Shown: positions 1 through 64,000 of the stretch, piece by piece
Layout: every line of letters starts with the position of its first letter
Position numbering within the stretch: the stretch's first letter is position 1
NCBI GenBank assembly: GCA_054600435.1
Contig: BAAIJX010000009.1
Span: 1 to 64,000 of the forward strand
Length of the DNA: 64,000 nucleotides
Direction: 5' to 3'
From: Neophaeotheca triangularis
Lineage: Eukaryota
Translations under genes and position numbers: made by a program
Notes under the pieces: model-generated
The model's database searches: none
What the model saw: the letters and a program-made list of their open reading frames with translations, nothing else
Told to the model about the DNA's origin: nothing

Positions 1-840
1 CGGTTTGGTTGTTGGGGGGGTTTTTTTATTGTTTCTTTCAAAAACAATGTTTGGGCTTTTTGGGTTTTTTTATTTTTTTTTTTTTTTTTTTCCCCCCCCC
101 CCCCCCCCCCCCCCCCCCCTCTCTCTCTTTTTTTTCCAGTTTTTAAACGCTTCGATGTGCTGTGCTCCTGTTTTTTTACATTCCTGGTAACGAAGTCGGT
201 CGCTTTGTCGTGAAACCGCCCTCCCAGCCAGCGCTTGCGGGTCTATCGACTTCCTATCCTACTACACTACGCTACTCGACGCAGCGCAACGCTCTTTTTC
301 GCGACTAACTGGTCGGACAATTTCGATCGGCGCTTGCATTGTTTATTAAGTACCCGGTGTCTCATAGTTACATTTATGGCTACCCGAGAGATAAGCACCA
401 AAGTCGCTCCCTACCCGCCAAAAAAGACAAAAAAAAAAGAAAAAAAGAAAAAAAAAAAAAGAAAAAAAAAAAAAAAAGAGGGCCAGGTGGTTCATATACT
501 AGATAGAGTCCTCGAACATTTTCCCTCGGGCAAGACAGGTCTCGCATCACCTCAAGAAAGCGTTTCTCCGACCGCGAGGGTGAAAAGCGCAGAGTAGTAC
601 TTAAGATGAGTGGAGTTTGACAAAGAGCCTTGATTTTTTATCTTTCTCTTTAATTATTTCTTCCACCTCCGGGCTGAGTAAGTTGAGACTGGGTGAAGTG
701 GTTTAATGCAACGTCGGGCTCGGGTTCCGGTACTCTGCTCTTGCCGGCTCTCTGACTGCTTAGATGTTTATGAGCTGCGCTCGAGGGGGATGCGCGGTTT
801 GGAGTTGGGTTGGGATTGGGAAGAGCTCATTCGGTACAGT

Positions 841-871
<31 letters not shown>

Positions 872-897
872 ATGGATGGATGGATGGATGGATGGAT
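841..897. repeat. Compound tetranucleotide microsatellite (TGGC)n(TGGA)n
   Basis: Directly visible tandem units. A similar (GGCT)n tract lies at about 61229-61260. Confidence 0.9.
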
Positions 898-1491
898 AGA
901 CACGGCAGAGGAGCAAGGAAAATCGGTGGTGCTTTTCTCTTCTTCTTGCTCTTCTAGAGGGTAGATAGGGAGGCTTAAAAGCGGGAGCGCTGAGTTGATA
1001 CTATTGTTCTCGCGGCGGCTTCTCGTTCGTGAGCGGGCGGGCGGGAGAGTCCCTGGACGATGCTAAGGGTTTTTCGTGGACGGGGGTAGATTATGCTTCG
1101 AGGGTTGGACGCACGCTGAGTTGAATACCGGCGAAGGGAGCGCGTGGTTGATTTGGAGATGGATGCAGTCTGGCAGGCGATAGTTTGCGCGGGTGAGGTT
1201 GAAGTGTATCGGTTCGTGCTGGAGTTTCCGGTCCTTTTCGCGCCTTTTTGTGGACTTTCAGCATTTCTTGGGGCATTCTCTAACTTGTTCGGTTTCTCTC
1301 GTTTTAATCTCTTCGCCCTTGGGAATTTTTTGCAGACGGGATACGGGAGACTTCTGCCATGCTGCGAGTATCCCTTTCAGAAAAACCTCTACCCAAGCTC
1401 GCCCAGGCCCTCGGAAACGCTGCTCTCATGGCGCCTCTTCGGCTCCACACCCTCAAACACGACTTCCCCCTCCAAGTCCACTCCACCCCCA

Positions 1492-2851
1492 CTACAACAT
1501 CCGACACTCCCCCCTCCCATGCCTAACCTGCCAAGCACAAACTCCCGTCTCGAGCGCCATACCCATGAACCCAGCAACACAAATGCCCGCACTATCGCTC
1601 ACCGTTACGGCGCCCAGACTAAACTCGCGATCATCCTCACCCATCTCTTCCCTAACCGCGGCAAAGGTGGAAACATACACCAACCCGCCCAACAAGCCCT
1701 CCCAAAAGACCACAACGAAGACAATCCACACGGACGGGATAAACGGCCACAGCGCGTGGCTAGTGAGGAGCGCGAAGTTGGCGATTTGGAGGTAGGTGGG
1801 GATGTAGAGGTTGCGTATGCGGAGGAAAGGGAGCGAGGAGCGGGAGAGGAAGACGCCAAGTTGGTAGAGGGCGCTGTAGGTGGGGTAGAAGGCGCGGTAG
1901 TGGGTGAAGGGGGTGCGGTGGAGGGGGAAAAGGGTTATGGGTAGGATTCCTTGGTTGAGGCTGTATTCGGCTACGTAGACGAGGAAGAGGGGGAGCATGT
2001 AGGGGAGGAGGAGGGCGCGTGAGCGGCGTAGGTTGGCGAGAAGAGTGTGGAAGGTTGAGGGTGGTGGGGAGGCTGAGGGGGAAGGCTGGCGCCGGGATAC
2101 GGTATCTGGGTCGTCGGTGGGGATGCGCGTGTAGGTTTGGGTGTTTGGAGTGGTGGCTCGTAGGGGACCAGGAGGGAGTAGGATGAAGAAGCTGAGGAGC
2201 ATGATGAGGGGCAGGACTGCGCTGGCGAGGAGGGTGGTTTGCACACTGAGCCCGAGGTTTGTCGTTGCGATGGCGTAGGCGCCAGCGCCAATTAGACCCG
2301 CTCCACCTGTGCCACTGCCCCAGCTTGCGAGGCTGAAACCCCCGTAGTAGTGTGTTAGGCCTAAGAAACTGAGCTCACCCCCTCCTGAGCTGAGACTGGC
2401 GAGCACGATTCCTAGCATCTTAACTATGATGACGGTGGGTTCGCGGGTCGGGGGCGAGAGAGCGATGAGAAGCATGCCGCATGACGAGAGGCTGCAGAAG
2501 ATGAGGATGCGGAGGGGGTAGGGGATATGGTGGATGTAGTAGGGCGCCGTGAGTTTGGTGAGGAAGGAAGGAACGACGTCGGCGAGAAGGACGGTGCCGA
2601 CGGGAATAGGGGAAACGAGATCGATGGCGGCGGAGAGGATGAGGACGTAGAGGATGTTGTTGATTAGGCCTGAGAGGGGTTGTGTATGAGGTCGAGTGTT
2701 GTATTGCTGTGTTTGAACTACGGTATGGATTTGGCTTACCAAACAGCCAAAAGGCGGCGCATACTCTCAAGTTTGCGCCTTCAAATCGAGTCCGTAGACG
2801 GGCTTTGTAGAGGGGCCATGAAGAGGATGGGGCGCCTGGCATTGGCAGCAT
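1492..2851 (-). CDS. BTN1: Battenin/CLN3-family vacuolar membrane protein; 2 exons (intron 2670-2739)
   Basis: Exon 1 MLPMPGAPSSSW...AAFWLFG, then GTAAGC donor and CAG acceptor, then GLINNILYVLILSAAIDLV. Family motifs VLLADVVPSFLTKL, SSGGGELSFL, WGSGTGGAGLIG, YVAEYSLNQG, EGLLGGLVYV. Confidence 0.95.
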
Positions 2852-3105
2852 TTTCTATGTTGTGGAAGCATGCATGCAGTAGGTGTGTTGGAGGAGGAGG
2901 AGGTGGAGGTGTAGGGTAAAGGTAGTTAAAGGTGAAGAGGGGGGAGTGTTTTGATATGTACTGTACATAGGTAGGTACCTAGGTACAGTACCTACTAGTA
3001 GGTAAGGTAGGTACACAGAGGTGTTTTACATGTACCTACGTGACGCGCAGCCAATCGGCACATGTGTCGCCGGCCACATAGGTAGAGGCTAGACCGGTCC
3101 AAGCG

Positions 3106-3118
3106 GTGACGTCACGTG
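3106..3118. promoter_or_regulatory. Overlapping CRE (TGACGTCA) and E-box (CACGTG) in the BTN1/RXT3 divergent promoter
   Basis: GTGACGTCACGTG seen directly. Binding by bZIP/bHLH factors is inference. Confidence 0.4.
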
Positions 3119-3859
3119 CTGTTACGCACGACAGGGAGGATTTCCATTTGGAAGTGAATATACTAGGTACCTTACCTATCTAGTACTAGTGGAGGGACAG
3201 GGGTGTCGTCGATGGCTCGGGTGGTACGGGTGCACGGGCTCACGATATGCGTCAGGGACCGGCGCGGACTTGCCCTGGACTTGCGGGTGCAGTGCAGTGC
3301 AGTGCAGTGCAGGTGGTGATGATGATCTGGTGTGAGAAGAGGTACTACTCGTACTGTAGTGTGAGTGGGTGAGACAGCTGTGAGAGCTTCCCAATACCCG
3401 TCCTCCAACTTTTCTCTCTCTTCTTGTCTTTTTCTACTACTACCACTACTACTACTACATTCACATTCACATTCACATTCACATGCTTGACCGCATTTCT
3501 CAACACACACTACCTAATTAAGTTATTACTCAACCTCTTGCGCACCCAAGCTTCGGAACCTTTAGACATGCACGGCTAGACATCCACACTTCCACACTAG
3601 CCCTAGTGTAAGATGCGACCACGGTAGCGTAGCTTTCACTACTCTTTGAATCAAGCACACACGCGCGCCTCTTCAACACACACACGACACACTACCATCG
3701 TACGCTATACGCCACACACGCCATACACGACATACCCCATACATACGCACACGACCTCGACCTAATCCCTCAAACAACCCCCTCCAACAACTCCCTCCAA
3801 CATACACTTGAGACAGACGCCCCATCCGTGTCTTGCGTCGGTCGCGTGGACGTTCCGTT

Positions 3860-6800
3860 ATGGATCGTCATCCTTCACAGCGGCCCCCCGACCGTCAATA
3901 CGATCTCCCGCCTGGTCCACGTCCACCAACAGGCCCTCCATCAGGACCTCCTTCAAATTACGGACCACCATTTCACCCACAAACCGCGCAACCACCGATT
4001 CAAATACCTTTTTCCGACCCTTTTCACACGAAACGAGATCCTTTCTTACCCGACAGAAGAGACGGTAGTGGCACATTTACGTTGAGCAATGGTGGTCCGG
4101 GAAGCGCTGGGCGAACATGGCATGGTACAGCACAAGGTATGTACAAATACGGGTGACCGCACATTTCACACCAGACGGACGGGGAGTGAAAGCGTCACGG
4201 CTTTTTCCTCTCGGTGAGAAGATGGCGTTTGCGCATGCGTGCAGGCAGCGACAAGACAGAGACAGGCAGACGGCCATACGAGACGTGTCGCGAAAATGGA
4301 GTGACAGAGCTTGCAGACTACTGTGCAAGAGTAATCTGGCACATGCGCCCAGACGACAGAAAGAGGGAGGAGACGGGGACAGACAGCTTTTCGCGACGGT
4401 CGGGACCGTGACCGTGACCGTGACCGTGGACAGAAAGGGCGCATGCCATCTGGTTCTGGTTCTGCTTCTGCTTCTACACTACTTCACCTCAGCTCACCTC
4501 ACTTGATCGATGGACCCAAGGGCAAGGGCAAGGGCAAGGGCAAGGGCATGACGGACGGCAGCGATCAAGGTTTTGATCGCATGGTCCATGCTCCTTGCAC
4601 TTTTCCCAGCAGCGCTTCTTTCCCCGCCCCGCATCCCGCTGCACTAACTGCCTAGCTCCCGCTCACCTCAAACAACGCCTTTTCCTCTTTGGGCTCAGCT
4701 GACACAAAATTGTTTCTAGGGCCGCCGCCGCCGCCAGTAGCAGCTCCCACAGCTCCAGCTCCAGCTCCAGCTCCAGCTCCGCCAGCTGCAGCTTCGGGTA
4801 GCAACAATCATGACCACGCCCCACCGCAACCACCACCACCACCACCACCCCCGTCGCATCACCCCCAGCAAATGCAACACCCCCATCATCAACCCCCGCG
4901 ACAACCTCAACAACATTTACCACCACCGCCGCCCACATCCAATGCTGTCAACCACCACATGCAGCCTCCGTACGATCCATCCCGACCTGGCTCCCTAGGT
5001 GGGCAAGGGAGCCCTTCGCAATTTGCAAGAGGTAAGAGAAATCATCACTCATCATCTCGAAAGTGTATTAACACAAGACTTCAAGCTCCCCACGAGTCGC
5101 TACCACCACCGCCGCCCTCCTACCCTACTCGTCACATGCCACCGCCGCCATCACCACCGCAAATACCTCCCGGCTCGTCTCATCCCCCCATGATGACATC
5201 TGTTTCACGCGAGCAACGTCAACCCAATACTTCGCCTTTTCCTAATCATCGGGAACAAGCCGGCTCGTCATCTGGTCAACGGCCTGGCATGTCCATCTCG
5301 GCCATGCTAGGCGGTGGTGAAGATAGGCGTCCAGTGGTTAACAGCTCGCCTCACACAACAAACGCCGCTCCTTCTCCAACGGCGCGATCTTCAATGCGAC
5401 CTCCGTCACCAGTGAGAGCCAGATCCTCTAGCATGCGAGAGGGTTACCAAAGAGACTTCCGACCCCCTAGTCCGGGTAGGGCGGGTCCTCTGGGAGAACA
5501 GCGGCCCGCTTCTGCTGCATTGGGTCATGAAAGAGAGCAGTCACGTCGGGAGGGAGTGTTTGGCTCACCGCAACAGTTTCAGAAAGGCTCTCAGCATAGT
5601 TTTCGCGCATTCCAAGGTCCGCCGCATCCACCACATCCCCTCTTCGACAATCATCGTCGCGATTTTGTAAACATGGGACCTCAAGGACGGCCCAACAGCC
5701 AGCCTACTGAATCTCCCGCACATTACGGCAGACTGGAAGAGAGCGCACCACCCCGGGATCGAGAGACGCCAAACGAACCGCGACTGGGAATGTTTAGACA
5801 TTACGGTGAACCCCCAAGTTCAGGCCCCCGAAGCGAAGCACCCCCAAAACAAGAGCATGGAATGTACAGAAATGGCGCAGCTCGTGCTTCACAGCCTCCA
5901 GAACATACAATGTATCGCAGTCCTCACCTGGGTCCAGAAAATATGCAAGCAAGGGAGCGTATGCAGGGCCCGCCTTTTGGAACTCCAATGCGCGAGGACC
6001 AAGCAGGCTCTTTCAGACCAACATACCATCATATACCGCATTCAGTACCCGATCAATCGAGGGTGGAGCAGGGGCCCCGTAACTTTGACGAAATGCGACG
6101 CGAGCAATATCGTTCCTCGCCCCCTCGATCCGATATGTATCGCCCTCGGAATGGTGGGCAAGAGCGGCCCATGACACTTGAGGAGCACCAAAGAAATGAG
6201 GCGGCCATCAACAGGGAGCTACAACAACGCAAGGAGAGTGAGGGATCAGTCGCTCGAGCAATATTAGGAGTCAGCCCGGAACTCGACCGCAAAGGACGTA
6301 GCTCCCCTCTCCCGCAAGCAGTGCAAGGTGCTCAACCGAAGCATGTAGGACCGGGCGATACTCAACCGGGTGTTAGGGGTGAATTTGGTCGCATGTTCTC
6401 TGGTCTCGGGAGTGGTGTTGGCAGTACGACCCCAACGGCAGGACGCAACGGTACCACCACGCCTTCTCGGTTAAGTCCTGCAAAGCAAGTCGAGAGTGGT
6501 GATCTCGTGCGTACTGCAGTAGACCAGATAGAGGAGGGCAGAGGTGGGTCAAGAGGAGGCGGACGAGGTGGAAAGAAGAGTGGCCGAAAGATCAAAGAAG
6601 ACGACAAGGATAGTGTGGATGGTCGCGGCACGCCAGGAGCTTCAAACAGAGGCAACAAACGCGCCAAAACGGGACAGCACGTCCATCACCATCATCACGC
6701 GCCCCCACACCATCATCATCACCACCATCACCATGAGGGCGCAGATGTCCAGCCAAGTCCTTTCAGCACTATTCGATTCCCTTCCAACCCACTCGCCAAC

Positions 6801-7811
6801 AACAATGCGCAAACGTCCAACCCACCACCTCATCACCACCATCATCGGCACGCAGCGGGTCATGCCCATCCTACTGCGCCACACATCCACCACCACCACC
6901 ACCCTCCACGAGCTCCACCCACACCGCGCAAACCTAGCATCACCGTGAACAGTTCCCGCCTTTACGAATCTGTCGCCCACCTACCTCGCAAAAACCTCGG
7001 GTCGCAAGTCTACTCCACGACTCTCACATCCGCTCCCATCGCAAATACTCCACTCGATGCCAAACTAAAATTCAGCAGTAACATGAAACCAATCCCCGTC
7101 TTCACCGGGTGCGAAAACAGCCTCTACACCGTGAGAGTACCTAGAGAATACCTTTCGCCCTCCTCACCCACCCCCACCACAAAAACTAAAACCGCCACCG
7201 ACGAGCCCAGCCCCCTGGAAGAAATCTGTCGCCGCCGCCAACTCTGGGGAACAGAAATCTACACCGACGACTCGGACGTAATAGCAGCAGCAGTGCACTC
7301 AGGCTGGCTCTGCGGAGATTTCGGCCCCGAAGCCAACGCCGACCTCCACGACCTCGACCTCGACGAAAACCCCCCCACCAACCCCTCCTCCCCATCCTCC
7401 TCCCTCGCCCTCACCACCAAACCCGCGCACCCCGTCCTTCCCCCTGCCGGCCACGAAGCCCACATCTCCCTGCTGCTCCTCCCGCCCCTAGACTCCTACG
7501 CCTCGACAACAACCCACCACCTCACTTCCCGGGAGTGGAATACTTCAACCCCGCACGACGGCCTGAGTTTCGCCATCCACGGCATCAAGTTCGTGCAAGA
7601 GGGCGACGACAGTCGAGGTACGGGGCGTAGTGGGCGGGAGCGCAAAGCGAGGTTGGGATTCGAGGAGGAGAGGCGCCGCGAGGCTGTCGAGGGGTTATTG
7701 CTTTTCAAGGCCAGGGGGGCGGAGTTTGCGAATGCTGCTGGGACTGGGACTGGGACTGCTGGGGCGGCGAGAGGGGAGGTCAGTGGGAGGTCTGTTGGAG
7801 TTGGGGCTTAG
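3860..7811 (+). CDS. RXT3: Rxt3-domain protein (Rpd3L histone deacetylase complex subunit) with a long Pro/His-rich N-terminus; predicted introns 4137-4719 and 5032-5085
   Basis: C-terminal LWGTEIYTDDSDVIAAAVHSGW and SREW..PHDGLSFAI motifs typical of Rxt3. Exon 1 MDRHPSQRP... ends at a GTATGT donor. GCTGAC branch and CTAG acceptor at 4698-4719 are in the matching phase. Confidence 0.85.
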
Positions 7812-9313
7812 GGGGTTGGTGAACCGAGAAAGAGTGTGGGAATGTTGAGGTTGAGCCGGGTGTCAATGTTGAGGAGGATGCGGGGGTCAAGCTTGAACGT
7901 GAGCGTGAGTGTGGGGCGTGAGACTGCTGTGAAAGTCGAGTATGGAGACGTTAGTTGAGGGGAAAAGCCGTCATGTCGTTTCCAAGGCGATGAAGGAAGG
8001 CCGCGCGAGTGAAAAAAATGATGAGATGGAAACTCCCAAAGACAAAGGCAGTGACGACACTTTTCTTTTTTTTTTTTCTTTTCGCACTACCGTGAAGAAA
8101 TATCCATACACTGAAATGATGGAAGTTGAGCTGCGCTGCCAGCAATCGATCTAACGGCTGTTTTGCTTTGAATTTTTATTTTATTTTATTTGATTGATTG
8201 ATCAAGCGAGAACAACAATTTTTCAACAGAACCTTCCTTGATTCTTTAAAAGAGGTCTCAAAAAGGGAAACGGGAAACGGGAAACGGGAAATGGGAAATG
8301 GGGAAAAAACCTATTTTACGTAAATGATATCCTTGTACGAACAAAAGTCACTTAGCTTGTAAGGTAGTGATTTGATACTACGAACGTCCGTAACTTGATC
8401 AAGTGTCTCGCCAGCTTCTTCATTTTCCAAAAATATGTAAGCCTAGATAGGGAATTCGGGGATTTGGCTGTCTGTCATTATTATTGCTGCTGCTATAGAT
8501 ATATAGAGTGGCCAGCGCAACGCAGTGCTTGGGTGCGGTTCGCGGGGAGTTGTCAAGACTACCTAATCTAGGGAAGGGGGGTTTAGGGAGACGGGGGGTA
8601 CGGGAGTTTCTTTTTTGGCGGGCCCCTTTTTGTGTGTGAGGAAGCGCCCGGGGTATATATCACTTACTTGGAAACGAGGGTGCGAAATGATGCTTTGGAC
8701 TATGGCGGCGTGGAAGTTCTTGGGGACTTTCTGGTACCGCTGACTGGAAATCAGCGCTAAGGTTGGTTAGGAAGTCTAGTTTTGACAATCATTCCCTTCA
8801 AAACTTCATTGCTCGACCAATCTTGTATCACTCTGCTCCAAATTTCAAATGACAGCATTAGGAGCCCAAGGGGGTTGGTGTAAGTGATTTTGCTAGCGGT
8901 GCTAGATGTCAAGCCACGCACGTGACCGATTGCTTTCAGGCATAGAATCCGTACGATCCCACTTATACTCCTCACTACACTTGGCCGCAATGAACAACAA
9001 GAAAACCAAAAGGTGTGCGTCACGCGATGCCCAACGAGAAAAGGCAACATATTTGACCTCTCCCTTCGGGGGACCGTCTTCGACACCGACAAAAACCCTC
9101 CGTCTTCTGACTGACCACAGCCCGTAAACCGTACCAAAAGGCTGGCGCACAGACTTATATTATTTGCTGAGGAAAGTGAAGTCGAACTTCCGGATTGAAT
9201 TCCTCGCTCAGAGCTTGCGCTATCCACTGATCAACGATCTACATAATGATCCTACATCACCCCTCGTACAACTTCTCCCTTCAACAAGCTGTACTCAATC
9301 ACCTCATCCAACC

Positions 9314-9989
9314 ATGCCTCCTCCAGGTTCTCTGGCCGCTTTGGGGAACGAGCATAAACGCTTCCTCGAGTGTATAGGAATTTCCAAGCTCATCCACGAT
9401 GGTCTCAGTTCACCGGCAGAGATCCCTCCCCGCCTTGATGTCCTCGCTGCGAACTCACCCCTAACCCCTTACCACAGAGGCTGCTGCGAGGCGATCCGCT
9501 CAGCCAGACTCCAACAGGTCGGAAGCTCATCTCCGCGCGGAGATTTTCCATTAATTTAAAGACTCCCTTTGGTCTGTCAACATTGAGAGCCAAGCGCGGA
9601 CGGATGACTGGTTCTATTAGCGAGCTGATCGAGAGGGTTAAGAAAGCTTTGGAGGGGTCTGGGGTTCTCGTGGGAAAATCGGGCATTAAGTATGTACGGT
9701 ACTGACCTATACAGAAGGGTGGCGACGACTCAAGGAGCGGGAGTAAGCATCCTTTCCAACTCCTAGACTAGCAGATGAATCAGGAAGCCACGGGAGGTAC
9801 AAAGCTGGAGTCGTGATCAGCGACCAATTTCGAGATGTCTCCTCCAAGCATACCAGTGCGATACCCCTGAAGGAGTACCTCGCCGACAGTAGAGAGCTCA
9901 ATCCCCCATACCGCATCGTCCTTCGCCGCTCGAGCGCCGCAGACGTATCGCTGGGGAAAGCTCGTCGCCTCACCACAGTCGCCACCTAG
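9314..9989 (+). pseudogene. Possible decayed or orphan gene fragment
   Basis: ATG in good context at 9314, CTAAC..CAG acceptor at 9461-9477, codon-like stretches broken by stops. No family recognised. Confidence 0.2.
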
Positions 9990-11012
9990 CATGCCATGTC
10001 GCAGAAAGCCACCCCTCCGTGGCAAGTCAGAGTAGCCGGGCACTGGTAAGGTTTGTGAGGGTCGCGGAAGCGGGTAGTGGGAGGTTGAGCATGGTGCGCG
10101 TCAAGTTTCTGCTGTCCCGGCTGCCTCGACGAGCTCAGCGGGGAGGTGATAAAGCTCGAGTCGGATGTGGAGCGATCGAATGAAAGGCGGTTGGTTCTAG
10201 GGAGGATAAGTTAATTGTTAAGCCCGTGTAAAAGAAGAACCGTACGCAGTACCTAGCGGGAGACTCGCCTATACCAGTCCGTTGTAAAAGGGATAAAGAA
10301 AAAAGGAAGTCTCTAGTAACTTAAGCACTAGAGGGAAAGCTAACGCATCCTATTCAGAGGGTGGTTTTCTTTGGCTTCTAAGACAGCTGTAACTAAAGTC
10401 GTTGGAACTGTACGAGAGCAGTTGCAATTTACGTCGGTGGACTGCACGACGCCTCCAGTCTTCTTTGCAAGAACTGAGGAAGAGCGACAGGGGGGGTTTT
10501 GAACTAGCGACTTTTCGTCGCAGTGGTATCTAGGAGTGAGGTCAGTGTGTGTTGGGGTTGTGAAGTTGGTCGGGTGAACTTACCGAGTGTTGCTTCGTGG
10601 GCGATATTTGGGAAAATGGGTCGGGGGGGTTCAATGTAGAGTCTAGATAATTATTTGGCTCTAAGCCTGTCAGGGCGGAAGAGGGCGGGAAACATGGCCT
10701 GTCTAGTCAGGATTGATTCATCGAGAGGCCAGTCGATGGCAAGAAATAGACTTGAACCACTTCCGTTGAAACATCGCAGATGGGTCTGATACACGCTGTA
10801 CCTCTTGTGGGAGTTACAAAACAAACCACACCCTACCGGCGATCGTAGTAGCCAAGAACTGTTTTCTCATACATTCATGCAATCAAAAATCGTGAGGTTA
10901 GATACTCACAAGCTCCGTACTATTCCTCGCCTATGCAACTTCATCCACCACAGCAGCACCCTCACTGGGTTTTACTGATCTCTCCTCAGAGAGCGGACTT
11001 GATACCTTCATC

Positions 11013-12505
11013 CTAAAGATATTCCTTCTCGGTGATCTCTCCCATCTTCGAAAGAGGTCCCTGTTTGACCATGATCGTCATGACCTCATAAAGCACCTGC
11101 AGACGGGTCAGTCTTTGCGGCAAAGGTTTTCAGAGGCTCCACAACGCCACTTACATCAGCTGCAGCCATGGTGGTCAACTCAGCGTTGGTGTCGTATGCC
11201 GGCGCAACCTCAACAATCTGAAATGGGGAAAGAGGTCAGCTGATGTCTTTCTCTTGCCAGGAAGCAAAGCAAGGTGTACGCACGTCCGCGGATACCAAGT
11301 TAATACCCTCGAGGCCCCTAATGATGGTGCGGATCTCACGAGTCGACCAGCCACCAGTCTCCGGCGTCCCCGTGGCCGGTGCGAAAGCAGGGTCGATGCT
11401 GTCGATGTCGATGGAGAGGTAGACAGGGTTTTCGTGGCCTACTCGGTCGTGAATCTTTTTGATGATCCCTTCGGTACCGATAGTGTCAATCTCCCTGGCC
11501 TCAACGATCTCGAAGCCACAGTAACCGTCGTTGTCGTAGTCGGACAGTCCGCTGAGAGTAGTGCGAATACCAGCGTGAATGTTGGTGTCGTTCCTCAACA
11601 GACCTTCCTGGGCGGCGTGGTAGAAGTAGGTTCCGTGGTTGATGCTGGCTTGTTTTGTGCTTCCGCCTCCGAATACGGACGGACGCCATGTATCGAGGTG
11701 GGAGTCGAAATGGATGACCGTGATCGGTCCATAGGCACGGTTCATGCTCCTAAGCAGCGGAAGAGTGATAGTGTGATCACCACCCATGGTGATGACACGG
11801 GGCAGAGTCTTGCCATGCTTGGAGGGTCCAACCTCATGGGCATCGGTCGCTGGCTCGCGCATCAAGATGCTGTTGTGGCCTTCTTCAATCTGTTGGATGG
11901 CCCAGGCGTTGTCGTACCTGGTCAGTGTCAGTCATGCCAACGCTGTCTAGCTAAAGTTGGTTGAGACGACTGACGAGGTAACTGGCACATCGCCACAGTC
12001 GATGAGAGTCGCCCAGTCACTGAAGGGGTTTGCGTCCAGAGGCACATTGTATCCGCCGCTGAATCGGATTTTGCGTGAGCTTTCGTGCGCCAACAAGAAT
12101 CAGCGTGTATATTGGACGTACTAGAGATTGAGACGGCGGCTACCCTGTCTGATACCAGAAGGTCCAAAGCGAGCTCCCGGCCTGTAGGATGTGCCTGTGT
12201 CGAAAGGCGCGCCGATAAAGGCAATGTCGTACTTCACAGCATCGGTGGCGAGGCATGGGCTGTAACCGATGCGACCGAAGGTCGAGATGCCAGAGAAGAC
12301 CGAGTCGGCCTGTAGTTCTCATTAGCAGATAGTCTCTCGGCGGTGTGATAGAATGCGACGGTACCTGCTTGCCACCATCTCCAGGAAGGCTGTTGTACCA
12401 CAGACCCTTGTGGGGACCCGCGATGGGCTCTTGGTCGTGAGCATGGTCGCCGTGAGCGCTGGCCACAGCTACCAAGGCAGCAATAGAGGAAGCGAACTTG
12501 AACAT
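11013..12505 (-). CDS. Agmatinase/guanidinobutyrase-type ureohydrolase (arginase family) with signal-peptide-like N-terminus; 5 predicted introns
   Basis: Metal-ligand motifs GGDHT, HFDSHLD, SIDIDSIDPAFAPATGTPETGG and IVEVAPAYD; GAPFDTGTSYRPGARFGP. Last exon VLYEVMTIMVKQGP...EYL*. Confidence 0.93.
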
Positions 12506-13531
12506 TTTGAAGAAGATAGTGAAACCAAGTCTGATGTGAACACCTTGATGGGAGACAAAGGAAAAGGGGGAAAATAAGTAGCAGACCTCAAATACTCTTT
12601 CAGAGCACCTACCCTCTACTCAGCAACCTCTTTGATACATCCAGGCAATAGCATTTACCTAACAGTTACCTTCGGAGGTGCGAGAGATGGCTCTGGAGCT
12701 TTACAACCTTAGTGTGAGTGACGACACAGGCTGCGAGCCGTCGAAGGGCAGGGTCGTCGATATGCCATGGTCCGGCGGGTCTGACTAACAACTTTGCTCG
12801 TTCCTCGCCTCGATGGATAGGAGGCGGCATTGGGTCGACGATAAGGGTGGTGCAGGCGAAGGGCGTAGTGCGGTACCACTGGCGCGATAGACTCTTCATG
12901 ATTCAACAATCGGTTCATCTTACGTTTGGAGCATTGCCATGCTGCCTGCAAATGCTGACCCGGGGCTGAGCATCTCACGTCGGACAACGGGGAGGGGAGG
13001 TTATCTTGCTCGAAATGCGGTTTGTCAAGCTGCTGAGTTGAAGATATGTCGTCTGCCATTGAAAAGTGGAGCTGGGGTTGGAGATAAGAGAGTACATCAC
13101 ACAAGCGAGGGCGGTGAGGGAGGGAGGGGAGAGGAGCCCGCTCGGGAGACCTGCGCTTTCTCTTGCTCAACCTCACCTTGACTTCGCACAAACATACCGG
13201 ATGAAACAATCTTCGGCGCCATTCATGCTAATGGTTGACAGCACGGCAGTTGACCGCTGTGACTAGAAGTTGTTATCTAATTGGCGAATCTCTGGCATCG
13301 GCATCTAATCCTATCAATTCGTGTCCGTCCCCTACTGCGTTTCCACCAATTGCGATGCCATGCTCCAGCTATCACCAACACGATTCTATGTCCTTCTCAC
13401 AAGGGCAGTAGTAACCCTGCGCCTGAATTTGCGAACCAAATACAGGAAATATGTCTCGAGTCTGTAGATCGAGACGGTACTCCCTGCCTCGTTATCAAGT
13501 CCTTTTCTAGCGCTGTCAGCCCACCGGGCAC

Positions 13532-15280
13532 TCACATAGCTTCAAATTCCCCCTGCTCAGCTCGCTCTCCTGGATCCATTCGATCGAACGCCTTTTGGAC
13601 CTGCTTGTCCCAGTTGCTCCATGCTACAATGAGCCACTCCAGCGCGCCGACGATGTAAAGTGCGATACCTGGCAATGAGCGGTCAGCCATGATCTTTCCG
13701 GGCGATGCCCGCTCAAATTGATACGCACATTGTCCAATCCACAACCCCGCCAGACCCCATCCGTGGAACGCAAGCCATACACCGAGGGGCAGCGCGCCTA
13801 GATAATAAGAGACGATGTTGACTGATATTTTGTTAGCACACTCTAGAGCCTCTGAATTGGCAGGAGAGTCGAACCAAGAGCACCAATATGCTGGCGTCCG
13901 CAACCGCGTAGGGCACCTCCACAGGAACCCTGCTATTTGTTAGTCAAACTCTAGCGTTGTTTCGGTGAGAAATTTACTAACGTTCAACCCATCAGCAATT
14001 TGGAAGAGAGCCACATAGGGCAGTACTTCAGCGGTCAGTTGTACCACTCTCACATCGTCGTTAAAAAGCAGCGCAAATTGATTCCTCGAGCCCATCAGAG
14101 CCGCCAGGATGAGAGTGCCAAGTGTAATGGAGAGCCATGCGGCTGTGTTGGCGGATCGGGCGGCGCCCTTTGCGTTTCTGGCACCCAGCATGTTTCCGAC
14201 GCGGGCAGAAGTAGCAACGCCAACGCCAAAGGGGACGGTATTCATGACCTGATCGGCAGTCATGATCACACTCTGCGCAGCGAGGGGAATGGTGCCGAGG
14301 CGACCGGCCGCGAGAGCAACGATCTCGAAAGCCCACCATTCGGTACCGACGTGGACGACGCCGAGGGCAGCGATTTTCGCAAACGTTCTGATGTTGCGGA
14401 AGCACTTGCGGTCAAAGCCGCCCCAGCACTCCCAGCCAGAGACGAAGCGTGCGTAGCCGAGCAAGAGGAAGAACGACAGCCAATAGCTGATACCAGTAGC
14501 CAGAGGAGCTCCCAGCAGACCCATGTCGAGGGTGTAGATGAAGAGAAAGTTGAGCCCGGCGTTGATTGGCGAGGTTATGAGGAGCACGTAGCTCCCCGGC
14601 CGCATGATCTCTTGTGCTTGGAGGAACTTTTTCATGCATTCGAAGAAAATGTACCCCAAACCTCCTGGAATGAGCACCATCAGGAATCGAGACGATTGCT
14701 GGCAGATATACTCCTCTTGGCCTAGCAACCTGAACACCGATTCCGAGCAAAGCCAAAGTATCGCCACAGGTATGTAGAAAATGCTGAGGACGAAGAAAGC
14801 TCTTTGCAGGATGATGCCGAGGTCGTGCTTGTTCTTGCCTCCAGTGAACGAGGCGCTGGCGAGGGTGTCGATCGCCGTGGTGCCGCCCATGCCAATCAGC
14901 CAGGCGCTACACATGGCGAACATGTAGCTGAAGGCGGCTACTGACAGGGCCTCGGGGCTCAGCCGGCCAACGATGAGCACCGAGGCCGTCTGCAGCGAGT
15001 TCTGCAAAGCATAGGCGAGTATGATTGGGACAGAGCTCTTCAGTAGCAGCCAGAACTCTGCCCCGACGAGCTGCATCCGAGTCTTTTGGTCATCCTCGAG
15101 GTCGTAAGACTCCCCCTCGGCAGGGCTGGAGTCGCCATCGTCGGGCTTCGGTAGCAGAGAAGTGGTCTCATTGGGAGGAGTTTGGTTGCTCGTCTTGAAA
15201 TCGATCTTGCCTTCATCATTGCGGAGGAAGCTGGGAAGCCATGATCTTGGGCTTGAGAGTTCGTCTTGTCTACCCTCCAT
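13532..15280 (-). CDS. MATE-family efflux transporter; 3 predicted introns near the 3' end
   Basis: Multiple TM segments. Motifs [51 protein letters not shown]. First ATG is at 15280 (the ORF track starts at an upstream GTG). Confidence 0.93.
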
Positions 15281-16730
15281 GGTTGCGGTTTGATCTGGCA
15301 AGGCAAAATTCACGACTGAATGATCAATTCCAGCAAGTTAAGGTGGCTGCATCTCTCCCTGTAAAGTCTTGCAACACCATCGATAAAATCGTATGGGCCA
15401 TGGTCTAACGCAAGTTTACGAGACGAAAATCAAAGAGAGGCCGATTGAGATCCTCCGGGCCTGATAGGGCACTGGGGAGTCATTGCAAGACGATAGGTAG
15501 AGCGAGCGATTCTGCCACAATTGTTATGTAAACTGCCTGCCTCGAGAAGCCGGGAGCTATGAAGCTCGACGACATGCAGATCATTCCCCGTGAAATCCGT
15601 TTGGCTGCTTCGTTATCTTGACCGCGCTGAAAGCTGTGACTAAATTTGGCGGCCGCCGGTTTGCCATGCAGCTTGCATGCAGCTGCTTACTCGCAGGCGA
15701 AGATGATCGATGCCTCGAATGACTGTTGTAATTTTGTCATGATGCAAATTCGCCGTCGCCTGGTTCTTGCATGGCCGGCGGAAGAGATCGAAACATGTTG
15801 TAAAGCTAGATGGCTTGAAATGGTATCAGTTGAGCCCGAGATCTGCGCGAGGCGGGCAGATATGAGACTCTTTCGATAACCCTATCTACGTTCCCGGCGG
15901 GGTCCTCTTGACAACCTTGCGAGGGCGTGAGCCTGCTCAAGGGCAACATCGCAGGGTCAGTCCAATTGCCGAATTATCAATCTATGCTGCACCCAGACTG
16001 ACAGGCCCTCGCGATAGATCATACATGTATGCACCTAGGGATCTCAAAGGAACCAACTTCCATAAAAAGTAGAGTACCGTCAGACGTGCTAGGGAGCCAG
16101 GCTCGACCGTCGCTTTCGCTAGGTATCTCAGGCGTGGCTCATTGGTTGCTCTATCGATGTCGTTGCACCGATATTAATCAAAGGGTGATTCTGCACCTGA
16201 GTAGCATTGACGCTCAGACGGTGCCTGTAGAAGCAGCTTCGAAGACGCAGCCACTAACGTCTTCTGAAGACAACGAATCGATTTGGTTCCATGCATGCCG
16301 TCCTCGTTCTCGATCGATAAGCTGTCCAATTGTTCACGTGCCTGCCATTCGATTCGGGGTACCGAGTTGCTCACCCTTATCAAGAACCCTGCATGTCGCG
16401 ACCGCCATGCACAGCCATGTGGACAGACATCGTTTCCGGCTGACGGTATCGTGCAGTCGTCGCGGCCAGCTCGTGGCTGATATCGATAAGGTGAGAAATG
16501 GGATGTTGTCATGTCTCGTTACCGTTGCTCCCACCTCGTTCTTGGTGGACTCGGCCGCGCTGGACCCTAATCAAATCAAGCCATAGAATATACATATACA
16601 GCTATTGCTGCACTGAGTGAATAGATATGAAAAGCGAGTAGAGAACGCACACCCCTTACCTTGACCTCACCTGCCGAAAAGCAATCTTACGTACTATTTC
16701 TCAAAACTCTTAGAACTCCCACGATCGAAT

Positions 16731-18502
16731 ATGGCGGACGCCGACGAGAAAAGAAGAGCCTCATCTTCCACAAAACAAGATCCGGGCGAGGAAGGAGAGA
16801 TCGTTGGATTAGCAAGAGGCGAGACCAGGAACTTCTCTGTGACAAAGGATGGGGTCATAATCAACGCAAGCGGTTACCCGGACGCCTTGCAGCGACAATT
16901 CGGGCTCCTCAGCATTTGCGGTCTTGCATTGACCATCAATAGCGCATGGATTGCCTTCGGCGGCTCCCTGAATGTCTCAGTCCTCAATGGAGGTCCAAGT
17001 GGTGAGCGAAGCTCGGGTGATGGAGCTCCTCCTGGCCGTCGTCGTTTGCTAACGCTCGGTAGGTATTCTCTACGAGTTCATCGTCGCCTGTGCATACTAT
17101 GCTTTCATCGGCGCATCAATCGCCGAGCTGGCATCGAGCATGCCGTCTTCCGGTGGAGTATACCACTGGACCACTGTCGTCTCAGGCCCTAGGTATGGCC
17201 GAATCATGGGCTTCTTCACTGGCTCCATCAACTTCTTCGGCTGGATGTTCGATCTTGCGAGCATCGTATCCATTCCCAGCAACGTGGTGGTACAAATGTA
17301 CGCTTCCTTTCACCCTGGGTTCCAGGTCGAGCCATGGCACACCTATGTCGCTTACCTCGGCGTCACCTGGCTCTGCACGTTCTTTGTAATCTTCTGCAAC
17401 AGCTGGATCTCGAAGCTACAGTATCCGGGACTCGTTCTCATTCTTGGAGGTGGGCTTACCACAATCATCGTCTGCGCTGCAATGCCAAACCAGCATGCGA
17501 CGAGTGAGTTCGTTTGGGTAGGTCAATAACGTTCGTCCACAATCTCGTTGCAGTGTGCTGAGAAACTCGAAGAATTCCTTTTCAGAGAACAACATGACCG
17601 GCTGGCCCGGGGGCATCGCATTCCTCACAGGAGTACTTAACGGCGCCTTCACGGTTGGAACCCCCGACGCTGTCACTCACATGGCTGAGGAGATGCCAAA
17701 TCCAGCCGTTGACCTTCCGAAAGCGGTCTTCGCCCAAGTCGGTCTAGGTTTCCTCACCACATTCGTCTACGCCATATCGATCTTCTATGCCATCAATGAC
17801 CTCGATGCAGTCGCCAATAGCAATGGCGCTTTCCCGTTGGCGGAGGTCTACTCGCAAGCGACCGGCTCGGCAGGTGGTACCTTTGGACTCCTCTTCATCC
17901 TCTTTTTGTCGATCATGATCTGCTCCGTCGGCACGCTGACGATGGTCGGGCGGCTTTGGTGGGTCCTGGCACGGGATAATGCGACCCCCTTCCCAGGCTT
18001 CTTCTCCAAGGTGAACGACAGGCTATCCTGCCCGGTCCAGGCCACACTCCTCTGCGCAATCTTCTGCAGTGCGCTAGGCGCAATCCCGCTGGGTAGCGAG
18101 ACAGCTTTCTCAAGCCTTGTCGGCTCTTTTATCATCCTGACCACGGTTTCGTACTTTCTGGCCTTCTTCCCAAACCTGTTGACCGGGCGCCAGATGGCAC
18201 CAGCAGGACCGTTTCACATGGGTAAATGTGGCTTCGCCGTCAACACAATCGCCTGCCTGCTGATTGTCATGTTCAATGTATTCTTTTGCTTTCCTTATGG
18301 GTACCCTGTCGAGCCGGTAAGTGTTCTGTGCAGCCTGTTACAGATGATCCTAGCTAATGACGACCATCAGCTCGACCTCATGAACTGGAACAGCGTCATC
18401 CTGGTCGGCGTGGTGGCCTTGACGACGGTTTGGTGGTTCATTCATGGCACGCGGAAGTACCCAGGGCCAAAGTTGACCGAGTTGTATCCGCACCACAAGT
18501 AA
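16731..18502 (+). CDS. APC-superfamily amino-acid/polyamine/choline/GABA permease; predicted introns 17002-17062, 17518-17572, 18317-18370
   Basis: LQRQFGLLSICGLAL, NGGPSG, AELASSMPSSGGVYHW, DAVTHMAEEMPNP and GPFHMGK motifs of the fungal Hnm1/Uga4-like group. Confidence 0.92.
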
Positions 18503-19733
18503 AGTATTGCGGGGATGGCGTTTGGGGCGAGAAGATGTGGTTCAAATAGACTATCGAGCGTTGCTCGACACCTTGATGGTCACTGATTTCCATCTACCCC
18601 TATTTCCAATAGCATGCTACACTAATGAGACGCGCCGGGAAAAAGAGGCTGGAGAAATGATCATGATTCAAGCGGTGTCCTCGGCAGAAACTTCTCTACA
18701 ACGAGCCCAAGGGTGTTTTATGAAGTCGGCTGCAAGATTTGCTGTCGAGAGCTGCTCGTATCATGTGTCTCGAAGGATACTCAACGTGATACCTTGTTGG
18801 CACATGTGATAGGTACCTTATTCTCTCGAGAAGTTGAGCATTGCGAGTGATGTTCAAATATACTTTGCTGTTTTTAGGTAATAGTTGTGCTGCGTGTCAC
18901 GTGTTGGAAATTCGCTCCCACGAATTATCCAACGGCGCGCTTCTTCACCAGCGTCGTAGCCCCTATGCATGTCCCGCGTGGCAGTAACCTGGAACGCATA
19001 TTCGGCTTCATGCTGAAACTCCAACTCTGACCCTAAGGTACATTCTGCATCTGTCATATGCAGGTACATGTGGACCCTAAGATTGGGTTCCCCCGAGATC
19101 GCTACATGGATGATTGCTCCGAGATCATCGTCTCGCTATCTTACGCGACGTTAAGCTTGTTGTGCTCGTGTCAATATTTACATTTGTCGAGACTGTTCTA
19201 CAAAGGCCACAACCTACAGACACATGTCAAGAATCGATCCAGCAGCAGCTTGAGGTAATGTGTTGGGTATGAACAGTGGTTCTAGCCAAACAACCTGAAA
19301 CTCAATTTATCGTATCGGCCTTCCTACCTTAGGTACTGTATACTACTACTAGTACCTCCGTATGCAACCTTGATTTATCGAAGCTTGGACCTTGTGGAAG
19401 AGCGCGTCCTCCTCACTACCCGTAAAGTGTACATACAGTACTCTACCTTAGGTACTGAAGGTCTCGAGATTCGACCGACACACCGACATCATCAGAGAAG
19501 ATATACCTCACCTGTGTACAGAAGTCCGTCCACCACTGTGGCTTGACTAAAATTCGCTTAGTACCGCCATTCTCACCCCTACCTCATTACTTCACCTGCA
19601 TTCGCTACTTCACTTCGCTCCGCCTCGCATACAGTACCCTCCTGCAGACTTCCGGCTTTCTCAACGTATTCCTACTTGTTTGCTATTCAATGATATAGCT
19701 ACGACATAGCATATTTGACGAGGAGCGCACAGT

Positions 19734-22700
19734 ATGCCCTGGCGACCGCTACCGTCAGTGGCTTTTGCCATCTGCGTCTACCCTTTCAAAGCCACCGAAG
19801 CCGAGGACCTTCCGCTGCAAATAGGCGACCATATCTACGTTATCGAGCAAGGAGGAAGCAACGGTGACTGGTGTCGTGGCTACTTGGTTGCGCCGCCCTC
19901 TCTACTTGCGGGCTTGACTAGTGACAGCGGACAACAGCTGGAACACCGCGTGTTCTCTGGCATCTTTCCGCGAAACTGCGTTGAGGTACGGGAATTCCTG
20001 GGAGACAACAAGCAACACAATGGTCACCGAGAGAGGGGTGAAACTCCAAGGACTACCAGTGATCAGACAGATGGAGCTGACGATGAGAGGGATGCGCAAA
20101 GGGAAGTCACCGAAGACCGTCGCAGGAGCCAGAGACTCAACGCCAGACGCCTATCGCGCGCTTTGAGCCGGAAGAGAAGTCAGCGCAGTCTCAAGGATAA
20201 AGCTCGTCGCAGCCTGGTGGACTCTACGGAGCCTGTGCCCCGTCTGCCGAACGCGCCGAAACCTATGGCACCGGTGCCGCAATTGAGGGTTGGCGATGAG
20301 ACTGAGCTTTCCGCAGAGGAACCTTTGGTGGACGAGATCGCAAGCTGCTTGCGCGAATGGCATGATGCACGTCTGCATGAGCTGCTGCTGGCTAGGGGCT
20401 ACAGTCAGCTTGCGAGGGTACAAGATCTGATAAAGAGGCTGGACACTAGTAGGAAGCAGCTCATGCACGAAGTTATGACGGTGAAAGAGATGGAACAGCT
20501 CAGGGAGGACACAGTGTGGGATCTGGTTGCTGGGAACAAGATGCTGAGCGACGAGGTCATTGTTCGCAACCCGACGGGAAAAGGTCGCATGCTGACCGCG
20601 GACGATTCTGTGATCGAGACGACCAAGCTCCAGGCGAATATGAGCATCTTGGATCGTCCGCCAAAGCCTGCGACTGACACGAACACACTCCACCATGTGC
20701 TTGTAGACATCAGAGGATTTTACCATACTGGACCCGCCACACTCCAGATCTACCTCTGCACACATGAGCGCGACGGTGAAGCGCAAACTTTAAGCGAGAG
20801 CTACTCATTGCCAGTACCGCTACCAGATACTAGCGGTGGCCTTCTGCCCTCGGAGCAGCCCAAGTCTTTGTTCGCCAATCTAACCCCTGTGGATATTGGA
20901 GTGGGAATTGATGGAAAGTCTTGCTTTGTGGTCTTCAAGCTCCTGAAAGAAGAGCCCATACGGGCTAGCCCGCTGATTCATACTGAACCGGTGGTACCTC
21001 TCTCATCGCCTGCGATCAATGAAAACACAATGCCGAAGCACCACAGTATGCGTGGACGTCGTAGCGTCTTCGGCAGCCAGCGTAAGAACGACCGGTCCGG
21101 CTCTGCCAATCGCCGCCCAGGTACCGGCCGCTCTCAGCAGTCAGATATGGACGTTCGTACCAGCAACTCGACGTCAGAGACCGCTCAATCTATAGCAGGG
21201 AGGACCGCCAAGCGCATGATTGGCGTCGGCGTGATTGATTTGCGCGAAATGACCGGCAACCACAAAGAACTTGCAAAGAGTGTCACCCTCTGGACCCCTT
21301 CTACGAACAGCGAAGACGACATGTCGCAGGAGGCAGAAGATTGGGTCGAAGCTACGCGTGAGCTTGCTCGCAGTCCCACAGGCGGCTACACTCGCTCTGC
21401 GTGCGAGCCCCTGCGCATTGTTACGACGGTGTTCTCTTCACCAGATCTAGCTCAGCTGATTCACCAAACCCCAACACTGCTCCACGGTGTTCATACCACG
21501 CCAAAGCTCGATTTCTCGGGAGCTCCAACCAAACAGCGAAACGACATCTACCTCACCCTGGTAGAGCCACTCATACCGCGTGGGGCTCACCTCGCGCATT
21601 CAAAATTTGGCAGCGTACCTCTTGCCAATCGCTGCAAGACTTCGTTAGCGAACATGCAGCTTACTCTGGAAGTGCGAAAGGCAGACGGCGAGCGAATCGA
21701 GGACTGCGTTTTCACGTCGTCCAACCACCAGAGCCATACCGCCTGGCGTACCACTGCGGTCGAGAGAGGCGAGATTTGGGGACAGACCATCCGACTTGAA
21801 ATCCCAACCGAGGACGTGCCCGGTAGTCACATTGTTATGAGCATTGCAGACTCGCCGCATTTTCCATTTGCCTTGGCCTGGGTTCCATTATGGGAATCAG
21901 ACGCATTTGTCAGAGACGGCGAGCATCAAGTCGCTCTCTACGTCTACGACGAGTACAGCTCAAGCATGATCGGTGGAAAGGGCGCATATCTAGCGTTACC
22001 GCCGTGGCACAACAAGACTGATGCTTCTGCCGCTGGAGCAGCCACGATTCTCGTCAAGACGTTCCTGTGCAGTACTGAGTTCAGTCAAGATCCTATCCTG
22101 CTGGGTTTATTGAGTTGGCGCAACTACTACGGCGGTAAGCTCATGGACCTGCTCACTCGCTTCCCCTTCGTACCGGAGATTGAAGTTGTCAAGATGTTGC
22201 CGGATGTCTTCACTGCTCTTTTCCAGATCCTGCATGAGTACAGCGGGAGCGAGTCCTACGAGGACTTGATTTTCAACAACTTTGTCGTGGTCTTGTCAAT
22301 CGCCAAAGACAGACGGTTCAACCTTGGGGATCTCATTGAGACATATGCAAAGACGAGGCACGACTGGCCCTATGCAAGCGAATGCCTGGTCCACGCATAT
22401 CAGCGACTCGTCAGCAACCCTATGGACATGGAAGCCAGCAGGAATCTCCGCGCCACTCTCAAAGTCGGTGACAAAATGCTTAAGCTGATCATCGAGACCC
22501 GTAAGCAGCGTTTGCAAGGTGACGGAGCGTCCACGAACAGTGACGAGGATGCTGGGATTCGCAACCCGCAATTCCAGCAAGAGCTGCAAGATCTCTTCGT
22601 CAGCATCATGGCGCTTATGCGCAATCCCATGCCAGTGCTGCTGGGCACACAGACTATGGTCATCCAGCACTTTCATAATTGGCTGCCCGAGCTTGAACCT

Positions 22701-25700
22701 ATCTTGACTCCAGCTGAGATCCTCGAGATTGCCACAAACTTGCTTGATGCATGCTCCAATGCGCAAGGCAAGATTATTAATTATCGGCTAGTCTTGATAA
22801 TCAACCTGAGTCACCTCGATACCTTCAAGCCCCCCGAGGTGCGCGCTTCTATGATCGCAAACACGTTTCGATGGCTGGCACCCTACTGGGGCCACACTTC
22901 CGAAGTCACCGAACAATGGCGCACCCAGGTCCGCCTATGTTGTTCGGTCGTCGCTGCGCAAATGGCAGAGCTAGGCGAGGAGAGTTGCCAGTACATTCCC
23001 AAGATTGTCGAGAGTTACCTCGCCCTCGGGAAAGCGCCACGCGACCCACGGCGGAGCTTCAGCATGCTATTTCCGACCTCCTATCCTTTTCCGTCCAAGC
23101 AAACGCCAACCGAGACCGATGTTGACGAGGCTATGCTTGAGATGTGTGCCCTACTCGCTGCCTCTCTTACAACCCAGCGGCGTCTCTATTTTGATCAGAA
23201 CCAGGTCGACATCCCTGGCATTTTGCTCCAAGCGTTGAAGGTTGTTCAAAGTATTCTTACAAGCCAGGCCTTCCCATCCAGCTGGCTTAGTCTGCACGTC
23301 AGCCACCATCGCTTCGCTGTCACTGCTCTGGAGCGCATCTCAGAGGTTCTTCTCGAGTGGATGCCAGTATCCTACGATGCTGCTGAGGCTTTTGAGTTCG
23401 ACACTGACACCTGGAAGACATTCTTCGACACGCTATTCGTGGTTGTCACGTCACCTGCACTCGCCATGGAGACCTTCCCGGAACAGAAGAGGCGTGCGAT
23501 CTGGAAAGTCGCTGGTGATGTAAGAGAGTTGGGAGCTAACTTGCTACGGAAGAGCTGGGAAGCAATTGGGTGGGAGGCAGAGGAGGATGCGAAGAAGCTC
23601 TACGGTTTCGAACGTATGGGCGGATACCAAGTGCAGTACGTTCCAGGGCTCATCGGTCCAATTGTCGAAATTTGCTTGAGCGTGCATGCTGGGCTTCGGA
23701 CCGTGGCTGTCGAAGTGCTGCGCAGCATGACCATCAGTGCTTGGGAGATCGATCAAGACCTCAATGTCGTCCAGACTGCAATGATCGATACCCTTGATCG
23801 TATCTGCCGCGAGAAGCAGATCAGTGAGACGGTGTTACAGAAAACATTCATCGAAGAGCTACTCCTGCAATTCAAGCCTTTGGAGGGCAGTTCCGAGCAC
23901 GGCCTGTACGCGGCTGTCCAGGAAATGTTCTCTCGCATCGAGAAGTTGCTTTCACTACTCGCTTCGGTGCATCGTGGCGGTAGCTCCGCGTCTGAAGCTG
24001 GTAAGATAGTCGACACACTACGTTTGATGGACTTCCTTCGGGACGTGGAGAACGAGGAGGCGTACATTAGGTATGTGCACCAGCTTGCGGACTTACAGAG
24101 CGAGGCTGGACATTTTACCGAGGCCGGTCTTGCCTTGCAGTTACACGCAACGCAGTATGACTGGGACACGGCAGCAGATCTTCCGGAGATGATCGAGCCG
24201 AGGATACCAGCGCAAAAAGCTTTTGAGCGGAAGGAGTCGCTCTACTTTGACATGATCCGGAAATTTGAGAAGGGCATGTGCTGGCAGCGAGCGCTCGTTG
24301 CCTATCAGGAGCTTGCTGCACAGTACGCAACGAATACGTACGACTTTTCCAAGCTGGCTCGAGCGCAAAGGGCTATGGCGAGCATCCACGAACGTATTTC
24401 CAAGGGCGATCGCGTGTCCCCTCGCTATTTCCGAGTCGTGTACCGCGGCCTGGGCTTTCCGAAGGCCTTCAGAGACAAGGAGTTCATCTTTGAAGGTACT
24501 CCTACAGACCGTTTGGGGACGTTCGAGGACCGTCTGCAACAGTTGCACCCAGCAGCTCGCATTGTACGGTCCACTGCAAACGCTACTGAGCAACGGCAAG
24601 CTGTTGAGGGCCAGTTTCTGCAAGTCTTCGCAGTCAGCCCGTACAAAGACCTAGCGCATACGGTGTATCAACGTACCAAGGTGGCGCAAGCGGTGAGAGA
24701 ATATAGTCTGCTCTCGAACCCGCAGCGATTTGCTACGACCGCCAGGCAGCCTGTCAAGGATGTGGCCATCACGGAACAAGTCGTGGAGAAAAGCATCTAC
24801 ACGACTGCTGAAGCCTTTCCGAACATCTTGCGCCGCAGTGAGATACGAGCTGTCGAGAACGTAATTTTAAGTCCCATCGAAGCGGCAGTGGAACGTACTA
24901 CGCGCAAGACGCAAGAACTGGCCACGCTGGAGAAGAGATTGGTCACTGGCGAGGACGGCGCAAGGTCGCAGTTGTCCGAGTCCCTGCTGCTCTCCGTCGA
25001 TGCCCACAGCGAAAGCAGCGTCGCCCGCTACCGAGCGCTCCTCCCCGCCGCTGAGACACCCGACAACGCAAGCCAGGAAGCCGACTTCAAAGACCTCGAG
25101 CACGGCGAATCCTTCTCCGCTCTCGACCCAATGCAAAACGCGCTCAAAGTCGCGCTCCTCGACCATGCCCTCGCCATCCGTCGTTGCCTAGCCATGTACG
25201 ACCGCGCAGCCTACATAGCAACCAAGGCCGAGCTCCTCCCCCGCTTCGAAGCGACGTTCGAGCACGAGCTCGACATCCTATTCCCGCGCTCTCCTGGCGC
25301 CGCACTGGACACGGTGACACCTCTAGCAGAGCCCTGGGCCGACGGCAGCGCCCCCGAATACCCCTCGGTCGAAGACCAAGGCCCTGCACCTCACAGTTTC
25401 TCCGGCCCAACAGTCGACAGCGAAGAAGAGCCCGTGCCCCTGGTCCAAACCGAAAGCCGGCGCAGCAGAAGGCGCTCCTCGCTCCCCTTCCTGCGCCACA
25501 GGTCCGCGGCGAGTTTGAATAAGCAGGCGATGCCTGGTGCCAGTGGCAGGGAGAAGGAGAGCGGCAGGTCTAGCTCCAGGCAGAGTAGTCGCGTCAGGGA
25601 CAATAGTCTCACCCGCAAATTGGGAATTTTCAAGAGCGAGGCCGATCGTGCGGCTTCGTCGTCTAGTGCGGGTGCAGTGGAGCGGGGGCAGAATGCTGGT

Positions 25701-25748
25701 GGTTATGGGATGAAGAACAGAATGAGCTCGTTCGGGAAGGGGGAGTGA
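19734..25748 (+). CDS. DOCK-family (dedicator of cytokinesis) Rho/Rac GEF with SH3, DOCK-N, C2/DHR-1 and DHR-2 regions
   Basis: 2004-aa uninterrupted ORF. N-terminal SH3 (MPWRPLP..AICVYPF..DLPLQIGD..WCRGYL..GIFPRNCV); DHR-2 hallmarks YIRYVHQL, YFRVVYRGLGFP, EAFPNILRRSEI. Confidence 0.93.
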   Translation: MPWRPLPSVAFAICVYPFKATEAEDLPLQIGDHIYVIEQGGSNGDWCRGYLVAPPSLLAGLTSDSGQQLEHRVFSGIFPRNCVEVREFLGDNKQHNGHRERGETPRTTSDQTDGADDERDAQREVTEDRRRSQRLNARRLSRALSRKRSQRSLKDKARRSLVDSTEPVPRLPNAPKPMAPVPQLRVGDETELSAEEPLVDEIASCLREWHDARLHELLLARGYSQLARVQDLIKRLDTSRKQLMHEVMTVKEMEQLREDTVWDLVAGNKMLSDEVIVRNPTGKGRMLTADDSVIETTKLQANMSILDRPPKPATDTNTLHHVLVDIRGFYHTGPATLQIYLCTHERDGEAQTLSESYSLPVPLPDTSGGLLPSEQPKSLFANLTPVDIGVGIDGKSCFVVFKLLKEEPIRASPLIHTEPVVPLSSPAINENTMPKHHSMRGRRSVFGSQRKNDRSGSANRRPGTGRSQQSDMDVRTSNSTSETAQSIAGRTAKRMIGVGVIDLREMTGNHKELAKSVTLWTPSTNSEDDMSQEAEDWVEATRELARSPTGGYTRSACEPLRIVTTVFSSPDLAQLIHQTPTLLHGVHTTPKLDFSGAPTKQRNDIYLTLVEPLIPRGAHLAHSKFGSVPLANRCKTSLANMQLTLEVRKADGERIEDCVFTSSNHQSHTAWRTTAVERGEIWGQTIRLEIPTEDVPGSHIVMSIADSPHFPFALAWVPLWESDAFVRDGEHQVALYVYDEYSSSMIGGKGAYLALPPWHNKTDASAAGAATILVKTFLCSTEFSQDPILLGLLSWRNYYGGKLMDLLTRFPFVPEIEVVKMLPDVFTALFQILHEYSGSESYEDLIFNNFVVVLSIAKDRRFNLGDLIETYAKTRHDWPYASECLVHAYQRLVSNPMDMEASRNLRATLKVGDKMLKLIIETRKQRLQGDGASTNSDEDAGIRNPQFQQELQDLFVSIMALMRNPMPVLLGTQTMVIQHFHNWLPELEPILTPAEILEIATNLLDACSNAQGKIINYRLVLIINLSHLDTFKPPEVRASMIANTFRWLAPYWGHTSEVTEQWRTQVRLCCSVVAAQMAELGEESCQYIPKIVESYLALGKAPRDPRRSFSMLFPTSYPFPSKQTPTETDVDEAMLEMCALLAASLTTQRRLYFDQNQVDIPGILLQALKVVQSILTSQAFPSSWLSLHVSHHRFAVTALERISEVLLEWMPVSYDAAEAFEFDTDTWKTFFDTLFVVVTSPALAMETFPEQKRRAIWKVAGDVRELGANLLRKSWEAIGWEAEEDAKKLYGFERMGGYQVQYVPGLIGPIVEICLSVHAGLRTVAVEVLRSMTISAWEIDQDLNVVQTAMIDTLDRICREKQISETVLQKTFIEELLLQFKPLEGSSEHGLYAAVQEMFSRIEKLLSLLASVHRGGSSASEAGKIVDTLRLMDFLRDVENEEAYIRYVHQLADLQSEAGHFTEAGLALQLHATQYDWDTAADLPEMIEPRIPAQKAFERKESLYFDMIRKFEKGMCWQRALVAYQELAAQYATNTYDFSKLARAQRAMASIHERISKGDRVSPRYFRVVYRGLGFPKAFRDKEFIFEGTPTDRLGTFEDRLQQLHPAARIVRSTANATEQRQAVEGQFLQVFAVSPYKDLAHTVYQRTKVAQAVREYSLLSNPQRFATTARQPVKDVAITEQVVEKSIYTTAEAFPNILRRSEIRAVENVILSPIEAAVERTTRKTQELATLEKRLVTGEDGARSQLSESLLLSVDAHSESSVARYRALLPAAETPDNASQEADFKDLEHGESFSALDPMQNALKVALLDHALAIRRCLAMYDRAAYIATKAELLPRFEATFEHELDILFPRSPGAALDTVTPLAEPWADGSAPEYPSVEDQGPAPHSFSGPTVDSEEEPVPLVQTESRRSRRRSSLPFLRHRSAASLNKQAMPGASGREKESGRSSSRQSSRVRDNSLTRKLGIFKSEADRAASSSSAGAVERGQNAGGYGMKNRMSSFGKGE

Positions 25749-26416
25749 GGGGCATGGCGCGTAGGGCTTCTGCTGAGGGACATTGGGTGAGTTTGTAGGA
25801 TAGGGGTGGGTGGCAGGGCGGTTTTTCAATTGCGTGGCGCTCAAACAGACGTTGTTTTAGGGCTCGGTGCTGAGCGGTCGATACCCTTTCTTACGAACTC
25901 GGTACGAAGTGGCGACTTTTGAGCGGCTTCTGTTTTCATGTATACATAGCGGTTTATATACTGTAGAGTCCGATTGTAGTTTTCATCTTGCCGTTGACCA
26001 GATAAAAGTTGGTGTTTCGCGGCTATAACGCACAAGCTTCACTTATTCTCGTCTCCATTGCCTTTTCTCTCACTCTTTCTATCCCTCGGAAGCACCGCAG
26101 ACCGCAACTATCAGACGAACGGCAGCATCCAGTCTCGATGTCACGAGTGGTTTGCTTTTGCCCCTGAATCAAAGGCTTGTAACATTCCATCTTACCAACC
26201 ATGAATCTTGGACCTTAGGACAACATTCCATCGAGACAGGTTCAAAGCAACTTTTCGAGACTCCAAACTCTAGTCTAGCGCACTGCGGCGCGATCGTTTC
26301 TCTTGCTATCGAGAGTTGCAATGCCAAACGGGGGCCACGATGCATCTCAAAGGTTCCATTTGGACGTCGAGCAACGCGCCGAGCATCATGCCGAAGCCAG
26401 AAAAGCCGCCATGGTT

Positions 26417-28249
26417 CTACAACTTCGAACTCCTCATCTGCACGCCGAAGATAACCGCATCCAGATCATGCGACCCTTCTACCTTTTCATCAAGCTTGGG
26501 CGTACGAACGAAGTCGCGAACCCAACGCCTTGCCGATTCAATGGCGATGACGTTGCCGTCCCTCGCGGCGTCGGCGATGAGTAAAGAACCGCAGACGACG
26601 CCTTCGAGGTGCTCTAGCATCGTCCAGCCATCTGCGCGCAAGCGCTCGGCATCCGACGAAGACGTCTCCCGCAGGAAGGATTGCAGGCCGGCTTGGAGCT
26701 CCGATGCTTCCTTCTGAAACTCATGTTCCTGGGGTAGGTTCAGAATGCCTTGAAGCCAGTTCTCGAGAATTGCGAGGGTTTGCTGGCCGCTATTACCCTT
26801 GACGACACGCACGACATCGTCCGCCATTACGTTGGTCGTGCCCTCCCAGATGCTCTGGACGGCGCAGTCTCTGTACAGACGGGCGACGTTAAGCATTGCG
26901 TTGTCGTTTTCGAGGTATCCCAGGCCACCTAGACTTTCCATGCAAGCTCGTAGCCCGTGGTTGCTTGCGAGGGATACTCTCGCTTTCATCAAGGGCGTCA
27001 AAAGCCGTAAGAGTGCTTCGACTTCAGCGGTAGCTGTCGGCATGATTTCTCGAGCGGCCGTCTTCTCGATGGCAATCGGGCCTTGCTCTGAAGAACCGAG
27101 CAGAGAGGCAACAAAGAATGTCAAATGCATGGCAGCGCGATACTTGACATGTTCTTGTGCCATCCAGCTCGTGTGAGCAGCCACGCTCGCGAGCAGTTTC
27201 CCACGACTCACCATCCGTACCCTAGCGTAAGCACGTGAGACAGCAAGACCCCGAGCCCAGTACGATAGCGCAGCGACGGCAGTATGCAAGCGTGTAATAT
27301 TGAGGATGTTGGCGAGCTCGTTGATCCCTCGTCCCTCGACACCGACCAGGTACCCTCGCATGCCTACCAGTTCCAACTCAGCCGTCGGCAAAGCCTTCGT
27401 TCCCATCTTATTTTTAAGCCGCTGGATCCGGACACCGTTCATTTCGATCCCACCACTTTGCGTTTTCCGCCGCATCGGCGCATAGAAAGCACTGAGGCCT
27501 TTCTCGGTCTGAGCTAGCATGACGCTGCAATGGGCATCGGTAGCGCTGGAGAACCACTTGAAGCCGCTGATAGACCAGGGTCCCAATGGCATGCCGTGAG
27601 CATCCTGGTCTTCTGATGGATCGCCAAGACGCTCCGCCACTGTCTCGGTGCCGCTGACATCGCTGCCTCCCCGGCGCTCGGTCATCCATTGCCCGCTCGT
27701 CCACGCGACAGCTGGGTCCGTACTGATGAGCCTATCCCGTACTTTCCGGAAGACATCACCGCCCTCTGGATCGTCGAGATGCTTGCCGAGGAGCTTTGCT
27801 GCGCCATCTGTCATGGCGGACGGACATGTCACGGTCGCTGAGCTGGACGACCAGAGGTGGTGCTTCAGATACTGAACGAGGCGTCGGTTATGGAGACAGT
27901 CGCCTGGACTGTAGCCGGACGCTACCATGCCCTGCTCGATGCCCATGTCTTGCAATCGTCGCCATCCCTCGCTCGTGCGAAGAGCACTTTGGCTGTTGAT
28001 GGAGCCGAAGTCAGTCAAGGGGTGCAAGGTTGGAGGATGCGATTCTGCATCGGTCAGGAGGCTGGAAGTTTGAGGGGAAACGCAAGTCTCGGAAAGGGTT
28101 TTGAGCTCTTTCCATAATGCTGCTGGGACTGGAAGGGGGAGGTAGAGGGTCAAAATGCGGGCAAGCGAGGCGTCCTCTGTGAGTTGAGGTTGTACCTCTG
28201 GGGGTGATTGAAAGAAACCGGTAGTGCTGCTGCTGGGGACTTTGGACAT
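26417..28249 (-). CDS. AidB-like acyl-CoA dehydrogenase with C-terminal PTS1 (SKL)
   Basis: TCPSAMTDGA, TSGQWMTERRGGSDV, GFKWFSSA, QRLKNKMGTKALPTAELE, IWEGTTNV; ends ...RSSKL*. First ATG at 28249. Confidence 0.92.
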   Translation of the reverse strand: MSKVPSSSTTGFFQSPPEVQPQLTEDASLARILTLYLPLPVPAALWKELKTLSETCVSPQTSSLLTDAESHPPTLHPLTDFGSINSQSALRTSEGWRRLQDMGIEQGMVASGYSPGDCLHNRRLVQYLKHHLWSSSSATVTCPSAMTDGAAKLLGKHLDDPEGGDVFRKVRDRLISTDPAVAWTSGQWMTERRGGSDVSGTETVAERLGDPSEDQDAHGMPLGPWSISGFKWFSSATDAHCSVMLAQTEKGLSAFYAPMRRKTQSGGIEMNGVRIQRLKNKMGTKALPTAELELVGMRGYLVGVEGRGINELANILNITRLHTAVAALSYWARGLAVSRAYARVRMVSRGKLLASVAAHTSWMAQEHVKYRAAMHLTFFVASLLGSSEQGPIAIEKTAAREIMPTATAEVEALLRLLTPLMKARVSLASNHGLRACMESLGGLGYLENDNAMLNVARLYRDCAVQSIWEGTTNVMADDVVRVVKGNSGQQTLAILENWLQGILNLPQEHEFQKEASELQAGLQSFLRETSSSDAERLRADGWTMLEHLEGVVCGSLLIADAARDGNVIAIESARRWVRDFVRTPKLDEKVEGSHDLDAVIFGVQMRSSKL

Positions 28250-28667
28250 GGCAGGGAGGATTGTTATTAATTGCTTCAATCAAAGGTTAGGATACTTTAC
28301 AATCATTTCCAGTGCTTGCATTACAACACATTTTCGATACTGGGTGAGGTGTACTGTACTGTGAGGAGTAGTCGTCTCGGTACCTCGGGCATATATTATA
28401 TACATAGTAGGTACAGTAGCTCCCGGGATGTCGGCATTGTCTCGGGTAATCCTGAACAGACAGGCAAACGCGCCCTACCGCGTCCCCCGACAGCTCAGCT
28501 CAGTCAGCTCAGTTCAGCTCAGCTTAGGGCATGTTGAAAGTTGCCAAACATTTGCCAAACATTCCACCACCACCATACTGTAGGCGAGGGAGGGGCTTTT
28601 CGGGTCTAAGACTACCATTCTACCTTATTCATTCACTCTGTCACGCTCGACATCCAATGTCGGAGCC

Positions 28668-31600
28668 ATGAACCGGGCATCCTTAGCCGTAGGCCAAAAG
28701 ATCGAGCTGAACGATGGCAGAGTCGCAGTTGTTCGCTTCGTAGGCACGACTTCTTTCCAGACTGGCGATTGGGTTGGCGTGGAGCTTGAAGAGCCAACGG
28801 GCAAGAACGATGGCTCCGTCAAGGGGCAACGTTACTTTGACGTCGAGCAGAACTATGGCATGTTCTTGCGACCTGCTGGAGTGCGCCAAGTGCTCGAGGA
28901 CGTCAAGGCCAAACCCAAGACGGCCGCCAATGGCACCGCTGCTAGGAGCAGTCGGCAGAGTGTTGCGGGTGTTGGGACGAATGCGCTGAAAAGGCAGAGT
29001 TTACAGAGCACAGCTGCAAGCCCGACGCCGAGTTCACGCTTGGGTGGACCCAGTGGTAGAGGTTCGCCCTCGAAGTCACCTACGAAGCCAATAGCAGGGA
29101 ATGGAAGTTCTAGTGCGGCGACTTCGAGGACAAACACACCCACGACTGCTGCGAAACGGCCTACCGCTGCACCTGCCACTGCAAGCGCAAAAGCCAGGCC
29201 CGGCATAGGCCCTTCCAACACTAGTGCCAGCAGAAGGACGTCCACCGTTCCATCCAGTGCTACCACGAGCACCTCCAGGGCACCAAGACAATCTCTGGCA
29301 CCCCCTACCACAGGGACGAGTAGGACTCTTGTTTCTTCGAAAAGTCCCCCAAGTCAGCGACCAGACGTAGTTGATAGACTCAGCCTCGATCAACGGCAGG
29401 ATTCTGAAAGCAAAGATGCCTCAGGAGGAATGAACGACGACCAGGAGGAAGGAGAGGACGCGGAGGAGGATCGTCAAAGTCCAGCCACGCGGTCCATCAA
29501 AGGTGAGGAGCCCACGCATCTTGATGAGGTTCAAGAAGCAGACGGGGCACAAGAAGGCGAGGAATTGGCAAAGTTCAACTTTGCGCCACCACCAGAGCCT
29601 CCGCCAGAACCACAACGGCGCCAGACCTTGTCCAGACGAACCTCTTCTCCACCAGCGTCCGTTCATTCTCAGCGTACTGCGCGTAGTGCGGCTACTTCGA
29701 AAAAGCAGATTGAAGAACTGGAAGCCCAGTTACGACTTATGGAACGGAAGAGGCTCGAAGACAAGGAGCTCAAGCAGCAGTTGGATAGGGTACAGCAGGA
29801 GCGAGACAAGTATCAGAGTATCATCGAGAAGCTGCAGACCAAGTATCAGCCCCAGCAGCAGGAAATTGCCGAGCTGAAGAAGGCTATGAACGAGTCGGAG
29901 AAAAATCAAGTGGATATCGAGGCTCTACAAGCCGAGCATGATAGCATCATGGAGATGGCCACTTTAGACCGTGAGATGGCAGAAGAAACGGCGGAAACTT
30001 TGAAGACTGAGCTAGAAGCGCTGAGGTCGAAGAATGAAGAGATGGAGCTTGAGTTGGAAGTTTTGCGAGAGGAGAATGGAGAGCTCAGCAAGGAGATGTC
30101 GCCCGAGGAGCGTACAAGTACTGGGTGGCTGCAGATGGAGAAGAGTAACGAGCGGCTTCGAGAGGCACTGCTGAGATTACGCGATATGACCCATGAGCAA
30201 GAGGCAGAGCTCAAAGATCAAATCAAGAACCTCGAAGCCCAGATCAAGGAGTTCGACGAATACAAGACAGGGTTCGAGGAAACCAAGGAAAAGCTGCTGC
30301 GGACTGAGGCAGACGCTGAAGATCTACGGCAGCAGCTTGAAGCCGCTCTCGGCGCTGAAGACATGATTGAGGAGCTGACAGAACGTAACATGGCCATGCA
30401 AGAGAATCTCGGACAGCTGCGCGGTACCATTGAAGATCTTGAGAATTTGAAAGAGCTCAACGACGAGCTTGAGATTAATCACGTCGAAGCGGAAAAGCAG
30501 ATGCAGGACGAGATTGATTTCAAAGAGAGCCTCTTGCTCGATCGCGAACGAACCGCAAAGCAACAGCAAGAGGCTCTCGATGACGCCGACTACACAATCC
30601 GGCGGTTTAGGGAGCTAGTTAGCACTCTACAAAGCGACCTTCAAGACATGCAAGCCAGCAAACAAATCTCCGAGACCGAGGCCGAAGACCTCAACAGTAA
30701 AAGCAGGGCGATGCTGGACCTGAACATGAAACTCCAGAACAGCGCCGCCAAGACGCAAGTAAAGACCATCGACCTGGAGCTTCGCAAGCTCGAAGCCCAA
30801 GAAGCGAGTGAGCACCTCGCCATTGTACAGCTCTTCCTCCCGGACGCTTTCCACGCCGAGCGCGACAGCGTGCTCGCACTACTGCGTTTCAAGCGTGTAG
30901 GTTTCAAGGCGAATCTTGTACATGGCTTCGTCAAAGAGCGCATAGCTTCATTCGGTGCGAGAGGACTGGATGAGAATGTCTTTGCGGCGTGCGGCGTCCT
31001 CGATAAGCTCGTTTGGGTCTCCGGCATGGCGAATCGTTTTATCAACAGCATTTGCGGCTGTAGTGCTGATGAGTTTGCGAGCTACGAAGGTGCATTGTAC
31101 GAGCTTGAGCCTGTTGAAAGAGCGCTCAACGGCTACATCGACGGCCTGCGTAGGGAGGAGGTCAAGGAGAAGGCCATGAATGAGGAACTGCAGCGGTCTA
31201 TGGCCGTGATGAGCCACCTCGCAACTTCGCATCTGCATGGCGAACTTGCCATCCATGCCGATGACTTGCTCATGCGTAGCGCTTGTCTCGAAAGCCAACT
31301 TGAGAACACAGCTTCGGCGCTCAGTGTTCTGAAGATGTTGATGGAGCGCCACATTTCTTTGCCTACGAAAGGCGAGGAGGATGAAGCCGACGGGAGGGAC
31401 GACGACGAGAGCGCATCCGATCACAAGATGCTGCTATCCCGAGCCGACGCCCTTATCTCACACGTCAGAAGCGCCAGGGTAGTAGCTGCAAAAGCCCACC
31501 GTGCTATTGCAGACTTGCAAGACCGCTCCTTGACGCTAGAGAAAAACTGTACGGCGACCTTCGAGTCCGTAGAAGCCCTCGCAACCCAAGTAGCGAGCTT

Positions 31601-32666
31601 TGCAAAAGAAGCCGGCGACGCAGTACAGATCCTCGTAACAGAAGACAGCCGCAACGAACCCCTACCATCAAGCGAAGTAGCATCTTCCCTCTCCCGCTCA
31701 GCAAGCGCCGCCTTCTCCCTCCCAACCCCCGAAGCCGGCCCCTTCAACACCCTCGCGACCCGCCTCCGCGAACTCACCGACGTCCTCGCCGACCTAGCCT
31801 CTCTCCCGAGTGACCTGGACAATGCGATAGAATTCGAGCGCGGTCCGGCGCCCTGGGTCGCCCGCGCCGACAAACTGCGGCAAACCAAACTCATTTCCAT
31901 CGACACGGAAGCCGAGCTCACTCGCACCCTCGAGACGGTCAAACAACGAGACCTCGTCGTTCGCGAAAAGAACACAGAACTCGAAGAGCAAAGCGTGCGC
32001 ATCGAAATGCTCGAAGCGCGCATGAAAGATGCAAGCAAGCGCTCAGCCAAAATCGCCGAGCTCGAAGCCGCCCTGCACGCCGCCGAGGACAACGAGAAAA
32101 CCGCCAAAACCGAGCTCGCCCGCTCCCAGCGCGAAGCCCAACACGACCTCCAACGCGTCCGCGACGAAATGTCCCGTCTCGCTGACGAGCGCGCCAAACG
32201 CGGCGGCGACCATGGCCACGACGAGCTCGAGCACGGCGCCATGGGCCCCGGAGCCCGCCTCAAGCTGCAGACGCAGGACTACACCATCGCCAGCCTCCGC
32301 GGCGCACTCCGCTACCTGCACGCCGAAAACCACGCTCTCCGTCTCCCGGCGCCGGACGCTCCACACGCCGTGGCCGCGAACCTCGACTGGTTGCGCGAAC
32401 CCCTCTTCCCCAAACACAAAAGCACGCGTTGGAAACAGCGTGAAGGGCTTAAACACGAGGGGCAAAGGGTTCTGCATCGGGTGCTGGAAATGGCCGTCGA
32501 CGGCGGTGAAGGGGTCGTGGATTTGACGAGGTTGCCGGATAATAGGCTTGCGTGGAGGCCGGCCAGGGAGACGGCTAGGTGGAGGATTAGTAGACGAAGG
32601 GAGGAGTGGGAGGTGTGGAGGGAGTGGAGGAGGGATGTTTTGGGAAGGGCTAAGGGGGGATGTTGA
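28668..32666 (+). CDS. NIP100: Dynactin p150Glued subunit (Nip100/RO-3/NudM)
   Basis: N-terminal CAP-Gly domain (VRFVGTTSFQTGDWVGVEL..GKNDGSV), basic Ser/Thr linker, long coiled coil with EMATLDREMAEE, and dynactin domain. Confidence 0.95.
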   Translation: MNRASLAVGQKIELNDGRVAVVRFVGTTSFQTGDWVGVELEEPTGKNDGSVKGQRYFDVEQNYGMFLRPAGVRQVLEDVKAKPKTAANGTAARSSRQSVAGVGTNALKRQSLQSTAASPTPSSRLGGPSGRGSPSKSPTKPIAGNGSSSAATSRTNTPTTAAKRPTAAPATASAKARPGIGPSNTSASRRTSTVPSSATTSTSRAPRQSLAPPTTGTSRTLVSSKSPPSQRPDVVDRLSLDQRQDSESKDASGGMNDDQEEGEDAEEDRQSPATRSIKGEEPTHLDEVQEADGAQEGEELAKFNFAPPPEPPPEPQRRQTLSRRTSSPPASVHSQRTARSAATSKKQIEELEAQLRLMERKRLEDKELKQQLDRVQQERDKYQSIIEKLQTKYQPQQQEIAELKKAMNESEKNQVDIEALQAEHDSIMEMATLDREMAEETAETLKTELEALRSKNEEMELELEVLREENGELSKEMSPEERTSTGWLQMEKSNERLREALLRLRDMTHEQEAELKDQIKNLEAQIKEFDEYKTGFEETKEKLLRTEADAEDLRQQLEAALGAEDMIEELTERNMAMQENLGQLRGTIEDLENLKELNDELEINHVEAEKQMQDEIDFKESLLLDRERTAKQQQEALDDADYTIRRFRELVSTLQSDLQDMQASKQISETEAEDLNSKSRAMLDLNMKLQNSAAKTQVKTIDLELRKLEAQEASEHLAIVQLFLPDAFHAERDSVLALLRFKRVGFKANLVHGFVKERIASFGARGLDENVFAACGVLDKLVWVSGMANRFINSICGCSADEFASYEGALYELEPVERALNGYIDGLRREEVKEKAMNEELQRSMAVMSHLATSHLHGELAIHADDLLMRSACLESQLENTASALSVLKMLMERHISLPTKGEEDEADGRDDDESASDHKMLLSRADALISHVRSARVVAAKAHRAIADLQDRSLTLEKNCTATFESVEALATQVASFAKEAGDAVQILVTEDSRNEPLPSSEVASSLSRSASAAFSLPTPEAGPFNTLATRLRELTDVLADLASLPSDLDNAIEFERGPAPWVARADKLRQTKLISIDTEAELTRTLETVKQRDLVVREKNTELEEQSVRIEMLEARMKDASKRSAKIAELEAALHAAEDNEKTAKTELARSQREAQHDLQRVRDEMSRLADERAKRGGDHGHDELEHGAMGPGARLKLQTQDYTIASLRGALRYLHAENHALRLPAPDAPHAVAANLDWLREPLFPKHKSTRWKQREGLKHEGQRVLHRVLEMAVDGGEGVVDLTRLPDNRLAWRPARETARWRISRRREEWEVWREWRRDVLGRAKGGC

Positions 32667-33277
32667 GGGGTGTTGGGGACGACGTATAGAGTGGCTGCGT
32701 GCTGTTGTGTTTAGCGGGAGTCTGGGGTGTGACATTGCGTGAAGTGGCGCGTTGCGTTGCATTGCAGGGAGTGATCGTCCTTAGATACCCGAAGGCTGGA
32801 ATGCATAGCTCGTCTGACTGTCAGTCCTCTTGTGGTGTTTATGCATGTGGTCTTTGTGTAATGAAGAATGGGCGTGCATTTGTAGAAGCGCTCGCCTTTT
32901 GAAGCTGCGCAAGCCTTATGTGAGAAAATGATCACCTCCTGCCGCTCAGGTACCCGAGCAAAAGACACCCCAGATTTTGTGGGCAGGTCCATACTCTCAT
33001 CACCGTTGATCTTGGTGTTGACAAGAGAGGAGTTGCTGCTCTGTTGTGTTGCAATACAAGTGATACACGCGTTCAGTCAAGATCAAAGCTTGCCGACGAT
33101 AGATGAGATCCGATTCCACCCCTCCCTTTTCTTCAAACACTCTTCTGAAAGCCGAGACGCCCACTTTGAAACGTCCTTGGTCGCCCACCCTCCACCGAAA
33201 TCTCCATCACCATACTTTCTCCCCAGCCCTCCAAAACGCCTTTTCCGCCGTCAGAAATCCTCTCTACCCTCCTCAAC

Positions 33278-33986
33278 CTACTGGGCCGGATCTCGACTCC
33301 CCTTCTCTGCCTCGGCCCCGGCCTGCAAATCCACACTAATCCCCAACTCTTTCCTAAGCAAACTGGTTAAACTCGAGCCATCCCTGAGATAGATCCAATC
33401 CCCCGTACCCCCACCTTCCTTCTGATGCATAGCCTCGCCAGCAACCACCCAGTCGAAACGCTTAGGCCCCGAAAGCGGCGAACTGAGCCAGATCTGCTTG
33501 TTCGGTGGCTGCTTGTTGAGCACGTAGGTGCCATTGGGGGGGAAAGTGATGTTCATGACGCCGGCCTAGGGGGTGATGTCAGTGAGGGGAGTTTGGGAGG
33601 GGTTTGACGTGGCATTGTGCGGGGCGTACGCTGTACTCGACTTCCACGTCTTCGCGGGCTTCTTGCAGTTCTTCTGCTCGCGCGCACACGGCGTCCATGT
33701 ACTCGTCGGAGACGGTGTGGTATTCTTCCGGGTCGAGGGGGGTAGGCTGGTTGGGGGTGGAGTCTGCTTCTTGCTTGGGGGGTTGGGGGTTCTCCGCGTC
33801 GGGCATCATGCCGGCGGTGTTGGGCTGGGAGATGGAGAAGCTCCTGGAGCTGGAGATGAGAGCTGCTGGGGCGCCGTGCTGGAGTTGGGCGAGGCGGGTT
33901 TGGGGGAGCTGAGGTCTGCGGAGTGCTGAGCTTGCTGTGCGTTGGGCTGCTCGGCGGAGAGCGCGGGCGACTGAGGGGGCGGACAT
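33278..33986 (-). CDS. YFH1: Frataxin, mitochondrial; intron 33566-33629
   Basis: Arg-rich presequence. After splicing: [44 protein letters not shown]. Confidence 0.96.
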
Positions 33987-34892
33987 GACAGGTAGAGGTG
34001 GAATTGACGGTTCAGATCGATCCTGGGTTTGATGTGCGAAGTAGTGTCAAAGTGTAGGATCCTGGTATATGAAAGTAAAACGTTTCCAGAGCTTCAAGGC
34101 TGACGGGAGGTAACCTAAGGTATTGGAGAGTGACGAAGCACAAGCGGCCCAAGCTTTCCCCAATCGACTTGAAGCTTCGTCACAGGTCTCCCCCACACCA
34201 TGCCAAGCATCCATGATCCTCGTGACTGCCCCTGAATGCTCAAGGGACACAATCTCAATGACTTCACACAGCTAAGTTACAACAAATATCGGTTTCACAA
34301 GAGTTTTGTAAGACGGAACGTAGTTCGTCATCGGGATGTAAACGAAGAGCTGCAACTCGATCTGGCTAAAAGACGAAAGCCTAACAAATCTACGCTTATC
34401 TCGAAGCCACGATACAGTACGCTTGGAAAAGCACGCGGTTCTCTAGAAATAGCATTTCGACAGGATGTTCGTCCAGTGCTTCACTGACTGGCCTGAGTCA
34501 TGCACGAGCGAACCGGCGTATCCTGAAGCCTAGAGGAATGAAAATGAAGTATTTTGACCGCGGTCTGCCAGTTTTTGCGGCATCCTCTTCCCTTCCAACC
34601 CGAGAGAATCTAAGCCGCCTCCCGTCAGACCTCATAGACGAAGGCTTCGTCCGCAAAATCGGAGCTCGCAATATATGTAAGTATCCGGACATTGGCCCTC
34701 AGTGCTAGGAAGCCGCGTGACTGGATCTGGCGGACTTTGCGCTCCTGCGAGCACGGGTGCTAGCGTGAAAGGCTATCACATCTCCCTCCATTTGACGGCC
34801 AAGAGTGGTAGCATATGAGGGAGACGGTATTCGTACGTATGGGGATCGTGATGGATCGAATTAGGGTGCCACGGCAAAGCAATGCCGAGGAA

Positions 34893-35468
34893 TCATAGCT
34901 TCGAAGCTGCAGTAACACGAGCCTCCCACTCCCAAGACGAGCCAGTGAAACGATTCTGCAGCCAGCCCGCATAGATCCTGTCAGCCCCGGCCTTGTCGTT
35001 GAGCATCCTATGGTAGATTCCGAGCTGCTCTAGAAACCCTGGATTAGGATGACAGACTGGTCTACCCTCATTGACCTTTTCAAGTGCTTGCTCTGGAGAA
35101 AGCTGGCACTTCTGCATCAAGTATGCCACAGCCAGCGTAGCAGATCGAGACTTGCCCATGGCACAATGTACAAAGACGCCACCGTCGCCTCCGAGACCTT
35201 GGGCGATGAAAGCATTGGTTTGGTCGAAATACTGCAAGAGGTTCTGGTTGGGCTCGTCGTCTGCCCGGATGTGCAGGTGGTGCAAATGGTCGAAACGGTC
35301 ACGGGGAAATGGGTCGTAGTCGATCACCGAGAGAACGTGTGTGATGTTGGCTGCCTTGATGAGGTCCGTTTGGTAGATTGCGTAGAGTCCGCCAATGTAT
35401 AGGTTGCCGCCAAAAGGGATGCGATCAACCCATCCCATATTCGTATAGCCGTGCAGGAGAAAGTTCAT
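34893..35468 (-). CDS. Small dual-specificity protein phosphatase (Yvh1-like catalytic domain only), ending SKL; start may be the second Met (MGWVDRIP)
   Basis: NLYIGG, ITHVLSV, catalytic VHCAMGKSRS (CX5R), AYLM, RPVCHPNPGFLEQL. Confidence 0.9.
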   Translation of the reverse strand: MNFLLHGYTNMGWVDRIPFGGNLYIGGLYAIYQTDLIKAANITHVLSVIDYDPFPRDRFDHLHHLHIRADDEPNQNLLQYFDQTNAFIAQGLGGDGGVFVHCAMGKSRSATLAVAYLMQKCQLSPEQALEKVNEGRPVCHPNPGFLEQLGIYHRMLNDKAGADRIYAGWLQNRFTGSSWEWEARVTAASKL

Positions 35469-35948
35469 GTGGCGTAGCTGCTACTGCTGGCAATGAGAAA
35501 TCAAGACGAATAACTTACATGGGGACTATCAAGTGTCTGTATACAAAAGCCATTCGGCAATAGTGTGGACTTTGTCGTGAACTTCTATTGCCGAGGTGGT
35601 GTTGGAGTAGAAGTGTGTGCCTGAGTGCCTGACTGGCTGGTTAATTCTCGGGTAAAAACCGTGGCACGGCTCAAGAACTTCACGCACAAGTACTCCAAAA
35701 TTCAAGGTCGGCGACTTCACAACTTCAAGGACGACATCCACCGACGACAACCCCCCCGACCCATACAATCCTTCCGGACACGGTGAAGCGACAGGCAACT
35801 GGTATGTGATGATTACCTTGAAATACATTGCGGGCGCTGCGAAGCTGCTGCAAAGGCATTTCCGGCGCGCACCGCACAGTATGGAACACACATTGGGAGA
35901 AGTTGCAAGGCTAACACAATACAACAGTAATCTTCGCCAACCGCAATC

Positions 35949-36667
35949 ATGGGGTACAGTCTTGACGAGAATCTCCACTTAATACAAGACACCGGCTGAC
36001 AATTGCATAGTATCTCTCGTGACTCCCGTCACAAGCGCAGCGCCTCTGGTGCCAAGCGCGCATACTACCGCAAGAAGAGGTATGCATAACCCGACTGCCT
36101 CGACTTGCGAACGTCTTCTGACATCGCAATAGAGCTTTCGAGAAGGGCCGTCAGCCCGCCAACACCCGTATCGGCGCCAAGCGCATCCATCTCGTCCGCA
36201 CCCGTGGTGGTAACCGCAAGTTCCGTGGTCTCCGCATCGACTCTGGCAACTTCTCCTGGGGCAGCGAGGGCATCTCCCGCAAGGTCCGCATCATCGCCAC
36301 CGCCTTCCACCCGTCCAACAACGAACTCGTCCGCACGAACACCCTCACCAAGTCCGCCGTCGTCCAGGTTGATGCCGCGCCTTTCAGGCAGTGGTACGAG
36401 GCCCACTACGGCCAGGGTATCGGCAGGAGACGCCAGCAGAAGACTGCTCAGGACAGCGAGGAGTTGAAGAAGAGCAAGAGCGTTCAGCAGAAGCAGCACG
36501 AGCGCTACGCCAAGGCCGGCAAGGTTGAGCCTTCGCTTGAGAGGCAGTTCGAGGCCTCGCGTCTCTACGCCGTGGTCGCCAGCAGGCCCGGCCAGAGCGG
36601 CCGTGTTGATGGGTACATCTTGGAGGGTGAGGAGCTTGCCTTCTACCAGCGTGCCATCAGGAAGTAG
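35949..36667 (+). CDS. RPS8: 40S ribosomal protein eS8; introns 35954-36010 and 36080-36132
   Basis: Spliced product [39 protein letters not shown]...SRPGQSGRVDGYILEGEELAFY. Confidence 0.98.
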
Positions 36668-37170
36668 AGCGGATCATGAGCATGGCGTTAAGGCATCATG
36701 GCATGTACTTGCTGCTGCGGAGGCTTTCACAGAACCATGTCTGCTTCACGACAAGGTGGACAGTGTGTGTGGGTCGACTGGGATAACGTCTAGCCAGAGA
36801 CAAATGCTATACGTAGTTCCATCAAAAGCATCACAAGTCCGCTCAGCCTTCTGAAATTTCAGTGACTCGTTTTCTGGTCTCTCCGTCAATCGCAGCCCGT
36901 GACTCCATGAGACCACCTCCTTGTATGCGAAGACGTTCATTGACAGAGCCTCTGTCTCTTCTCGCACATTTCAAGCGCTATTGGCTCCACTCGTTTGCGC
37001 CGCCCACTGGTCGTGCGTCTAATCATAAAAAGTTTCCAGCCAAGCCCCGCTTTTGCCTTTCGCCTTCACATGCTTCGAACTTTCCATAACTTCTGCGCCT
37101 CACCTCTCGAACAAATTACTACAACAACCAATACAAAATCTCTTACCCCATCAGCACACTACCTCACAAA

Positions 37171-37546
37171 ATGGCCGACAACATTTACGACGAAATCGAA
37201 ATCGAGGTTCGTCCGTCCCAATCCACCTCACCTTATCTCGCCCCAGCCCAACCTAACCCAACCTAACCCAACCCAAACCAGCAAGCATAACTAATCCCCA
37301 GACCCAAATTTCTAGGACATGACCTACGATCCCGCAACCCAGCTCTACCACTACCCCTGCCCCTGCGGCGACCGGTTCGAAATCAGCATCGACGACTTGC
37401 GCGACGGCGAGGAGATTGCCGTTTGCCCCAGTTGCAGTTTGATGATCAAGGTTATCTTTGAGGTCGAGGATTTGCCTGGCCCGGATGCTGGGGAGGGGGT
37501 GAAGGAGGGGCTGGCACAAGGGGAGGGGAGGGCTGTGGCTGCTTGA
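37171..37546 (+). CDS. DPH3: Diphthamide biosynthesis protein 3 / Kti11 (CSL zinc finger); intron 37207-37315
   Basis: [35 protein letters not shown]...[14 protein letters not shown]. Confidence 0.97.
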
Positions 37547-39236
37547 GGGGATTCTTTCGCCGGGTGGGAAGGCGGACGGTGGATGGGAGGTTCCGCGTAC
37601 GATGGACAAGCCGCAATTACTCGACGCCTCTGGAGTTTTTGCACAACAGCGACGTTGCCGCTATGGCGACGGGGGTTCGCTCACGGATGGTGGGTAGCGC
37701 TGGATTGCGGCCGAACTCGGGGCCTGTACATCGGCACGAGGCTCGCCATGCTATGGACGGATAGATGAGATTCACGCGACTGCACCGTACTGAGTTTCCA
37801 CGGGAAACAAGCGCTTAAGGTTGGGCATGAGGCACAAGAGGAGGCACAGACAGACGCCGGATCCCAGATAGGCGATACATTGGCGGCACAAGACACAGCA
37901 AATATCGAGCCTGCCAACGGCGGATGCTCAGACGGAGCTACGAAAGCAAGGTTGTATGATGAAGCATACAAGAAACGACATTGATCCCATTGCTTCTACA
38001 AGCCACGATCTGCTCAGAACGAAGATGTGCTCAGAACAAACCACACGCTAGGGCACATACATTCTTCGGCTTTCGGATCGTGGCGCTCATTCAATTCTTA
38101 CAATACGCGCCGAGATGTTTTTTGACTCCGTTACTCGCCGGGGACGCGCTCGGGATGAAGCTTTTGTGGTCGCGGAAAAGCTAGATATGGTGCAGCACGG
38201 GCTTCACGATCTCTAGAACACATAATGTGTTGCCTTCCTAACCTATGCCAAGAACTCATGCAAGCAAGAGAGTGCATACAGGGCCGGGCCTTCGGGAACC
38301 TAAGGCGCGAGTATCTAGTAGGCTCTTCCAGACCAGCATACCATCACGTATCTCATAACGCCGCCACGAGGTAGCGTGCGTAGTTGAGATAATCCTTTCA
38401 AGTTGGACTTGGTCTAGGCCGCAGTTGCGCAGGCGAGGACCAAACAATATGGGTCATGGCCCTTTGAAGGTTGGCGTCGATCATATAGACTCCTCAACCC
38501 ACCCTCACACGCATGATACGTCTGAGCATTTGTCGTCTCGCCATCGACGCCTATTAGCCTCCGTTAAGAGGCGGAGTATAAGCGGATATCCACACGCTTG
38601 AATTTCATTTGAACACGGGTCCAGGCCCCGGTGCTCGCCGTATCATCAAGTAATGCCTTTAGAAGTTCAAAGCAGATGACTCAACGACCTTTAATTCATC
38701 GGATATCCGCCTGGAACCTACCCTGCATTGCCTCCAGCCTCTGGGTATCGACACTATGCACGAAGTCATGTTCGTGTCTTGGCATTCCTCGAGTGGTCAG
38801 CCGGAGGATGCGGTTCCTCCTTCTTATCGCATCTATATCTTCGTATCGCATCTATATGGGCGAATTGGAAACGGTTGGTCTGGTAAAGCCTGCTGCAACA
38901 TTACACGTCGAAGCTTCTACACTTTGCTCAATGGGAGACGAGTATGAGCGCGACGAGAAGCTTTTCTCAGCCGCGGCGACGACAACGACACTGGCGAAGG
39001 AATCTTACTAGGTTACTAGCAAGGCGGTGCAAACGTGGCGAGCTCTAGTGGTCCCGAGATGCTAAATGATCCGCGGGCGCTGGGAGAAATCGAGCTGAGA
39101 AGTTTTGAGGAAAGGTAGCCTTCCCGGGAGGTGCCTCCTGGGTAAAAAAATGTTAGAGTTGCCACGCCATCAAGGTGTTCCTTAGGCGTTCCGCATACAA
39201 AAGAACCATCGATCTTGCGCTTTCGCCCTTCTCTCT

Positions 39237-39683
39237 CTAGCCTCTCGCCATCTCCCGCAAGGCCTCCATGGCAATGTCAACGACATCCACAGGTACGAAA
39301 AGATGATCGTGAAAGTACGCGCTCACGGGGTTTACGCTGAGCCCCTTCTCGGCCAATCGCTCTGTGATCACTTTCATGAATCCGACGGCCTCTAGACTTG
39401 AATATACGTTCAAGGTGATCATTCTCGACAAGAAGGAACTGGTTGTCGACTCCGGGAGTTGCGTGTCTCGGGGAAGAATAGCCGTCCACCCTTCAGCTTC
39501 TTGAAACAACATTTGGACCTTTGCCTCGCCTAGGATCCGGGCAACATGACCAAAGGAAAGACTTTTGTCTTCGAAGGAGACCCAAAAGAAGGTGTCCGGG
39601 TGCAGGGAAGGGCTCATGGTCTTGAGGAGTTCGGATACGTCTTTGCCGCCAGGCGGGCCTTGGTGCTGTCTTTGTTCGGCCAT
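39237..39683 (-). CDS. Small ACT-domain protein (DUF2241-like)
   Basis: G.KD..ELLKTMSPSLH N-terminus and ITLNVYSSLEAVGF...SVNPVSAYFHDHLFVP, characteristic of this family. Intronless. Confidence 0.85.
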   Translation of the reverse strand: MAEQRQHQGPPGGKDVSELLKTMSPSLHPDTFFWVSFEDKSLSFGHVARILGEAKVQMLFQEAEGWTAILPRDTQLPESTTSSFLSRMITLNVYSSLEAVGFMKVITERLAEKGLSVNPVSAYFHDHLFVPVDVVDIAMEALREMARG

Positions 39684-40092
39684 GATGAATAAGACGAGGC
39701 ACAGCTATCTTTCGGCCGACGGCTATCCGATGGATGGTTTGTGTCTGAGGCGTTGGTAAGGTAGCGGATGTTCTTGATGAGATTGCCACTTACCTTACCC
39801 CTCTGTGCCCCTCTTTCCAAAGCCCGAGGGCGATGCCATGTGTCCGAGCTCCATCCGTCACTGCCCCGCACATCCCCACCGTACCAGGGCAACGACATGT
39901 CAACTCACAACCGTCACCGAGGTCAAGGCCACCTGCACGTCCACGGACAGGCATGATTATAGTACGCAGTCGCCAAGGTAGGGTAGTATCAACCACTTTT
40001 CTTCTTCTCATCCGTCTCGTCTTTCTACCTCTCAACCTCGAAATAATTCATCTGGACTCAACAGCACAACCGGCAGCTTCAGACTAGACAAC

Positions 40093-41290
40093 ATGGCAGA
40101 CCTACCAAAGACCTACAAGGGCTGCGTTTACGATGAGCCAGGCAAGATCTCGACCAAGGTCGTCGACCTCGACATGCCTGAACCCGGCGCCGGCGAGGTC
40201 CTGATCAACCTGTATGTGTCGCGCACCTCTTTCGACGTTCTAGTAGCTCCAGCTCACCCTTATCAAGCTCGCACTCAGGCGTCTGTCACTCGGATCTGGG
40301 TATCATGACGAATACCTGGAAGGCTCTCCCAGCTCCAACAGCAGCAGGACAGGTCGGGGGTCACGAAGGTGTTGGCAAAATTGTCAAAATGGGCGCCGGA
40401 ACTGAAAAAGCGAACGTCAAGGTCGGGGACCGTGTTGGTATCAAATGGATCTCTGCTATATGTGATAGCTGCCCTGCATGCCTGGCAGGCTACGATGGAA
40501 CTTGCTTCAATCAGAAGGTGAGTTTGACCCCTGCGAAAAACCAGATACCATGGCGCTGACCATCCCTCTTTTGCCCTAGGTCTCCGGCTACTACACCCCA
40601 GGCACCTTCCAGCAGTACGTTTGCGGCCCGGCAAACTACGTGACCCCGATCCCCGACAACTGTCCCTCCGACGCCGCAGCCCCCATGCTCTGCGCAGGTG
40701 TGACGTGCTACGCAGCTTTGAAGAAATCTGGAGCCCAGGCCGGCGATTTTGTGGTCCTGCTAGGCGCAGGAGGTGGACTTGGTCATTTGGCTGTACAGAT
40801 CGCCGCACGAGGCATGGCTATGCGCGTCATCGCCATCGACGCCGGGAGCAAGAAAGACATTGCAATGGAGTGCGGCGCCGAAGTCTTCATCGACCACACC
40901 TCGCAAAACGCCGAAGAGGAGGTCAAGAAAGCCACTGGAGGCTTAGGCGCGCAAAGCGTGCTCGTGTTGACCGCAGCCAACGGCGCATATGCTTCATCAA
41001 TGTCGCTGTTGAAGTTTGGCGGTACCATGGTTTGCGTCGGTCTGCCTGAGGGCGATCTGGTCCCGATTCAGTCCGCTTTCCCGCAAGTCATGGTCGCCAA
41101 GGCACAGAACATCCGTGGCTCGGCTGTGGGCAACCGCAAGGAGGCTATCGAGACTTTGGAAATGATGGAGAGGGGCGTGCTCAAGACCCATTTCAGAACG
41201 TGCGGGATGAGCGAGCTGACTAGCGTATTTGAGGAGATGCACCGCGGGGAGATGAAGGGTAGAGTTGTTTTGGACTTGAATAAGGAGTAA
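40093..41290 (+). CDS. Zinc-dependent medium-chain alcohol dehydrogenase; introns 40212-40267 and 40518-40579
   Basis: SGVCHSDL, GGHEGVG, structural-Zn Cys cluster CDSCPAC..C, AAPMLCAGVT, GAGGGLG, GRVVLDL. Confidence 0.95.
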
Positions 41291-41398
41291 GAAGAATGGG
41301 TGTCATTGTATCAACGAGCGCATGAAATTCTTTAGCTAATGCCCGCAACGTATGTCAAATTCCTGATCACCAGCCTGCAACTCCAAAGAGTGGACGGT

Positions 41399-42466
41399 CT
41401 AACCTTCTTGGCTCATATCTTCGAGTCCTTGACCGTCAACCCACCGCTTCAAAGACAAAAGCGAATCGGACGAATTCTTCGCGCCCGGCGTACGCTCGTC
41501 GACCGGGCCCGCGACCACGGGCTCTTCGCCAAGAGTTTCACTGCTAGAACTGCTCTTCAACTCAGAATTGGTAACTTGCAGCAACCCCTCCGTGATGCCC
41601 TCGAGAAAGTTGCTGCCGCCTTCCTCGTCCATAGTCTCTTTCGACAAGACAAGTTCATCCTTGCAAGCTCCCATACCCACGGGTGCTCTCGCTTTTACCT
41701 GCGCATCGACGTGCTCGCTCGCATTCATGAGGCTTGAGACTTCCCGCTTTCCACCTCCCGATAGACCGCGCACTGCATTGTCTAGCCTTGCTGGTGTTTC
41801 CCGAGAACCGAGCAACTCGTCCTCCTCGCCCTGTCCCTCCTCGGACGACGATGACGACGACGCCAGCTCGAAACGAACTTGTCGGCTGCTCCCTCCAGAC
41901 ACCTTGCTCTCTTGCTCACCCTCCCCGTCATCGACGGCCGCGTACACCGGTTCCGAAACTCCGCGCGGTACCCAGCGGGCATCGATGTGCTGGCTTCGGG
42001 AGGCAGGATGGACTTGACCTTCGCAGTCGCTGAGTAGGGCGTCCTCGTCGGAGGCACGGTGGCTGGTCTGGTGCTTGGACTATAAGCAAGAGGAAAACGG
42101 CAACTGCGCGAAGCACTCGTGAAGCCACAGCGACACGGTCTGGCGTTGATGCAGCGGCGACGAGCTCTTGGCGCTCAAGAGCCGGGACGGTTGCTCAGCC
42201 TGCGAGGATGGGCGGGGGCTTGGTTGCTGTGGAGTTTTGGTGTCGGCTTGGGTGGTGCCGTGCTTGCTGGATGAGCTCTTGGCTGTTGGGTCTGGCTTTG
42301 GTGGCTTTGAGACTTGGGCGTCGGCTTGCGTGTACGCGGGCGGGAAGTGTGGACCGTCTTGCAGGGGCGAGGTGACGCCGTAGACTCGGTCGCCGTCGGT
42401 TTGGACTTGCTGGACGTTGATGGGGCCTGTGGGCGAGTGGTCGCGGAGGGGGTGGGTTGTTGACAT
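41399..42466 (-). pseudogene. Orphan ~355-codon reading frame interrupted by one in-frame TAG (42080-42082)
   Basis: ORFs 42080..42466 and 41399..41947 share a frame, and the 44 codons between them are open. Low-complexity Ser/Glu-rich product. Confidence 0.5.
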
Positions 42467-43217
42467 GGCTGCGTGGGAGGCGGGTTGTGTTGGGAAGCAG
42501 TTGTTGGAGCTTTGAAGTGAGTGAGAGTGCTTGAGGGCTTGTTGGTAGTTTGCTGGTGAGTAGATTGCCGAGTACTGAGGTTGCGTCTGTGTCGATGATT
42601 GTTATCGATGGCGATGTGAGCGATGTTCTGTAGTGAATGTTGGCTCTTGGTGATATCGATGGTGCAGTCCGAGAAGTATACTTATACGGATGAAGTGGTG
42701 CTGTACCCGAACCATGGTCAAATGTTGGACGGCATTAACTCCAGTAGTTCTTTCTGCTCACTCTCCTATTGACGACCCTTCACCTTCCTTCCCTAGCAAT
42801 ATTAGATCGTTGCTGCTGCAGTAATGACTTACATGCAGGCTGAGGGCAAGTGTGAGTAGTAAGCAGCGTGGACATTGCCCTTGTATTCAACCAAGACCAA
42901 CACTACTGGCCGGGGAGCAGATTCTTCGTGTAAAAGTCTTCTTAAATCGGACGCCACCCTCAAGCCTCAGTACCAACCAGTATTGACACCCATCATGCAG
43001 ACCCGCCCACACCCTCATATCGTCACTTCGAAGCTTCATCAAGTGTCGAAGCCAACAAGTGGCGAACTCTTCACTCCCTCATCCAGCTGTGGCAAGACTA
43101 GACTAATGTTGCCGTCTTTGCTTCCTACATTCCAACCTACTTTTACAAATCCCTTGAATCTCTGAACGCCTTGCTCGCTTGAACCGCACAGAACATCCCC
43201 AGCAAATGATTCTGGTG

Positions 43218-43889
43218 TTAGATCGCCCTTCCAACATCACTGCCAGTCACAACTCCCACCTCAGTAGCCTTCCCCCCATTTACCCCATCTAAATCATACG
43301 GGCAGCTACTCGCCGCGCATATGCAATCCTCAAGCGCCTCGAACTCAATAAAATCTCCCGGCCTACTACTCCCCAACCTCTTGAGAGAATAATTGGGCGT
43401 ATTCTGGAAAATGTTAAAAGGGTCGGTACATCCGAGAAGGGCACCAGGTAAAGGACAGCCGAGTTCCTCCATGGCCTCGACGATATTCCCCGCGCAACTC
43501 CTGTGCTCACCCTGCTTGAAACCAGCATCAATGTACAGCTTGGGGAAACACGACATGAAGGTCATGTCATGCACATGCACCGTGTCCCTGGTGATTTTGA
43601 GTAGAGGTCTATCGGCGTTGGTCCAGAGGCTCTCGCCGACAGCCGGGGTGGCGCCCGAGAGGTGGTAGCGCGTGTATGCCATTGACACTTTTTCGTGCAG
43701 GGTGTTGTGAGCGTCGTCGACCCAGGCGGCGAAGTCGACGATTTGCTCGCCTTGCAGGTCTACGATGCGGAAGTGCTCGCCTTTGCGGACTTTGAAGGCG
43801 TGGCCGTGGGCGCCTGGGATGCGGTGGACGTGCAGAGTCGTCGTGGCAGGGTCCGATCCGGCATGTGTCGAGTGTTCGGGGAAGGCCAT
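43218..43889 (-). CDS. DUF1989 / urea-carboxylase-associated family protein
   Basis: FRIVDLQGEQIVDF, DTVHVHDMTFMSC, HRSCAGNI, PFNIFQN, SRPGDFIEFEALEDCICAASSCPYD. Confidence 0.88.
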   Translation of the reverse strand: MAFPEHSTHAGSDPATTTLHVHRIPGAHGHAFKVRKGEHFRIVDLQGEQIVDFAAWVDDAHNTLHEKVSMAYTRYHLSGATPAVGESLWTNADRPLLKITRDTVHVHDMTFMSCFPKLYIDAGFKQGEHRSCAGNIVEAMEELGCPLPGALLGCTDPFNIFQNTPNYSLKRLGSSRPGDFIEFEALEDCICAASSCPYDLDGVNGGKATEVGVVTGSDVGRAI

Positions 43890-44711
43890 GTTGAAGTGTA
43901 ATGGCTGGTTTTAGATGTCGTTGGAGATGGTGGAGGGGAAGAGCAAAAGGAGGAGATGGAAGGCGAGGGAGTTTATCTCGCTACATCTGGATGTCTTGCC
44001 AACCAATCGCTACCTTGACTCCTGCAGCAGCTACATACCTCCTACCTTACTGTTGAAGCTCTGGGTAGCTGGAGTGGCCACTACCTAGTACAATACCTAC
44101 CTACCTAACTAAAATGCCCGACTAAATGACGTCGAGTCAGTCAGCCCTGCCCGCCCGCGCCGGGGAGGGCTCGGTTCCTGGCGCGCATTAACGAATGCGG
44201 TCTGAGCCTTGGTAGTGGGAACCCGCCCGCCTTCTACTTATTACTGTATGTACCTATCGAACATTACTAGTAATATCTTGCTTGCTTGCTTGACAGCCCG
44301 AGCACATCACCAGATCGGGCATCGGCAGCAGCGCTCGGCCTGTTGTCCGTTACCAAGTCCACCACCCTGGCGCCCTCATGGAAACCTTTGAAGACGCGCC
44401 TCACCACTAACAAGTCCAAAGACCGTATCTCAGTCCTTCGCTATCTCTTCCCCAACCTCGCCGCCAGAGCTAGGACTCGCCTTGACAACTTCCGTTTCAC
44501 ATATCTACCCGGCCTCAAACACCGCACCCAGTCGCGCATCTACGCTCATATAGTATCACGACAGAAGCGGAAGGAACTCAAGTCCTTGGCCAGGTCAACT
44601 AATAACAAGTCGAGTCGTATTCTTTCTCTCCTCAAACGCCGGGGTGACAGTCGGTTCTGGGGCTTCCGCCCTTTGAAAGATGCAGAGGCTGCTCAAAAGT
44701 CGGCAGAGGAT

Positions 44712-47700
44712 ATGTCTTCTTCTTACGCACAATCAGCTGCTAGCGGGACTTTGGACCAATTGAGGAGCGAGGGCCGGGAACCGGGTGCGAGAAGGAAGAA
44801 GTTGGCAGGATACTTGAAAGCAGCAAATGAATTACGCCAGAGTTATATGCAAGGTGGGGATAGCCATTTCACAAAGGATGGCAATCACGAGGCAAGTGAC
44901 GGGGCATTTCCCGATGCTGCCGTTGTCAGGCATGGCGGGGAGGAAATGATTTTGTTCCCTAGCTACGGGAGGGAACATGTCAAAAGTAAGGTGAGACTGC
45001 ACATCGAAGTGCTGCTGAAGGACAGGATGTTGTTGCTGACGCCCCTCAAGCCCCCTACTGCTGAGCCTGGCACGATACAGGAGGTTTCTGGTACCGGGCG
45101 GGACTACAGAGACACCGTCGGCGCCGGCGATGCAGAGTTTTGGAAGGAACAGTGGGAACGCCATGAGAACGATACGGCTGTTGTCGACGTGGATGTGAGA
45201 GGATGGATATACTGCCCACACAAAGGCCCAACGACACGCAAGCAACGACTTATGATAGGTTTGGCCAGACAGTTATCGGGTATCCCAGCCCCGCCGACTA
45301 CAAAGTCAGCAGACTCCAGCAAATCCAACAGCAGATCATCAAGCCCACAAGCGGGCAGGAGTCCCTCGTCACAAGAGGAGGAGCTTGTAGCTAAGGAAGC
45401 AGATCACATCATGCGCAAAGGAGAGGCTGAAGCAGACATTGCAGGCCGCGGTGGCTTCAGCGAGAGACCTGGGAGAAGGCCAACAGATACTGACAGTCTG
45501 TACAACAACGCCAACAGCTCCAACGAAAGGCTGTCGCACGTGCGAACCAACGACAGCGATTCTACGTACGAGAAACGCACATCCTGGACACAGAGCACCA
45601 AGATGTCTTCGGCGGAGTTGGCAGTGGCTAACGCTCACCTCCTTACCCGTCTGAAACCTTTCATGGCTAACCCTCTAGCCGGACAGGCTGTTTCGGCATT
45701 CTTCTTCAACGACTCCATTTCCCGACAAAGGACAGTCTACACTGACGACTCTGGACACTTCTCATTCCGGGCAGCTCTCGACTTTGAGCCTACACATGTG
45801 CGCATTCTTGGCGGCGAGAAGCTTAGTGCGACGGAAGCAGTGAATATCACCCAGCCTCACGGTGTGAGCTTGATTAGCGACATTGACGATACGATAAAAC
45901 ACTCTGCCATCTCCTCTGGGGCTAGGGAAATCTTTCGTAACGCTTTCACTCGTAACCTCGAAGACTTGACCATTCCGGGGGTCAAGGAGTGGTATACCTC
46001 TCTTGCCGAAGATCATGGCGTCAAACTGCACTACGTGTCCAACTCTCCATGGCAAATGTATCCCATCTTGACAAGTTACTTCAAAATGGCAGGACTGCCG
46101 CCCGGGAGCTTCCATCTGAAGCAGTACACAGGTATGCTTCAAGGTATCTTCGAGCCTGTTGCAGAAAGGAAGAAGAGTAGTTTGGATAAGATCATGCGGG
46201 ACTTTCCAGACAGAAAGTTTCTCTTGGTGGGAGACAGTGGTGAAGCCGATCTCGAAGTTTATACCGATGTCGTCCTGGACAACCCAGGTCGCATTCTTGG
46301 CGTGTTTATTAGAGATGTCACCACGCCACTGAGAAGTGGCTATTTCGACCCCAGCAACGGTGGTAGCAGCGGTACCGGCGGCAAGAGGCATTCTCGAAAC
46401 AACTCCCGAACACATTCGAGGGCTAGAAGCACCGACAGTCTGGCCATGAGCAAAAGACTGAGCCGGCCGGATGACATTCGAGACGACGACGCAGATCTAC
46501 GGGCAGCGATTGCCGCGTCACTTGAAGATATGGAAGAAGAAGCCCGCATGGCTAGGAGGGGAATCAACCCGGATCGTTACGGAGACACCAGGTTTGGCCA
46601 GCAGAGGAGAGGATCAGGTCCAGCAGCACCAGAGGCACATGCAATGGTGCAAAGTCCGGAAGAAGAAGACCTGATAGATTTTGGACAGTACGACGGCGTC
46701 GCAAATGATCAGACCGGCCGACCAAATGCAATGAGAGCAAATACTGCATCTGCTGCAACACTGAAGCCAACGCCCAGTCCACCGCCAAAGCCAAACGTCT
46801 TGCGCAGTGTCTCGCCCTCGGCATCCCTCCAACCAACCATGTCAGGAGATTCAGATTCTTCGAATAAGATGCCTCCGCCTAGACCGAGGAAGCCATCTTC
46901 GGCTGTCAAGCCACCCGCTCCTATAGTCGCGGAGGATGCACCGCCGGTTCCCAAACCCCTTACGAAGCAGCGTAAGGGCCCATCACTGCAACCCCAGCAG
47001 TCGCAAATATCTAACCCGTCTCCCTTGCGAGCGGTCCAACGGCAAGGCTCCCCATCAGCTCAAGGCCCGCCATCGCCAGAAGAGAAGCGTAAGCCGCCCC
47101 TCCCCGTCAGATCGAAAGGCTACCGTGAGACCGCCAAAGACTTGGCGACCCGGGCCTACAACCACGTTCCCGAGTACGAAACCGTAAGAGACGCGGGTTA
47201 CGGTGCCGCGAGCTACGCTCACAGCTTAGTCTCTTCTTCCGATGACTACGCGAGCCCAGCACCCCAAGGCCAACAACTGCGCCAGGGTTCCATGCGTCCC
47301 AACGGCCCCAACCCAAACGAACGCCGCCCCCCTCTCGCACCTCCCCCACCGCGCAGAGCAGGCACAGGCAACAGCGTCCCCGCCCAACCGAGCGCCCTCA
47401 ACCCGCTCCGCGCCAACAGCCCCCGCCTCAACACTCTGCCGAACCCCTCCTCCTCCCTCGCCTCCAATTATCCCTACCCAACATCCTCCGCGGCCAATAC
47501 CAACTCCTCTTTCACCCACCAGCCCGCTCCGCTATCAAGCTACTCTGCGCACTCGAGCCCGAACAGCACGCCCGCTGCTAGTCCTGGCGAGGGTCTGAGT
47601 CGGAAAGAAGCGATGTGGAAGCAGCGGCTTGCGAGGGCTAGGGGGATTATGGATGAGAAGGGAGTCGTGCTGAGGACTTGGCGCGAGGGATGGGAGCTGA

Positions 47701-47783
47701 AGGATTTGTCTGTTAAGTTGGTTGAGGAGGAGGAGAGGAGGATTCAGAGGGAGGGGAAGAGGGGAAGGGGGAGGGGTCAGTGA
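44712..47783 (+). CDS. APP1: App1-like phosphatidate phosphatase (DUF2183) with Pro-rich tail; intron 44991-45050; first in-frame ATG 44712, possible CUG start 44367
   Basis: Catalytic ISDIDDTIK, HYVSNSPWQMY, FLLVGDSGEADLEVY, IFIRDV-like motif; GARRKKLAGYLKAANELRQSY N-terminal block. Confidence 0.9.
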   Translation: MSSSYAQSAASGTLDQLRSEGREPGARRKKLAGYLKAANELRQSYMQGGDSHFTKDGNHEASDGAFPDAAVVRHGGEEMILFPSYGREHVKSKVRLHIEVLLKDRMLLLTPLKPPTAEPGTIQEVSGTGRDYRDTVGAGDAEFWKEQWERHENDTAVVDVDVRGWIYCPHKGPTTRKQRLMIGLARQLSGIPAPPTTKSADSSKSNSRSSSPQAGRSPSSQEEELVAKEADHIMRKGEAEADIAGRGGFSERPGRRPTDTDSLYNNANSSNERLSHVRTNDSDSTYEKRTSWTQSTKMSSAELAVANAHLLTRLKPFMANPLAGQAVSAFFFNDSISRQRTVYTDDSGHFSFRAALDFEPTHVRILGGEKLSATEAVNITQPHGVSLISDIDDTIKHSAISSGAREIFRNAFTRNLEDLTIPGVKEWYTSLAEDHGVKLHYVSNSPWQMYPILTSYFKMAGLPPGSFHLKQYTGMLQGIFEPVAERKKSSLDKIMRDFPDRKFLLVGDSGEADLEVYTDVVLDNPGRILGVFIRDVTTPLRSGYFDPSNGGSSGTGGKRHSRNNSRTHSRARSTDSLAMSKRLSRPDDIRDDDADLRAAIAASLEDMEEEARMARRGINPDRYGDTRFGQQRRGSGPAAPEAHAMVQSPEEEDLIDFGQYDGVANDQTGRPNAMRANTASAATLKPTPSPPPKPNVLRSVSPSASLQPTMSGDSDSSNKMPPPRPRKPSSAVKPPAPIVAEDAPPVPKPLTKQRKGPSLQPQQSQISNPSPLRAVQRQGSPSAQGPPSPEEKRKPPLPVRSKGYRETAKDLATRAYNHVPEYETVRDAGYGAASYAHSLVSSSDDYASPAPQGQQLRQGSMRPNGPNPNERRPPLAPPPPRRAGTGNSVPAQPSALNPLRANSPRLNTLPNPSSSLASNYPYPTSSAANTNSSFTHQPAPLSSYSAHSSPNSTPAASPGEGLSRKEAMWKQRLARARGIMDEKGVVLRTWREGWELKDLSVKLVEEEERRIQREGKRGRGRGQ

Positions 47784-49377
47784 CGGAAGGGGCTTGTGGT
47801 ATGTGGAAGGGCGGTGTGAGTAGTGTATAGCTTGTTTGATTGGAAAAGCTACCCCTTTACGACTGTTGTTTCTTCAAAGAATCTGCTTCACTTACAAAGG
47901 GTGAGGAGGTACCAGACGACAATTTTAGTGGATGACGTGTTGTCGTAGTTCAAAGCATGCTGACAATACAGAGCTTCTCATGCCACACCTGCAGCTGACC
48001 AACAGTACTTGCCGAAGACCACGCTTGCGGTTCCCCCAACATCGACGTCAAATCGCGTCGCTAGAAATATCATCAACAAAGCTAAGTAAGAGAGCGCTTT
48101 CCATGTCTCCTCGCAAGCAAGCAAGAAAGCAAGAAACAAATCTCCCGCCTCCTCTTTCCTCCCCAACCCACACCACGATCACCCCGCCAATCAACCCCTA
48201 CGAAAAGTCCCCACCACATCCCCCCCAACATGCCCGTCCCAGAACCCCACCGCGACCAACAACCCTCACGAGGCGTAACCCTCACAATCCCCCAAAACCT
48301 CCCGCGGTCTCTCTGTCGGATGCCATGACCTCCAGCAGCCCCCGTCCCCACCCTTCTCCAGCAAGCTCTCGAGTCCCTTGACTCCCCGAACCCCGCGCCC
48401 GAGAGCTAGAATGACTAATTCCGCTCCGGCTGTCGCATTGTGTGCTTGCTGCTTTTCACGGCGGTTTATTGGGGTTCCGTCATCCCCGCGGGGGTGGGGG
48501 TGAGTGAGGTTTCGGCGGCGGATGGAGGGGTTGGGGATGCAGCTTATGGGGGAGTGTGAGCGGAGGTTGGAGGGGGACTGGGCTGCGGGCAGGGGGGAGG
48601 GTGATGGTTGGATGGAGGTCTTGGCGGACTGGTTTGGAGGTTGAAGGGGGGGTTTTTTTTTTTTTTCCTCAGGCGCTTGGCTTGAGAGGCGTTTCCATGG
48701 GTGTATGGGTCTCTCGCCGGGGAGTGTTAGAGGTACTCTAGAGAGCGAGTACTCCCAGGCCGTGTGTGGCACTCTCACGCAGACTCTGACCCTAACCCTT
48801 GGCACGGTCTCATTGGCGGGATGCTCGACCGGTGAAGGTCGTGCTGAGCCCTGCTAGGCACGACGCGCCGTGCATGCAGCATCCATGGATCTTCGGCTGA
48901 AGAACGAACGGCTGACATATTCTTAGGTAGACTGCTACGGACTGCCAGCATCTCGCTGCGCAGCTGTGCACCGTGAGTTGCCAGGATGGATGGAAGAGCA
49001 CGCACTTTTCCCCCGGGGAGCAGAATGTCATCTATCACGATACAAGGCCCCTGCCATTCGGCTACTTTTGCTGGCTCCGCAAAGTACACAACGGTACGAT
49101 GAGGCAGCCACGATGCTAGAAATCGCAGGACATCCAACCGGGTATGCTGGTGTCGATGTAAACGTAATACGGAGTTCCTAGAGACGAACGTCAAATCATA
49201 ATTGAACGGGGTTGGGAATGGCATCCATCAAGCCACGGCTTGAAACCTGCAGTCATTGCGTGTAAACATGAAAACTCTGCTACGCTCGCTCGCTACATCA
49301 GTCACCAGTGTTCCTTGTCTCAGTTTGATCCGCCATGGCCTTAAACACGGCCAAGCCACACCTTGTCACTGCCTTGG

Positions 49378-51576
49378 TCAATTCGAAAAAGGCCTAACAG
49401 CAAACTGGCGATTGTCCTCGGGCCTCCCAGGCTCCGGCACACCCAGCTCCCTCTCCTGAAACAACGGCATAACGTAAAAAGCCAACTTCTCCTCATCGAC
49501 CTTATCCTCCAGCTGCCCCTGACTCCATCCGTTCCCCAACCAAGCCATCTGATTAACCCGCCTCTTCCCTTGCCCGCCATGCCCATGCCCCTCAACCTCG
49601 GCATTCGTAGGCCAATAGCTGTAAACATAGTCCTCCCACCGCGGCGACCTCGCAGCCTCAAGATAATGCATGCAGCTGCCCGGCCACAAGCCCGTGACGA
49701 CGTCGCCACTCTCCCCGCGCCCGTTTTTGCGGTACCAGCTCTTACAATCGTCCATGAACACCGTGCCTCGGAAGTAAGCATCCGTGTACTCCATGAAGTC
49801 CTCGACGCGCTCGGGCTTGACGACCATGGATTTGATGTTTTCCTTTTGCAGTTTGCGGATCGCTTTGACGATGTAGCTGCCGGTGCTTTCAATCATCATG
49901 GTCAGGCTGCCTTCGCCGATGGCGCCGTTGGGGCCTAGCATCATGAAGTGGTTGGGGATATTGTCGACTGCGAAGGACATGTAGTTTGTGGCCCGCTCGC
50001 GCCATTGGTGTTGCAGGCTGTGGCCCGTGGAGGTTGTGATGGGGAAGGGTGGGGCGGCCGAGGCGTGGAAGCCCGTGGCGCAGACGAGGATGTCCAGCTC
50101 GTGAAGTTTGCCGTCGGCCGTCTGGATACCTTGAGGGGTGACGCGGGTGATTTCATCGCGGACAAAGTCGACGTTGTCTTCGACAAGGGCTTCTAGGAAG
50201 CCCGGGCCGGGTGTCAGGCGTCTGCAGCCCGGGGCGAAGGAGGGTTGGAGGAAGTCCATGTATTCGGGTTTCTTCTTAAGCCGTTCACGCATGCCATCCT
50301 CGAACATTTTCTTCGCGCCCTTTTGCATCTCGGTCCCCTTGAGAGTCACCCCGTGGATGTTGTTTGCGTCGGCTTCGAGTTTCAATCGGAAATCATACCA
50401 AGCTTGAGGGTCTTGGGCGAACTTCTTGATTTGCTCTGCGCTGAACTCGATGCCTTCTAGACCCATTTCGTCCTGGATACGCTGCGAGAATGGGGGCGAT
50501 ATCCAGGTCCTAGATCTGATGAAGCAAGACAGCTGCGTTCCTTGGACTTGCTGTAGCTTGGGAACGATTTGGATGGCGCTGCTCCCGGAACCAATGACGC
50601 CAATGCGTTTGTTCTTGAAATCCACCGAGTCGTTCCATTCCGCACTGTGCATGACATCTCCAGCGAAGCTATTCAGACCATCGATCTGGGGCCAAGCTTT
50701 GGTGTTGAGGTTTCCTCTGGCGGAAATGAGCACGTCGCCAACGTCCTCGAAAACCGTCCCATCGGGCTGCTTGACTTTGATATGCCATTTCCCCTCGCCT
50801 TCCTCCCATCTGCAGTCCAACACCTCATGCTCCAACTTGATAAATCGGTCCGCTCCGTACTTCTTCGCCGAGCCCTCGATGTAGTCACGAATTTCCCAAG
50901 ACGGCGCATACAGCGCACTCCAGTCATGTTTGGGGTTGAAACCTAGAAAGTCACTATCAGCACAATCACCCACTCCTGAACCACCCTATCGAAACCTACT
51001 AAACCTGCAAACCAAGTTAGCAAGAACCCACGCCCCACTGCGTCAAGAGTAACACTCACTGATAAGAATGACTAGCAATATCACAAGCCGCGCCGGGATA
51101 TCGATTTTCATACCTAACAAAAAAACCAATCAGCACCACGTCCTCGAACAACTAGATTCCAGAGCCTGGACGACAACCCCGAAAGCGGACGGAATACAAA
51201 CTCACCAAGTCCCCCCAACCCCCCTATTCTTCTCATAAACCACCAGCTCGCAATTCCGCAACCTCTCGGGAATCCTAATTCCCAAATACACGCCACTGTA
51301 ACCAGCCCCGATGACCACGACCCGCAGTTTCCGCTGATTTTCCACTGGCTCGTCGTACAGTTTCCATCCCGGTGGCGAGGTCTTGGTCTCAGAAGTTGGT
51401 GCTGCGCCGTTTTGCTGGATGGCCGGACCGTTTTGAGTCGGCGGCGAGGCGGTGTTTTCGATGTGTTGGGATTGCTGGGCTGAGGCTTTTTGGTGGTGGA
51501 GGTGCTGGTGGGCTTCGGTAGTGGGGAGGTCGTGGGTGCGGGTGAGGGTTTCGGGGATGTTGGGGATGGCTGACAT
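49378..51576 (-). CDS. Flavin-containing monooxygenase (FMO/BVMO family); introns 51114-51205, 51005-51059, 50943-50999
   Basis: VVVIGAGYSG, GGTWYENRYPGAACDIASHSYQ, FAGDVMHSAEW fingerprint, VIGSGSSAIQ, CRRLTPG, CATGF. Confidence 0.93.
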
Positions 51577-52453
51577 GGTTTTGGGAGGTTGTTGGGGTGG
51601 GGGGACGGGTTTGATGAGTGGATGGTGAGGGGTCTTGATTTAATGGTACTGTTGCTAGAGAGGGTTGGGGGAATGGGAGGGTTGAGGAGGGAAGCTAGCA
51701 GACAAGAGGAGAAGGTGGAGAATGGGGAGAGGTCTGGGGATTGATATGGCTCGACTGGAATCGAAATGAGAGGGGAACAGGGTACTTGTAACCGCTCTCG
51801 TACCCACGATAACAATAGTCTCTACCTGGATGTCCGGTAAATGCCCCAGATTCGCGATCACGGCACATAGCAAATGTGGGTCTCGTGCGTAGGCAGGACA
51901 GGCGTGGGAGATGGTTGGTGTTTGAGTGGTATGTAGTAAGTACCTAGCACTAGCCAGAGGTACATACATACCTTACATAGGCATCTGGGTAGTAGGCGAC
52001 TTCGCTTCGCTGGCAAATGGAGTCGGCATATTGGGGTACTCACATCTGCCGGTGCAACTTGATATCTGGCCTGATGGCCGGCAGCTTTTCTAGGCAGGGC
52101 AGGGCAGGGCAGAGCAGAGCAGACGAACGTGAGGTCGGCCAGGGACGGTAGCTTTCGTGTGGGGAAAAAAAGCGGAGATTGCTGGGGTAGAGAGCGGAGT
52201 TTAAACGGGCGACTACGATTCGGTCGGAGGGTGTGATAACACTAGGAAGTCATACGCAAGCAGAGGTGGTTGACACGAACGGCATGCATGCTACGGCCGC
52301 AACGGCGCTCCTTTATTGGGAACCTGTGATATCGCCTGTCCGAGTCACAAGTATCCAGCGCCTTCCCTGAAACCAGCACAGCAGCCATAACGCCAGTCGC
52401 TCTATATATGTCATCGTCATCGAAAGTCGTAGTAATGATAGCAGTGACACGCT

Positions 52454-54743
52454 TCACAAAACCTCGCCCTCCGCATCCGCGCTACCACCTCTGTCATCAA
52501 TCTGGGCGACCTCTACGTCCATTTCGAGCGGCGGGTCGAAGCGGATAGCAGCGATCTTTTGGCGGCTCATGTATTAGCGGTCTAGCAACCAAGTGTGGCG
52601 AGGTATTGAGCACTCTTACCATCTTCTGGCCGGCATAAGCCAACCACTTGCCATCGGCACTCCACGTCAGCTGCGGCTCAACGACGCTATCCATACCAGT
52701 CTCTTCATCTGCGTTGGTGCCGTCTTCGAAGCCGCTGTCAGCGCTGTTGGTGTCGCTAAACATGGTGGAAATAAAGTCGGCGTTACCGTCGGTTCCTTTA
52801 ATGGGAATGGGGCTTGGCTCCCAGTTTGCAATCGGCTGTGCTTTTTCGCCAGCTGCTGGGAAAATTTGTAAGTCGAAGACGAGGACTTGCATGCTGCCTC
52901 CGAGTGCGAGATATCGGCCGTCGGGGCTCCAGGCGGCGGCAAGTGCTTGGCCGAAGGAGAGCTCGACCTCTGTAGATGAGTACTTGACGGGCGGGTCCGC
53001 TGAGCCATTGCCTCGCTCAATGTCGAGGATGACGCAACGTCCGGCCAACAAAGATACAGCCACGAGCGAGTGTGTTCCAGCGCCAGCAGAGGCTTCCGAC
53101 CGGGGCTGGTTAATAGCTAATGCGGTGATTTGATCGGTGAAGTCAAGCTTGACGTCGAAAGGAAGATCCTGCGTCTTGGCAACAGCTTCAGTGTCCACAG
53201 CCAGAAGCGCGAGAACGCTTTTCTTTTGGTCTTCAGCGACAGACTTGAAGCCAGTACAAGCGACAATCCCAGTCCTTTTATCGCAAGATATGTGGTTGAA
53301 ATCGAGAACGGGCTCGCCATTCTTGGGATCATCGCGCAGTGAAAAGTCTTGCATGCCTTCGATGGTGCCATCCACGAGCGTGCTGCTCTCAGTGGAGAGG
53401 TCAATCTTTATCAGGCGGATCAGACCATTCGTACCACATACAAACAGGGCGCCGCTAACAGACCAGGCCATGCCAAGCACATGATGGAAGAAGAAGCTCC
53501 GGCCACAGACAGGATATGACGACTGCTCGGCGATTTCGGTACCAGCCTGAAATATGACTACTTTGCTGCCGCTATTGGAAACTCTTTTCACAGTGCTCAG
53601 ATACTCACCATCTGTGCTGTAGGCCATGTGCGTGATTACACCTGGCGGGTCGAGCCTTGCATCGCTGTTGCGCATGTAAAGTCGGTGTGGAGATTCGCCG
53701 GGGCGGACGTCGTGAAGTTGGGAGTGAATATGCTGCAAAGACTCATTCGCGTGTGATGCGACGGTGAAGTACTCGCCGCTTGGATGCCAAGCCACAGCAG
53801 AGACATCTCTGTCAATCGCGAGAAAGTCGTCCGCGATACTCCTGATCTCTTTAATGAAAGTACCATCGTCTTTCGGGTTAACGGCATCATGGAGAGTCTG
53901 AACCTTGCACAACGCCTCGCCGGCTGTAAGTAGAGTGTTGACTTTGCTGGGGGAAGGGTCGGGATTCCAAGACGCGTATGAAACCACCTCTTGCGGCCCA
54001 TCAACCGACCAGGCTAGCGTTTCAATTTTACGCTGGGGCTGACGAGAGATAGTCTGAGTCGCTGCATTCTCAGCATCGTAGGTTTCGACGGTCTGCTCGG
54101 CTTTACTGGGGCCTGCGTCTTCTGTTGTTGGTGTTTCAGCTTCTGCCATCTCGGTGTCCCCTGTCTCGGTATGTCCAGAAGCATCGTCAGCCCGTGCACC
54201 GTTGCTCTGCTGATGATCATTGGGTTTCTTGATCTTCTTCGAGAGTTGTGACATGACAGTGTCGCTAGAGAGATTCGAGGCCGACGTAACAACAGGCGTT
54301 TGTGCTATTTCAAGCCTGGCTCTGCTTGCAGCGGCTTGTTCTCTTCTGTACAGTGCCTCATCTTTCTCTCTAATCTGAGCGGCTGCCGGGTGTGGTGGAA
54401 GACGGCCAGGGATCTGTGCCTCGGGCGTCGAAATCAAGTGCCTCCTGCCACGCGGTTGGCCTGCTTTGGGGCCCGAGGTGAAGAGGCATTTGCCACGCAT
54501 CTCATCATAGGCCAATCCATCAAGCATGAGCTGTGTCAATGCACCGGGCTGAACGACAGGCGCAAAGGGGAGTTCCTCGGGATTGGACAGCTTATTAGGG
54601 AGCTCCCAGTCCTTGACGAATGTTTTCGCAGTCGACTCGAACCCTTGTTCTTGGAGGTAACGGAAGAGCAGGTAGTTAATGTGAGTGGTGCGCAGGCGCT
54701 CCCGATCCGATTTGGTCGTGTTGGGCCGATCCTGGTTGGACAT
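52454..54743 (-). CDS. LisH + WD40 protein, divergent SIF2/TBL1-like; intron 52556-52619
   Basis: LisH-like HINYLLFRYLQEQGFESTA..F, VQPGALTQLMLDGL. WD-like ends ASWNP, VAWHPSG, AWSPDGRYLA, TWSADGKWLAYA. Confidence 0.75.
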
Positions 54744-55912
54744 GGTGGGCGGGTGGTGGCGAGATGAAGCAGCGTAAAAGGTGGCGATACTTTCGAAGTG
54801 AAGACGAGTAGGATGGGGTTACAGTAGCCCGCAGACCGTGTGTTGGACCGATTAGTTCCAGTGTAGTCAGAGCAGTGCTGAAGACGGCTGTAAAGTTGCA
54901 GCTATGTTGTATCGCAGCTGAGAGCTCGGGTATGCCAAGAGAAGACAGCGCAGGCTGCAATCGATCCCGGTCGAGGTTTGATCTAGAGATTACTTGCTTG
55001 ACGTCTACGGAGTCGCTACGCTGCTTGCCATTTCGTCACACAGGAGCAGGGAGGATGAAGGTGTGGTATGCCCTGGATCTTGACTGCAAGGAGAAACGCC
55101 AGGAGGAGAGCACAATGAGGTTTCTGACTTGATGTAGGCGCTGCAATCAAATCCCAAGACCTCTTAAAGTCTTCTTCCGATCGAGGTACAGTCAAGATAC
55201 GTTGTCGAGCCGTTGACGCGCCTGCAATGAGATATTCACTGAAGGTGGAGGCGAACTGGGAGGGATGACAATGGGGAAATTCAAGGCCAGTCACTCAAGG
55301 CGTGCTCCAGAGTTGTTTTGATGGTACAGGTTAGTCGCAGGATTCGTGTCCGGTGCACCGATGGAAGCGGGTAGCCAGACAAGGCGTTGTTGATGTGGCG
55401 CCTAGAGCAGAAGCAGAAGTTCAAGCAAGTGAAGATTCGGGGTGAAGCCTGGGTTTCGGACGCGCCAAGACAGGGAGATGGGATATCGCGTTGACTCAAT
55501 GTCAGTGGTCGGGGGAGGTGGTGATGTTTCAGAGGTGAAGGTGAAGGTGAAGGTGAAGGCGAAGATTGATGACGGCAGTCTTCAGAAGGAGAGAACGGGC
55601 AGATGCAGATGCAGTCGCAAAGTTCCTCGCGAGCGACATGCGGGAGCATTCGCGCTAGTACAGTACGTCGGCTAGCGTGGGCACATCTCCGGCGGCCAGC
55701 CCGAACCGCCCCCAGATCTCGGACTCGGATTCGGATTCGGACTCGGACTTAAAGATAGGTACCTAGGTACCTTACCTGGGTAGGACCTGACCTTGACAAA
55801 ACGTCACTTCAACACTTGGCGAAACGTGACCATCAATAACAACAACAACAACAACATCATCATATAATGTTGACGTTATAACCACGGTGGAGACACCCAG
55901 ATCGAGCGCCAT

Positions 55913-57120
55913 ATGCCTTCTGCTCGCTTTAATCTCCCGCCTTTCACACGGGGCCTACTATTCGCCCTCCTTTTCCTCTCCGCCGTCAATGCCGTCCTCC
56001 GCTATCGCGTCTGGGCCGCAACCAACACGCCCAGTTCCAGCTACCTCTCACATCCCAACCTCGCGGTCCCATGGCTCGTTCTAGTCCCCGCGAGATCCTG
56101 GGTTTTCCCCTGGACCGTCGGCACCGCAGCCCTAATCGAGCAAAACATCGTAAGCCTAGGCATCAGCGCCGTAGTCGTCTGGTTCGGTGGGAAATACCTC
56201 GAACGTGCCTGGGGTAGCAGAGAATTCGGCGTCTTTGTGCTGTTTGTAACCATGATCCCCAATCTTCTAACCTTCTCCCTCTACGCACTCTGGCATAACC
56301 TTCTAGCCAGCAAACCAGCCTAGTAAGCACCCTCCCCCCCTTTCGACCCAGACTCCTCTCCACGAGCAGCCTACTAACACTCCCCTACAGCCCAACCCCC
56401 ATTAACGGCCTCCTCCCCCTCCACGCCGCCTTCCTCGTAGCCCTCAAGCAGCTCGTCCCCGAACACACCGTCTCTCTCTTCAGCAACAGCGTGCGCATCC
56501 GCCTCAAACACTTCCCAGCAATCTTCCTACTCGCCAACGTGCTCTCGGGCCCCATCCTCGGCACCGACACAGCCGTGTGGCTCTCGCTCTTCGGCTTTTT
56601 CACCGGCTGGCTCTACCTCCGCTTCTACCGCGTGACGGAACTGTCCTCGACGGCCGCGACGGGAGGCGAGGGCGATAGCGTCAAAATGCGCGGCGACGCG
56701 AGCGATACTTTTGCTTTTGTCGCGTTTTGGCCCGAGGTCGTGCAGCCTTTTATGCGGCCTGTGTGTGATGCGGTATATGAGATCATGGTGCAGGTGCGGG
56801 TGTGTACGCCGTTTTCAAGCGAGGCGGTCGAGGCGGGGAATGAGAATGCGGCTACGAGGTCCCAGGGAGGGTTGCCAACTTTAGGTGGTGGAGGAGGTGG
56901 TGGCGGTGGAGGAGCTAAGAGGGCGGAGGCAGAGAGGAGGAGGGCGCTCGCTCTTAAGGCACTGGAGCAGAGGCTGAATGCTGGTGCTGGCGCCGGGGCT
57001 GGAGGCCAGAAGGCGCCGCAAGCTGCCACTGCGGACACGTCTTCCAATGGAGATGCGCAAGAGACGCAGGCGGGTGCTGCCGAGAGCGCTGAAGGCGAGG
57101 CAAAGGGAAATCAGGACTAA
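55913..57120 (+). CDS. TMEM115/DUF1751 rhomboid-like membrane protein; intron 56323-56390
   Basis: FGGKYLERAWGSREF, LVALKQLVPEHTV, WLYLRFY, RGDASDTFAFVAFWP, AERRRALALKALEQRL. Confidence 0.92.
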
Positions 57121-57931
57121 ACCAAGGGGCAAAGGTCTTCGCTATGCGCGCATGATACCATACTTGTTTTGTTGTAAGAGCTGTTCAGGAACCACTGTAC
57201 GTTCAAGCCAGCACATCGCAATAATCGCGTCTCCAGCGGAATCGTTCGGCCAAATGAGCCCAATTAAGCGGCTACATGTACGGGTTCAACTCATCAAATC
57301 CCTCCCAAAAACCACCGCAAAACCAAAACCAAAACAATACAGAAGCCAGACCCAGCACACCAGCACATAAAATCACAAAAATAATGGCATTTTCCCATCC
57401 TATACGGTATCGACGGTGTTACAAAAAGACCCCTCCTCTTCCTTAACACCAACCAACCAAACAACCGACCAACCAACCCACCCACCCCATCAACCATCCC
57501 ACGCCCACGCCCACCAAAAAGTCCGCCGCGCGAAGACACAAAACGCCGTCTTGACCCCAGCCGGCATTACGAACTACTTGTAGAGAGCCTTCCCGTGTGT
57601 CTGGACTCGTCCAACGGGAAAGTAAACGTCGCGTCTGAGAACGCGCGGCAAGAAAGCAGAAGCGAGACCATCGGAAGCGTGATCATCTCTCAACGCCGCG
57701 CTCGTGGAACAGTTTTGGAACGGACGCGTCCGAGTGGGAGGGGTGTATTGAAGAGGAAGCAGCACGCCGGCACGCGTTGGCAGAGTAGGTGCGGCCACTC
57801 CGATGGGCAAAAACGCCTTGGGACGCCCAGCAACGTCGCAACAAATCAGAATATCCAAGACTGTCACCCGCCCGACTTTTTCATTCCGATCCCGTCCAAT
57901 TATACATGCTTTTTTTTTTCCTTCCCCAATA

Positions 57932-60900
57932 CTAAGCGGTAGGCTTCCCCTTCTTGCCCATTCTCGGACTCGGCTTAACGCGGTTCTGCGGGCCCCCCTG
58001 AGGCTGGCCCTGTGCGTTGCCCATGTCTCCGCCCCCTTCGTCCCCTTCCAGCTTGACAGTGCTCCGTCTCCTCTTGTTGTTGTTGTTGACTTGCGGGCTC
58101 GTGTTTGCGCTCGCCGCGGAGGAGTTGGTGCCTTGTTGGCTATGTTGCAATTGCATCGGGGGCGCCATGAGCGGCATGTGAGGCGATGGCGTGCCGGAAT
58201 TGGGATTGGGGTTGCCGCCTGGTGCGAGGTTCGAGCCGACGTGGGGGGAGCCGTTGATGTTACTGTTGGGGAGCTGAGTGTTGGGGAAAGAGGGGGAGGA
58301 GAATTGGCCTTGTCGCTGGTTCGGGTTGCTGGAGGGAGGGCCACCTTGCATACCATTGGGCGGGAGCAGGATCTGTGGGTTGCCGTCCGCTTGCTGTTGT
58401 TGCTGCTGCTGTTGCTGCTGATGGCCCATGACGCCGCCTTGAGTGTCGTATAGCGTGACCAGAGCTTCCATGGCTTGGTCGGGCCGCATGTTCGGGTTGT
58501 CGCGAGCAAAGAAGATCGAGTCGGACATGACGTTGAAGGTCTCGGCAACCTACGGAGCCCAGTCAGCCGTGTTACTGAACCAATCTGGGAACTCTGTACT
58601 CATGTCCATGCTGTCCATGTCCATGCCCATGTCCAAATTCATGTCCAAGCCGGCAGAAGGCAGTCCGACTTCTTCCGACGGCGCAGGTACTGGCATGGGC
58701 ATTGGAAGCGCAGCCTGCGTGTTGGGCATAGACATGGGTGCTTGCGTGGAAGCAGCAGCGGGAGAAGGAGCTTGTGGAGCTTGTGGAGCTTGTGCGGGTG
58801 CGGATACGGGTGCGGGTGATTTAGGGTCGCATACCTCGAGGAACTCCTGGACCCTTTGTGTGATTCCCATGGACGTTATGGGCGCCTTTGGGAAGTGGTC
58901 GATGGTGAGACTGGCGAGCTGGTCCTGGAGTTTCTGCTGCGCTTTGGGAACGTTCTTCTTGTTCATCTTGGGGCTCTTCGTATTGGCCGTCGGGGGTGAC
59001 CAGTTGCTCAGCACTCTTTCAATCTCAGATCGTGATATCTTCTCTTCTATGCTGGATGTGCGGAACTCTAGGACCTCTATCATGTCCGAAGCTGGGGGAA
59101 AGTGCACACTTAAAGACCCTGTCATCTCCAGTGCAACGCCTTGAGGGTATGTGATGGTGAATAGCGCAGTTGAGCACATGACCTGATGGCGGCCAAAAGG
59201 CAACGGATTGTCTTGAACGTTCTCTGTGTGCAATCTAATGGAGATCGCTCCACTCTCGAAGAAAGTCCAAAAGTATCGTGCGAGATGGTGGTGCTTGATC
59301 TCGAACTGCTTGGAACGCTTCTCGTCGCCGTCCAGCAGGTGGTGCAGAAATCGTCCATCGGGGCTTGCAAAATGTCGGTCCACGAAACTATTCCATTGCT
59401 CAATGTCCTTGCCACTGGTCGAATTGTACTGACTAAGCTGGTCGCCGAAGAGCATCAACTTGAGAATGAATGCACCAGGAGGCTGCTGAACCTGTTGCTG
59501 AACCTGCTGTTGCTGTTGCTGCTGCGCCTGCTGCTGCTGCTGCTGTTGCTGGGCCATTTGCATTCGTTGTATGTTCTGGTTGTTCTGCTGCTGTTGTTGC
59601 TGCCTGTGCTGCTGCATAAACGCCATGCGCATTTGCTGCTGCTGCTGCTGCTGCTGAGGTGTCAAGCTGTTTTGCTGCTGTTGCGGTGTCATGGCCTGCT
59701 GCTGCTGTCCAGAATGCTGGTTCATTTGGGGCCCTTGAGAATGTTGTTGCTGGGGTGTGCCTTGCTGGCTGCCCTGTGAAGGGTGCTGTTGGCCATTTTG
59801 ACCCTGTTCATGAGGATTCGCCATTCTTGATTGGGGCCGCATCTGCCCAGGAGCGCCGGACTGGCCTTGCTGATTGGGACCCCCTGGATGGCTTTGGTTG
59901 GACTGCTGTGAGTTGGCCTGCTGCATGGCGAGCTGCTGCTGAAGTGCTTGCTGCTGCTGTTGGTGCTGCTGGCTTTGATGTTGCTGTTGCCGTTGCTGTT
60001 GTTGCAACTGCATCTGCTGTTGCATGAGATGCGGTGGGAGCTGCACTCCAGGTCCTCCGGCGTGAAAGTTGGGGTTGTTCTGGAACTGCTGCATCTGCTG
60101 CGCATTCATCATGTTGGGGTTCTGCATACCCATCATACCATTTTGTGCCATCTGTTGCCTTTGCTGCTGCTGCATTCGTAGTTGTTGCATCTGCAAGGCG
60201 TGTTGCTGCTGTGGATTTCCCTGCACTTGATATTGCGAAAACAACTCGTTAGCTAATGGTCTAGTACAGCGGTGATTCGTAGTCAAGCCAGCATCACGAA
60301 GAAATGCATCAAATCGCGTGCGCATGCGCAGTCTCCCCGCATCTTCAGTCATGCCCGCAATCTCCCAGCGTGTCCCTTGGATGCTGGACCACCAGAGGCT
60401 GAGAACGCAAGCACCGCCGTAATTCCTAACTGCGTCCATTCCTGATCGCTTCGATTGCTTCTTGCCAGTGGCGGAGCTCCAACCCTTCGGCGAGATAATC
60501 TTGCTGCATGACTGAAATGCGCGCGCCTGACCCTGGCTAGATGGAATCGGGACGGACACGCACCCAAGTCGCGTAGAGGCTTTGGTGGACATGAAGCGGG
60601 TCGCGAAGCGCGCGAGCTGACGTCGCGCAGTGCGAGTTTCAAGACGCAACTGCGATAGGATAAGAAGGAAAGGGTAAACTTACTTTGTGCCATTTGTTGT
60701 TGCTGTTGCATCGCCATTGCCGCTTGTGGATTCATATGGCTCAGCGCCTGCGGGTTGGGAGTGCCCCCGGCCATGCTCTGCCCACCCATGTTCTGTGCCG
60801 GCATTCCACCCATAGCTCCGCTTTGCTGCTGAGGATGTTGCCCGCCCATGCCTTGAGGACCCATGCCATTGGCACCAGGCTGCATGCCCATCATTGCTCC

Positions 60901-61038
60901 AGCTTGGGTGACGTGCGGACCGCCGGGTCCTGAAGCGCCAGGGTGCATCTGCATTTGTTGCGGCATCTGATTCGGAGTCGGGGCCATTCCAGGGTGGCCA
61001 TGTGGCATTCCTGGCTGGGGTTGGTAGGTCGTGGCCAT
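57932..61038 (-). CDS. MFG1: Gln-rich LIM-domain-binding (LDB/SEUSS-like) transcriptional co-regulator, Mfg1/PtaB type; introns 60226-60683 and 58550-58834
   Basis: Poly-Q/M N-terminus. LDB-type core WNSFVDRHF..KQFEI..LARYFWTFFESG..IEVLEF; GITQRVQEFLE-VAETFNVMS after splicing; C-terminal SPQVNNNNKRRRST basic motif. Confidence 0.85.
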
Positions 61039-61228
61039 GATAGACGCAGCAAGTCGCGAAAGAAGTCGTCGGTCGGGCTTATGTCAGCGATGCATAGGTC
61101 AGGCGGCGTGGGCAACCTAAGGCAGGACAAGACAGGGCAAGGCAAGGCAAGGCGAGACGGGAAGTGTGGCACGCGTGATGAGCGGTCCCAAGCGTTCGTG
61201 CCGTCCAGCAGCGCAGACGGTAGAGGGC

Positions 61229-61261
<33 letters not shown>

Positions 61262-61747
61262 TCAGGTACGGACGAATCCGGGGGCTGTACTGGGTAATGG
61301 ATACTAGGGAGTCGTTGAGGAGTGGGGGGGGGAGAGAAGGGAGGGCTGGCCAAATAGACAGACCGACGGCGCATACACAGTGACTGTCGCAAAAGAAGCG
61401 CTTGGTATTGGACAAGTGAGGAGGGACGGCGGGTAGGTAAGTAAGGTAGGTAGGTAGGTATAATGAAGAACGAACCCAAGACGAGAGTCGTCCCTCTATC
61501 GCAGCTTGGTGAGGGGAGAGTGGAGGGTAAGGTAAGGTAATGGGCGCGGAGAGCGAAGCCACTTGCGACAACGCGCTCGATGCTCTCGACTCTCGAGAAA
61601 GAGCTGGATTCGCCCGAGGTTTGGGCGAGATAACACACTCTCACGGCACGGTTTCAGACGGACATGGACATACTACTAGTACATACATATTGGCGGAGCT
61701 TGTAGCTTGGCAAGTTAAAAGTAAGAGCGTGTTTGTCCGAAGTAGAT

Positions 61748-61770
61748 GATAATAATAATAATAATAATAA
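61748..61770. repeat. (TAA)n trinucleotide microsatellite
   Basis: Directly visible. Confidence 0.85.
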
Positions 61771-62507
61771 TGATAATTACAGGGAGACAACGGAGAGGGC
61801 GGAGGGGCTGGGAAAGGTCTCGGCTGGAAGGCTCGAAGCCACCCACCTACATCCGGGATACCGTATCCCACTGTAACTTATTACATATGTGGAATTGGAA
61901 GCAACCTGGAACCTTAGCTAGGTATGGAAGGTGGAGGTAACGTGAGGTAAGGTAACGTAGAGCTGGCGATGAGGAGAGACATGGCACGTGACATGGGAAA
62001 CCACGTACCTGCTGTACACTGGAGTGTACCTAGGTGGGTAGGTGTAGGTATGTATTAATAACCTGCAAAGCCCGTCGCCGCCGACGACACTACCTACACT
62101 TTACTACTACTGGCGAGACAACCTGACAGTAGTAGTACCTACCGGTACCTAAGGCTTATCTACCTTACCTACCTGGTATAAGTAAGTAAGTACTACTGAC
62201 TGCCAACTGGCACCCGGTGGAGGGAGCCCGGTGGGGCTTCCACAAATGTAATCACGTGATAAGGAAGGTACTGATGCCGGAAGAGCTGTGGCCAGCTCAA
62301 AGTCTTGGCGCGTATCTTTTCTACAAAGCCCGATCGGCTTGGAGCTTCCAACTTTCTCTTCACCATCAACACCACCAACAACACCACGTCTCACGCAACT
62401 CGATAGCTCCACCAGGGAGCTTGAACGCGGGCTCCTACACACGACATGTAGGCATTCACAGGTAAGTCCTATTCACCGCGCTCATCCACCCAGCACCACC
62501 ACCTCTT

Positions 62508-62628
62508 GAAAGATGACAATCACATAATCATGTCTTCTTTTCCCAACTGAGTCGACCTTGAAGAAATCAGCCTTTCCGTCCACCTTCGCACGGTGGATGT
62601 AATACTTGCCAGTAGCTTTGTCTGACAT
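62508..62628 (+). ncRNA. snR190: Probable box C/D snoRNA snR190 homolog, intronic
   Basis: C-like AAGATGA (62510-62516, one mismatch). Guide GTCTTCTTTTCCC (62532-62544) is complementary, with one G-U, to conserved LSU rRNA GGGGAAAGAAGAC. D' CTGA 62547, C' TGAAGA 62559, D CTGA 62622. It lies upstream of U14, as in the yeast snR190-U14 pair. Confidence 0.7.
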
Positions 62629-62907
62629 GACATCTTTGCAACGCAATACGTTCAAACAAAATGCTTTGTAAGCTCATCGCTGACCCCTTCGAAGATAGGT
62701 AACCACAAATATACTGCGCTTGCGTTTGCTCGCCTTGCGTGCATGCACGTGCTGTTCGATAGACATGGTTTTTCGGTCCTGAGACCGAAACAACTGAGCA
62801 TTGCCGTTCTTTGTGCTGGCCTCTCCCGAGTTATTGCTAGACAACAGGGAGGTCAGAAGGACACAAGGTTAGTACCCTTCTCTCCCTACATCTACCACGT
62901 TCCCGCT

Positions 62908-63014
62908 GGGATGATGAAAACCTTTTCCACATTCGCAGTTTCCACGCGAGCCGTCGTCTTAGAACCTAAATAGACGGCATCATGGGCGCCAAATCTTCCT
63001 TGGATGTCTGACCT
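62908..63014 (+). ncRNA. U14: U14 (snR128) box C/D snoRNA, intronic
   Basis: Box C ATGATGA 62911. Domain A CATTCGCAGTTTC 62930-62942 (antisense to 18S GAAACUGCGAAUG). Fungal Y-domain hairpin GCCGTC/GACGGC 62950-62978. Domain B CTTCCTTGGATGT 62995-63007, box D CTGA 63008. Confidence 0.96.
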
Positions 63015-64000
63015 ACACCCAGCCAACCTGCATTACACAAACACCGAGACTCATCTGCGAGAGCCTTGCTAATAAATCATGTTGCAGGTACCCCCGTCAA
63101 TCCTCGAATCCTTCGAAGTCGTACCTTCAAGTCGTAGATACCTTCATGTGTCGTGAGCGCGTGTGCCGCGATTGGCTGTTCCTTCAGTTGGGGAGAAGTA
63201 ACAACACAATCTCGCTTTAGAGCCTGATGTTCAAGAGATGGTCGACCTCTCGTCATACGTAGTTGGGAACAATGATAACATATCGTCCTGTACAAGTCCT
63301 TCGTCCCTGTTTTCTCAGTGTTGCTGCGTCTTCGCCAACTCCTCGAGTGAGACGTGCTGGCTGTGCCTAGGTATTGTTCAATCACAATGACACCTCTCGT
63401 GCCTCGAATCTAAAGTCTTACGAAAGCCTCGCTTGAGCAAATACCGTTCAGGCCTTTCACAGGTTGGACTTCGATTCGGACGCGTATTTGCTTGTCGTCA
63501 TGCATGTGACGTATCGATCCAATGTTAGGGTCCGAGTTGGTGAAGCTGAGCGAGATTGACTGGAATACAGCACCTTTCCGGTCAGTCTCGCTCGAACTTA
63601 CTAAAGTGGTTTTCAGATCCAATTGCATTGTCTTGTACTGCACTCCCAGCTTCGCATTTAAATATTCTCAGTGCCTTGTTGCCGCCAGCTCAAGCTCCCG
63701 TTTGTTAAGGTACCCGTGGACGTTTTTGTTCGAAGCGACTAGCTGACATGGCCCCGCATTTGCGCATGTGAAAGTCGATGTCACACTTTCATCGCATCAC
63801 GTACCACCCTCGATGTCCGTCTTTTCCTTTTCCTAGGTTGCGACAAGAACCAAAAATGACCGCGAAGGCACAACCATAACCGATTCAACTAGCAGTCATG
63901 CCTGGCTCATCCCCGCTAAAGGTCAGCTTGCCACAGCTGAGCAGCCACAGTCGCAGAAGCAAGTCTGTCAGCAAACAACAGCTCCTCTTCCAGTCTCTCG

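Follow-up and report, generated by a model that had tools for sequence, protein, structure and literature searches.

The window analysed here is a stretch of 64,000 nucleotides of Neophaeotheca triangularis DNA (contig BAAIJX010000009.1, positions 1 to 64,000). Its forward strand carries a gene that sequence comparison identifies, by domain, motif and fold, as that of an App1-family phosphatidate phosphatase. Indeed, the Pfam model PF09949 is matched over its full length (E 6.7e-51; score 172.7 bits, cut-off 27.1), a DIDDT motif lies at 45879-45893 (residues 505-509), and the best Foldseek matches are to the C-terminal domain of Nir2 and to lipin/Pah. A paralogue (L002) has 30% identity. The features discussed below are the following, all on the forward strand:

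44246..44313, +, possible 5'-leader intron, from sequence signals only (GTATGT donor at 44246; acceptor either 44297 or 44313)
44367..47783, +, putative long isoform, complete reading frame of 1138 codons (1118 amino acids if the 60-nt intron is spliced)
44367..44369, +, proposed near-cognate start CTG of the long isoform, presumed to act as a start because the aligned codons are CTG or GTG in an A-3/G+4 context
44367..44711, +, Arg-rich N-terminal extension of 115 codons, conserved in homologues and under purifying selection
44378..44410, +, out-of-frame uORF of 10 codons, in weak context (C-3) and not conserved
44430..44597, +, conserved core of the extension, with a short helix (residues 23-27) and a long predicted helix (residues 31-77)
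44680..44763, +, conserved uORF in the +1 frame, 27 codons, overlapping AUG2, with a strong-context AUG 32 nt before AUG2
44712..44714, +, AUG2, the first in-frame AUG and presumed start of the short isoform, with a purine at -3 in 8/8 loci and a Met there in almost every homologue
44991..45050, +, probable 60-nt in-frame intron (GTGAGA ... GCTGAC ... AAG), from sequence signals and an intron at the same place in relatives
45864..46316, +, APP1 catalytic domain, HAD-like, containing the DxDxT motif

The App1-family frame runs from stop to stop over 44274-47783 and shows 146 open codons before its first in-frame ATG, at 44712, in agreement with the minimum of 142 given by the first-pass annotation; 115 codons separate this ATG from the in-frame CTG at 44367. 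At the stop frequency of the window, 146 open codons would occur by chance with a probability of ~0.01, and 115 with one of ~0.03, so that the openness of the frame is by itself a weak argument, and it is conservation that decides. The probable intron at 44991-45050, which the first reading of the window had not recorded, has a counterpart in L004, L006 and L007 and none in L003, L005, L008 and L009.

The comparison set consists of the window and seven related loci with upstream DNA (hereafter the eight DNA loci); L010, which begins within the coding region, was left out of the DNA comparison. Scans of viral_contigs and genome_contigs found no relative, and a profile search restricted to the lengths 'longer' gave four matches only. 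A 151-nt contig from an RNA library, which may be DNA and carries no strand, matches 44491-44641 with one mismatch. The RNA contigs, which come from three runs of a single marine metatranscriptome study (share 0.05-0.08) and show neither ends nor strand, include none over 43000-44335.

A conserved extension with a weak start

The first-pass annotation had read the 115 codons upstream of AUG2 as a translated extension begun at a near-cognate codon, and had named frame conservation, a dN/dS below 1 and a conserved near-cognate codon as the checks to be made. Comparison strongly supports this reading in 8/8 loci. The frame is open and free of in-frame AUG in all seven related loci. Among the 28 pairs of extension sequences, dN/dS is 0.21-0.49 in the 18 that are unsaturated, the other 10 being saturated; these values come from a codon alignment derived from the protein alignment, with synonymous sites close to saturation, and pN is smaller than pS in every one of the 28 pairs. 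Amino-acid identity is 0.35 in the main frame versus 0.23 and 0.21 in the other two. Homologues with the extension are found in Dothideo-, Sordario-, Eurotio-, Leotio- and Lecanoromycetes. That the extension is coding and conserved may thus be taken, from these sequence comparisons, as practically certain.

At the aligned start site, which was chosen by eye from the alignment, CTG stands in five of the eight DNA loci and GTG in three, all with A-3/G+4. The context of the CTG at 44367 is as strong as had been claimed for it (CACCACC-CTG-GCG, with A-3 and G+4), and a context of the A-3/G+4 type surrounds only 13 of 195 local Leu or Val codons, where CTG makes up 0.21 of the Leu codons and GTG 0.29 of the Val codons. 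The 5' edge of protein conservation coincides with an L/V-A-P site, and it is there that the near-cognate codon stands; in-frame stops lie 2 codons upstream of the start site in L006, 10 in L004 and 13 in L003. No stable RNA structure was found 3' of the CUG (z +1.26). In Pleosporales the near-cognate codon is replaced by an AUG in poor context: 14 of the 16 Met-at-start proteins with upstream residues on record have a Trp before Met-Pro, which means, Trp being TGG, that this AUG has U-3. All 14 come from genera that we assign to Pleosporales. The poverty of this context suggests that a weak start has been retained there by a different route, and conservation of a weak start at this site as such appears very probable.

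A conserved overlapping uAUG

The first-pass annotation had also pointed to an out-of-frame uORF at ATG 44378. The ORF of 10 codons is indeed present in the window, but it is not conserved: in the seven other loci there is no ATG at that place, nor any in its frame within the extension, and it was rejected as a conserved element. A second out-of-frame ATG, absent from that annotation, lies at 44680 (AAG-ATG-C). In 8/8 DNA loci a uAUG with A-3 is found in the +1 frame at -26, -29 or -32 from AUG2, and its uORF stops 52-106 nt beyond AUG2.

This uAUG leaves a footprint in the protein alignment, where one column is N, D or H in 114 of 115 sequences and the next is E, A, V, G or D in 113 of 115, that is, xAT Gxx. 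The footprint [DNHY][GAEVD] is carried by 132 of 133 homologues, against 72.6 by shuffling, and by 57 of 62 later-fetched Sordariomycete-type proteins, Tyr variants included, against 37.2; both shuffle counts overstate independence because the protein sets are phylogenetically clumped. The overlap of the uORF with AUG2 rests on the DNA loci, homologues known as proteins only carrying the footprint alone. Between uAUG and AUG2 there is no stop in 85 codons (P 0.064, suggestive only). Conservation of the overlapping uAUG at the nucleotide level is, on the strength of these alignments, highly likely.

From the start site to the uAUG, other out-of-frame AUGs show no depletion (9 were counted where 8.7 are expected; with a purine at -3, 4 against 4.0), and the scanning route to AUG2 has therefore not been kept clear. 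Control by reinitiation of the GCN4 type was considered and rejected: there is no conserved short uORF1, and the distance from uAUG to AUG2 is too small.

Two putative isoforms and the destination of the longer one

We propose that a single App1 mRNA would give two isoforms through scanning. A few 40S subunits would initiate at the weak CUG at 44367 (elsewhere a GUG or the poor-context AUG of Pleosporales) and produce a long App1, whose extension of ~95-120 residues, rich in Arg and poor in acidic residues, would most likely direct it to mitochondria. Most subunits would scan past the CUG and be captured by the strong out-of-frame AUG 26-32 nt before AUG2; since the uORF overlaps AUG2, these ribosomes would yield no App1. 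The short, yeast-type App1 (yeast App1, we assume, begins at about AUG2) would come only from subunits that leak past the uAUG, and the trap would thereby reduce the short form to an amount nearer that of the long one with its weak start. To the whole of this explanation, mitochondrial long isoform included, we give a probability of about 0.55. As for its parts, the sequences make production of both isoforms from one transcript by leaky scanning fairly probable, and a mitochondrial destination slightly better than an even guess.

The composition of the extension argues for such a destination. As first described, the peptide is basic with few acidic residues: over 16 sequences Arg amounts to 17.8% and Asp plus Glu to 4.1%, the net charge is +18 to +25, and the first 90 residues hold 0-4 acidic ones. 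Arg thus stands far above Lys and acidic residues are almost absent across 90 residues, a pattern that resembles presequences, which are usually much less conserved than the core of this extension. No transmembrane segment was seen in the 16 sequences (top 19-residue hydropathy 0.79), no conserved cleavage motif was recognised by eye, and the extension has no usable match in the ESM Atlas and none in Pfam (best E 0.4). The best 18-mer hydrophobic moment in the first 40 residues ranges from 0.30 to 0.65 across the 16 sequences, the window having the lowest value. Targeting to an organelle by the extension is plausible from its presequence-like composition, but it is long and its core unusually conserved. 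In fungi, weak-start mitochondrial isoforms are common, according to excerpts of PMC7049704 and PMC6582344.

The same isoforms and the same control might instead, more tentatively, serve an extension that is not a cleaved import presequence but a retained polybasic helical module, which would bind a partner protein or anionic membranes (phosphatidate or cardiolipin; nuclear envelope, lipid droplet, mitochondrial surface). This would account for the mean column conservation of the core, 0.73 against 0.39-0.59 in the variable flanks, for its invariant aromatic and Arg positions, and for the single 47-residue helix that AlphaFold2 predicts with confidence (pLDDT 85-91 over residues 31-70); the Lys/Arg clusters could also act as an NLS. 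Yeast Pah1, in an excerpt of PMC11832324, reaches its membrane substrate via an N-terminal amphipathic helix. Yet the hydrophobic moment of the conserved core is not above that of shuffles (profile P 0.13, 0.95 and 0.26; 390/2000 shuffles), the shuffle test revealed there no segregated hydrophobic and polar faces of the Pah1 anchoring type, and the presequence-like composition again speaks against a retained module.

It is also conceivable, if somewhat doubtful, that there are two transcripts, a long mRNA giving the long isoform only and a short one, starting at or after the uAUG, giving the short isoform; the uAUG would then trap ribosomes that skip the CUG, and isoform choice would be transcriptional, with either destination. 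A strong, overlapping trap fits this, and if scanning from the long leader does not as a rule get as far as AUG2, no depletion of the out-of-frame AUGs in between would be expected, as is observed. On the other hand, it requires a leader of less than ~30 nt in 8/8 DNA loci, and L003 and L008, which could be genomic, resemble single transcript-sized contigs with the near-cognate codon. It is unlikely that the long form is the sole real product, begun exclusively at the weak start, with a uAUG that merely suppresses a truncated protein. The conserved strong overlapping uAUG would suit such a scheme, and exclusive non-AUG initiation is reported for a lipid enzyme, Kluyveromyces ISC1, in an excerpt of 10.1101/2022.03.25.485750, but AUG2 is conserved with its purine at -3, and its loss would be simpler than the maintenance of a trap. 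Least probable, and very unlikely, is entry into the extension from an AUG at 44248 on an upstream exon, across a 44-nt intron (44270-44313), the CTG being a plain Leu codon: four pairs with a fungal-like donor among 110 GT/GC-AG pairs do put an upstream ATG in frame, one with a branch-like motif, but the donor, GTAATA, is without a G at +5, the intron would be very short, ATG 44248 has U-3 and would be removed by splicing from the better donor at 44246, and protein conservation starts at L/V-A-P, with a codon limited to CTG or GTG in the A-3/G+4 context in 8/8 loci and in-frame stops 2-13 codons upstream in three relatives.

Known systems and significance

The arrangement proposed for App1 has its closest counterpart among fungal cpc-1/GCN4 homologues, some of which carry extensions begun at near-cognate codons (Ivanov et al. 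2017, PMC5487733, in excerpt). As excerpted there, a conserved non-AUG start precedes a strong-context inhibitory uORF that the extended isoform bypasses, and two Microbotryomycete homologues have the layout of App1, one near-cognate codon followed by a uORF overlapping the main ORF. App1 differs in being a lipid phosphatase gene with a single fixed start site and no conserved short uORF1 for reinitiation, in having its uAUG ~26-70 nt before AUG2, within the coding sequence of the extension, and in that one order substitutes a poor-context AUG for the near-cognate codon. Yeast GRS1 and ALA1 and the Cryptococcus aminoacyl-tRNA synthetases, enzymes with dual localisation, likewise use a weak upstream start, near-cognate or a U-3 AUG, to add a basic segment before a good in-frame AUG; the excerpts of PMC5666671 and PMC7049704 describe no conserved overlapping uAUG for these genes, and they give a median AUG spacing of 69 nt in the Cryptococcus set, against ~95-120 amino acids with a conserved core in App1. 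Saccharomyces cerevisiae App1 shares APP1_cat (PF09949), DxDxT, the lipin-like fold and a proline-rich tail, while the excerpts of PMC11832324 and PMC11631473 mention no extension, isoform or mitochondrial pool. In eIF1 and eIF5 leaders, too, conserved weak starts tie output to start-codon stringency; there, according to an excerpt of PMC3326321, poor-context uAUGs set the amount of one protein, whereas in App1 a strong-context uAUG is predicted to act on the ratio of two isoforms. Our literature search found no account of such a layout of extension and uORF for App1; it is known already from some cpc-1 homologues.

We suggest, as a speculation that may well prove wrong, that the App1 mRNA of filamentous ascomycetes is a start-codon-stringency switch rerouting phosphatidate phosphatase activity between endocytic sites and mitochondria, the long form being an undescribed mitochondrial phosphatidate phosphatase that would compete with cardiolipin synthesis or act on mitochondrial dynamics. 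Low stringency would bring more initiation at the CUG and more capture by the uAUG, and high stringency the reverse. The App1 locus would also offer a clean natural experiment on how isoform ratios are controlled: its weak start has been preserved in two ways, as CUG or GUG in good context or as AUG in bad context, while the coding sequence of the extension itself has a conserved, overlapping uORF embedded in it. If the proposed two-isoform explanation is right, the N-terminus of App1 is mis-annotated in most filamentous ascomycetes, and these fungi would own a second, differently targeted phosphatidate phosphatase that is missing from yeast-based models.

App1 and its N-terminal extension

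The window comes from a 25.4-Mb fungal genome, and its nearest named homologues in the protein search are Dothideomycetes (among the matches listed, best 120 of 574). The features concerned are:

43218-43889 (-): DUF1989 gene (PF09347, E 1.8e-32), divergent, about 480 nt from the CTG
44274-47783 (+): open frame of App1
44367-44711 (+): extension, from the proposed CUG start
44680-44763 (+): uORF opened by an out-of-frame ATG (uAUG)
44712 (+): first in-frame ATG (AUG2), start of the short form
44991-45050: probable stop-free intron, 60 nt
46482-46532: putative ubiquitin-interacting motif, a weak match (E 0.011) under the cut-off
G000:C27:162326-163021: L002, a second, shorter APP1_cat-like paralogue in the same genome (30% identity)

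The protein that follows AUG2 is an App1-family phosphatase, as the first-pass annotation had held: it matches PF09949 (E 6.7e-51), carries the DIDDT motif, and its predicted model matches the fold of Nir2 and lipin/Pah. That annotation had also seen at least 142 open codons without an in-frame ATG upstream of 44712, and a good initiation context at CTG 44367. Indeed, the upstream stop lies 146 codons before the ATG, and the CTG, with A-3 and G+4, would add 115 codons. Since so long an open stretch has a probability of 0.01-0.03 by chance, the case for the extension rests on conservation.

Residues 1-200 as query retrieved 574 proteins, Hymenoscyphus and Candelaria included; of the best 120 listed, nearly all have gene models that already contain the extension. 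Searching with a profile built from the eight extensions read from DNA gave 43 cluster representatives, whose named carriers include Onygenales, Penicillium, Aspergillus, Thyridium, Verticillium and Teloschistes. The Thyridium protein, used as query, gave 120 listed proteins, mostly Sordariomycete and 119 of them new; the pattern set here for the core (the conserved helical part, 44430-44597) recognizes 63 of the 119. There was no named match outside Pezizomycotina, in searches that did not query yeasts and basidiomycetes directly. A metagenome scan yielded eight loci, seven with upstream DNA, and the frame is open in all seven (94-107 codons from the aligned start). Within the extension, pN is lower than pS in 28/28 pairs, and the 18 unsaturated ones give dN/dS values of 0.21-0.49 (closest pair: dN 0.23, dS 0.65); amino-acid identity is 0.35 in the App1 frame versus 0.23 and 0.21 in the other two. 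Judged by these comparisons, the extension is real and conserved over the filamentous ascomycete classes sampled.

Public gene models that fuse App1 with its upstream neighbour are common: short-chain dehydrogenase domains occur in 23 of the best 120 listed for the residues 1-200 query, and DEAD-box helicase domains in 21 of the 120 listed for Thyridium. These fusions are probably annotation artefacts, caused by an extension that looks coding and has no good AUG. The existing gene call P0003 (1023 aa) reads through the probable intron. The relatives L004, L006 and L007 have an intron at this position, and L003, L005, L008 and L009 have none; L005, on a 76-kb contig, represents intron loss. The DUF1989 gene and App1 may share a promoter region. 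The N-terminus of L002 is acidic by eye.

A proposed weak start and a conserved overlapping uORF

At the aligned start site, chosen by eye, the near-cognate codon is conserved: CTG in five of the eight DNA loci (the window and seven relatives) and GTG in three, all with A-3 and G+4. Locally, CTG makes up 0.21 of Leu codons and GTG 0.29 of Val codons; the A-3/G+4 context occurs at 13 of 195 Leu/Val codons. The joint probability, 1e-5, is only indicative because the loci are related. In the proteins, K, T, I or N, which have A-initial codons, precedes L/V-A-P in 28 of 40 raw calls, about six mis-parsed rows included. Pleosporales genera have Met-Pro at this site, preceded by Trp in 14 of the 16 proteins with upstream residues on record (mostly fused gene models, assumed to be genomic read-through). 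Trp being encoded by TGG alone, the Pleosporales start would be U-3/C+4, a poor AUG context. Unfavourable U-3 AUGs precede targeting sequences in Cryptococcus (excerpts of PMC7049704). The replacement of a near-cognate codon in good context by an AUG in bad context suggests that leakiness of the App1 upstream start is itself under selection.

The uORF to which the first-pass annotation had drawn attention (ATG 44378) is present in the window; its ATG has C-3, none of the other seven loci has an equivalent, and it was rejected as a conserved element. The conserved one, at 44680, had been missed. An out-of-frame ATG precedes AUG2 in 8/8 loci, by 26 nt in four, 29 in three and 32 in the window; every one is in the +1 frame and has A-3, and six have G+4. 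The uORFs, 27-44 codons long, stop 52-106 nt beyond AUG2, and their peptides have no evident relationship by eye.

In the App1 frame the uAUG shows as two adjacent codons, xAT and then Gxx. In an alignment of 115 of 120 proteins (five without the anchor were left out), the first column holds N 53, D 47 and H 14, the second E 47, A 46, V 12, G 6 and D 2; in the column before, E and K prevail, and the A in the middle of their codons is the -3 of the uAUG. Since these chemically dissimilar residues have only these bases in common, the footprint points to a constraint at the nucleotide level. The motif is found in 132 of 133 distinct linkers, versus 72.6 expected by shuffling, or 50.4 with the added requirement of a purine at -3 (161 proteins, less 25 whose anchors failed and three duplicates). 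A later Sordariomycete set gave 57/62 versus 37.2 (25.3 with the purine), with the Tyr variants that the model predicts. Distances to the second Met, taken with looser anchors, cluster at 8-10 and 23 codons. The 85 codons between uAUG and AUG2 contain no stop (P 0.064, not significant alone).

The spacing of 26-32 nt (44680-44712 in the window, and L003-L009) is about one ribosome footprint; speculatively, pausing at AUG2 might make the following 40S queue at the uAUG. The Pleosporales spacing, about 68 nt, is unlike that of the DNA loci.

Possible role of the extension and proposed origin of two App1 forms

Averaged over 16 extensions, Arg makes up 17.8%, Lys 6.4% and Asp+Glu 4.1% of residues; their net charge is +18 to +25, and none of the 16 has a transmembrane stretch. 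Such an Arg-rich, acid-poor composition resembles a mitochondrial presequence, and we give a probability of about 0.55 to the reading that the extension targets the long form to mitochondria. AlphaFold2 predicts a disordered start, a short helix (23-27), a confident helix (31-77) and a disordered linker. Column conservation is 0.73 in the core versus 0.39-0.59 in the flanks, and so strong a core conservation is unusual in a disposable presequence. A retained polybasic module binding a membrane or a partner is a tentative second choice; other uses take the remaining probability. The hydrophobic moment of the core is not above that of shuffled sequences, a result that disfavours a classical amphipathic anchor. 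The ubiquitin-interacting motif would fit an endocytic role of App1, at a match below cut-off; its AAIAASL stretch is in the App1 family consensus.

Both forms most likely come from a single mRNA. The long form would come from a minority of ribosomes that initiate at the CUG. The majority, captured by the strong overlapping uAUG, would yield no App1, and the few leaking past it would produce the short form from AUG2. Other out-of-frame AUGs within the extension are at chance frequency (9 observed, 8.7 expected), so the path to AUG2 is not kept clear, which leaves room for reinitiation or for separate long and short transcripts, a possible but doubtful source of the two forms. The RNA evidence is limited to one 151-nt metatranscriptome contig (44491-44641) that carries no information on strand or 5' end and could derive from DNA. 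That the long form is the sole product is improbable, AUG2 itself being conserved with a purine at -3. Least likely of all, ATG 44248 would be spliced into frame by a possible 44-nt intron with a weak donor in this species, but a stronger donor at 44246 would delete that ATG, and stops in the same frame precede the start by 2, 10 and 13 codons in L006, L004 and L003.

Mitochondrial isoforms from weak starts are well known in fungi (excerpts of PMC7049704, PMC5666671 and PMC6582344). Fungal cpc-1 is a known case of a near-cognate start combined with an extension and an inhibitory uORF, and two Microbotryomycete cpc-1 homologues have the overlapping version (excerpts of PMC5487733). In the mainly openly accessible literature searched, we found no report of a weak-start or non-AUG extension of App1/YNL094W (genome-wide tables may list the gene) or of a near-cognate start in a phosphatidate phosphatase, and no title linking App1 to such a start in work on App1 with mitochondria or the actin patch; the main texts of PMC6582344 and of a Kluyveromyces preprint (10.1101/2022.03.25.485750) do not mention App1. 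The type of layout is thus known, and its occurrence at App1 is without an earlier report found. Start-codon stringency is set by eIF1 and eIF5 (excerpts of PMC3326321 and PMC5666671), and the routes to the long and short forms, both weak, would shift oppositely with it.

Follow-up and report, generated by a model that had tools for sequence, protein, structure and literature searches.

A 285-nt intron open in the upstream reading frame of a PtaB/Mfg1-type gene of Neophaeotheca triangularis may encode an alternative C-terminus

PtaB and Mfg1 belong, according to published descriptions, to the LIM-binding family and are partners of SomA/Flo8, with which they govern adhesion, filamentation and the formation of biofilms in yeasts and moulds (PMC4631450). 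A full-text literature search for an alternative isoform, alternative splicing or intron retention of PtaB, Mfg1 or Adn1 returned none. In metazoans, LDB1/CLIM splice forms without the LIM-interaction domain provide a case of an LDB-family protein that receives an alternative C-terminus through RNA processing; to our knowledge, no LIM-interaction domain has been identified in fungal LDB-type proteins. Retained introns with consequences for the protein are described for other yeast genes. For example, when the 3'-proximal intron of S. cerevisiae FES1 is spliced out, the product gains a short basic exon serving as nuclear localisation signal, and the unspliced mRNA ends within the intron and gives a non-nuclear isoform (Fes1S/Fes1L) (PMC7491326). 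Similarly, the unspliced mRNA of S. cerevisiae PTC7 is translated, the intron-encoded peptide alters localisation and the open frame is kept in related yeasts (PMC7491326). In Yarrowia lipolytica, in-frame stops are known to come from the branch point and from the acceptor TAG, and stop-free introns whose length is a multiple of three (3n) are reported to be under-represented (PMC2911113).

The locus described here lies on the minus strand of a 64,000-nt window, which is the whole stretch of DNA that was analysed (positions 1 to 64,000 of contig BAAIJX010000009.1 from Neophaeotheca triangularis; Table 1). Like Mfg1 (S. cerevisiae, C. albicans), PtaB (Aspergillus) and Adn1 (S. pombe), its gene has a full LIM_bind domain and a Gln-rich N-terminal half, a likeness that rests on domain content, on the UniRef name of one homologue (P0015, 'Adhesion defective protein 1') and on the literature description. 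As in the published account of FES1, the spliced exon 3 bears a basic KRRRST and GKKGK stretch, but the FES1 intron is described as contributing 4 codons before a stop, together with a poly(A) site, and as conserved for >300 Myr, whereas intron 2 here has 94 codons and conservation is seen in one sister lineage only. Translation of the PTC7 intron, as reported, continues into the following exon; here the stop is the intron's last codon, so that the C-terminus would be replaced rather than extended. Finally, retention of intron 2 creates a premature stop, as in the NMD-coupled retention reported from Yarrowia, but this 3n intron departs from the pattern described there in being stop-free up to its last codon and coding-like.

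Table 1. Predicted gene structure and features of intron 2, in positions of the window
Feature	Position	Strand	Details
Exon 1	60684..61038	(-)	355 nt, ATG at 61038; N-terminus aligns with homologues
Intron 1	60226..60683	(-)	458 nt, GTAAGT donor, phase 1; boundaries chosen are those keeping frame
Exon 2	58835..60225	(-)	1391 nt; Gln-rich region and LIM_bind core, last residues ...QRVQEFLE
Intron 2	58550..58834	(-)	285 nt, phase 0; position as in orthologous introns; spliced out in public model P0002
5' splice site GTATGC	58829..58834	(-)	sequence
Two adjoining tandem arrays	58767..58818	(-)	period 9 x 3.1 copies and period 6 x 4.5 copies; encode Pro/Ala/Gln-rich part
Imperfect hexamer array	58601..58647	(-)	GACATG (coding strand), 8.3 copies; encodes Asp-Met repeats
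Branch-point motif GCTGAC	58562..58567	(-)	frame reading is Ala-Asp
3' splice site TAG	58550..58552	(-)	doubles as stop codon of retained reading
Exon 3	57932..58549	(-)	618 nt including stop; LIM_bind end and conserved C-terminus

The predicted gene is a PtaB/Mfg1/Adn1-type co-regulator of the LIM-domain-binding family, and the assignment proposed in the first-pass annotation is borne out by a Pfam LIM_bind (PF01803) match. Exon 1 supplies a Gly/Met/Pro/Gln-rich N-terminus; exon 2 alone matches positions 1-217 of the 242 in the Pfam profile (E 3.5e-50), and the spliced public protein P0002 matches the entire profile, 1-242 (E 4e-57, 193.9 bits). A profile of 11 homologues matches the LDB1 dimerization domain (best match 6s9s_A, E 2.5e-6), and the same profile also matches 6tyd_V, 8hib_V and other entries of the LDB1/LDB2 dimerization domain (E 2.5e-6 to 2.8e-5); a PDB search with the single protein sequence gave no match.

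Judged by its homologues, the conserved protein needs intron 2 to be spliced, and the canonical spliced product is 787 aa. The downstream frame is 205 aa long, contains both basic motifs and begins VAETFNVMSD directly after the intron, which places intron 2 in phase 0. In the alignment, all 11 full-length homologues have a conserved exon 3, and the motif FLE-x-x-E-T-M across the joint between exons 2 and 3 is invariant and contiguous in every one of them. The AlphaFold model of P0002 (11 sequences; mean pLDDT 51) is confident only in the core at residues 483-640, and we tentatively place the intron within a predicted helix at 688-712 that spans the junction (pLDDT about 57-64).

Relatives carry the same site. 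An intron is found at exactly this codon boundary in 21 of 32 metagenome loci, and 5 of the 32 (L001-L005) are cDNA-like, with the junction joined. The distinct orthologous introns in these metagenome sequences (n=10) are 51-96 nt long and all begin GT and end AG; donors at this site in relatives are GTATGC, GTGTGT, GTGGGT and GTAGAC. In intron 2 the branch A of GCTGAC lies 13 nt from the 3' end, and GCTGACTGG, at its branch point, is also found in the introns of L011 and L012. On this comparison, intron 2 is a true spliceosomal intron, and its phase-0 site is old and conserved. It had been described as a 285-nt 3n intron (GTATGC...GCTGAC...TAG) with no stop before its last three bases, and coordinates and translation agree. 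That it is several times longer than most introns holds against the orthologous introns and against a neighbouring intron of 68 nt (56323-56390), but not against the 458-nt intron 1, these two being the introns with which it was compared within the window.

In frame 0, that of the upstream exon, intron 2 reads as 94 sense codons followed by the acceptor TAG, and the translation ends ...GLDMNLDMGMDMDSMDMSTEFPDWFSNTADWAP*, identical to the tail first given for it. The coincidence of acceptor and stop is automatic, because the intron is in phase 0, 3n long and ends in TAG. Read-through would end translation 618 nt before the normal stop, giving an isoform of 676 aa. Its LIM_bind match falls to 171.2 bits over profile positions 1-217 (193.9 bits over 1-242 in spliced P0002), and retention would thus exchange the last 25 profile positions and the whole conserved C-terminus, as had been claimed for the end of the LDB core and the basic C-terminus. 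The tail was also correctly characterized as acidic and aromatic: its last 40 residues include 9 Asp/Glu, 13 Trp/Phe/Tyr/Leu/Met and 0 Lys/Arg. Over its whole length the tail contains one Lys and no Arg, and trypsin would release from it a peptide of about 89 residues. A composition of acidic and bulky hydrophobic or aromatic residues without basic ones marks transcription activation domains.

The most likely reading, to which we give about an even chance, is that a fraction of the mRNA escapes splicing and is translated to give a second isoform. In this lineage intron 2 has lengthened to 285 nt from an original size of some 50-100 nt, mainly via slippage of 6- and 9-nt units, and the added sequence behaves as if protein-coding in the frame of the upstream exon. 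The unspliced fraction of the mRNA would give the 676-aa isoform, which would retain the dimerization core together with the Gln-rich region but not the last part of LIM_bind or the conserved basic (nuclear-localisation-like) C-terminus; it would end in a Pro/Ala-rich linker followed by an Asp/Met/aromatic tail. We infer both the export and translation of the unspliced RNA and the selection for the isoform.

The reading that competes most seriously, quite plausible although we place it somewhat below an even chance, is that the open frame is incidental. Here an ordinary, efficiently spliced intron would have been inflated by hexamer/nonamer slippage; its periodicity, in-frame gaps and open frame would follow as by-products from 3n repeats and modest divergence, and unspliced RNA would be noise, either degraded or giving a useless peptide. 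Openness alone is weak evidence against it, as frame 0 is open in 344 of 5000 dinucleotide and 242 of 5000 mononucleotide shuffles of intron 2 (5-7%), an antisense frame likewise lacks any stop and each of the remaining four contains only 1-3. The three arrays (periods 6, 9 and 6) cover some 100 nt of the 285-nt intron. Such arrays are common in the ORF-free DNA of the window, where by our own count 13 of 29 have 3n periods; arrays of this kind by themselves produce in-frame gaps and periodicity. GACATGAG, from the region of the Asp-Met array, is present once in the 85-nt orthologous intron of L011.

The statistics of the frame go further than its openness. The codon score of frame 0 is 0.188, compared with 0.194 and 0.193 in the flanking exons, -0.20 to 0.04 in the other five frames (0.040 in the open antisense frame) and near 0 in all frames of intron 1. 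None of 3000 dinucleotide shuffles and none of 126 out-of-frame coding windows reached it, and 2 of 552 frame-windows of ORF-free DNA did. Three-base periodicity gives a chi-square of 23.7 for intron 2, 25.9 and 24.6 for the exons and 4.1 for intron 1, and none of 92 ORF-free windows reaches the value of intron 2 (maximum 15.9). Against an incidental frame, the signal persists outside the arrays, where frame 0 scores 0.124 (-0.17 and -0.08 for the other frames) and the periodicity, at 16.5, still exceeds all 92 ORF-free windows; intron 1, though longer, has no such signal. The coding-like score stems from amino-acid composition, a component of 0.121 that 0 of 5000 shuffles reach. Synonymous codon choice contributes 0.020, which 625 of 5000 shuffles reach, and is uninformative; this, together with a third-position GC of 0.55 against 0.65 and 0.75 in the flanking exons, favors the incidental frame.

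When the 94-aa tail was compared with 1.84 billion representatives, 3 matched, among them P0040 (E 7e-17), an orthologue read through the same long intron; P0046, a cluster mate of P0040, has the same tail on a second contig. Compared at the level of protein sequence, this sister lineage is identical at 206/216 positions of the core, 33/42 of the Gln-rich coding linker and 61/79 of the tail. The sister tail is open for 85 codons, and its 6 internal gaps are all in frame; its ORF stops 7 codons earlier, and the last residues, NTADWAP, and the use of the acceptor TAG as stop are not conserved. In a neutral simulation at about 0.11 per site, the divergence that fits the identity of the tail, the frame stays open about half the time, as an incidental frame would allow. 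The gaps point the other way: 0 of 6 break the frame, whereas the sole indel that separates two strains in intron 1, where they also differ by 5 SNPs, is a deletion of 1 nt.

Beyond the sister lineage, no orthologous intron runs past 32 codons before meeting an in-frame stop, and the 54 distinct read-through tails from other relatives are 3-41 aa long and unrelated to the 94-aa tail (median of all 55 tails, 12). The short introns and the short, unrelated tails together indicate that the long tail is, as far as these sequences reach, lineage-specific. Its absence from all other lineages suits an incidental frame, as does the fact that the spliced product is the conserved one. The expectation of an open frame conserved in related fungi is thus upheld in P0040 and P0046 but fails in all others; short orthologous introns with early stops, which the first-pass annotation had named as evidence that would count against it, are what is found outside the sister lineage. 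In four Teratosphaeriaceae-like sequences (P0007, P0025, L011 and L012), the frame is kept from the 5' end to the 'ADW' codons of the branch point, which is suggestive; we do not count it because two are gene models chosen by an annotator and the four form two close pairs.

One RNA contig bears on retention itself. A metatranscriptome contig from run X4 (151 nt, depth 2) at 58698-58848 carries 137 nt of intron 2 and 14 nt of exon 2 across the unspliced 5' junction, and adjoins exon contigs of 100% identity and depth 3.5-4.3; with 14 nt on the exon side only, it could be pre-mRNA or DNA carry-over. No RNA contig in runs X3 and X4 crosses the joint between exons 2 and 3, and most of exon 2 is also uncovered there. 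Intron depth at 80% likeness is left out, being inflated by low-complexity look-alikes. Run X14, which has the same organism label, matched only in a 35-nt Gln-repeat piece, with no orthologous intron. Overall, the inference of two isoforms from the first reading is borne out in part: that the retained frame has a meaning draws genuine though indirect support from the sister frame, the coding-like statistics and this one unspliced junction, but conservation ends with the sister lineage.

Retention could also be regulatory and non-coding, which we regard as improbable: splicing of a long, slightly off-consensus intron would set the amount of canonical PtaB, and the unspliced RNA would stay nuclear or be a target of NMD, its peptide irrelevant. 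The common fungal donor consensus is GTATGT/GTAAGT, from which GTATGC departs, and intron 2 is 3-5 times the length of its orthologues. With a stop 618 nt ahead of the normal one, the message might be degraded by fungal nonsense-mediated decay. As reported for Yarrowia, retained introns nearly always give premature stops that feed NMD, some of them supplied by the acceptor TAG (PMC2911113). This reading nevertheless leaves the coding-like composition and the kept frame of the sister lineage unexplained.

Still less probable is a constraint from another embedded element, such as an antisense gene with the plus-strand ORF 58443-59144, a structured RNA or a small RNA. The antisense frame is indeed open over the whole of intron 2, but its codon score is only that given above, an Rfam scan of 57500-61300 found nothing on the minus strand or in the intron (its only matches being two weak ones on the plus strand in the Gln-repeat region, far under gathering scores), and the fold energy of the intron is ordinary (z -0.89; 42 of 200 shuffles fold as well). 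Least credible of all is another splice pattern in which an internal donor or acceptor adds part of the 285 nt in frame to the main protein, for although intron 2 has in-frame GT triplets (GTATCC, GTACCT, GTCGGA), Pro/Ala-rich sequence would be put into FLE-x-x-E-T-M, contiguous in 11/11 homologues, and no such junction occurs among the RNA contigs. An internal 50-nt intron (GTACAG...TAG), judged by eye, breaks the frame.

If the translated retention isoform is made, the locus would offer a testable, compact case in which the nuclear-targeting C-terminus of a regulator is swapped for another tail through intron retention, and a case of coding sequence born by repeat growth within an intron. 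If it is not, the locus is a warning that long, repeat-rich 3n introns can imitate coding sequence in composition tests. A more ambitious form of the translated reading, which we consider rather unlikely, is that of an intron-born module: hexamer/nonamer expansion would have made a 94-codon Pro/Ala linker and acidic Met/Trp/Phe tail without relatives, and regulated retention would switch PtaB/Mfg1 between a nuclear canonical form and a form without the basic C-terminus that has an activation-like or export-like tail, and in this way tune how a polymorphic black yeast grows in its yeast, meristematic and hyphal forms. No sign of a regulated 'switch' or of activation-domain function was seen beyond amino-acid composition.

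Finally, the public model P0002 probably errs in treating part of intron 1 as coding, the extra stretch being absent from 10 of 10 other homologues. An in-frame likeness first seen at the 3' end of intron 1 was not borne out by alignment with two relatives, which gave no conserved block; we think that it reflects the branch-point and acceptor signals.

The best database match is P0002, the public model of the same gene (99% identity across the aligned part; a hypothetical protein of Neophaeotheca triangularis at NCBI), and a profile of 11 full-length homologues matches the solved LDB1/LDB2 dimerization domains. In an excerpt of PMC4631450, PtaB and Mfg1 are LIM-binding-family partners of SomA/Flo8. 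Our gene model predicts 787 aa if spliced and 676 aa if intron 2 is retained. The Pfam LIM_bind match in exon 2 (E 3.5e-50) covers the 242-position profile only as far as 217, where intron 2 begins; in spliced P0002 it is complete (1-242; 193.9 bits versus 171.2 without splicing). The first-pass annotation had proposed this splice, and P0002 removes exactly the same intron.

Window coordinates of our gene model and of two overlapping features
Feature	Position	Strand
Exon 1	61038-60684	minus
Intron 1	60683-60226	minus
Exon 2	60225-58835	minus
Intron 2	58834-58550	minus
Exon 3	58549-57932	minus
Antisense open frame	58443-59144	plus
151-nt contig of X4	58698-58848	

As read from the sequence, intron 2 spans 285 nt from a 5' GTATGC to a 3' TAG and contains GCTGAC, with the branch A 13 nt before the 3' end. 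The downstream frame (205 aa, containing KRRRST and GKKGK) opens with VAETFNVMSD at 58549, so the intron is in phase 0. Comparison with relatives shows that the intron is genuine and its site old. All 11 aligned full-length proteins conserve the residues flanking the junction (FLE, then x-x-E-T-M/F-N) and the entire C-terminal exon. Among 32 metagenome loci encoding relatives, 21 carry an intron at exactly the same codon boundary, five have the junction already joined, cDNA-like, and six were unscorable with the motif pair used. The 21 introns reduce to 10 distinct ones (51, 53, 56, 58, 60 in three variants, 61, 85 and 96 nt); at two further loci (L020, L026), a GTATGC intron meets a stop at its codon 5.

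Intron 1, at 458 nt, is longer than intron 2. P0002 (900 aa) takes part of it as coding; this extra stretch is absent from 10 of 10 other aligned homologues, no frame of intron 1 gave a coding signal, and the public model probably has about 110 aa too many. Two closer relatives likewise have a long intron 1 (about 376 nt at L008:3382-3757 and 456 nt at L010:3349-3804), and a three-way alignment with the window revealed no conserved block within it; its length seems to have been kept and its sequence not.

Read in the exon 2 frame, intron 2 gives 94 sense codons and then the terminal TAG. This reproduces the first-pass description of a 285-nt intron with GTATGC, GCTGAC and no stop before its last codon, and translation returns the identical tail peptide. 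That the acceptor doubles as the stop is automatic, because the length is a multiple of three and the acceptor is TAG. By itself the open frame carries little weight: of 5000 dinucleotide shuffles of the intron, 344 are open too, as is one antisense frame. The antisense frame runs for 233 codons, across intron 2 and parts of exons 2 and 3, and is probably a composition artefact, given its low codon score (0.040) within intron 2.

With a codon table trained on 12 long ORFs from other parts of the window, frame 0 of intron 2 scores 0.188 (flanking exons, 0.194 and 0.193); the remaining five frames range from -0.20 to 0.04, and all frames of intron 1 lie near 0. The score of 0.188 was reached by 0 of 3000 dinucleotide shuffles, 0 of 126 out-of-frame coding windows and 2 of 552 frame-windows of ORF-free DNA. 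It is driven by amino-acid composition (equalled by 0 of 5000 shuffles) and not by synonymous codon choice (625 of 5000); third-position GC is 0.55, versus 0.65 and 0.75 in the exons. A training-free chi-square test of 3-base periodicity gave 23.7 for intron 2, 25.9 and 24.6 for the flanking exons, a median of 21.1 for coding windows, 4.1 for intron 1 and a maximum of 15.9 across 92 ORF-free windows.

The tail was also searched against 1.84 billion representatives, with three matches. Two are compositional; the third (E 7e-17) is the orthologue P0040, an ORF-style prediction running on through a long intron, and its cluster mate P0046, on a different contig, has an identical tail. Between the window and this sister lineage, the LDB core is identical at 206 of 216 positions with no internal gaps, the Gln-rich coding linker at 33 of 42 with one, and the intron-encoded tail at 61 of 79 with six, all in frame; the divergence of the tail thus resembles that of the gene's low-complexity coding linker. 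In the sister lineage the frame stays open through 85 codons and closes after TEYPDWFNS, seven codons short of the window's stop. In a substitution-only simulation at the fitted divergence (about 0.11 per site), roughly half of the frames stay open anyway, so the weight of this comparison is carried by the gaps.

We consider it an even question whether retention gives this lineage an isoform that is translated and under selection. Somewhat less probable is an incidental ORF within an intron that repeats have inflated. About 100 of the 285 nt belong to three arrays (periods 6, 9 and 6), and arrays with periods divisible by three yield in-frame gaps and periodicity without translation. Such periods are common in the window's ORF-free DNA (13 of 29 arrays by our count). 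Without the arrays, frame 0 still scores 0.124 (60 codons) and periodicity is 16.5, and these remaining parts may themselves be decayed arrays. Within 1-57900, hexamer tandem arrays are frequent in the stretches that lack long ORFs (e.g., 3457, 4404, 4449, 4517, 55533, 55718 and 57318), a background against which arguments from in-frame repeats in this genome have to be judged.

Beyond the sister lineage, the long tail is not widely conserved. The orthologous introns are indeed short (51-96 nt), as the first-pass annotation had said would count against a retention switch, and all 10 distinct ones meet an in-frame stop by codon 32; that of L012 (96 nt) is open to its own acceptor TAG, as in the window. 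The junction motif occurs in 70 of 87 collected proteins, 12 of them spliced models and 58 reading into the intron. The latter give 55 distinct tails (median 12 aa), and the 54 from other lineages measure 3-41 aa and bear no likeness to the window's tail. The expected conservation of the open frame holds in one lineage and fails in the other 54 tails, short and unrelated. In Teratosphaeriaceae- and Hortaea-like relatives (L011, L012, P0007, P0025, P0045, P0083) the orthologous intron is 70-110 nt, and the intron-read tails are acidic, Trp-containing and 22-35 residues long, ending near ADW or ADEW. We rejected this ending as tail likeness; the triplet is the branch point GCTGAC plus TGG read in frame. 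GACATGAG in L011 may be a seed of the window's hexamer array.

With retention, the protein would lack Pfam positions 218-242 and all that follows them, the invariant KRRRS stretch among it; this bears out the predicted loss of the LDB-core end and basic C-terminus. The junction (E695/V696 of P0002) lies within a helix predicted at 688-712 by a low-confidence model. The protein would instead finish in a Pro/Ala-rich linker and then 40 residues, of which 9 are acidic, none basic and 13 bulky hydrophobic or aromatic, a composition that fits acidic activation domains. Impaired nuclear import, or a dimer that acts as a dominant negative, would suit the tail equally well, and the full proposal, with a putative growth-form switch and activation domain, is unlikely. 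The retained stop lies 618 nt upstream of the normal one, which could expose the message to nonsense-mediated decay. Fungal decay-coupled retention, where branch point and acceptor TAG provide stops (excerpt of PMC2911113), is the null model; purely regulatory retention is a very improbable reading here, and an embedded element or other splice patterns take the little that is left. The nearest mechanism is that of yeast FES1 (excerpt of PMC7491326), where splicing brings in an exon with a basic nuclear signal and the message left unspliced has its end within the intron; a second case from the same source is yeast PTC7, with a translated retained intron. Relative to these, the unusual feature is a 94-codon tail that seems to have originated within the intron. 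Our literature search found no paper tying PtaB, Mfg1 or Adn1 to alternative splicing or intron retention.

In a second strain (X2), intron 2 is unchanged in length with one substitution, at 58765 (Ser to Ala, read in frame from coordinates); the exons carry three changes and intron 1 five SNPs and a 1-nt deletion at 60428, counts too small for a test. A 151-nt contig (depth 2) from the marine metatranscriptome X4 bears the X2 allele and joins intron 2 sequence to 14 nt of exon 2, at most a hint of unspliced RNA that could also be pre-mRNA or DNA; no contig in the metatranscriptome runs covers the spliced exon 2/exon 3 joint. A run carrying the source's organism label (X14) shares next to none of the gene's words at 57900-61100, and its genome seems much more distant than the label implies because the match is limited to a 35-nt Gln-repeat piece at 80% likeness. 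Finally, contigs of two runs (X3, X4; depth 3.5-4.3) are 100% identical to exon pieces across 57900-60051, with the second-strain allele at 58765, which suggests that this fungus, or a strain very near to it, is transcribing its genes in such marine samples.
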